Assembly: GCF_020969955.1 (NCBI RefSeq)
Contig: NZ_JAHDSX010000004.1
Coordinates: 1 to 32,000 of the forward strand
Length of the DNA: 32,000 nt
Direction of reading: 5' to 3'
Source of the DNA: Allobaculum fili
Lineage (GTDB): Bacteria; Bacillota_I; Bacilli_A; Erysipelotrichales; Erysipelotrichaceae
In this document: piece after piece, positions 1 to 32,000 of the stretch
Layout: the number at the start of each line of letters is the position of its first letter
Position numbering within the stretch: the stretch's first letter is position 1
Notes under the pieces: generated by a model
What the model was told of the DNA's origin: nothing
Databases searched by the model: none
Seen by the model: only the letters and a program-made list of their open reading frames with translations
Program-made: the position numbers and the translations under genes

Positions 1-35
1 ACCGGATCCGAAGTATGAAGAAAACGATGAAGAAT

Positions 36-82
36 AAAAAATACGCCAAGCGGGATCTCGAAAGGGATCCCGTTTAGCGTAT
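36..82 (-). terminator. Intrinsic terminator after the TIR-domain gene (possibly bidirectional)
   Basis: There is an outer stem ATACGC (41-46)/GCGTAT (77-82) and an inner stem CGGGATC (51-57)/GATCCCG (66-72). On the minus strand the hairpin begins right after the TAG stop (83-85) and is followed by a T-run (complement of the A-run at 36-40). Confidence 0.55.
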
Positions 83-2383
83 CTAATATTCAGTCTCGCG
101 TATACCCGTCGATTGTTTGACACTTACGCCAGGCAGTTCATGGCGATCCGAAAGATCCGTATAGATCTGTCTGCACTTTTCACGATATTGGTCTGCCTGA
201 GAAGAATTTCCGAGAACGGAATAGAAAATATCGAGCCTTGAATAAGCCGAGCCAAGGGACATCAGAATATCCGGCAGAGGTTTTGAGGAAGGATAGTTTT
301 CCAGCAGGTATGCTGCACGCAGGCAAAGTTCCATGCCTTCTTGATAGCGGTTCTCGTCATAGCACAGATCGGAGAGATCAAGCAGGGTAACCGCCAGAGA
401 GTTTTGTTCTGAAGGGGAAGGATGAAGGGAGCAGGCTTTTTCATAAAGGGCAATGGCCTTTCGATAACAGGACTCTGCACTGGAAAAATCTTTTTGAAGG
501 TAAAATGTTTTTCCCCCGGTTTTGTAACAGAGCGCACACAGATGTTCCGTAGCGGCAGTATGCAGATCCTCCAGATTTTCCTGTATGTATTCGATCAGTT
601 TGCGCGCTGTCTCTACTGCCTCATCCACATTCCATGAGGAGTTTTGGAGATAGAGAACAGACTGCCAGGCGCATCCGCACAAATATGTATGAAGCAGAGT
701 CGGATCCTGCGCCGAAAGCTTTATCGCCTGATCTAAGGCCTTTTTGACGATCGGGCGAGCTTGTTCCGACCGGTTTCTTTCGCAGAGAAGGTCGGACAAA
801 GTGAGCTCGCAGGTTACCAGAGTACGAATATGCAGAGAAGATTCATCCTGCAAAACAAGACTTTCGAAAATATCCCGTGCCTGTCGATAAAAGGATTCGG
901 CCTGGATCAGGTGCTGCTCTCTTCGTTCCAGTCTTCCCAGGTTGATCAGAAAGAAGCCCAGATCGACTTGGTAGACCGGATGGTTTTCCGCCTGAATCAT
1001 CTGGCGGTTCAGTCGAATTCCATCTTCCAGGCTGTCTCTGGCCTGTTCCAGCTGATTGAGATAGATGTACTGTTCGCCAATTTTCTGGTAAAAGACGCTT
1101 TTCGCACGTATGCAATACAAGGTGTCTTGCAAATTCGTATCCTCGTTGAGCGAAGGGATGCGCTCAAGAAGATTCTGGTCTGCGATTTCTTTTCCCTGCG
1201 TATAGAAGAAAATCGCTTCTTCCATCTGATTGTTCTGGGCAAGAATATCGCCTGCCGTTTCACAGGTTTCGATGCCAGGCTGCAGCTGTGCCGCGGCTTT
1301 TGCCCATAAAGCTGCCTGATCAAAATCCATACGAACACCAATTCCATCGCGATAGATCTTTACGAGTTCCTGAACAGCAGGGAAATAGTTCTGATCGGCT
1401 GCTTTACGGATCAGACGGATGCCTTTTTCATAGTCGATTTCGACATCCAGCCCGTACACATACGCGAGACCGATCAGATAGCAGTTCTTTGGTGTGAACG
1501 GCGTATAGTTTTTCTTCAGTTCGAAAAGCTGATTACGAAGATCGTTCGAATGTATCGGATAAACCGTATGGACGCCTGGAAAAACAGCTTCTAACGCCTT
1601 ACGATTGACGGTTTCATTTTCCATCAGTACCGGCAGAACCTTTTTCTGCAGCTTTACGGCCAGCGGGTACTCGATCTGCCGGACATAGTTTGGCTCGTAG
1701 ACCATATTGTTCGTTACCGCCAGAGCGAACAGATCGCTTTCCTGAAGACTGTTCTGGATGGAAAGGTCGAAGTTTTCACCGGGCTTCAGGAATTCGTCAT
1801 ACCAGATGGCGATGGTATACAGCTGTTCGTCTTCATGAATGACACGCATGAGCTCCTGCGCTTTCTGGCGATCTTTCTTGCGATAGCTCAGAAAAATCCG
1901 GTGCTCGAAGAGGGCGCTGACCTCTTTCTGCAGTTTGTCGTCAAGAAAAGCAGACTCCAGAAATTTCCTGAGTTTCGTTTCGTAGGGGATTTCGGTCACA
2001 TCGGAAGAAATCGGACAGATTGCCTGGACGGTTCCGCACTTCTCGTTAAATTCTTCGGTTAAAGAAAGGTCCGTCAGTACAGGGAGAAAGGGAATGTTCT
2101 TTACCTGAATCATCCGGAAAACCGTTGAAAAAGCGAGACAGTCCCCCTTCAGAAAATTTTCTGTGATCGGAATGACAATCAGGTTCATCAAGGACAGATC
2201 GAACACGTAATTGTCGAGATCTTCCGGGTGATCCGGATCCGGATCAAAATAAACTGTGCTTGGACAATAGCGAAGAATATCGTTCGTGATTCTCTCGAAC
2301 CAAATCGGAAAATCATCTGGATGAGCGGTAAAGTACACTTTGGCTTTGCCATGCGGATTCGAATGCTCAGGTTTCGTTTTCAT
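83..2383 (-). CDS. Tandem TIR-domain / Sel1-repeat / TPR-repeat protein (766 aa, cytoplasmic)
   Basis: I trimmed the ORF to the ATG at 2383 (MKTKPEH...), which follows AGGAGA with about 6 nt spacing. Residues ~162-255 (nt 1619-1900) read IFLSYRKKD...IWYDEFLKPGE...SDLFALAVT...NYVRQIEYPLA...VLPVL, which is the TIR_2 layout with a Glu in the SxWCxxE-equivalent position (codon 1670-1672). Residues ~14-105 (nt 2069-2344) form a second TIR-like fold (VYFTAHPDD...LIVIPIT...IPFLPVL) that lacks that Glu. Residues ~300-365 are two Sel1-like repeats (LAYVYGLDVEIDYEKGIRLIRKAADQNY...). The C-terminal ~400 aa are TPR-like helical repeats (AESFYRQARDIFESL, AESCYRKAIALYEKA). No signal peptide or TM segment is present. 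Confidence 0.85.
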   Translation of the reverse strand: MKTKPEHSNPHGKAKVYFTAHPDDFPIWFERITNDILRYCPSTVYFDPDPDHPEDLDNYVFDLSLMNLIVIPITENFLKGDCLAFSTVFRMIQVKNIPFLPVLTDLSLTEEFNEKCGTVQAICPISSDVTEIPYETKLRKFLESAFLDDKLQKEVSALFEHRIFLSYRKKDRQKAQELMRVIHEDEQLYTIAIWYDEFLKPGENFDLSIQNSLQESDLFALAVTNNMVYEPNYVRQIEYPLAVKLQKKVLPVLMENETVNRKALEAVFPGVHTVYPIHSNDLRNQLFELKKNYTPFTPKNCYLIGLAYVYGLDVEIDYEKGIRLIRKAADQNYFPAVQELVKIYRDGIGVRMDFDQAALWAKAAAQLQPGIETCETAGDILAQNNQMEEAIFFYTQGKEIADQNLLERIPSLNEDTNLQDTLYCIRAKSVFYQKIGEQYIYLNQLEQARDSLEDGIRLNRQMIQAENHPVYQVDLGFFLINLGRLERREQHLIQAESFYRQARDIFESLVLQDESSLHIRTLVTCELTLSDLLCERNRSEQARPIVKKALDQAIKLSAQDPTLLHTYLCGCAWQSVLYLQNSSWNVDEAVETARKLIEYIQENLEDLHTAATEHLCALCYKTGGKTFYLQKDFSSAESCYRKAIALYEKACSLHPSPSEQNSLAVTLLDLSDLCYDENRYQEGMELCLRAAYLLENYPSSKPLPDILMSLGSAYSRLDIFYSVLGNSSQADQYREKCRQIYTDLSDRHELPGVSVKQSTGIRETEY

Positions 2384-2629
2384 ACATTTCTCCTGTCTGA
2401 AGTAAGACTCTTCTTTTACTGTACACAGATCCCGCAAATCAGAAGCATGTTTTTTGACACTCCAGCAAAATCGCATTCCAGCCTGCTCTCTGGGGGACAG
2501 AATTCGGATTCCTGCTTTCATCTCTTGCGGGCGGTAAAGCGGAGAGGATGAAGAGCGGCTTCTATAATGAAGCTGACAGGTTTTACCCCAAAAGATGTCC
2601 TTTACTACTGGAAATGAGGGAAGAAATGT

Positions 2630-5053
2630 ATGGATTGGAAAAATAATTTTGATCGGGAGACGCTTTTTAACGGCTATTTACTGTTTCGGCAGGGAAGAGT
2701 CAGCCCGATTTATCGACAGGGCGATTACTGCTTTGCGATCGTCGATGGAAGAGAAAAAGTTCGTGCCCGTCTGGTGGACGATACCATCTCGGATCTGCAG
2801 TGCACCTGCCTTCCTTCCAGGGAAGGAAGACTCTGCGCGCACCAAGCGGCCTTTCTCTTTGCGCTGGAAAATACATTAGAAAATCAAAGACAGTCAGCTC
2901 CTGCAGCTGCAGAAAATCGGAACCATCCAGAAGAAGAAGAGGAAAAAGACTTCGAAGAGATGGACAGGGAAGCGGACGATTCAAATCGTGCAGATCAGGA
3001 TCTGGAAACGGAGGAACATACCGAAGCCGATCAAGAGGACACGGATCCGTATTTCGCCGAGCCAGATGAGCCGGAAGATTCCGTTGAACAGTGGAGGCGT
3101 CGTTTTGCGCAAAATCCAGGTTTAAGACGCTATCCGTACAATTTGGAAAATACGACAGAAAATTCGAACTCGAATTTCACCAATCCAAATGAATTTGAGC
3201 CGGAACAAGCCGCCTCTCCTGCGCAGTCCGAAGACGAATACGAACAGCCGGTCCTCGAACGCCCAGAAACTCCGTGGAAAAACCCGTTTCTGGATTCGCT
3301 GCTTAGTCCCCAAGGTCTGTTTGGGCAGGATGAGTCCGAAGCGACAAATCCATATGGAAGAAACAGAGAGGATCATCCCGTCGAATCGGCAATTCCTCCC
3401 AAAACGCAAATGCCTCGGGGTGCGGCAGTAACCTCTTTGGCACCAGATAAAGAAGCAATCTCTGGAGCGGATTCAGACGTTTCTGTAAAGGAAAACTTCG
3501 GCGCCCAGACGATGGAACCCAAAGCCCCTGTCCAGCCGGAGGAAGAAGCAGAAGATTCTTCAAACACGACTTACAGCGCCGCAAACAAATCCGAAGGCGC
3601 AAAAGAGCCAGCTCCCGAAAAAGAAACCGAGCAGCCAAATGTACAGGAGGAGACCTCACGCCAGACAAGCCAGACTTCGTTTGAAGCATCGATTGACTAT
3701 TCCAGCCTTTCGTCTCTGGTCGATTCGTTCTCACTGGAAGATCTTGCCGGTCTTGTGAAGGAATACGGAACGATGCATCCCGAAATGCAGGACTTCCTGA
3801 CCGCAAGCATCGCCAAATCGCATGCTGAAGAGGCACAGGATCTTCTGGAACGTCGGGCGATGCAGAAGATTGCTGAAATTTTGCAGGATCATCCGGAAAG
3901 CCGCTGCGGAAGCCGAGAAATCCGCAGCTTTGAAAACTGGATGGAAGAGCAGTGCGATGTCCTGGTCCGCAATGGCTCCGCCATTCTGGCTGCAGAACTG
4001 CTGGAAAGCATCCTCCTGACGCTGGAACGAACCGCGACCGTATCGAACGCGTCGTTTGTTCTGTCCTGCGGCGAATTTGTTCTGGATCTTTTAGAGAAAA
4101 TTGCGCTCCGGGCCGAACCGGCATTAATTAAAGAGCTGTTTTCCTGGATCGAATACCAGCTGGAAGCCAATAACCTTCCGGATTTCAAGGACCGTCTCGT
4201 GACCCTGACGGAACGCAACTGTTTTGATATCGCCGATTTGCAGGAAGTGCGATACCAGTCTCTCGTCCGTCTGTACGGAACGTCGCGAAAAGAAGGCAAA
4301 CTGCATGCCTACCGGGATCGTCTGCTTCGTTCCATTCTGGATCTCGAAAAAGAAAATCCGGAATATGAACGCGCCACATCCGCTTTTGAAAAAACGTACG
4401 GAATGCTTCCGGAAGTTCTCATTCTCAAGGCGGTCGATGCGCTGAATGAAAACGATCCGAAAGAAGCCGTCCAGCTTCTGAATCAGAGCCGGCGCAAGGG
4501 AATGAGCGCTTCTGAGGAAGAAAAAGTCATGCGGCTGATGATTCAGGCGCAGCTTAAACTTTCCCATCCGGAAAAGGCCGTCCAGGAGCTTTACGAACTG
4601 ATCTTTGTTTTACAAAACGGACGGCTCGAAGATCTCCAGCTTCTTCATGAACTGGATTCGAACGATCAGTGGAAAGACGATCTGGAAAAGATTGAAAAGA
4701 GCGTGGATGAAGACGTACTGATTGAACTGTACGATTTCCTGAAGGAAGACGAAAAGCTTCTCGATCTGATGGAAAAATCGAAAAACTATTACCACCTCTC
4801 GCGTTTTGCAGACCGTCTGTCGGGTGTTGACCCGGATCGAACCGCCGCTCTTTGGCTGAACTATGCAAAAGAGAGTGCGGCAAGCGCGCATTCGAGAAAA
4901 GCGTATCGCCGAAGTGCCATCGCTTTTGAGAAAGCGTCTCAAAGCGAAACATTAAAGGATCAGGTAAAGGAAGCTGTTCATAAGACAAGAGAAGACCACC
5001 GTCGCCAGCATGCCTTTATCGAAGAACTCGATCGTCTTGGCATTGTCAAATAG
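2630..5053 (+). CDS. SWIM zinc-finger protein with a long acidic disordered linker and a C-terminal helical-repeat domain (807 aa)
   Basis: The ATG at 2630 is preceded by GAGGGAAG. The SWIM signature CxC-x8-CxH appears in LQCTCLPSREGRLCAHQAA (nt 2801-2842). Nucleotides ~2882-3690 encode an E/D/P/S/T-rich low-complexity stretch. Nucleotides ~3700-5050 encode an alpha-helical TPR/HEAT-like region. The stop is TAG at 5051-5053. Confidence 0.85.
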   Translation: MDWKNNFDRETLFNGYLLFRQGRVSPIYRQGDYCFAIVDGREKVRARLVDDTISDLQCTCLPSREGRLCAHQAAFLFALENTLENQRQSAPAAAENRNHPEEEEEKDFEEMDREADDSNRADQDLETEEHTEADQEDTDPYFAEPDEPEDSVEQWRRRFAQNPGLRRYPYNLENTTENSNSNFTNPNEFEPEQAASPAQSEDEYEQPVLERPETPWKNPFLDSLLSPQGLFGQDESEATNPYGRNREDHPVESAIPPKTQMPRGAAVTSLAPDKEAISGADSDVSVKENFGAQTMEPKAPVQPEEEAEDSSNTTYSAANKSEGAKEPAPEKETEQPNVQEETSRQTSQTSFEASIDYSSLSSLVDSFSLEDLAGLVKEYGTMHPEMQDFLTASIAKSHAEEAQDLLERRAMQKIAEILQDHPESRCGSREIRSFENWMEEQCDVLVRNGSAILAAELLESILLTLERTATVSNASFVLSCGEFVLDLLEKIALRAEPALIKELFSWIEYQLEANNLPDFKDRLVTLTERNCFDIADLQEVRYQSLVRLYGTSRKEGKLHAYRDRLLRSILDLEKENPEYERATSAFEKTYGMLPEVLILKAVDALNENDPKEAVQLLNQSRRKGMSASEEEKVMRLMIQAQLKLSHPEKAVQELYELIFVLQNGRLEDLQLLHELDSNDQWKDDLEKIEKSVDEDVLIELYDFLKEDEKLLDLMEKSKNYYHLSRFADRLSGVDPDRTAALWLNYAKESAASAHSRKAYRRSAIAFEKASQSETLKDQVKEAVHKTREDHRRQHAFIEELDRLGIVK

Positions 5054-5090
5054 AACCCGGCCGACTAGATCTGTTAAAAATGAATCCAAC

Positions 5091-5142
5091 AAAAAACGGG
5101 ACTTCCGTTCTGCATCATGCAGAGGGAAGTCCCTTCTTTTTT
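5091..5142. terminator. Bidirectional intrinsic terminator shared by the convergent SWIM and pfp genes
   Basis: The hairpin has an outer stem GGGACTTCC (5098-5106)/GGAAGTCCC (5125-5133) and an inner stem CTGCA/TGCAG. It is flanked by an A6 run (5091-5096) and a T6 run (5137-5142), so it can terminate transcription from either direction. Confidence 0.75.
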
Positions 5143-5199
5143 GTCTGTGAATTTAGGAAAAGGAACAAGGAAAGCAGTAATCCTGTTCAAGTTTATAAA

Positions 5200-6858
5200 T
5201 TATTCCTGTTCGAGTTTAAGTGTTTTTGTGGTGAGATCGCAGACTTCTTCTGGTCCGTAGTACTGGATTGCACCTGGGAAGGTGTAGCAGGTTTCTACAG
5301 CCCACTGGTCGCGGTTGGCTTCGAAGAATTTGAACGGCTTGCCGTCGAGTTCGACGAGCGCTTTCTTGATAACCGGTTTGTCTTCGCCATGACGACGTTC
5401 GATGTTCATCATCTTGGTGATCGGCATGCCGCCGGCTACCCATTCGGATGCTGGTTTGGACAGGTTGGAAATCTTGGAGAGGTATCCAGTGAATCCGTTC
5501 TGGATCAGCAGGAATGCGTTGTAGCCAAGGGAGTAGCAGTAGTCGGAGTCAAAGTTCGAAGGGAATGCGCAGCGTCCTTCGTAACCGAAGAAGTGGTGCA
5601 GCGGGTTGAACTTGCCGGTGTAGGTACCTTTGGCAGCGCGTGCCTTGAGTTCATTGGCAACGAGAGCGGAGAACAGTTTTTCCGATTCGATCAGAGATAC
5701 CTGTACGTTTCCGTGCGGGTCTCTTTCGAGGAACAGCTGCTGCTGGATGTTTTCCGGCAGAATTGCGAAGACTTTGAATGCGTCTTCGCTCAGACCGTTC
5801 TTGATGAACTCATATTTTTCTTTCCATGTTGGAAGAGCGTTGAACGCGTCGGCTTTGCTTCCGGCAAGAAGTTCGTTGATTTCAGCGATCAGAGCGGAGA
5901 ATTCAGGAACGAATTCAACTACGCCTTCCGGAATGATAACAACACCGAAGTTGTTGCCGTTGGCAGCACGTTTTTCTACGGAATCGGCGATGTAGTTGGC
6001 GATTTCGGAGAGAGACATTTTCTTCGCAGCGACTTCTTCGGAAATGAGGCAGATGTTTGGCTGTGTCTCAAGAGCAGCTTCCAGTGCTACGTGAGAAGCA
6101 GAACGGCCCATAACCTTGATGAAGTGCCAGTATTTCTTAGCGGAGTTGGCATCGCGTTCGATGTTTCCGATCAGTTCACTGTATGTCTTTGTAGCGGTAT
6201 CGAAACCAAAGGAGATTTCAATGTCGTCGTTTTTCAGGTCGCCGTCGATCGTTTTTGGAGCGCCGATTACCTGTACGCCAGTGTTGTGTGCAGCAAAGTA
6301 TTCGGCAAGAACGGCTGCGTTGGTGTTGGAGTCATCGCCGCCGATGATTACGATGGCGTTGATGCCGTGCTTTTTCGCTACTTCTGCAGCAACCGTGAAC
6401 TGTTCTTCTGTTTCAAGTTTTGTACGGCCGGAACCGATGATATCGAATCCGCCTGTGTTGCGGTAAGCGTTGATATAGTCGTCATCGAATACAATGAAGT
6501 CATCTTCGATCAGACCGCTTGGACCGTTTTTGAAACCGATCAGAACGTTGTCCGGGTTAGCGGCTTTCAGAGCATCGTAGAGACCGCTGATTACATTGTG
6601 GCCGCCTGGCGCCTGTCCGCCGGAAAGGATAACACCGACAACCTGTTTGCCTTCTGGTGCTGTGCTTTCGCCTTTAACGAAAGTGATTTCTTTCTTTCCG
6701 TAAGTATTCGGGAAGAGTTTCTGGATTGCTTCCTGGTCCGCAACGGACTGGGTAGGTTCGCCTTCCTTAACCGCAATGCTGGAAATGCCGTGACGAAGCA
6801 TTCCCGGAAGCTTTGGCTGGTAAGCGTAGCGAGCTTTCTGTAACGGGGAAATTGTCAT
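5200..6858 (-). CDS. pfp: Diphosphate--fructose-6-phosphate 1-phosphotransferase (PPi-dependent phosphofructokinase, long ~550-aa type)
   Basis: The 552-aa product carries the motifs [24 protein letters not shown] (GGDD rather than GGDG), [10 protein letters not shown] and [11 protein letters not shown]. The Asp and Lys variants are the PPi-specificity determinants. AAGGAG lies 7 nt upstream of the ATG at 6858. Confidence 0.93.
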
Positions 6859-6884
6859 TTCTATACTCCTTCTTAATCGCTCAA

Positions 6885-6913
6885 ATCATAAGATAACCGG
6901 TCAGAATTGTAAA
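6885..6913 (-). promoter_or_regulatory. Candidate sigma-A promoter for pfp
   Basis: The minus strand reads TTTACA (6913-6908), a 17-nt spacer, then TATGAT (6890-6885). This is about 25 nt upstream of the pfp ribosome-binding site. Confidence 0.4.
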
Positions 6914-7081
6914 TCCTCAAAGAGAAAGGGCTGTCATTGCATGGCAGCGAGGAGAACAGAGTACTCAATAAGGACTTCGATTCCAGAACCGGCCTTTCCA
7001 TTTTACGCTATCTGGACATACGGTTTCAAATTCCTGAAAATTCGATCCCATTATACGAGCAGATAAACAGCACGATTCGAC

Positions 7082-7111
7082 AAAAAAGCACCTGACTTAA
7101 CGACAGATGCT
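7082..7111 (-). terminator. Intrinsic terminator after the aminotransferase gene
   Basis: The minus strand reads AGCATCTG-loop-CAGGTGCT (one mismatch) followed by TTTTTT, about 15 nt after the TAA stop at 7127-7129. Confidence 0.55.
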
Positions 7112-7126
7112 TAATTTCAATCGGGT

Positions 7127-8326
7127 TTATTCGATAACGATTTCTTCTTCGATGAGAACTTCTTCTGGCTGCTTCAGACTGGCTACGAACGCTTCAATGC
7201 GATCGCAGGCTTCCTTGAGGTTTTCGTAGGACGTCGCATACGAAATACGGACGAAGCCTTCGCCATGTTCGCCAAAAGCGGTGCCGGGAACGACAGCGAC
7301 TTTCTGCTCTTCGAGCAGACGGACGCAGAACTGATCCGAAGTCAGACCGGTCGAGGTGATATCCGGGAACGCGTAGAACGTGCCGCGCGGAACGTTCGTG
7401 CGCAGTCCCATGCGGTTCAGCCGGGCGCAGAGCAGATTGCGGCGCCGTTCGTATTCCTTTTTCATCTCTTCCGTATCTTCCAGACCGGATCCGAGTGCTT
7501 CAATCGCCGCATACTGGGCGGCCGTCGGCGCGGACATGATGATGAACTGATGAACCTTGGTCAGCTGGCTGTTGATTTCCGCGTTGCAGAGCAGATAGCC
7601 GAGGCGCCATCCGGTCATCGCAAAGGCTTTAGAAAAGCCGTTGATGACGAGAACCTGATCCTTGATGGAATCAAAGGAAGCCGGCGAGCAGAATTCGCCT
7701 TCAAACGTAAGTTCTGCATAAATTTCGTCGGAAACAATATAAATTCCGGATTCTTCAAAAATCGGTACGAGTTTTTCGTAGTCTTCACGGCCCATCGTTC
7801 CTCCCGTCGGATTGGAAGGGAAGTTGAGCATGATGCATTTGGTCTTTTCCGTTAAAGCGGCTTTCAGATCTTCCGGGGTCAGTTTGAAGTCGTTATCCTG
7901 CGTCAGTTCGATATAGACCGGAACGCCTCCAGCCATGATGATCGCCGGTTCATACGCCACGTAGTTCGGGTCGAGAACAATGACTTCATCGCCAGGATTG
8001 ATCAGGGTGCGGAAGCACAGATCCACAGCTTCAGATCCGCCGACGGTAACCAGTGCTTCCTTTTTCGGATCGTAGTCCACGCCGAAGCGGTTATGGTAGT
8101 ATTCGCAGATCGCTTCGCGCAGTTCAATCAGACCGCGGTTTGCGGTGTAGTGGGTATAGCCGCTCTGCATCGATTCAATAGCCGCGTTGGAAATGTGCCA
8201 GGGCGTATTGAAATCTGGTTCGCCGATACCCAGGGAAATGACGCCTTCCATGGAGTTGGCCAGATCGAAATACTTTCGGATACCGCTTGGCTTCATGGTT
8301 TTGATAACTTGATTGATCGGTTTCAT
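7127..8326 (-). CDS. Pyridoxal-phosphate-dependent class I/II aminotransferase (AlaT/YugH-like or aspartate-aminotransferase-like)
   Basis: The 399-aa product has SGIRKYFDL...LGIGEPDFNTP at the N-terminus and the PLP-lysine block FSKAFAMTGWRLGY. Its start codon overlaps the stop of the upstream Lrp gene (ATGA at 8323-8326). Confidence 0.93.
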   Translation of the reverse strand: MKPINQVIKTMKPSGIRKYFDLANSMEGVISLGIGEPDFNTPWHISNAAIESMQSGYTHYTANRGLIELREAICEYYHNRFGVDYDPKKEALVTVGGSEAVDLCFRTLINPGDEVIVLDPNYVAYEPAIIMAGGVPVYIELTQDNDFKLTPEDLKAALTEKTKCIMLNFPSNPTGGTMGREDYEKLVPIFEESGIYIVSDEIYAELTFEGEFCSPASFDSIKDQVLVINGFSKAFAMTGWRLGYLLCNAEINSQLTKVHQFIIMSAPTAAQYAAIEALGSGLEDTEEMKKEYERRRNLLCARLNRMGLRTNVPRGTFYAFPDITSTGLTSDQFCVRLLEEQKVAVVPGTAFGEHGEGFVRISYATSYENLKEACDRIEAFVASLKQPEEVLIEEEIVIE

Positions 8327-8823
8327 CAGTAGCTCACCACCAGTCGGTCTTCTTTTTTGTCCGGCCTGCCGGCACCGGTCAGAATGCCGGACTGCTTGTA
8401 CTGCTTCAGAACAAACAGAGTCTTTGTGGACTGTACGTCTTCAATGCAGGCAATTTTGTCGGAAACAAACGAGCAGACTTCAAACATCGTTTTCCCCTCA
8501 ACGAGAAGAATGAAGTCCTTGTCGCCGGTAATCAGGTACATCGAATTGACTTCCGGATAGCCGGCGATGAGATTCGCGGTATAGTCGTATCCTTTATCTT
8601 TCATCGGGCGTACGCCGACTTCGATGAAAGCAAGAATTTTCTGATCTTTCTGAACTTTGTTGTAGTTAATGACGGTATGGTAGCCGCAGATGATTTTTTC
8701 CTCTTCCAGGCTTCGAACGGCATCGTAGACATCTTTCTCGTCTTCATGAAGAATGTCTGCCAGATCGCGGGCATTCAGACGGGCGTCTTTTTCGAGCAGT
8801 TCCAAAATTGAACGAAAATCCAT
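8326..8823 (-). CDS. Lrp/AsnC-family transcriptional regulator (AlaR/YugG-like position upstream of the aminotransferase)
   Basis: I trimmed the ORF to the ATG at 8823 (MDFRSILELLEKDARLNARDLA...), which follows AAAGGAG. The product has an N-terminal HTH_AsnC and a C-terminal RAM-like domain (AFIEV...MYLITGDKDFILLVE). It is 165 aa and is translationally coupled to the aminotransferase. Confidence 0.9.
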   Translation of the reverse strand: MDFRSILELLEKDARLNARDLADILHEDEKDVYDAVRSLEEEKIICGYHTVINYNKVQKDQKILAFIEVGVRPMKDKGYDYTANLIAGYPEVNSMYLITGDKDFILLVEGKTMFEVCSFVSDKIACIEDVQSTKTLFVLKQYKQSGILTGAGRPDKKEDRLVVSY

Positions 8824-8928
8824 GGAAAACTCCTTTCCGGCGCTCATGCGCGCAGGTAATAATGTTCCTATTATAAGCGCATTTGATTTTCGATTCGTGC
8901 AAAGCCCGGAACACAGGGAAGAAAAGAA

Positions 8929-9474
8929 TCAAAATAAGAATAAAACCGCTCGCAAATCCGCAGACCGTTTCCATCGGGCAGGGCCATAGGCCGTTTCATC
9001 GCCCATCTTTTCGTAAACGGAGCCGATCCAGAATAAAGCCAGGTCGTTTCCAATATTTAATGGGCAGTTATTTAATGGGCAGTGTTTGATGAATGAGTTT
9101 CCGGCAGATCCGATCTGGATCCAGTGATATTTCTGCGCAGAGTTTCTGTGATTTCTGATTCCTTTCTTATGGCAGAGGCGGAAAACAGAAGACTTCCCAA
9201 AGAAAAAAAGCGGAGCAACGAACCCACCGGATTTCCAGACCAATTCACCCATATCATTCGGATTTGAAATCCAGCCAGGAAATGGAAAGGATGCATAGAC
9301 GGACGGCTCAGACCGATTCTTTGTGGCTCGAACAGGATCTAGTAAAGAATGCCTTCCATAAAATATGGAAAGCCAAAACCAGCTCATGCCGGACGGCAGG
9401 CGATAATCCGCAAACATGCAGAAGGCAAATCCTATGCCTCCAAAAATCTGGCCTGTTGAGTTAACCGCTTTCAT
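8929..9474 (-). CDS. Hypothetical protein (orphan ORF, W/F/G-rich); coding status doubtful
   Basis: This is the only ORF over 100 aa in the ~960-bp gap between the Lrp gene and gap. It has a weak RBS (GGAAAG) and no recognisable motif. It uses TCA/TTA-type codons that the core genes avoid, and it contains the 15-nt tandem duplication at 9054-9083 in frame. Confidence 0.3.
   Translation of the reverse strand: MKAVNSTGQIFGGIGFAFCMFADYRLPSGMSWFWLSIFYGRHSLLDPVRATKNRSEPSVYASFPFPGWISNPNDMGELVWKSGGFVAPLFFFGKSSVFRLCHKKGIRNHRNSAQKYHWIQIGSAGNSFIKHCPLNNCPLNIGNDLALFWIGSVYEKMGDETAYGPARWKRSADLRAVLFLF
9054..9083. repeat. Perfect 2 x 15-nt tandem direct repeat (TATTTAATGGGCAGT)
   Basis: Read directly: 9054-9068 and 9069-9083 are identical. 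Confidence 0.9.
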
Positions 9475-9745
9475 TCTGTAAGACTTTCCATCAATCCGTC
9501 TCTCTTCAGAAAATCAGGCGCCGATGCAGCAAAAAACATGCAGAGCGAGACAGGAATCATAAGCCCCTCAGGTGATGGGAAAATCCTGGAAATGCCTGCG
9601 GACAACGTATAGACAAACGGTCTGCATTAAGACGAAATAAGCAATTTGTATAGGCGATATCTAATGTGAATAAGACTAGATAAGTAATTAATATCGAGAT
9701 TATTATTCAATAGTTTTTGACTAGATCCGCCTGACCTCCTATTCG

Positions 9746-9774
9746 TTGACAGGATTTCGGGCAGCCCCTATAAT
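9746..9774 (+). promoter_or_regulatory. Consensus sigma-A promoter for gap
   Basis: TTGACA (9746-9751), an exact 17-nt spacer, and TATAAT (9769-9774) lie ~30 nt upstream of the AAAGGAGG RBS. An AT-rich tract at 9620-9720 sits upstream. Confidence 0.7.
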
Positions 9775-9805
9775 TAGATCGGTATTAAAGGAGGATTTAC
9801 TGATC

Positions 9806-10831
9806 ATGACAGTAAAAGTTGCACTGAACGGTTTTGGTCGTATCGGTCGTCTGGCATTCCGTCAGATGTTTGATGACCCCAACTACGAAGTAGTTGCGAT
9901 CAACGACCTTACCAACCCCGCTATGCTGGCTCACCTGCTGAAGTACGATTCGACTCAGGGAACCTACAAATTCGCCGACAAAGTAGAATCCACAGAAGAT
10001 TCCATCATCGTTGACGGTAAAGAAATCAAAATCTACAAAGAAGCTGACGCTTCCAAACTCCCTTGGGGCGATCTCGATGTTGATGTAGTACTCGAGTGCA
10101 CAGGCTTCTACACATCCAAGGCTAAAGCACAGGCTCACGTTGATGCTGGTGCTAAGAAAGTCGTTATTTCCGCTCCTGCTGGAAAAGACCTGCCGACAAT
10201 TGTTTACAACGTTAACCAGGAAGTTCTTACTCCTGAAGACAAAATCATTTCCGCTGCATCCTGCACAACCAACTGCCTCGCTCCAATGGCTAAGACACTG
10301 AACGACCTGGCTCCAATCAAATCCGGAATCATGACTACCGTTCATGCTTACACTGGCGACCAGATGACTCTGGATGGCCCGCAGAGAAAAGGCGACAAAC
10401 GTCGTTCCCGCGCTGCTGCCGTTAACATCGTTCCTAACTCCACTGGTGCTGCTAAAGCAATCGGTCTGGTTATCCCTGAACTGAACGGCAAACTGATCGG
10501 TTCTGCTCAGCGTGTTCCTGTTCCTACAGGTTCCACAACGATCCTCGTTGCAGAAGTTGAAGGCGAAGTTACTGTTGATCAGATCAACGCCGCTATGGCA
10601 GCTGCTGCTAACGAAAGCTTCGGCTACAACACTGAAGAAATCGTATCTTCCGACATCATCGGTATGACTTACGGTTCCCTGTTCGATGCTACCCAGACAA
10701 TGGCTACTCCTACAGGCGATGGCAACACCCTCGTTCAGGTTGTTTCCTGGTACGACAACGAAAACTCCTACACTTCTCAGATGGTTCGTACAATTAAGTA
10801 CTTCGCTGAGATGGATAAGGAAAACGCTTAA
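9806..10831 (+). CDS. gap: Type I glyceraldehyde-3-phosphate dehydrogenase
   Basis: I trimmed the ORF to the ATG at 9806 ([19 protein letters not shown]), which follows AAAGGAGG. The catalytic motif is [10 protein letters not shown] and the C-terminal block is WYDNE. The product is 341 aa. Confidence 0.95.
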
Positions 10832-10849
10832 TTCACACTCAACAAAACT

Positions 10850-10874
10850 GAAGGCCTTCGGGCCTTCTTTTTTA
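10850..10874 (+). terminator. Intrinsic terminator after gap
   Basis: GAAGGCC-TTCG-GGCCTTC is followed by TTTTTT. Confidence 0.8.
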
Positions 10875-11325
10875 TTGCCGCTTAAGCAGGAAGCCCGATA
10901 TTTGAAAAAGCTGCCTTCAGCAAATTAAAAAATGGAGTGAGCACCAAATGATATTTGAGAAAGACGAAATATCGTCTGAAAGAATCACTGATTGCCTGCG
11001 AAACATAAAAAGGCCAGCGTGCTACGTAGAGGAAACGAGATTGAAACAACAAATAAATCGGTAATTCTGTTCAAATTAATCATCTGAAAGCGCTAAGAAT
11101 TAACTAATTAGTATAAACGCATTGCCTGAACTGGTATTTCTTTGACTGATTTATGAACCGATAATAAAAGCTGATCAATTCCTGTTGAAAGAAGGGCAAT
11201 CTTTGAACAGGGCTATCAGATCTTCGGGCGTGACCGAGAACGATTTCACGGTCAGATCGGATGAAACGCCAGGGCAGGCCTTTTTTCCGGTTAACAGATC
11301 TGAGATGCATAAGAAAGGAAACAGC

Positions 11326-14300
11326 ATGAAATTTAGAAAACTCACAGCTTCCTTGCTGTCTGTTGCACTTTCTGGAACAGCTGCAGTTTCAACCGTTCTT
11401 CCTGCTGCGTCCATGGCTGTACATGCCGAAGAAACAACTCCGACGGCAACGACAGACATGACGCAGTATGGCACCAATCTTGCACTCAATAAAACCGCGA
11501 CAGCAAGTTCTCAAGAAGCGGATTCTGTCAGAGCTTCCAATGCGGTGGATGGAAATACCTCAGCTAGCACTTCCCGCTGGGGTTCCAATGTAGGCAATGG
11601 TCCGGACTGGATCTATGTTGATCTGGCCAAACCATCTGTTGTGAACGCCGTTCGTGTGTTCTGGGAATCGCACAAGGCTACATCGTATAAAATCCAGTAC
11701 GCGACAGAAAACCCCGGAGCAGAAGCCTCCTGGACAGACGTAAAAGTCTTTAATAACCGTCCTGCGGAAATCACAGAAGTTATTGCGTTTGATACGCCGG
11801 TAAATGCTCGTTATATCCGTCTGTATATTGGATCGCATACACCAGATGATCCAATCCTCACTTCGATCCCAGAATGGAACTCGGTTTCCATTTATGAGCT
11901 GGAAGTGTATGGCGAAATCGATGCGAACTATCAGGATCCGCAGGAAAACGTAGCGCTGAATAAAACCGGAACGGCCAGTTCGACCGAAACGGCAGACTTC
12001 ACCGCAGCAAAGGCACTGGACGGAGATACATCGTCCAGAAGTTCACGCTGGAGTTCCGCTGAAGCAGACGGACCGCACTGGATTTACGTCGATCTTGGCA
12101 AAGAAATGGACGTACAGACCGTACGCCTCTACTGGGAAACACGCAAAGCCAGTAACTATACCATTTCAACCGCAACGGACGAACATACAGCCGAAGAACT
12201 GGCTGGAGAAGATGTCTGGACTCAGCAGTATTCCAATACTAGCCATCCAGCCGATCTGAAAGAAACCATCAGTCTGGATGCTCCAGTTAAGGCACGCTAT
12301 GTCCGCCTGAAAATCAACACCTTTACCCCGGAAGATCCGGATGGAGGCGTGACCTGGAATACCATTTCCATTTATGAAATGGAAGTATACGGCGGTATTC
12401 CACAGGCGCAGAAATGCAATTCCGTTGCCGATATCAAGGATGCTCTCGAACTGAACCCAGTTACCGCAGAATCCACGAAAGTTACAGCTAAGCTTCCAGA
12501 ATTTGATGCCGATCTGTTCGCCGTAGAATACAACGGTACCGACCTCGAACAGGTTGTTGATGCCAATCAGAATATTCTGAAACCATTGGTGGATAAGCAG
12601 GTCAAAGTTTCCTATAAGATTACGGACAAAACGACCAGCGCTTACGACTTCAAGGAAATTACAGTCACGATTCCTGGTGAACATCAGGTTGATGAAAACG
12701 ATAATGCAGTTCCGGAAATCCTGCCTCCAATCCAGGAATGGAAGGGTGAAGAAAGCGGAAGCTTTGCGATTACTGAGAATACGAAAGTTCAGTACGCAGA
12801 TGATAAATTTGCATATGCAGCCAAGGCGCTTGCCGATGACTATAAGGAAATGACCGGCAAAACGCTGGCTGTAGAAAAAGTAGCTGCTATTCCATCAGCA
12901 GCTGTGAACGATACCATTACGTTCGGTGCGGGTACTCCGGAACTTGGTGAAGAAGACTACCGCATGACGATCGGTCCAAAATCCATTCAGATTGGAGCCA
13001 ACCATTCTACCGCAGCGTATTGGGCAACCCGTACCATTCTGCAGGGACTCAACAACAGCGAAGACAATACTCTGGCTGCCGGTGAAATGCGTGACTATCC
13101 AACGATGAAGGTGCGCGGTCTGATTCAGGACGTTGGACGTAAGACCTTTACGCTCGACTATCTGAAACAGCTGGCCAAAGTGCTGTCCTGGTATAAACTG
13201 AACGACTTCCAGGTTCATCTGAACGATAACTATATCCAGCTCGAACAGTATAAGAACGTCAACGGCGAAGACCGTCGTCTGATCGATCCGTATTCGGCGT
13301 TCCGTCTGGAATCGGATATCAAAAAAGGCGGAAATGACGGTAAGAACCAGGCGGATCTGACCGCAAAAGACGTCTTCTATACGAAAGAAGAATTCGCGGA
13401 CTACATCGAAGAATGCAAGAAGATGGGTATCACCATTGTTCCTGAATTCGACATGCCGGCTCACGCGCTGGCCATGACGAAAGTCCGTCCGGATCTTAAA
13501 ACGCCGGATTCGGATATGCCGCATGTAACCACGAACGGCAACCGTTCCCCGGCTGACCATCTCGACCTGAACCATCAGTACGACGATGTCATGCAGTTTG
13601 TTAAATCCATCTGGGACGAATACACAACTGGCGATGACAAAGTCTTCGATACGCCGGTCATTCACATTGGTGCCGACGAATACGAAGCCGGTTCTGCTGC
13701 CTACCGTAAGTATGTAAACGACATGTTCAAGTACGCCGAAGACAAAGGCTATACCCCGCGTGTGTGGGGTTCTCTGACTCAGCTGAGCCAGGGGGATACG
13801 GTACATGGCGCGACCTATAACGAAGATGGAACCGTTAAATCCCGTCGCCAGATCAACCTCTGGAACTTTGGATGGTCCAATCCAAAAGCTATGTACGATC
13901 TGGGCTTCGACTTGATCAACTGCTCTGACGGAACCTTCTATATCGTTCCAAACGCAGGCTACTACTACGATTACCTCGGCGATTCGCATCTGTTTAACAC
14001 GGATATCACTCGCATGGGCAGCACCAAAGTGCCTGTCGGTGACGAGCAGATGGTCGGCGGTGCCTTCGCCATCTGGAACGACATGATCGACAACGCCGAA
14101 AACGGCATGTCCGAATATGATATTTACAAACGTACGATTCGTGCAGCCGGCATGATGGGAACCAACCTCTGGGGCAAGGGATCCATCACCCAGACAGAGG
14201 CTTCTGCGATTATCGATCAGTATCCGGAAGTTCCGGGAACCAACTTCAACTACAATGTGAACAAATCCGAAAACGGAGCGATCACTTCTGTAGATATGGA

Positions 14301-16047
14301 ATCCACAACGGATACCACCGGACCAACCAACAGCCTGACTGCTGGAAATGACGTTCTCAAAGAAGCGGCAGGCCGCAAGGTTCTTGACCTTTCTTCTGGA
14401 AAAACAGCCACATTTGATACGCTGAAAACAGCTGGTCTTTCCAACACGCTGCGCGTGAAAGTAAAACGTACGAGCGCGTCCAAAGATGAGCAGATTCTGT
14501 TTGAATCGCCATACGGAACGATCAAAGCGGTTCAGAAAGAAACCGGAAAAGTCGGCTTCTCGCGTGAAAACCACGATTACTCCTTCGACTACGAACTGCC
14601 GGTCGGCGTATGGACCGAACTTGAATTCCGCAACGAATTCGAAAAGTTCTCTCTGTATGTAGACGGAGAATTCGTAGAAACCGTTGGACGTGACGGGCGC
14701 GGATCGCTGAAAGCGACCATGATGTTCCCGCTCCATACCGTCGGCAGTGCAGAGCATCCATTCCAGGGCTATGTCGACGATATCCGTGTCGGAACTACCC
14801 CGGAAACTGAATTTGTCAATACGATCGCTCTCGATCGCAAGATCGATCTGCTCGGACAGGTTGCTCTTGCTGGCAATACAGACCTGATCAAGGAAGCGCT
14901 CGGCGTATCCGGCAAATATGCACCGACGGCTGCAGAAGTTGCAGATGTGACGAAGAAAGTTGAAGATGCAATTTCCAAAGCGGAATACGAACGTGCAGAC
15001 TACAGCCGCATTGACGCTCTGCTCGCTCTTGAACCAGAAGATCCAAGCGTATACAAAGCCTCTTCCATGGATGCCTTCAACCGCGCGAAAGACAATATCG
15101 TTCGCGATCTGCCGAAAGCTTCGCAGGCTGACGTCGATATGATGGCCTCCAACCTGGCTTCGATCCTTCTCGGAATGGAACTGCAGGATCTCAGCAAGTT
15201 TGAACTCGTTTCGCAGGATATCATGAAAGCTACGGCTTCCAGCAACCAGAGCGGGGAAGAACCAGCCAAGGCGATCGACGGCGATACGTCCACGATGTTC
15301 CATACCGACTGGGAGAATACCACCATGCCGCACTGGCTCGACATTGAATTTGCGACTCCGCAGACGGTCGATCAGATTCTGTATACGCCAAGAACCGGCG
15401 GCGGAAACGGTCACCCGCTGACTTACGACATCCAGACCAGCGATGACGGCAAGACATACACGACCGTTTACTCTGGTGAAATGACGAACTCTGGAACTGT
15501 AAAGACGATTAATCTCCCTGAAGCCGTAACTGCGAAGCACATTCGCATGGTGGCTAAGACGGCCCGCAACAATAACTTCTCCTGCGCGGAAATCAACTTC
15601 CACAAAGTCGTTACCGGAGCAGATACAGAAGGTCTGAACGAAATCATCGCTCAGGCGGATGCTCTCACGGCAGCCAGCTATCCAGAATCTTCCTGGAACG
15701 CCATGCAGACTGTACTGGCCAAAGCCAAAGCTCTGCCCGATACCGCAACACCGAAAGAAGTGGAAGCGATGAAGGGCGAACTGAGTCAGGCCATCTGCGC
15801 ACTGGCTGGCTCGACCGTTGTCTACGACTACACCCTGCTGCAGACCGTGATCGATGACATCACTCCAGCAAAACTTGCTGACGTCAAAGGCGCTGCTGCA
15901 CTGAATACGAAACTTGCTGCTGCGAAAGCGCTCGTAAACAACGCAGAATCTCAGGAAGCCATCGATACGATGACTGAAGAACTGCACGCCGCATGGCTTG
16001 TTGCTCGCTACAGCGTATCGACAGATAAACTGGCGGATCTCAAATAA
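11326..16047 (+). CDS. Secreted multidomain glycoside hydrolase family 20 (beta-N-acetylhexosaminidase / lacto-N-biosidase type) with three F5/8-type-C (CBM32) modules, a LamG-like module and FIVAR-like helical modules
   Basis: The start at 11326 (MKFRKLTASLLSVALSGTAAVSTVLPAASMAVHA, a signal peptide) follows AAAGGAA. There are two tandem discoidin modules (ALNKTATASS...WIYVDL...IYELEVYG and ALNKTGTASS...WIYVDL...IYEMEVYG). The GH20 catalytic block reads LNDFQVHLNDN...VPEFDMPAHA...HIGADEYE (D-E pair). A LamG-like segment ends in GYVDDIRVG. A third discoidin module reads AIDGDTSTMFHTDW...AEINFH. No LPXTG motif, C-terminal TM segment or obvious wall-binding repeat is present. Confidence 0.9.
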   Translation: MKFRKLTASLLSVALSGTAAVSTVLPAASMAVHAEETTPTATTDMTQYGTNLALNKTATASSQEADSVRASNAVDGNTSASTSRWGSNVGNGPDWIYVDLAKPSVVNAVRVFWESHKATSYKIQYATENPGAEASWTDVKVFNNRPAEITEVIAFDTPVNARYIRLYIGSHTPDDPILTSIPEWNSVSIYELEVYGEIDANYQDPQENVALNKTGTASSTETADFTAAKALDGDTSSRSSRWSSAEADGPHWIYVDLGKEMDVQTVRLYWETRKASNYTISTATDEHTAEELAGEDVWTQQYSNTSHPADLKETISLDAPVKARYVRLKINTFTPEDPDGGVTWNTISIYEMEVYGGIPQAQKCNSVADIKDALELNPVTAESTKVTAKLPEFDADLFAVEYNGTDLEQVVDANQNILKPLVDKQVKVSYKITDKTTSAYDFKEITVTIPGEHQVDENDNAVPEILPPIQEWKGEESGSFAITENTKVQYADDKFAYAAKALADDYKEMTGKTLAVEKVAAIPSAAVNDTITFGAGTPELGEEDYRMTIGPKSIQIGANHSTAAYWATRTILQGLNNSEDNTLAAGEMRDYPTMKVRGLIQDVGRKTFTLDYLKQLAKVLSWYKLNDFQVHLNDNYIQLEQYKNVNGEDRRLIDPYSAFRLESDIKKGGNDGKNQADLTAKDVFYTKEEFADYIEECKKMGITIVPEFDMPAHALAMTKVRPDLKTPDSDMPHVTTNGNRSPADHLDLNHQYDDVMQFVKSIWDEYTTGDDKVFDTPVIHIGADEYEAGSAAYRKYVNDMFKYAEDKGYTPRVWGSLTQLSQGDTVHGATYNEDGTVKSRRQINLWNFGWSNPKAMYDLGFDLINCSDGTFYIVPNAGYYYDYLGDSHLFNTDITRMGSTKVPVGDEQMVGGAFAIWNDMIDNAENGMSEYDIYKRTIRAAGMMGTNLWGKGSITQTEASAIIDQYPEVPGTNFNYNVNKSENGAITSVDMESTTDTTGPTNSLTAGNDVLKEAAGRKVLDLSSGKTATFDTLKTAGLSNTLRVKVKRTSASKDEQILFESPYGTIKAVQKETGKVGFSRENHDYSFDYELPVGVWTELEFRNEFEKFSLYVDGEFVETVGRDGRGSLKATMMFPLHTVGSAEHPFQGYVDDIRVGTTPETEFVNTIALDRKIDLLGQVALAGNTDLIKEALGVSGKYAPTAAEVADVTKKVEDAISKAEYERADYSRIDALLALEPEDPSVYKASSMDAFNRAKDNIVRDLPKASQADVDMMASNLASILLGMELQDLSKFELVSQDIMKATASSNQSGEEPAKAIDGDTSTMFHTDWENTTMPHWLDIEFATPQTVDQILYTPRTGGGNGHPLTYDIQTSDDGKTYTTVYSGEMTNSGTVKTINLPEAVTAKHIRMVAKTARNNNFSCAEINFHKVVTGADTEGLNEIIAQADALTAASYPESSWNAMQTVLAKAKALPDTATPKEVEAMKGELSQAICALAGSTVVYDYTLLQTVIDDITPAKLADVKGAAALNTKLAAAKALVNNAESQEAIDTMTEELHAAWLVARYSVSTDKLADLK
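11470..12388 (+). repeat. Tandem duplication of a discoidin/CBM32 module inside the GH20 gene (about 11470-11915 and 11944-12388)
   Basis: The two ~150-aa segments share the motif series LNKT-ASS, DG(N/D)TS, SRW, GP-WIYVDL, VR-(F/Y)WE, ARY(I/V)RL and SIYE(L/M)EVYG. This is protein-level similarity; the DNA has diverged. Confidence 0.6.
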
Positions 16048-16120
16048 GACTCTCAAAAATCCAGAAAGCCAAAGTTCTCTAAAAGGATGACAGGTTTCTT
16101 TGGATCTCGTTAAACCGACC

Positions 16121-16172
16121 AAAGGGCTTCTGCTCTCGTTTTCAAACGGGAAGGCAGAAGCCCTTTTCTTCT
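16121..16172 (+). terminator. Probable terminator after the GH20 gene
   Basis: A 13-bp stem AAAGGGCTTCTGC (16121-16133)/GCAGAAGCCCTTT (16154-16166) encloses a 20-nt loop and is followed by a T-rich TCTTCT. There is no clean T-run. Confidence 0.45.
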
Positions 16173-16579
16173 GGTGCGATCTTCTTCTGCAGATTGTGGC
16201 GATGTTTAACCGTGTCGGGCAAACTGTACCGGTATACGCAGAGAAGGGGACGGCGCCGAACGGGCGGATTCAGCCGACTTCCGATCTGGAGAATTGGAAA
16301 GCGCCCGGGAAAAAAAGGAGAAAAGAAAAAGAATCGAGTACAGGAAATCGCCAGAAAGGGATGAATTTTCAAATTTTTCTTCAGGAATATTTGCAGAAAC
16401 TTTTCTGTCGTAAAAATGACGGAGAGAGAAATCAAAGATCCAGTCGATCCAGCTGGGAATTTGCGGGAAAGCGTTTGAAGTTTCTGCCTTCGAAGCACGC
16501 TCTACATCCGGTTTCTGTTGTGTAAGCACTCAGAAGCAGGTAAATTGAAAGTAATTGTTTAAGAGAAAGGATTTGTAAT

Positions 16580-16825
16580 ATGGCAATTCGAGAACGCCTG
16601 GTTGACAGCGAGTACAGCCGGCTGGCAGAAGAGGTCGACGATCTGACGGCGGCCTATGTCGAAAGCATGAGAAAAGACGGTGTGGATGAAATGTTCATCA
16701 ACATGTTTATTGAAAACGCCAAACGGGAAAAGGCAGAACGCCTCGCGCAGAATCCCAGCGAGGACCGTTCTTCAGAAAAGGAATATCTCACCCAGTTTGA
16801 GGGGAAGACCGGAGGGAATAACTAG
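16580..16825 (+). CDS. Hypothetical small acidic protein (81 aa)
   Basis: The ATG is preceded by AAAGGA. The product is helical and charged (MAIRERLVDSEYSRLAEEVDDL...) with no recognisable family. Its stop lies 2 nt before the next gene's ATG. Confidence 0.5.
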   Translation: MAIRERLVDSEYSRLAEEVDDLTAAYVESMRKDGVDEMFINMFIENAKREKAERLAQNPSEDRSSEKEYLTQFEGKTGGNN

Positions 16826-16827
16826 CT

Positions 16828-17502
16828 ATGCAGGGATGGATTTATCTTCTTTATTTTGCGGTTTTTATCGCGCTGGTTGTTCTGATCCCGCCTCTGGTAA
16901 AGCGTTACTATTACCAGAAGCTGATGAACGATATCGATACCCAGAACTACGCGAAATTCCAGACGCATCTGGATTCGCTGCTGGCTAAGGTTTCCTTTTC
17001 CGCCTTTGAACGCGAAGCCATCCGTCTGACGATGATTGAAGCCCGACAGGATAAGGCGAAAATTGACGATCAGATTCAGTTCATGGAAAACATGCGTCTG
17101 AACCGTCGTCAGAAAGCCCAGTTAGGCGAACAGGGCTTCTATATTTATCTGGCGCAGGGAAAAATCAAAAAAGCTGCCCGCATGATGGACCTGGTGAAAA
17201 CGTACGGTACGCCCCAGCAGCTCCACCCGCTGGAAATTCAGTATTCGATTCTTCTCAAGAAAGAAGCGAAATATATTGATGAACTGAAGGAGAGACTGAA
17301 AAAGCTCGAAGATTCTTCCGGAAACATTCCGGAAAACCTGAAAGTGAACGCAGGTACGTTCCAGTATCTGATCGCTCTGCAGTACTCCTATAACAAGGAC
17401 AAGCCCAATACGGAGAAGTGGGCAAAACTGGCCCTGGAGAATTTAAAAGGAACACCAAACGAAGAAGAAATTCTGAAACTCCTTGGCCGCTCCGCTGCCT
17501 GA
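16828..17502 (+). CDS. Hypothetical membrane-anchored helical (TPR-like) protein (224 aa)
   Basis: An N-terminal hydrophobic helix (WIYLLYFAVFIALVVLIPPLV) is followed by a K/E-rich helical region. The gene is tightly coupled to the 81-aa ORF. Confidence 0.6.
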   Translation: MQGWIYLLYFAVFIALVVLIPPLVKRYYYQKLMNDIDTQNYAKFQTHLDSLLAKVSFSAFEREAIRLTMIEARQDKAKIDDQIQFMENMRLNRRQKAQLGEQGFYIYLAQGKIKKAARMMDLVKTYGTPQQLHPLEIQYSILLKKEAKYIDELKERLKKLEDSSGNIPENLKVNAGTFQYLIALQYSYNKDKPNTEKWAKLALENLKGTPNEEEILKLLGRSAA

Positions 17503-17535
17503 AAAACAGGCGGTTGAAAATCTGATAGAATATCG

Positions 17536-17559
17536 AAGGAAGTGAAAGCTTCCTTTTTT
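17536..17559 (+). terminator. Intrinsic terminator after the 224-aa gene
   Basis: AAGGAAG-TGAAAG-CTTCCTT is followed by TTTT. Confidence 0.7.
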
Positions 17560-17570
17560 CAATGGAAAAA

Positions 17571-17628
17571 ACGCAAAGTGCAGAACAGGACTGGCTGTTC
17601 AGCAATTCAATCCGTTTGCGTCTTTTTT
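17571..17628 (+). terminator. Second, larger hairpin plus T6 (tandem terminator or leader attenuator)
   Basis: There is an outer stem ACGCAAA/TTTGCGT and an inner stem TGCAGAACAG/CTGTTCAGCA (1 mismatch), followed by C and TTTTTT (17623-17628). Confidence 0.4.
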
Positions 17629-17787
17629 GATTGAAACCGGCTCCTCATGGGGCAAAATGCTGAAAACAGACGAAAGGAAAAGCTGCACAGACGCGCCCTG
17701 TTTCCCAAATGAACCGGAGATCTGAATCGGATATCTGTTCGAACTCGGGAAGGCGTCTGTCCTTTATGGAAAGCAGCAGGAATAAGG

Positions 17788-19140
17788 ATGAAGCTCTATA
17801 ACACCTATTCGCAGAAAATCGAAGAATTCAAGCCGATGGAAGACGGCAAGGTTTCGATGTATGTCTGCGGTCCGACGGTCTATAACGATCCGCATATCGG
17901 AAATGCCAGACCTGTCGTCGTTTTTGATACGCTTTACAAAATCTTCAAGGCACTTGGCTATGACGTCACCATGGCAAGCAACTACACCGATGTCGATGAC
18001 AAGATCATTGCCAAGGCGATTGAAGAAAACACTACGGAAAAAGTGATTACCGATCGCTATATTGAGGAATTTGAACACGTTCGCCATGATCTTGGCGCCC
18101 AGACGCCGGATTATACTCCGCGCGTAACCGAGACGATGGATAAAATTATCGCCTTTATCGAAATGCTCGTCGAAAACGGGGCAGCATACGCGGTGGACGG
18201 CGATGTCTACTTCCGTGTCGGCTCCGATACGCACTATGGAGAAATTTCCCATCAGCGCCTAGAAGATCTGATGGTCGGCGCCCGCATTGACGAAAATACA
18301 AAAAAAGAAAACCCGCTCGACTTTACGCTCTGGAAAAAGACCGATAAAGGCATTCAGTGGGATTCTCCCTGGGGAAAAGGCCGTCCCGGCTGGCATACCG
18401 AATGCGTTGTAATGATCAACGATGTCTTTGGCCGTCCGCTGATCGACATTCACGGCGGCGGAAACGACCTGAAGTTCCCGCATCACGAAAACGAAGTGGC
18501 GCAGGCCCGCATGAGCTGGGATACGTCTCTGGCCAATACGTGGGTTCATAACGGCATGATCAACATCGCCGATGAAAACCATGAGATCAACAAGATGTCC
18601 AAGTCTTTAGGCAACGTCCTGCTGGCCAAGGATCTGATCGATCAGTATTCCGGTCCGGTCTGCCGTCTGATGCTCATCAGCACGCATTACCGCGCACCGC
18701 TGACGATTTCGAAGGAAGCACTGGAGTCTTCCGCCAGAGAAATCGCAAAAATCCGGAAACCTGCAGCGCAGGCTCTTTTTCAGCTCGATCTGGCAGACGC
18801 TTTTGATCCGAATGCTGAAAAAGATGAAGCCAGCTGGAACGCCTTCATGGACGCCATGGCCGATGATCTGAACACCCCGAACGCTATTTCCGCGCTTCAG
18901 GCAGCCATCAAGGAACTCAACGGTGCGCTGCGCAAGCGGGAACTGGATTACAAGCGTCTGAATGCGCTTTACGCCTCCATTGCCGGTATGCTTTATGTAC
19001 TGGGACTCGATCTGGATCTGCATCACGCAACGGATGAACAGAAGGATCTGTATCGCGCCTGGAAAGCAGCTGTAAAGGAAAAAGACTTCGCCGCCGCTGA
19101 TGCGTGCCGGGCGAAGCTGATGGAACAGGGACTGGTTTAA
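17788..19140 (+). CDS. cysS: Cysteine--tRNA ligase
   Basis: The 450-aa product carries the class I motifs HIGN (HIGH) and KMSKS (INKMSKSLGN), plus the conserved GWHTEC block. Confidence 0.95.
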   Translation: MKLYNTYSQKIEEFKPMEDGKVSMYVCGPTVYNDPHIGNARPVVVFDTLYKIFKALGYDVTMASNYTDVDDKIIAKAIEENTTEKVITDRYIEEFEHVRHDLGAQTPDYTPRVTETMDKIIAFIEMLVENGAAYAVDGDVYFRVGSDTHYGEISHQRLEDLMVGARIDENTKKENPLDFTLWKKTDKGIQWDSPWGKGRPGWHTECVVMINDVFGRPLIDIHGGGNDLKFPHHENEVAQARMSWDTSLANTWVHNGMINIADENHEINKMSKSLGNVLLAKDLIDQYSGPVCRLMLISTHYRAPLTISKEALESSAREIAKIRKPAAQALFQLDLADAFDPNAEKDEASWNAFMDAMADDLNTPNAISALQAAIKELNGALRKRELDYKRLNALYASIAGMLYVLGLDLDLHHATDEQKDLYRAWKAAVKEKDFAAADACRAKLMEQGLV

Positions 19141-19526
19141 TGGAAATCGTATCCGAAAATCCCGTAACTCTGGCCTGGATGGGCGATGCCATCTATTCGC
19201 TGGAAGTACGAAAAACGCTTTTGAACAAGGGACTGCGCAAAGCCGATGTTCTGCAGAAACAGTCGGCCAAATACAATTCGGCCACGGGGCAGGCCACGGT
19301 TCTCGATCGGCTTCTGGAAGAAGATCTGCTTAACGAAGACGAACGGGAAATCGTCCGCCGCGGACGCAACGCGCACGTCAAATCGCCATCGAAAAGTGCG
19401 GATCTGAAAACGTATCTCAAGGCCACCGGTCTGGAGGCGCTCTTTGGCTATCTGTATCTTTACCATCATGAAGAGCGCATGAACGAACTGCTTTCGATCT
19501 GTATGAAACTTGGTGAATCTCTATGA
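19140..19526 (+). CDS. mrnC: Mini-ribonuclease 3 (YazC-like)
   Basis: The start at 19140 overlaps the cysS stop (TAATG). The product reads MEIVSENPVTLAWMGDAIYSLEVR...RRGRNA...TGLEALFGYLYL and is 128 aa. Its position after cysS matches B. subtilis. Confidence 0.88.
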   Translation: MEIVSENPVTLAWMGDAIYSLEVRKTLLNKGLRKADVLQKQSAKYNSATGQATVLDRLLEEDLLNEDEREIVRRGRNAHVKSPSKSADLKTYLKATGLEALFGYLYLYHHEERMNELLSICMKLGESL

Positions 19527-20266
19527 TCGTCTATGGAAAAAATGTCTTTGAAACGCTGAAAAACGAGCCGGAGACTATCGCGGAAATTTATTTGATGAAC
19601 GGCCAGAACGATGCCAGAACGCGCCGCATTCTCGACACGCTTCCCAGATCCGTTCGTCTGCGCACGGTTTCGAAAAAGGAACTGGACCGCATGACGGATC
19701 ATGGCGTCCATCAGGGGATTGCCGCTAAAGTCAGGGACCTGCCGCTGCTCACGCTCGATGAGCTCATCGACCGGGCCCGTCCAAACCCGGAAAGCGACAG
19801 CGCGCTCGATCGTCTGCCGCTGCTTGTGGCTTTAGACGAAGTGCAGGATCCGCACAATGTCGGTGCTATTCTGCGTTCTGCGGATGCGGCTGGTGCCAAA
19901 GGCGTTATCCTGTGCAAGCATGGCGGCGCCGGGCTCACCCCGGCCGCTGTAAAGACGTCTGCGGGCGCAGCGTATTCGATGCCGGTAGCCGGTGTCTCGA
20001 GCCTTTCCAACGCGCTGATCAAGCTCAAGGAAAACGGCTTCTGGGTAGCGGGCAGCGACTTTGACAAGACCAGTCTCGACTATCGCAAAGGTCTGTATGA
20101 TCGTCCGCTCGTTCTCGTCATTGGAAACGAAGGTAAGGGCATGTCCAAAAGCGTCAAGGGACAGTGCGATTTCAAACTGCACATTCCCATGCATGGAGCC
20201 GTGCAGTCGCTGAACGCGTCGGTGGCTGCAGGAATCCTGATGTACGAGATTCAAAGCAAAAAATAA
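19523..20266 (+). CDS. rlmB: TrmH/SpoU-family 23S rRNA (guanosine-2'-O-)-methyltransferase (RlmB/YacO-like)
   Basis: An ATGA overlap joins it to mrnC. The SpoU blocks are LDEVQDPHNVGAILRSA, LVIGNEGKG and SLNASVAAGILMYE. Confidence 0.9.
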   Translation: MIVYGKNVFETLKNEPETIAEIYLMNGQNDARTRRILDTLPRSVRLRTVSKKELDRMTDHGVHQGIAAKVRDLPLLTLDELIDRARPNPESDSALDRLPLLVALDEVQDPHNVGAILRSADAAGAKGVILCKHGGAGLTPAAVKTSAGAAYSMPVAGVSSLSNALIKLKENGFWVAGSDFDKTSLDYRKGLYDRPLVLVIGNEGKGMSKSVKGQCDFKLHIPMHGAVQSLNASVAAGILMYEIQSKK

Positions 20267-20302
20267 AATTCCCAACGCAGCAGTCGGTATGAAGAGGGAA
20301 AA

Positions 20303-20953
20303 ATGATGAATGCCTTATACCGTCCTGCCAAAAACAGCACGCGCGACTGGAATCTGTACGAGCTTCTCTATCTCATTCACATGAACGATGAGGAAGCGTA
20401 CGCGCTGCTGTTTGCGAGCCTTCGCGGCTATACCGATTTTGTCTACAACAATATGCTTCGGTCCCTTCTTCTTTACGAAGACTGGATCGCGGCTGCCTAC
20501 GATGTGTTTGACCGGCTGATCTATCGCTATCGGGACAATGAGAAGTGTTCGATCGGAACGGTCTACTACGCCTGTCTTCGCAACAAGGCGACCGACCTGA
20601 TTCGCAGTGCCAATCAGTTTTCTTCCCTGCAAAGGCGCAATACACTTTCCCTGGAAGCCTGCTTTGAGCGCCGTGAATTTGGCGGACCGAATATTCAGAA
20701 CTGCTTTCAGAGCGACATGGTACTCGAAGAAAATCATTTAGCGGCTTCCGCCTGCGATGAGGTGCTCGCTGAACTCTCCAAAGAGCTCGATGCGCTCGAC
20801 ATGCAGATCCTGACTATGCTCAGAACGGGCTATACCCAGAAGCAGACATCCGCCATTCTGTCCATTACGCTCTCCCGCGTCGGAACGGCGCTGCGAAGAG
20901 CGCGCTCTGCCTGGAAACGGCATGAAGTGTTTTCAAAGGAACCGATGTTTTAA
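20303..20953 (+). CDS. Divergent sigma-70-family factor in the SigH position (SigH/ComX-like)
   Basis: The gene sits between rlmB and rpmG, exactly where sigH lies in Bacillus. Its region-2-like segment ([32 protein letters not shown]) aligns by eye with the B. subtilis SigH segment RDFKEDKLTSFKAFAELCITRQIITAIKTATRQ. The C-terminus has a region-4 HTH ([26 protein letters not shown]). An alternative start lies at 20306. Confidence 0.75.
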
Positions 20954-21042
20954 GAGCTGAGCGATTTCTTTTCGGCATTTGGATTTGGATTTCAGGTTCC
21001 GACGATAAAGGACCGGCATGGAGGCCGGAGGCCGGGGCTTTG

Positions 21043-21071
21043 TTGACAGAAAATGGGTTGAATGCTATATT
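21043..21071 (+). promoter_or_regulatory. Sigma-A promoter for rpmG-secE
   Basis: TTGACA (21043-21048), a 17-nt spacer and TATATT (21066-21071) are present, with TG at the extended -10 position (21063-21064). Confidence 0.6.
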
Positions 21072-21096
21072 TTTAACTTGCAAAGGAGGCCATACT

Positions 21097-21246
21097 ATGG
21101 CTGATAAGATTACTTTGGTTTGTACCGAATGCTTTTCCCGGAACTATACGACCGAGAAAAATAAAAAGACGCAGACAGGCCGTCTTGAAGTTCGAAAGTA
21201 CTGTCCGAAATGCAACAAGCACACTTTGCATAAAGAGTCAAAATAA
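21097..21246 (+). CDS. rpmG: 50S ribosomal protein L33
   Basis: I trimmed the ORF to the ATG at 21097, which follows AAAGGAGG. The 49-aa product is a zinc ribbon with CTEC...CPKC ([24 protein letters not shown]...). Confidence 0.92.
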
Positions 21247-21271
21247 GACTGACTAGTAAAGGAATTTGATA

Positions 21272-21472
21272 ATGGCTGAAAACGAAATCAAGGACCCGAC
21301 CTATTCGCCCAAAGCGATCTGGGCGGAACTGAAAAAGGTACAGTGGCCTTCGTTCAAAGAGCTGATGAAATCCAGCGGACTCGTAATTCTGTTTACCGCA
21401 CTCTTTGGCCTCTATTTCTTCATCTGTGAAATTGCGGCCTCCGGTCTCGTCAGCTGGATTGTTTCGCTTTAA
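21272..21472 (+). CDS. secE: Preprotein translocase subunit SecE
   Basis: The ATG at 21272 follows AAAGGAA. The 66-aa product has the conserved segment ELKKVQWPSFKEL followed by a single TM helix. The rpmG-secE-nusG order is conserved. Confidence 0.88.
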   Translation: MAENEIKDPTYSPKAIWAELKKVQWPSFKELMKSSGLVILFTALFGLYFFICEIAASGLVSWIVSL

Positions 21473-21494
21473 ACTGGATTACATGGCTTAACCA

Positions 21495-21521
21495 AAAAAG
21501 GCAGACTCGCGCTGCCTTTTT
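21495..21521 (+). terminator. Hairpin plus short T-run between secE and nusG
   Basis: AAGGCAG-ACTCGCG-CTGCCTT is followed by TTT and preceded by an A-run. Confidence 0.55.
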
Positions 21522-21635
21522 GATTATCCGTCCATTTTGGCGGCACTTCGCTGGATTTACGGTCCTTAAAATCAGGGGCACCATTCGATCAGTGATATAA
21601 ATTATACAGATCTTTTCAAAAGGAGAGGAACCAAT

Positions 21636-22205
21636 ATGACAAGTAAAGTTAACGACAACGATGTCGCCTGGTACGTCGTCAATACGTATGCCGGTCAGGA
21701 AAATCGTGTTAAGGAAAACCTTTTAAAACGAATCAGCACCATGGGTCTGGAAGATTCCCTGTTTGATGTCGTTGTAGCGGAAGAAACCGAAGTGGAATAC
21801 AAAAACGGCAAGGAAATTACAAAGACGCACAATCTCTTCTCCGGCTATATTCTCGTGCGCATGCGCATGACCGACGAAGCCTGGTACGTTGTCCGCAACA
21901 CCCCGGGCGTAACCGGATTCATCGGATCGAGCGGAAAGGGAGCAAAACCGTTCCCTGTAGCCCAGGAAGAAGTGGACGCCGTACTCAGAAGACTTCATCG
22001 TCCGGTTGAAAACGTCACTCTCGATGTGGTTCCCGGCGATAAGGCCGAAGTCATCAACGGCCCGATCAAAGGCACCGTTGTTACGGTTGAATCCATCGAT
22101 ACCGCAAACCGTAAAATCCATGCCAGCTACCAGATGTTCGGCAATGAGCAGAACTCCGATTTCGAATACGGCGATCTGCAGAAAATTGAACCAAGCGCTG
22201 ACTGA
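21636..22205 (+). CDS. nusG: Transcription termination/antitermination factor NusG
   Basis: The 189-aa product has an NGN domain (WYVVNTYAGQENRVKENL) and a KOW motif (GDKAEVINGPIKGTVVTVE). The RBS is AAGGAGAGG. Confidence 0.95.
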   Translation: MTSKVNDNDVAWYVVNTYAGQENRVKENLLKRISTMGLEDSLFDVVVAEETEVEYKNGKEITKTHNLFSGYILVRMRMTDEAWYVVRNTPGVTGFIGSSGKGAKPFPVAQEEVDAVLRRLHRPVENVTLDVVPGDKAEVINGPIKGTVVTVESIDTANRKIHASYQMFGNEQNSDFEYGDLQKIEPSAD

Positions 22206-22292
22206 TCGCATACCCTGAAATCTCAAGGCAAAAGCATTCGCTGCCCAGGGATCAGGACGGCTAAAGCATGCGCAGCAAGCTCTGCATAATTC

Positions 22293-22332
22293 AAGGCAGG
22301 TTTTCCCAGGAAGGAAAGCCTGCCTTTTCTTC
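22293..22332 (+). terminator. Intrinsic terminator after nusG
   Basis: A 14-bp stem AAGGCAGGTTTTCC/GGAAAGCCTGCCTT (1 mismatch) with a 6-nt loop is followed by TTCTTC. Confidence 0.65.
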
Positions 22333-22371
22333 GGCTGATCGCTGCGTCGATCGGCTGTCTGAATTTTCGAC

Positions 22372-22405
22372 GAAAAAACGCCAGGCAAAATGGGCCTGAC
22401 GTTTT
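22372..22405 (-). terminator. Intrinsic terminator after the LacI-family gene
   Basis: The minus strand reads AAAACGTCAGG-loop-CCTGGCGTTTT followed by a T-run, immediately after the stop at 22408. Confidence 0.6.
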
Positions 22406-22407
22406 AG

Positions 22408-23511
<1,104 letters not shown>

Positions 23512-23563
23512 CTATTAATTTTTAGTAAAAACAAAGTTTTAGTTCAAGACTTTTAGTAAACAT

Positions 23564-23592
23564 TGAAAGAACCAGTGCGTTTTTGTTAGAAT
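23564..23592 (+). promoter_or_regulatory. Sigma-A promoter for galK
   Basis: TTGAAA (23564-23569), a 17-nt spacer and TAGAAT (23587-23592) are present, with an extended -10 TG (23584-23585). Confidence 0.55.
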
Positions 23593-23600
23593 GGGTGTAT

Positions 23601-23615
23601 TGATAGCGGTTAACA
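23601..23615. promoter_or_regulatory. Candidate operator overlapping the galK transcription start (TGATAGC-G-GTTAACA)
   Basis: This imperfect inverted repeat (5 of 7 positions symmetric) lies directly downstream of the -10 box, which is a classical repressor position. Confidence 0.3.
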
Positions 23616-23628
23616 AAGGAGAAAAAGA

Positions 23629-24903
23629 ATGCTTGCTAGTCAGTTAAGAGAAGAAATTGTAAACGGGGCGCAGGATGCGCGTCTCACTGAGATCTACGGC
23701 AGCCTCGCAGAGTCGCAGAAACCTCGGTACGCCAAAGCCATCGACAAGTTCATGGAACTGTATGGAGACAAGGATGTACAGGCCATCTCCGTTCCTGGAC
23801 GCAGTGAGGTTATCGGAAACCACACCGATCATCAGCAGGGTGAGGTCCTCGCCACTTCGATCAACCTCGATATCATCGCCATCGTCAGCCCAAGAGAAGA
23901 CGGTGTCGTAAAAGTACTTTCCGACGATTATGATATTCCTCCAATCGATCTGTCGGACCTCAACGTGCACGAAGATGAAAAAGAAAGCAGTCAGGCCCTC
24001 ATCCGTGGCGTCGCCGCAAAGATTAAGGAAGACGGCGGCAACATCGGCGGCTTCGACGGCTATATGACCAGCGACGTGCTGCAGGGAAGCGGTCTGTCTT
24101 CCTCTGCTGCGTTCGAAGTCATGATCGGAAACATCTTCTCCGATCTCTACAATAATCAGAGTCTGGATCCCGTTGAACTCGCCAAAATCGGCCAGTACGC
24201 CGAAAACGTATTCTTCGGCAAACCATGCGGTCTGATGGACCAGTCCGCATGCTCCGTCGGCGGTCTGATTCACATCGACTTCGCCGATAAGCACAACCCG
24301 ATCGTCGAAAAAGTCGACATCGATTTCTCCGACTTCAACACCTCCCTGTGCATTACCGACGTTCACGCATCCCATGCCGACCTGACGCAGGATTATGCGG
24401 ACATTCCGTTCGAACTCAAGGAAGTGGACGAGTTCTTCGGAAAGCCGGTTCTGCGCGAAGTGGATGAAGCGGAATTTTATTCCCGTCTTCCGGAACTGCG
24501 TGAAGCCGTGAAAAACGACCGTGCACTGCTGCGTGCCATTCACGTATTTGAGGAAAACAAACGCGTACAGAAAGCCGTTAAGGCTCTCTCCGAAGGCGAT
24601 CTCGCCGGCTTTGAAAAGCAGATCCTCGCTTCCGGAACGTCTTCCTTCAAATATCTCCAGAATATCTATTCTCCATCCGACTACAAAAACCAGGCGGTTT
24701 CTCTGGCTCTGGCTTTAAGCGAACTGGTACTTGACGGAAAAGGCGCTCACCGCGTCCACGGCGGCGGATTTGCAGGCACAATTCAGGCCTTCGTTCCAAA
24801 CGAACTCGTTGATCAGTACGTGAAGACTATGGACAGCACCTTTGGAGAAGGCGCATGCCACGTTCTTCAGATCCGTCCTTACGGCGGCATCCGCGTATTC
24901 TAA
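23629..24903 (+). CDS. galK: Galactokinase (GHMP kinase family, clostridial-type ~424 aa)
   Basis: The galactokinase signature variant is PGRSEVIGNHTDHQQG and the GHMP ATP-binding motif is GSGLSSSAAFEV. The RBS is AAAGGAG. Confidence 0.88.
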   Translation: MLASQLREEIVNGAQDARLTEIYGSLAESQKPRYAKAIDKFMELYGDKDVQAISVPGRSEVIGNHTDHQQGEVLATSINLDIIAIVSPREDGVVKVLSDDYDIPPIDLSDLNVHEDEKESSQALIRGVAAKIKEDGGNIGGFDGYMTSDVLQGSGLSSSAAFEVMIGNIFSDLYNNQSLDPVELAKIGQYAENVFFGKPCGLMDQSACSVGGLIHIDFADKHNPIVEKVDIDFSDFNTSLCITDVHASHADLTQDYADIPFELKEVDEFFGKPVLREVDEAEFYSRLPELREAVKNDRALLRAIHVFEENKRVQKAVKALSEGDLAGFEKQILASGTSSFKYLQNIYSPSDYKNQAVSLALALSELVLDGKGAHRVHGGGFAGTIQAFVPNELVDQYVKTMDSTFGEGACHVLQIRPYGGIRVF

Positions 24904-24979
24904 TCCAAGTCCGCTAAACGCATGCCTGAGCTTTTAAACGGCAAAGCAAGGCAGTCCAACTGAAAATTATGAACAAGCA

Positions 24980-25017
24980 AAGCAGCCTGCACGCAATCAA
25001 ATTGCAGGCTGCTTTTT
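24980..25017 (+). terminator. Intrinsic terminator after galK
   Basis: A 12-bp stem AAGCAGCCTGCA/TGCAGGCTGCTT is followed by TTTTT. Confidence 0.8.
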
Positions 25018-25307
25018 CTCTGTCTGCCAGAAGAAGACGGCTTGAAAAGGAAAGCGGTTTGAAAGCTTTGACGTCCCCTTCAAACTGGAACGATCTGGAT
25101 TTCAGTGGATGAGAGTGCGCCAAACCGATACAATAGCTCCGGAATATCTTTCTGGTATATCATTCCCCAAAATCGTCTGGGATTACGAAAACCAGAAAGT
25201 CTGTTTTTAAAAGGCTGCTTGAGCGGACACCCAGTCGATCCGATCGGCCTGCCGGCAGCTGAACCGAAGCCGGCAGGGAAAACGAAAGAGAAAAAAGAGG
25301 AAGAGAC

Positions 25308-26105
25308 ATGAAGAAGAAAACAATGATTTTTGATCTGGACGGTACGCTGTATCGCGGAACGGCTCCGATCGAAGCGGGAATCCGCGCGATTGAGTTCTGT
25401 CAGGCGCATGACATTCCCTATCTTTTTCTGACCAACAATTCCATGCGCACGCCGCAGGAAAACGCGGAACACATGCTGAAAATGGGCTACCCGAACATTC
25501 GCGCTGAGGACTTCGTCAATTCGGCGATGGCCGCAGCTGCCTGGGCGTCAAAATACTGTGCGAAGACCGGAACGCCGCGAACGGCCTGGATGATTGGACA
25601 GGCCGGCATGAAAGAAGCGCTCGAACTGGAAGGCTTTGCGATTACGGAAGACCATCCGGCTTTTGTATTCATCGGTCTGGATAAATCCGCAGACTATGCG
25701 AAATATTCCAGAGCACTGGGATTTCTGCTCAACGGCGCAAAGCTGATCGGAACAAATATGGACCGCATTCTGGCCAAGCCTGGTGGTTTTGAAGTCGGCA
25801 ACGGCTCGGTCGTTACGCTGTTTGAATACGCCACGGGACAGAAAAGCCCCGATATCGCCAAGCCAAGTGCTCCGATTCTCGAAACGGCTTTGAATAAGCT
25901 CCATATTTCGAAAGAAGAAGCCGTAATTATTGGAGATAATCTGGAAACCGATATCGCGCTCGGTTATAATAATCAAGTTCAGACTCTTTTCGTCCAGAGC
26001 GGCGTGCATAAGGAGTCGGATATCGAACGGCTCGGGATTATTCCCGATGAAACCGTGGCAAGCCTGGATGAGGCAGACTTTCTGCGTCTGTCCGCCATGG
26101 CTTAG
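25308..26105 (+). CDS. HAD-IIA family hydrolase (NagD/YutF-like sugar phosphatase)
   Basis: The 265-aa product has motif I IFDLDGTLY, motif II LTNNS and motif IV IGDNLETDI. The RBS is AAGAGGAAGAG. Confidence 0.88.
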   Translation: MKKKTMIFDLDGTLYRGTAPIEAGIRAIEFCQAHDIPYLFLTNNSMRTPQENAEHMLKMGYPNIRAEDFVNSAMAAAAWASKYCAKTGTPRTAWMIGQAGMKEALELEGFAITEDHPAFVFIGLDKSADYAKYSRALGFLLNGAKLIGTNMDRILAKPGGFEVGNGSVVTLFEYATGQKSPDIAKPSAPILETALNKLHISKEEAVIIGDNLETDIALGYNNQVQTLFVQSGVHKESDIERLGIIPDETVASLDEADFLRLSAMA

Positions 26106-26114
26106 AAAATAGTT

Positions 26115-26123
26115 TGTTATAAT
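26115..26123 (+). promoter_or_regulatory. Extended -10 promoter element for secG (TGTTATAAT)
   Basis: A perfect TGnTATAAT at 26115-26123 lies ~30 nt upstream of the secG start. The -35 region is poor. Confidence 0.45.
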
Positions 26124-26156
26124 GATCACGGGAAAAAGAAAGAAAGAGTGATTTGT

Positions 26157-26387
26157 ATGGAAAACTTCTTAAATATTTTGTTAATGGTCGACTCAGGTAT
26201 CATGATTATTCTCGTCCTGCTGCAGAGCGGTAAATCCGACGGACTTTCCGCAGCATTCACGGGAAGCGGAGATCTTAACCTTTTTGCGGTTCAGAAAGAA
26301 CGCGGCTTCGAAAAGGTTCTCTCGTATGCCACGCTCATCTGCGGCATCATTTTCTTCGCCCTTGTAATCGCTTTACAGATTGTCTAA
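26157..26387 (+). CDS. secG: Preprotein translocase subunit SecG
   Basis: The 76-aa product from the ATG at 26157 has two TM helices flanking LLQSGKSDGLSAAFTGSG, which is the typical SecG motif. An alternative GTG start lies at 26148. Confidence 0.85.
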   Translation: MENFLNILLMVDSGIMIILVLLQSGKSDGLSAAFTGSGDLNLFAVQKERGFEKVLSYATLICGIIFFALVIALQIV

Positions 26388-26406
26388 GGCCATCCGGCCT
26401 TTTTTA
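26386..26406 (+). terminator. Intrinsic terminator after secG
   Basis: AAGGCC-ATCC-GGCCTT is followed by TTTTT. Confidence 0.75.
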
Positions 26407-26498
26407 TTTTGCAGGCAAGTTTTTGTATTTTACAGACAGGATATTGTATGAAGAGGGTATTAAAGACTTCTGGACTGTCTCGAAAGGGAGGGATTTGA

Positions 26499-28924
26499 AT
26501 GAAGGAAGAAATTGTTGAACTGCTTCAGAAAAAGAAAAAACTGACTCCATACGGACTGGGCAAAGCCATGCACATCCGCACGGAACGTGAAAAAAAAGAA
26601 CTTCAGATCGCGCTCAATGAGCTCGAAGATGAGCGCATCATTTATAACGACCACGAAAAGTACGTCTTCATTGACGGCCAGGAATGGGTGATCGGCAAGA
26701 TTAAGGACGTTTCTGCAACGGAATATGCGGTTCTCTGCAAGGAGAACAAGCTGTATGTCCCCAAGAAAAACTGCCGCATGATGATGGACAAGGACGAAGT
26801 GCTCGTTCACAACTATGGACTGATGCCGGAAGTTGTCCACATTTATGAACGCGGCATTACGTGCATTCCTGGAACCTTCGTCCGTACCCGCAACGGCCTG
26901 AAATTCCGCAGCGATGTGGATCTTCACACCTCTTTTATCGTGACCAACCAGAAGGCTTACAAACTTTCGGCCGGCACCAAGGCGGTCGTTAAAGTCGTAG
27001 ACTATTCCGCGCCGCTTCGCGTAAAAATCATTGCGGTGCTCGGTCAGGAAGACGAACCGGGCGTGGACATCAGCGCCATTCTTGCGGAAAACGAAGTCCG
27101 TCAGAACTTCGGCAAGAAAGTCCGCGCGGAATCCGATGAAATTCCAGAACGCGTCCACAAAAAGGAAATGAAGGATCGCCACGATCTGCGCGATCTGATG
27201 ACCGTCACCATTGACGGCGACTCCACCAAGGACTTTGACGACGCAATTTCTGTTGAAGCGCTGGCCAATGGCGGCTGGAAACTGTATGTCCATATCGCAG
27301 ACGTCAGCCATTACGTCAAGGAAGACAGCGACATCGATAACGAAGCCTACAAGCGCGGCACTTCGATTTATGTCGCCGACCGCGTTGTGCCGATGCTGCC
27401 GTTCGCGCTGTCTAACGGCATCTGCTCGCTGAACCCGGGCGTGGATCGTCTGACACTGACGTGCGCCATGGAATTCAACCCGAACGGCGTCATGACCGAC
27501 TACGAAATTTACGAGAGCGTCATTCATTCGGATGCACGCTGCACATATTCCAAAGTAAACGCCTATTTGGAAAATCCGCAGTCCGTTCCGGAATATGCAC
27601 CGGTCGGCAATCTGCTCACCGCCTTCTCCGATCTGGCGAAAAAGATGCGAGAACAGACCGAAAAGCGCGGGGCCATATCGATTTTGAAACGAAGGAACCC
27701 AAATTCGTACTCGACGAAAGAGGCGTTCCTGTCGATATCCTCATCCGCGATCGCGGCTGGAGTGAAATGATGATTGAAGAGGCCATGATTGCGGCAAACG
27801 TTGCGGTCGCTCATGAGCTTCACTCCAAATCTCTGCCGGGCATGTTCCGAATCCATGAAGATCCGGATCCCGAAAAACTGCAGACGCTGGTCAACATGGC
27901 CAGTATTTTGCACGTGCCCTGCGACCTGGATGTCGAAAACTGCCAGCCAAAAGATGTCGCCCGCTTCCTGGCTTCGATCGAAGGCGAAGAAGAGAAGGAA
28001 ATTCTTTCCACGATCACCGTTCGCTCCATGCAGAAAGCCCGCTACAGCGAAAAGAACGTCGGCCACTATGGTCTGGCGCTCGATGAATACTGCCACTTCA
28101 CATCGCCAATCCGCCGTTATCCGGACCTGCTGATTCACCGCATGCTCCGCCGTCATGTCATTCATAAGAAAAACGACGAGAAGAGCCTGCTCAAGGATGA
28201 AAAGCGCATGGAAAAATCGTCCATGCATCTGTCCGAAAAGGAAAAGGATGCCGTTACGATCGAACGGGCGGTCAACGATCTCGAATTTGCGAAATACATG
28301 GAAAATAAAGTCGGCGAAGTATATGATGGCCTGATCGTCGGCGTCACCAGCTTCGGCTTCTTTGTCGAACTCGACAACACCGTCGAAGGCATGGTTCCGC
28401 TGCGCAACATGATCGATGACTTTTACAACTACGATGCCGATACGATGATGCTTACCGGCGAAAATACCGGAAAGACCTTTACCCTCGGTATGCCGGTACG
28501 TATTAAAGTCCGCGATGTACAGACGGCCAAGCGCCAGATTACGTTCGACTATCTCGAAACGCTTCCAAGCCGTTCTGCGATGCGTCCAAGTACGCCTGTG
28601 ATCGAAACCGCTGAACCGAAACCGGAAGAACAGCCGGAAGAAGAAATTCTGCAGGCGGAAATCGTGTCGGAAGAACGCGATGTAAACGTGACGATTACAG
28701 AAACGGAAGTTCAGGCGGAAACTCCGGCAAAAGAACCGCCTGCCAAGGCGGATTCTGAAAAAGCCGAAGATCTGCCTGCCGTCGAAGCGCAGGATGACGA
28801 TCTGCCGGCGGTAGAATCCGAAGGCAGCGATCTGCCAGCCGTTGAACCGGCAGCCGATTGTGAACGGCCCGCGACCGAGCCTCAGGAAAGCACAGAACTG
28901 CCGATTGCAGAACCTGTAAAATAA
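26499..28924 (+). pseudogene. rnr: Ribonuclease R, split into two overlapping frames by a frameshift near 27672-27680
   Basis: Frame A (26499-27770) carries the N-terminal winged-helix/cold-shock region and the RNB motifs DFDDAISV and HIADVSHYV. Its homology ends at ...EKRGAI and is followed by 30 unrelated codons and a stop. Frame B (open from 27461) resumes with (H)IDFETKEPKFVLDERGVPVDI...MIEEAMIAANVAVA and continues through the rest of RNB, an S1 domain (GEVYDGLIVGVTSFGFFVELD) and an acidic tail. The RBS is AAGGGAGGG. Confidence 0.85.
28769..28858 (+). repeat. 3 x 30-nt in-frame tandem repeat (DLPAVE-x4) in the RNase R C-terminal tail
   Basis: GATCTGCC(N)GC(N)GT(N)GAA recurs at 28769, 28799 and 28829. 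It translates as DLPAVEAQDD / DLPAVESEGS / DLPAVEPAAD. Confidence 0.85.
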
Positions 28925-28952
28925 GCGGATCTTCTGTGCACAACAGAAATGA

Positions 28953-28997
28953 AAAATGCAGCGCTTCCGAAGCGATCTTCGGATGGCGCTGCATTTT
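28953..28997 (+). terminator. Intrinsic terminator after rnr
   Basis: An outer 12-bp stem AAAATGCAGCGC/GCGCTGCATTTT encloses an inner stem CCGAAG/CTTCGG. The trailing U-tract is part of the stem. Confidence 0.65.
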
Positions 28998-29516
28998 GCG
29001 TCTTAGTGGAAAAACTGACAAGGACCGAGAAAGACAGACAAGTACAGACAAGGAATAGAAAGGGACAGGCAAAGGAAGAGGAAGCTCATGGCGTTTTCCG
29101 ATTGTCGGTTTCGGTGAAGTTTCTTTCCCAAATCGTCACGAAATCTGCGTGCTCTGCGCAATATGTTATCTTATGTGATTTTTACCATTTTCCCTGTCGA
29201 TTTTTGCAAATGGACCATCGTACTGCGATAATAAAAAACCACAGGAAATTTTTTGCCGGCGATCTGAAGCGGCGAAGCAATCGCTTTCTACGGTGGATTC
29301 GCTTTGTCTCGTAACAAAAAGCGCTGAAAAATTCCCAGGTTTCTGTGTAAAGCAGAAAAGGGTATCCGTGCCTGCCGATAAAAAATTCTGTTACCCTGTA
29401 CTCAGGAAAAACGAAACGATGCAGAGCTTCTGCACGATCGCTTTTTCTCTGTACTTGCCTTGCAAAGTCCGAATACCAATTACAAAAAACGGAAGTCGAA
29501 AGGAGGAAGGATTGAA

Positions 29517-30842
29517 ATGAAGAAAATGAAAACCGGACTGGCGGCGCTCGCGCTGGCCATGTCGATGTACATTCCTGCCATTTCAGCCGTGCAGGCCCAG
29601 GAAAGCCCGGATCTGCAGGCATCCCATTCACAGACCATCGAAGGACAGAACGGTCTCGAAACCGCCGTTCATGTTACGGATGAGCCGGAAGATTACTCCG
29701 TAAAACCGCAGGCTTCGATTGACGAAATTGATAATATTCCCGAGAGCGCCGTTAAGGTTCCTCGAAAAGTAATCGGTGAAGACGATCGCTATCTGATTGC
29801 CCGTACCGATGTGGCGCCGTACAACGCCATCTGCAATCTCACCATCACCTTTTCCAATGGCGGGGTATACTCCGGCACTGGATTTCTGATTGCGCCGGAT
29901 ACGATTCTGACCGCCGGCCACTGCGTCTTTGACCATGACAACAACATGGGCTGGGCGAGATCGATCGTGGCGGTTCCGGGCGGCAAGGATCCATCCAATC
30001 CGGACAACCAGTATTCGTCCAAACTGCTCATGGCACCGCCTGACTGGACGAAAACGGGCGCAAGCAATACCGACTACGATCTTGGTCTCATTCGCCTGAG
30101 AAAGCCGATTGAAGGGGTGGAACCGCTGAAGCTGGCTACGCTGGATCAGTCCAACCTGGACAAGACGTATGAACTGGCCGGCTATCCGTACAATGAAAAC
30201 ATTTCCCTGGAATCGCAGGGCATGTATGGAGCCAAAGGCCGCCTGCATTCGATGACCGGACGCCGTACCGTTCTGCATACCATTGACTCGTCGAGCGGTC
30301 AGTCCGGTGCTCCGCTGCTCAACGAAAACAATCAGGTTGAAGCGATTCATACATTTGCCAAGGCGAGCGAACAGCTCAATGGCGGCGTTGCCATCGACTC
30401 CTACATTTACGCGTATGTGGCCTCGTATGCGGCCATCGATGAGCCGGTGTACCGCCTGTACAACCCGAACTCGGGTGAACATCTGTACACGACGGAATAC
30501 AACGAGCTCGTCAACTGCGTAAACTACGGCTGGAAAGACGAAGGCGTCGCCTGGCATTCCGAAAAGAACGGCGTACCGCTGTATCGTCTCTACAACCCGA
30601 ACGCGGGCGACCATCACTACACGCTCGATACCGCTGAGCGTGCCGCACTCGTGGAAATGGGCTGGACAGCCGAAGGCATCACCTGCTATACGTCCGCAAG
30701 TGAAAACGATCGGCCGGTATACCGTCTGTACAACCCGAACGCGGTTGCCGGATCGCACCATTTCACGTTTAACGCAACAGAACGCGACGGTCTTGTAACG
30801 ATGGGCTGGGTCGATGAAGGCATTGGCTTCTATTCAAAATAA
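29517..30842 (+). CDS. Secreted trypsin-like serine protease (peptidase S1B, glutamyl-endopeptidase/V8-like) with three C-terminal YRLYNPN-type repeats
   Basis: The ATG at 29517 follows AAAGGAGGAAGG. The signal peptide is MKKMKTGLAALALAMSMYIPAISAVQA. The catalytic triad context is LTAGHCV, TDYDLGLIRL and SSGQSGAPL. Three ~45-aa repeats follow at the C-terminus. Confidence 0.88.
   Translation: MKKMKTGLAALALAMSMYIPAISAVQAQESPDLQASHSQTIEGQNGLETAVHVTDEPEDYSVKPQASIDEIDNIPESAVKVPRKVIGEDDRYLIARTDVAPYNAICNLTITFSNGGVYSGTGFLIAPDTILTAGHCVFDHDNNMGWARSIVAVPGGKDPSNPDNQYSSKLLMAPPDWTKTGASNTDYDLGLIRLRKPIEGVEPLKLATLDQSNLDKTYELAGYPYNENISLESQGMYGAKGRLHSMTGRRTVLHTIDSSSGQSGAPLLNENNQVEAIHTFAKASEQLNGGVAIDSYIYAYVASYAAIDEPVYRLYNPNSGEHLYTTEYNELVNCVNYGWKDEGVAWHSEKNGVPLYRLYNPNAGDHHYTLDTAERAALVEMGWTAEGITCYTSASENDRPVYRLYNPNAVAGSHHFTFNATERDGLVTMGWVDEGIGFYSK
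30444..30839 (+). repeat. Three tandem ~130-nt coding repeats (PxYRLYNPN-G-H-YT...GW-EG), resembling the repeat catalogued as DUF5648 (name from memory)
   Basis: The repeat units start near 30444, 30573 and 30714. Each unit contains TACCG(C/T)CT(G/C)TACAACCCGAAC. Confidence 0.7.
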
Positions 30843-30856
30843 ACTTCATAAAAGAC

Positions 30857-30901
30857 AGGCATGAATTCCCAAATCCTTACTCTGGGCGTTCATGCCTTTT
30901 T
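30857..30901 (+). terminator. Intrinsic terminator after the protease gene
   Basis: A 9-bp stem AGGCATGAA/TTCATGCCT with a 23-nt loop is followed by TTTTCGTTTT. Confidence 0.6.
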
Positions 30902-30936
30902 CGTTTTCTTCACTTCGCCGTTCGTTCTCCGGTTTT

Positions 30937-30945
30937 TTGGTAAAA
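30937..30945 (+). promoter_or_regulatory. Extended -10 element (TGGTAAAAT) upstream of the AAA+ gene
   Basis: TGnTAAAAT lies at 30937-30945. The -35 is weak. Confidence 0.35.
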
Positions 30946-31028
30946 TGAGAATAAATTTTCATGAGTCAATCAACATCGAACGTTTCCCGTTCTCTGCCTA
31001 AATCGGGCAGGGAAGGAAGAACGCTTCG

Positions 31029-32000
31029 ATGAAATCGATATTCGAACATTCTGGAGAAAAAAGTATGGATTCGAACCTTTCCAAAGCCAGCCAGGCCTGG
31101 CAGCAGGGCTATCGTCTTTGTCAGACACTCGAACAGATGGACCCTGCTTTTCTTAAACCCCTTGAAAATACGCTGACTGAACAGTATCGCATCGAAGTCC
31201 TTTCGCTGCTGCTCTATCTGGCCGAAGCGGCTGGCGGTGTCCAGGCCAAACGGGCTGCTCTGATCAACGAAGTGCTGTCCTTTCACTACACCCCGAGTGA
31301 ATACAACGCGCTGATGAAGCGGCTTTCGCTGCACAAGTCGGATTTCAGCTCGCTCATTCCTGTCGTACTCAAAGTCGCTGCCCATGGCGATCAGCTAAGC
31401 GGCACAGGCAGTACGTATCAAAGACAGATTCTTTCCGTTCTCAGCGAAATTTCCAAAAACGCCTGGGAGTGTGCGGGCAAGGATCCCCTTGAAGAACTTG
31501 ACCAGCAGATTTACATTTTGTTTCTCGACAACTGGATTCACAAAAACCAGCCGGCACCCGATACCCCCAAGGAACTGATCGATACCCTCGATTCGCTCGG
31601 CCGTCTGGAGCGGGAACTCGGTCCGTCGCTCTTTCCGGAACAGACTTCGACCATGGGCGGATCGAGCGATCCCAAAACGCAAAATAAACAGGCCCCCAAA
31701 ACCAGTGAAACGGCCGAAGCGAAACCGGAACAGCCGGAAAAAACACTGGATGAGCTGATGGAAGAGCTCAATTCGCTGACCGGGCTGAAAGGCGTTAAGG
31801 AAGACGTCAACAGCCTGATCAACCTGCTGAAGATTCGCCGGATCCGTCGAGAGCGTTCGATGAAGGAAATGCCCGTATCGATGCATCTGGTGTTCACCGG
31901 CAATCCAGGAACGGGCAAAACGACCGTCGCCCGGCTGCTCGCCGGCATTTATCATGCGCTCGGCGCCTTAAGCAAAGGTCAGCTTGTGGAAGTAGACCGT
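31029..32000 (+). CDS. SpoVK/CbxX-type AAA+ ATPase, 5'-partial (continues past the window end)
   Basis: This frame is open from 31002 to the window end. It is absent from the ORF track because no stop codon falls inside the window. A Walker A motif sits in a typical SpoVK context: [42 protein letters not shown]. The N-terminal ~270 aa are helical and of unknown family. Start candidates are the ATG at 31029 (GGAAGGAAG upstream) and the ATG at 31065 (GGAG 8 nt upstream). Confidence 0.85.

Follow-up and report, generated by a model that had tools for sequence, protein, structure and literature searches.

An IS66-truncated protein of Allobaculum fili with a tandem TIR-like/TIR_2 head and Sel1/TPR repeats

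The locus and its interruption by an IS66-family element

The window, i.e. the whole stretch of 32,000 nucleotides of Allobaculum fili DNA that was analysed (contig NZ_JAHDSX010000004.1, forward strand), opens with the end of an insertion sequence and continues into a truncated coding sequence for a tandem-TIR/Sel1/TPR protein on the minus strand (83..2383). According to the ORF list the product comprises 766 aa, encoded by 752 native codons and 14 codons contributed by the insertion sequence, followed by a stop. The start at 2383 is backed by a Shine-Dalgarno-like AGGAGA read from the sequence (2389..2394, minus strand), separated from the ATG by 5 nt (window 2384-2388), and near-identical homologues begin at the same methionine with MKTKPEH. 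We conclude that the ORF represents a genuine gene whose product is cytoplasmic. In agreement with the first-pass annotation, which had noted the lack of an export signal, simple hydropathy inspection of the 766-aa product reveals neither a signal peptide nor a transmembrane segment: its N-terminus is hydrophilic, and over stretches of 19 residues the Kyte-Doolittle mean peaks at 1.45. When looked up by exact sequence, the product was not on record, as expected of a truncated allele, and an Rfam scan of the window gave no match.

Window positions 1-127 are the terminus of an IS66-family insertion sequence (right end, plus strand), which has cut the gene after codon 752. Positions 1-128 equal 2718-2845 of the sequence L081 at 100% identity, and upstream of the shared end L081 contains TnpB_IS66 (E 3e-29) and DDE_Tnp_IS66 (E 8.9e-60). 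The same terminus is found beside another flank in L082, and the other end of the element lies outside the window. The portion inside the window holds the last 11 transposase codons with their stop (2-37, plus strand), a hairpin resembling a terminator (about 38-85) and a terminal repeat (81-127), which on the minus strand ends in GTAAGTG. Read in the direction of the gene, the element contributes the tail VSVKQSTGIRETEY plus stop codon (83..127, minus strand), with the stop of the 766-aa ORF at 83-85. Divergence from the intact allele starts at 128|127, where the DNA alignment breaks abruptly, and the same bases form the IS terminus in both L081 and L082. When searched in genome contigs and viral contigs, a 28-mer spanning the junction had no match in either; the junction was resolved with a shorter 25-mer against metagenome contigs. 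Inverted 47-nt copies in L081 were also considered as an invertible segment, or shufflon, that swaps the C-terminus; this reading was rejected because IS66 TnpB plus transposase, and a transposase of IS110 type, are encoded by the flanking genes, which identifies the copies as IS termini.

The intact form of the protein is cytoplasmic and 1334 aa long, and the ORF is a recently arisen, IS66-truncated allele of it. Conspecific strains carry the 1334-aa gene at the same locus. The insertion is missing from at least four other assemblies in which the PFK protein is identical; three of them contain the complete gene and the fourth reads through codon 752 to the contig end. Up to residue 752 the 766-aa product is 98% identical to the 1334-aa P0001, in which the repeat array runs on for 582 residues beyond the cut point. 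Whether the copy in the source genome is a pseudogene in the making, with a truncated product that lacks stability or function irrespective of the role of the family, appears to us evenly balanced. The break running into the IS66 terminus, the insertion-free assemblies and the position of the cut inside the repeat array all point to decay, whereas the 752 kept codons are otherwise intact, with only 14 nt differences from the intact allele (6 synonymous and 8 non-synonymous), and the conserved head and ~385 repeat residues remain. Moreover, natural family members span about 450 to 1300 aa, so that folding and activity would still be possible for a product of 766 aa. The protein without its last 582 residues may be impaired or dead in the source strain, and the copy in the window is itself of limited value since it is truncated by an insertion sequence. 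For the comparison with the intact allele, a pN/pS of 0.38 was obtained, which with only 14 differences is too weak to use.

Architecture of the conserved head and the repeat array

The order of domains on the single cytoplasmic chain, TIR-like, TIR_2 and Sel1/TPR, was already indicated by the first-pass annotation and is now backed jointly by Pfam, profile-profile comparison and a structure model, with the TIR folds recovered by Pfam for TIR_2 and by hhalign and Foldseek for the N-terminal domain.

The canonical TIR_2 domain covers residues 160-262 (1598..1906, minus strand), with profile matches to AbTir, BtTir and TIR-1/SARM1 chains. The Pfam TIR_2 match at residues 163-259 (E 4.8e-10, 40.4 bits against a gathering cut-off of 28) bears out the TIR_2 pattern initially read at residues ~162-255. 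It is the most conserved region of the protein, with 55% mean identity to homologues, in which the FLSYRKKDR and WYDEF-L-PGE motifs are invariant. In the AlphaFold2 model of residues 1-370, TIR_2 strands at 161-166, 191-195, 218-223 and 248-253 alternate with helices, and the model matches the TIR domains of TRAM (TM 0.66) and SARM1 (0.61) as well as PdTIR in Foldseek.

The putative catalytic glutamate, Glu238 in NYVRQIEYP (codon 1670..1672, minus strand), is located on helix alphaC and is invariant in 121/121 homologues. It aligns with the glutamates of TIR-1/SARM1, of K9Q5L4 TIR_2.5, which produces v-cADPR-x, and of COPEUT_02740, an ADPR producer. In the AbTir-group alignment, however, Glu238 lies 4 residues downstream of the catalytic glutamate, a position taken by Val234; across the AbTir-group and H2CG15 alignments the offset amounts to 4-8 residues. 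The earlier proposal that this residue occupies the catalytic position agrees with its conservation; relative to AbTir-type enzymes its register is ambiguous, with an offset of +4. Judged from these alignments, Glu238 is likely the equivalent of the catalytic glutamate in short-helix TIR NADases and not in AbTir-type ones. AbTir, BtTir and BtpA are the best PDB sequence matches and have the WYDEF-L-x-G-(D/E) betaB/BB-loop motif in common with the window protein. They differ in having a coiled-coil N-terminus, no repeats and an alphaC helix that is 4 residues longer, which is why their catalytic glutamate aligns with Val234 and not with Glu238.

The N-terminal domain with its linker helices (residues 1-152; 1928..2383, minus strand) has no match at E<=1 in the Pfam scan. 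A family profile of this domain nonetheless aligns with the family TIR_2 profile at 97.6% probability (E 4e-12, hhalign), and the AlphaFold2 model of residues 1-152 has a mean pLDDT of 90 and beta-alpha-beta topology. Searched against the PDB with Foldseek, the model retrieves TIR domains as 17 of its 20 best matches, occupying ranks 1-17 and including 8/8 at E<=0.001, with TM scores of 0.47-0.60 among the first 50. RPS4, L6, PdTIR, BtpA, RUN1, RPP1 and SPARTA are among the best matches, with AbTir and SARM1 ranking lower. Both domains keep the same E/D-x3-A-x8-P register. Together, the profile and model comparisons support the view that the N-terminal 150 residues represent a second, divergent TIR-like domain. 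In all 150 proteins listed, the N-domain profile matches a second stretch, most simply read as the TIR_2 domain.

The column that aligns to Glu238 in the profile-profile comparison, i.e. the N-domain equivalent of the TIR catalytic glutamate, is occupied in the window protein by Val88 (codon 2120..2122, minus strand), consistent with the original description of an N-terminal copy devoid of this residue. Among the 121 homologues the column holds E in 63, D in 32 and V in 22, and is thus acidic in 95/121. The idea that a pseudo-TIR and a TIR form a built-in dimer survives in part: the 1-370 model, confident as one body (pLDDT 89.4, pTM 0.86), is compatible with TIR-type domains that are paired in a fixed manner, but the 'pseudo' character is limited to the clade of the window protein.

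The conserved head is completed by two Sel1 repeats (residues 296-367; 1283..1498, minus strand), with a Pfam Sel1 match at 301-333 (34.3 bits against a cut-off of 30.7), invariant residues G305, A307, Y308, G311, E315, A336 and G347, and additional matches of the 1-370 model to SEL1L, HcpC and LpnE. The TPR-like helical repeat array then occupies residues 368-752 (128..1282, minus strand), where TPR_12, TPR_2, TPR_8 and TPR_10 exceed the cut-off between residues 372 and 651. The ~400 aa of TPR-like repeats reported at first are hence confirmed as repeats, yet they constitute an array that the IS66 element has cut at the 3' side and that natively extends further. The array shares 18% mean identity with homologues, as opposed to 38-55% for the head.

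Family distribution and genomic surroundings

With clustering at 50% identity and a search by the N-domain profile, the family proves large: ~1,400 clusters match at E<=1e-30, and the number rises to 2,371 at E<=1e-3. The 150 listed profile matches are proteins of ~520-1900 aa, in all but two of which the match is N-terminal. A conserved head of ~365 residues, composed of the divergent TIR-like domain, TIR_2 with the invariant glutamate in E-x3-A-x3-G-K-x-h-h-P and two Sel1 repeats, is followed by a hypervariable TPR array. Most members derive from Clostridia of the human and animal gut and rumen, with several paralogues per genome; seven assemblies have 2-3 separate family loci each, and tandem arrays of family genes occur at 7/79 loci. 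Taken with the paralogues and tandem arrays, the hypervariability of the repeats suggests that recognition has diversified, as in sensors of conflict or defence systems. The NCBI name of one member is just 'tetratricopeptide repeat protein', and we know of no explicit earlier description of the tandem TIR-like/TIR head. To our knowledge, fusions of TIR to helical repeats are frequent among bacterial proteins, yet function is known for almost none of them.

In the source species the gene resides at a fixed locus that is stable in conspecific strains, and its neighbours there are housekeeping genes, as initially noted. We inspected the two nearest genes on each side at 76 homologous loci (238 genes) and found no conserved partner gene; the neighbours of the closest homologues, P0002 and P0003, are unrelated. 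Applied to these 238 neighbours, PADLOC returned, as raw counts within +/-2 genes, CARF-PD-DExK and PD-T4-2_B twice each and REase_I, SoFic and PDC-S04 once each, the remaining matches being to generic models, i.e. no clear defence-gene signal. The protein itself gave a weak ThsB TIR match at 1e-4 and otherwise no significant PADLOC match, and no ThsA-like neighbour was found in the window or among the commonest families of the 238 homologue neighbours. The pairing that defines Thoeris, a ThsB-type TIR protein beside a ThsA effector with SIR2/SLOG or Macro domains, is thus not seen. No family copies were detected in phage and plasmid collections, and no adjacent secretion genes were found at the locus or at homologous loci.

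Two candidate partners were set aside. The divergent 807-aa neighbour is an orphan (3 clusters), is absent from 79/79 homologous loci and has relatives that do not adjoin TIR-TPR genes. A sigma-factor neighbour cluster, present at 7 loci, was treated as coincidental because its positions and orientations are inconsistent.

Proposed function and alternatives

Based on the domain analyses and comparisons to characterized TIR proteins, we tentatively propose, with slightly less than even confidence, that the family protein is a latent NADase gated by its Sel1/TPR repeats, of which the ORF in the window is an IS66-truncated allele. The second TIR would act as a latent NAD(P)+ glycohydrolase or cyclase, against which the first TIR-like domain may pack as its partner within the chain. 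The solenoid of Sel1 and TPR repeats would then keep the TIR pair silent in the absence of a bound ligand or protein, or alternatively drive oligomerisation, a mode of gating that we liken to the ARM solenoid over SARM1 and to the TPR part over the N-glycosidase part of BcTpr. With SARM1 and C. elegans TIR-1 the window protein shares the SYR[RK] strand motif, an alphaC glutamate at an equal distance from betaD (E-x3-A-x3-G-K-x-h-h-P) and, within one chain with the TIR, a helical solenoid that could gate the enzyme. However, SARM1 is arranged as ARM-SAM-TIR, in reverse order, whereas the window protein lacks the SAM oligomerisation domain and has an extra N-terminal TIR-like domain, and the similarity is weak (E 0.04, PDB profile search). 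In the BcTir/BcTpr anti-phage system of Bacillus cereus, BcTpr, which combines an N-glycosidase with TPRs, works with the catalytically dead BcTir (preprint, bioRxiv 10.1101/2023.05.26.542521). Dead TIR partner, NAD-cleaving N-glycosidase and tuning TPR there represent a conceptual counterpart of the fused pseudo-TIR, TIR and TPR, likened by description and not by sequence; the two components are encoded by a two-gene operon, and BcTpr has 415 aa with a MilB-like N-domain.

The sole family member with an NADase assay is COPEUT_02728 of Coprococcus eutactus ATCC 27759, whose excised second TIR (residues 169-293) is listed with the NADase product 'None' (Weagley et al. 2022, Cell Rep, PMC9092222, Table S2). 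In that study, 32/44 TIR domains of a 26-strain model community were inactive, only the excised domain of COPEUT_02728 was assayed, and the protein was assigned to BPPS Group_01 (PMC9092222). The label TIR_2.2 given to its domain implies that the authors' HMM search saw a first TIR-type match. With 38% identity across the 370-aa head (E 1e-76), COPEUT_02728 belongs to the same family and has the same N-domain, TIR_2 and Sel1 motifs, but it differs from the window protein by five residues inserted ahead of the NYV...E helix and by Asp in place of Val at the N-domain position.

This result favours an alternative that we nevertheless consider rather doubtful, namely that the family consists of non-enzymatic scaffolds or adaptors, in which TIR-type and Sel1/TPR domains serve only for assembly, for instance in a regulatory, envelope or stress pathway of anaerobic Firmicutes, and the invariant glutamate is structural or binding-related. 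The hydrophobic Val234 at the catalytic position of the AbTir-group alignment, the variable, housekeeping-type neighbourhoods with a locus that is stable in conspecific strains, and the plain NCBI label would all be compatible with such a role. On the other hand, the TIR core is extremely conserved, its SYR[KR] and E-x3-A-x3-GK motifs are shared with active NADases, and most members keep an acidic residue at matching helix positions of the two duplicated domains, which is more typical of an active site.

Within the proposal of a latent, repeat-gated NADase, the biological role is less certain. The anti-phage effector put forward by the first-pass annotation is not borne out by the surroundings of the family, given the lack of a conserved partner, the scattered PADLOC matches at the 76 loci and the absence of phage or plasmid copies. 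An anti-phage or abortive-infection role is possible by analogy to known systems, and goes no further than analogy because the allele is truncated, the pseudo-TIR is clade-limited, COPEUT_02728 yielded no product and the neighbourhoods hold no partner. It is conceivable, though in our view unlikely, that the family forms a new class of NTPase-free, single-chain TIR immune sensors in gut anaerobes. There, the linked TIR pair would replace ligand-induced oligomerisation in forming a composite active site, with two catalytic acids in some clades and one in others, and the TPR paralogues would sense different phage or cellular cues. STAND/NLR-like sensors (Avs, bNACHT) and the SIR2-repeat protein DSR2 similarly join an effector to a variable helical-repeat sensor; unlike these, the window protein has no P-loop NTPase or SIR2 domain in the Pfam scan, and the NTPase is also absent from the PADLOC scan.

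That the protein is a host-directed, Tcp-like factor, disturbing host TLR signalling or depleting host NAD, seems highly improbable. In its favour, family members come chiefly from bacteria of the gut and rumen, and the WYDEF-L-x-G motif likens the TIR to AbTir/BtpA-type domains. Against it, neither an export signal nor adjacent secretion genes are apparent, a dedicated host effector would not typically occur as numerous paralogues whose repeats are hypervariable in commensal and rumen anaerobes, and no other feature supporting this earlier suggestion was found.

If the head is a self-contained, repeat-gated NADase, it would offer a simple model for the assembly of an active site through TIR-TIR contacts, and in the gut microbiome the family would be a plentiful source of metabolites derived from NAD, or of defence against phages. 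If inactive, it would represent a clear bacterial case of TIR domains as pure scaffolds. A comparable arrangement exists in the Actinobacteria group 6 proteins with TIR and C-terminal TPR, which exceed 700 aa, contain many TPRs and are of unknown function (Toshchakov & Neuwald 2020, PMC7075850). As in the window protein, an N-terminal TIR is followed by many TPRs, but group 6 belongs to another TIR sequence group and has a single TIR without the Sel1 pair.

An IS66-family insertion in the TIR/Sel1/TPR gene

The gene under study (83..2383, minus strand, inside an open reading frame at 83..2521) encodes a 766-aa TIR-like/TIR_2/Sel1/TPR protein. Inspection of the sequence places AGGAGA before the start at 2383, which is common to near-identical and more distant homologues. 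Pfam assigns TIR_2 to residues 163-259 (E 4.8e-10, 40.4 bits versus a cut-off of 28), Sel1 to residues 301-333 (above cut-off) and several TPR families, each above cut-off, between residues 372 and 651. A search for a hydrophobic segment in the protein found none (maximum 19-residue hydropathy 1.45), the NCBIfam scan returned nothing relevant, and PADLOC gave only a weak ThsB TIR-like match (1e-4). The first-pass annotation was thus correct in describing TIR_2 and Sel1/TPR regions and no export signal.

The reading frame is cut after residue 752 by an IS66-family insertion sequence. The match to P0001, a 98% identical homologue of 1334 aa, stops abruptly after that residue, and at the DNA level the query and the intact allele part at window 128|127. 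A 25-mer of window 90-114 is found in two gut-metagenome contigs, L081 and L082. Positions 2718-2845 of L081 equal window 1-128, and directly upstream lie genes for IS66 Orf2/TnpB (PF05717, 3e-29) and the IS66 transposase (PF03050, 8.9e-60), the C-terminus of which (...PDPKYEENDEE*) is encoded at window 2-37. In L082 the same end (GTTAGTG..., one mismatch) adjoins unrelated DNA, and the edge of the IS is thereby fixed at window 127. Its terminus, GTAAGTG, resembles the GTAAGCG ends typical of IS66 elements. The element, of about 2.5 kb with TnpB and a 613-aa transposase, spans L081 356-2845 and L082 45-2533; the window begins inside it, with its end at 1-127, and it supplies the stop and the 14 final residues of the 766-aa product. 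Human-gut metagenome contigs thus have it in at least two other contexts. Next to the L081 copy lie a fragment of an IS110-type transposase and another IS terminus in inverted orientation.

The same gene order is present in at least four other assemblies encoding an identical PFK protein, three of which carry the complete 1334-aa gene (L087, L088 and L089, the last being GCA_047010065.1); in the fourth (L090) the reading frame runs beyond codon 752 without a break and reaches the edge of the locus at 913 aa. The insertion is recent, as the 752 codons that remain differ from those of the intact allele encoding P0001 (L001) at only 14 nucleotides. The shortened product keeps the conserved head and about 385 residues of repeats and lacks the last 582 residues of the full-length form, and we give loss of function of this copy through the insertion an even chance.

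Two TIR-type domains and the position of Glu238

All 121 homologues have Glu238 (codon 1670-1672), and FLSYRKKDR, WYDEF-L-PGE, N232, P240 and A242 are equally invariant. Comparison of the family profile with PDB sequences places Glu238 on the glutamate of C. elegans TIR-1 (WVHKE), and profile alignments place it on the SxYCxxE glutamate of the v-cADPR-x producer K9Q5L4 TIR_2.5 (95.4% probability) and on that of the ADPR producer COPEUT_02740 (77% probability). The E-x3-A-x3-G-K-x-h-h-P spacing to strand betaD is common to the family and these three proteins. In contrast, ungapped alignment to the AbTir/BtTir/BtpA group (94.9%) and to H2CG15, all with a longer alphaC helix than the family, leaves the family glutamate 4-8 residues downstream of theirs, with Val234 in the catalytic position. 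Weighing these alignments, we consider Glu238 likely, with fairly good confidence, to be equivalent to the TIR catalytic glutamate.

The N-terminal domain is not detected by Pfam. For residues 1-155, a profile based on 121 homologues matches the family TIR_2 profile (hhalign probability 97.6%, E 4e-12, 64 columns), and an AlphaFold2 model of residues 1-152, with 33 aligned sequences as input, has alternating strands and helices (mean pLDDT 90, pTM 0.86). TIR domains made up all eight Foldseek PDB matches of this model at E<=0.001 and 17 of the 20 best, including RPS4, L6, PdTIR, BtpA/TcpB, RUN1, RPP1 and SPARTA, with AbTir and SARM1 ranked lower (TM scores 0.47-0.60 in the first 50 matches). 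Profile and predicted fold together identify it as a TIR-type domain.

In the profile alignment, Val88 occupies the same helix position as Glu238. In the family alignment (A1, columns of residues 88 and 238) both domains keep the acid-x3-Ala-x8-Pro register, so that Ala follows at +4 and Pro at +13 in the N-domain as in TIR_2. Across the 121 members the residue-88 column contains Glu (63), Asp (32) or Val (22) in most cases, i.e. an acid in 95, replaced by valine in the clade of the query gene and its close homologues P0002 and P0003. The earlier label 'pseudo-TIR' therefore fits this clade, but not the family, most members of which keep the acid.

Family distribution and proposed mechanism

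Searched exhaustively, the N-domain profile matches 2371 clusters at E<=1e-3, and 1418 at the stricter E<=1e-30. A word-indexed protein search gave more than 1272 matches, and species-representative genomes have at least 529 matching stretches. Among the 150 matches listed, all in proteins of about 520-1900 aa, the domain is N-terminal in all but two, and every protein has a second matched stretch, given without its position in the protein, for which TIR_2 is the simplest reading. The top match, P0126 (1903 aa), has four matched stretches, the best at residues 938-1091, and resembles a fusion of two family proteins or a single gene that reads through both. Most of the stretches in species-representative genomes come from gut and rumen Clostridia (Lachnospiraceae, Oscillospiraceae, Acutalibacteraceae, Ruminococcus and others), and a few from Chloroflexota, Spirochaetaceae, Muribaculaceae and Bacilli bins. 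One member is named 'tetratricopeptide repeat protein' by NCBI. The query gene is a real, moderately interesting example of a little-studied family.

Family proteins in 79 loci range from about 450 to 1300 aa. Seven assemblies have two or three separate loci each, and tandem arrays of two to four copies occur in 7 of the 79 loci; head-to-tail arrays of three or four paralogues are seen at L010 5305-13286, L013 9989-19914 and L063 40-8567. The head (N-domain, TIR_2 and Sel1 pair) is predicted to form one compact body, as the model of residues 1-370 reaches pLDDT 89.4 and pTM 0.86; in the PDB this model matches Sel1 proteins and TIR domains. Mean identity of homologues to the query is 55% for TIR_2, 39% for the Sel1 pair, 38% for the N-domain and 18% for the TPR part. 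These hypervariable repeats and the paralogue expansion point to diversified recognition.

The best-supported reading is that the family protein would be a latent TIR enzyme of the cytoplasm, an NAD(P)+ hydrolase or cyclase, in which the active TIR would be paired in cis with the TIR-like domain and controlled by the Sel1/TPR solenoid. The domains, their conservation, the compact head model, the size and distribution of the family and the IS truncation are shown by the data above, and catalysis, gating and any defence role are inferred. The sensor-effector proposed in the first-pass annotation thus stays a candidate, and the gene is itself truncated. A pure scaffold function for the family is a serious rival. 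Among 160 TIR domains assayed by Weagley et al. 2022 (PMC9092222), the excised TIR_2.2 (residues 169-293, BPPS Group_01) of C. eutactus COPEUT_02728 gave the product 'None', and this protein (their Table S2) clearly belongs to the family (38% identical across 370 aa, E 1e-76). The negative is of limited weight, because just 12 of 44 community TIR domains were active in that study. COPEUT_02740 of the same strain, unrelated to COPEUT_02728, combines a TIR at the N-terminus with a helical region at the C-terminus, and its excised TIR makes ADPR (PMC9092222); TIR-plus-helical-region NADases therefore exist in gut Firmicutes. TIR + TPR proteins longer than 700 aa are also described in actinobacteria (Toshchakov and Neuwald 2020, PMC7075850). 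A preprint (bioRxiv 10.1101/2023.05.26.542521) describes the anti-phage pair BcTir/BcTpr, in which an N-glycosidase-TPR protein is bound by a catalytically dead TIR and has its NAD cleavage tuned by the TPR part.

Genomic neighbourhood

Neighbours in the window are a PPi-type PFK, an aminotransferase, an AsnC regulator, GAPDH, a GH20 hexosaminidase, CysRS and a SpoU methylase. A defence-island location is not supported: clustering all open reading frames of the 79 loci yielded no conserved neighbour, tblastn of the head found no match in 50,697 phage or 72,556 plasmid records, and an uncalibrated PADLOC scan of the two closest genes to either side of the homologues (238 proteins, 76 loci) gave only scattered matches. 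Many were to generic models (sigma-like MzaA, cysteine desulfurase 'DndA/SspA', AAA ATPases); the specific ones were CARF-PD-DExK and PD-T4-2_B (two each) and REase_I, SoFic and PDC-S04 (one each). CARF-PD-DExK/Csx1-like and PD-T4-2_B-like proteins each appear once in both neighbour batches (A5, A7), and three neighbours in these batches are inosine-uridine nucleoside hydrolase genes, both too few to interpret. The commonest neighbour Pfam families are sigma-70 regions, RyR, peptidase S9 and ABC transporters. An Rfam scan of the full 32 kb gave no match, also in the region that precedes the CysRS gene at 17788.

Transcribed divergently from the TIR gene, an 807-aa protein (2630-5053, plus strand) has a SWIM-like C-x-C...C-x-H motif close to the N-terminus, a central part that is long, acidic and of low complexity, and no Pfam match; the PADLOC candidate model PDC-S62 matches it at residues 7-111 (1.7e-8). 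It has only three related clusters, and one relative lies at a prophage edge, adjoining lysis genes (L093).

In 5 of the 79 loci, spanning Chloroflexota and Clostridia, the TIR-TPR gene adjoins a gene for a protein of about 550-750 aa (L009 11850-14039, L014 13559-15550, L016 6717-8969, L019 13549-15201, L040 6627-8603). This protein has HD-phosphohydrolase-like motifs (RDHYSH...FHDIGYP...LCDELQ), in some copies a C-terminal RyR domain, and no PADLOC match; it may be a subfamily-specific partner. The GH20 hexosaminidase (11185-16047, plus strand; 1620 aa, three F5/8 type C domains) is consistent with a glycan-degrading gut organism.
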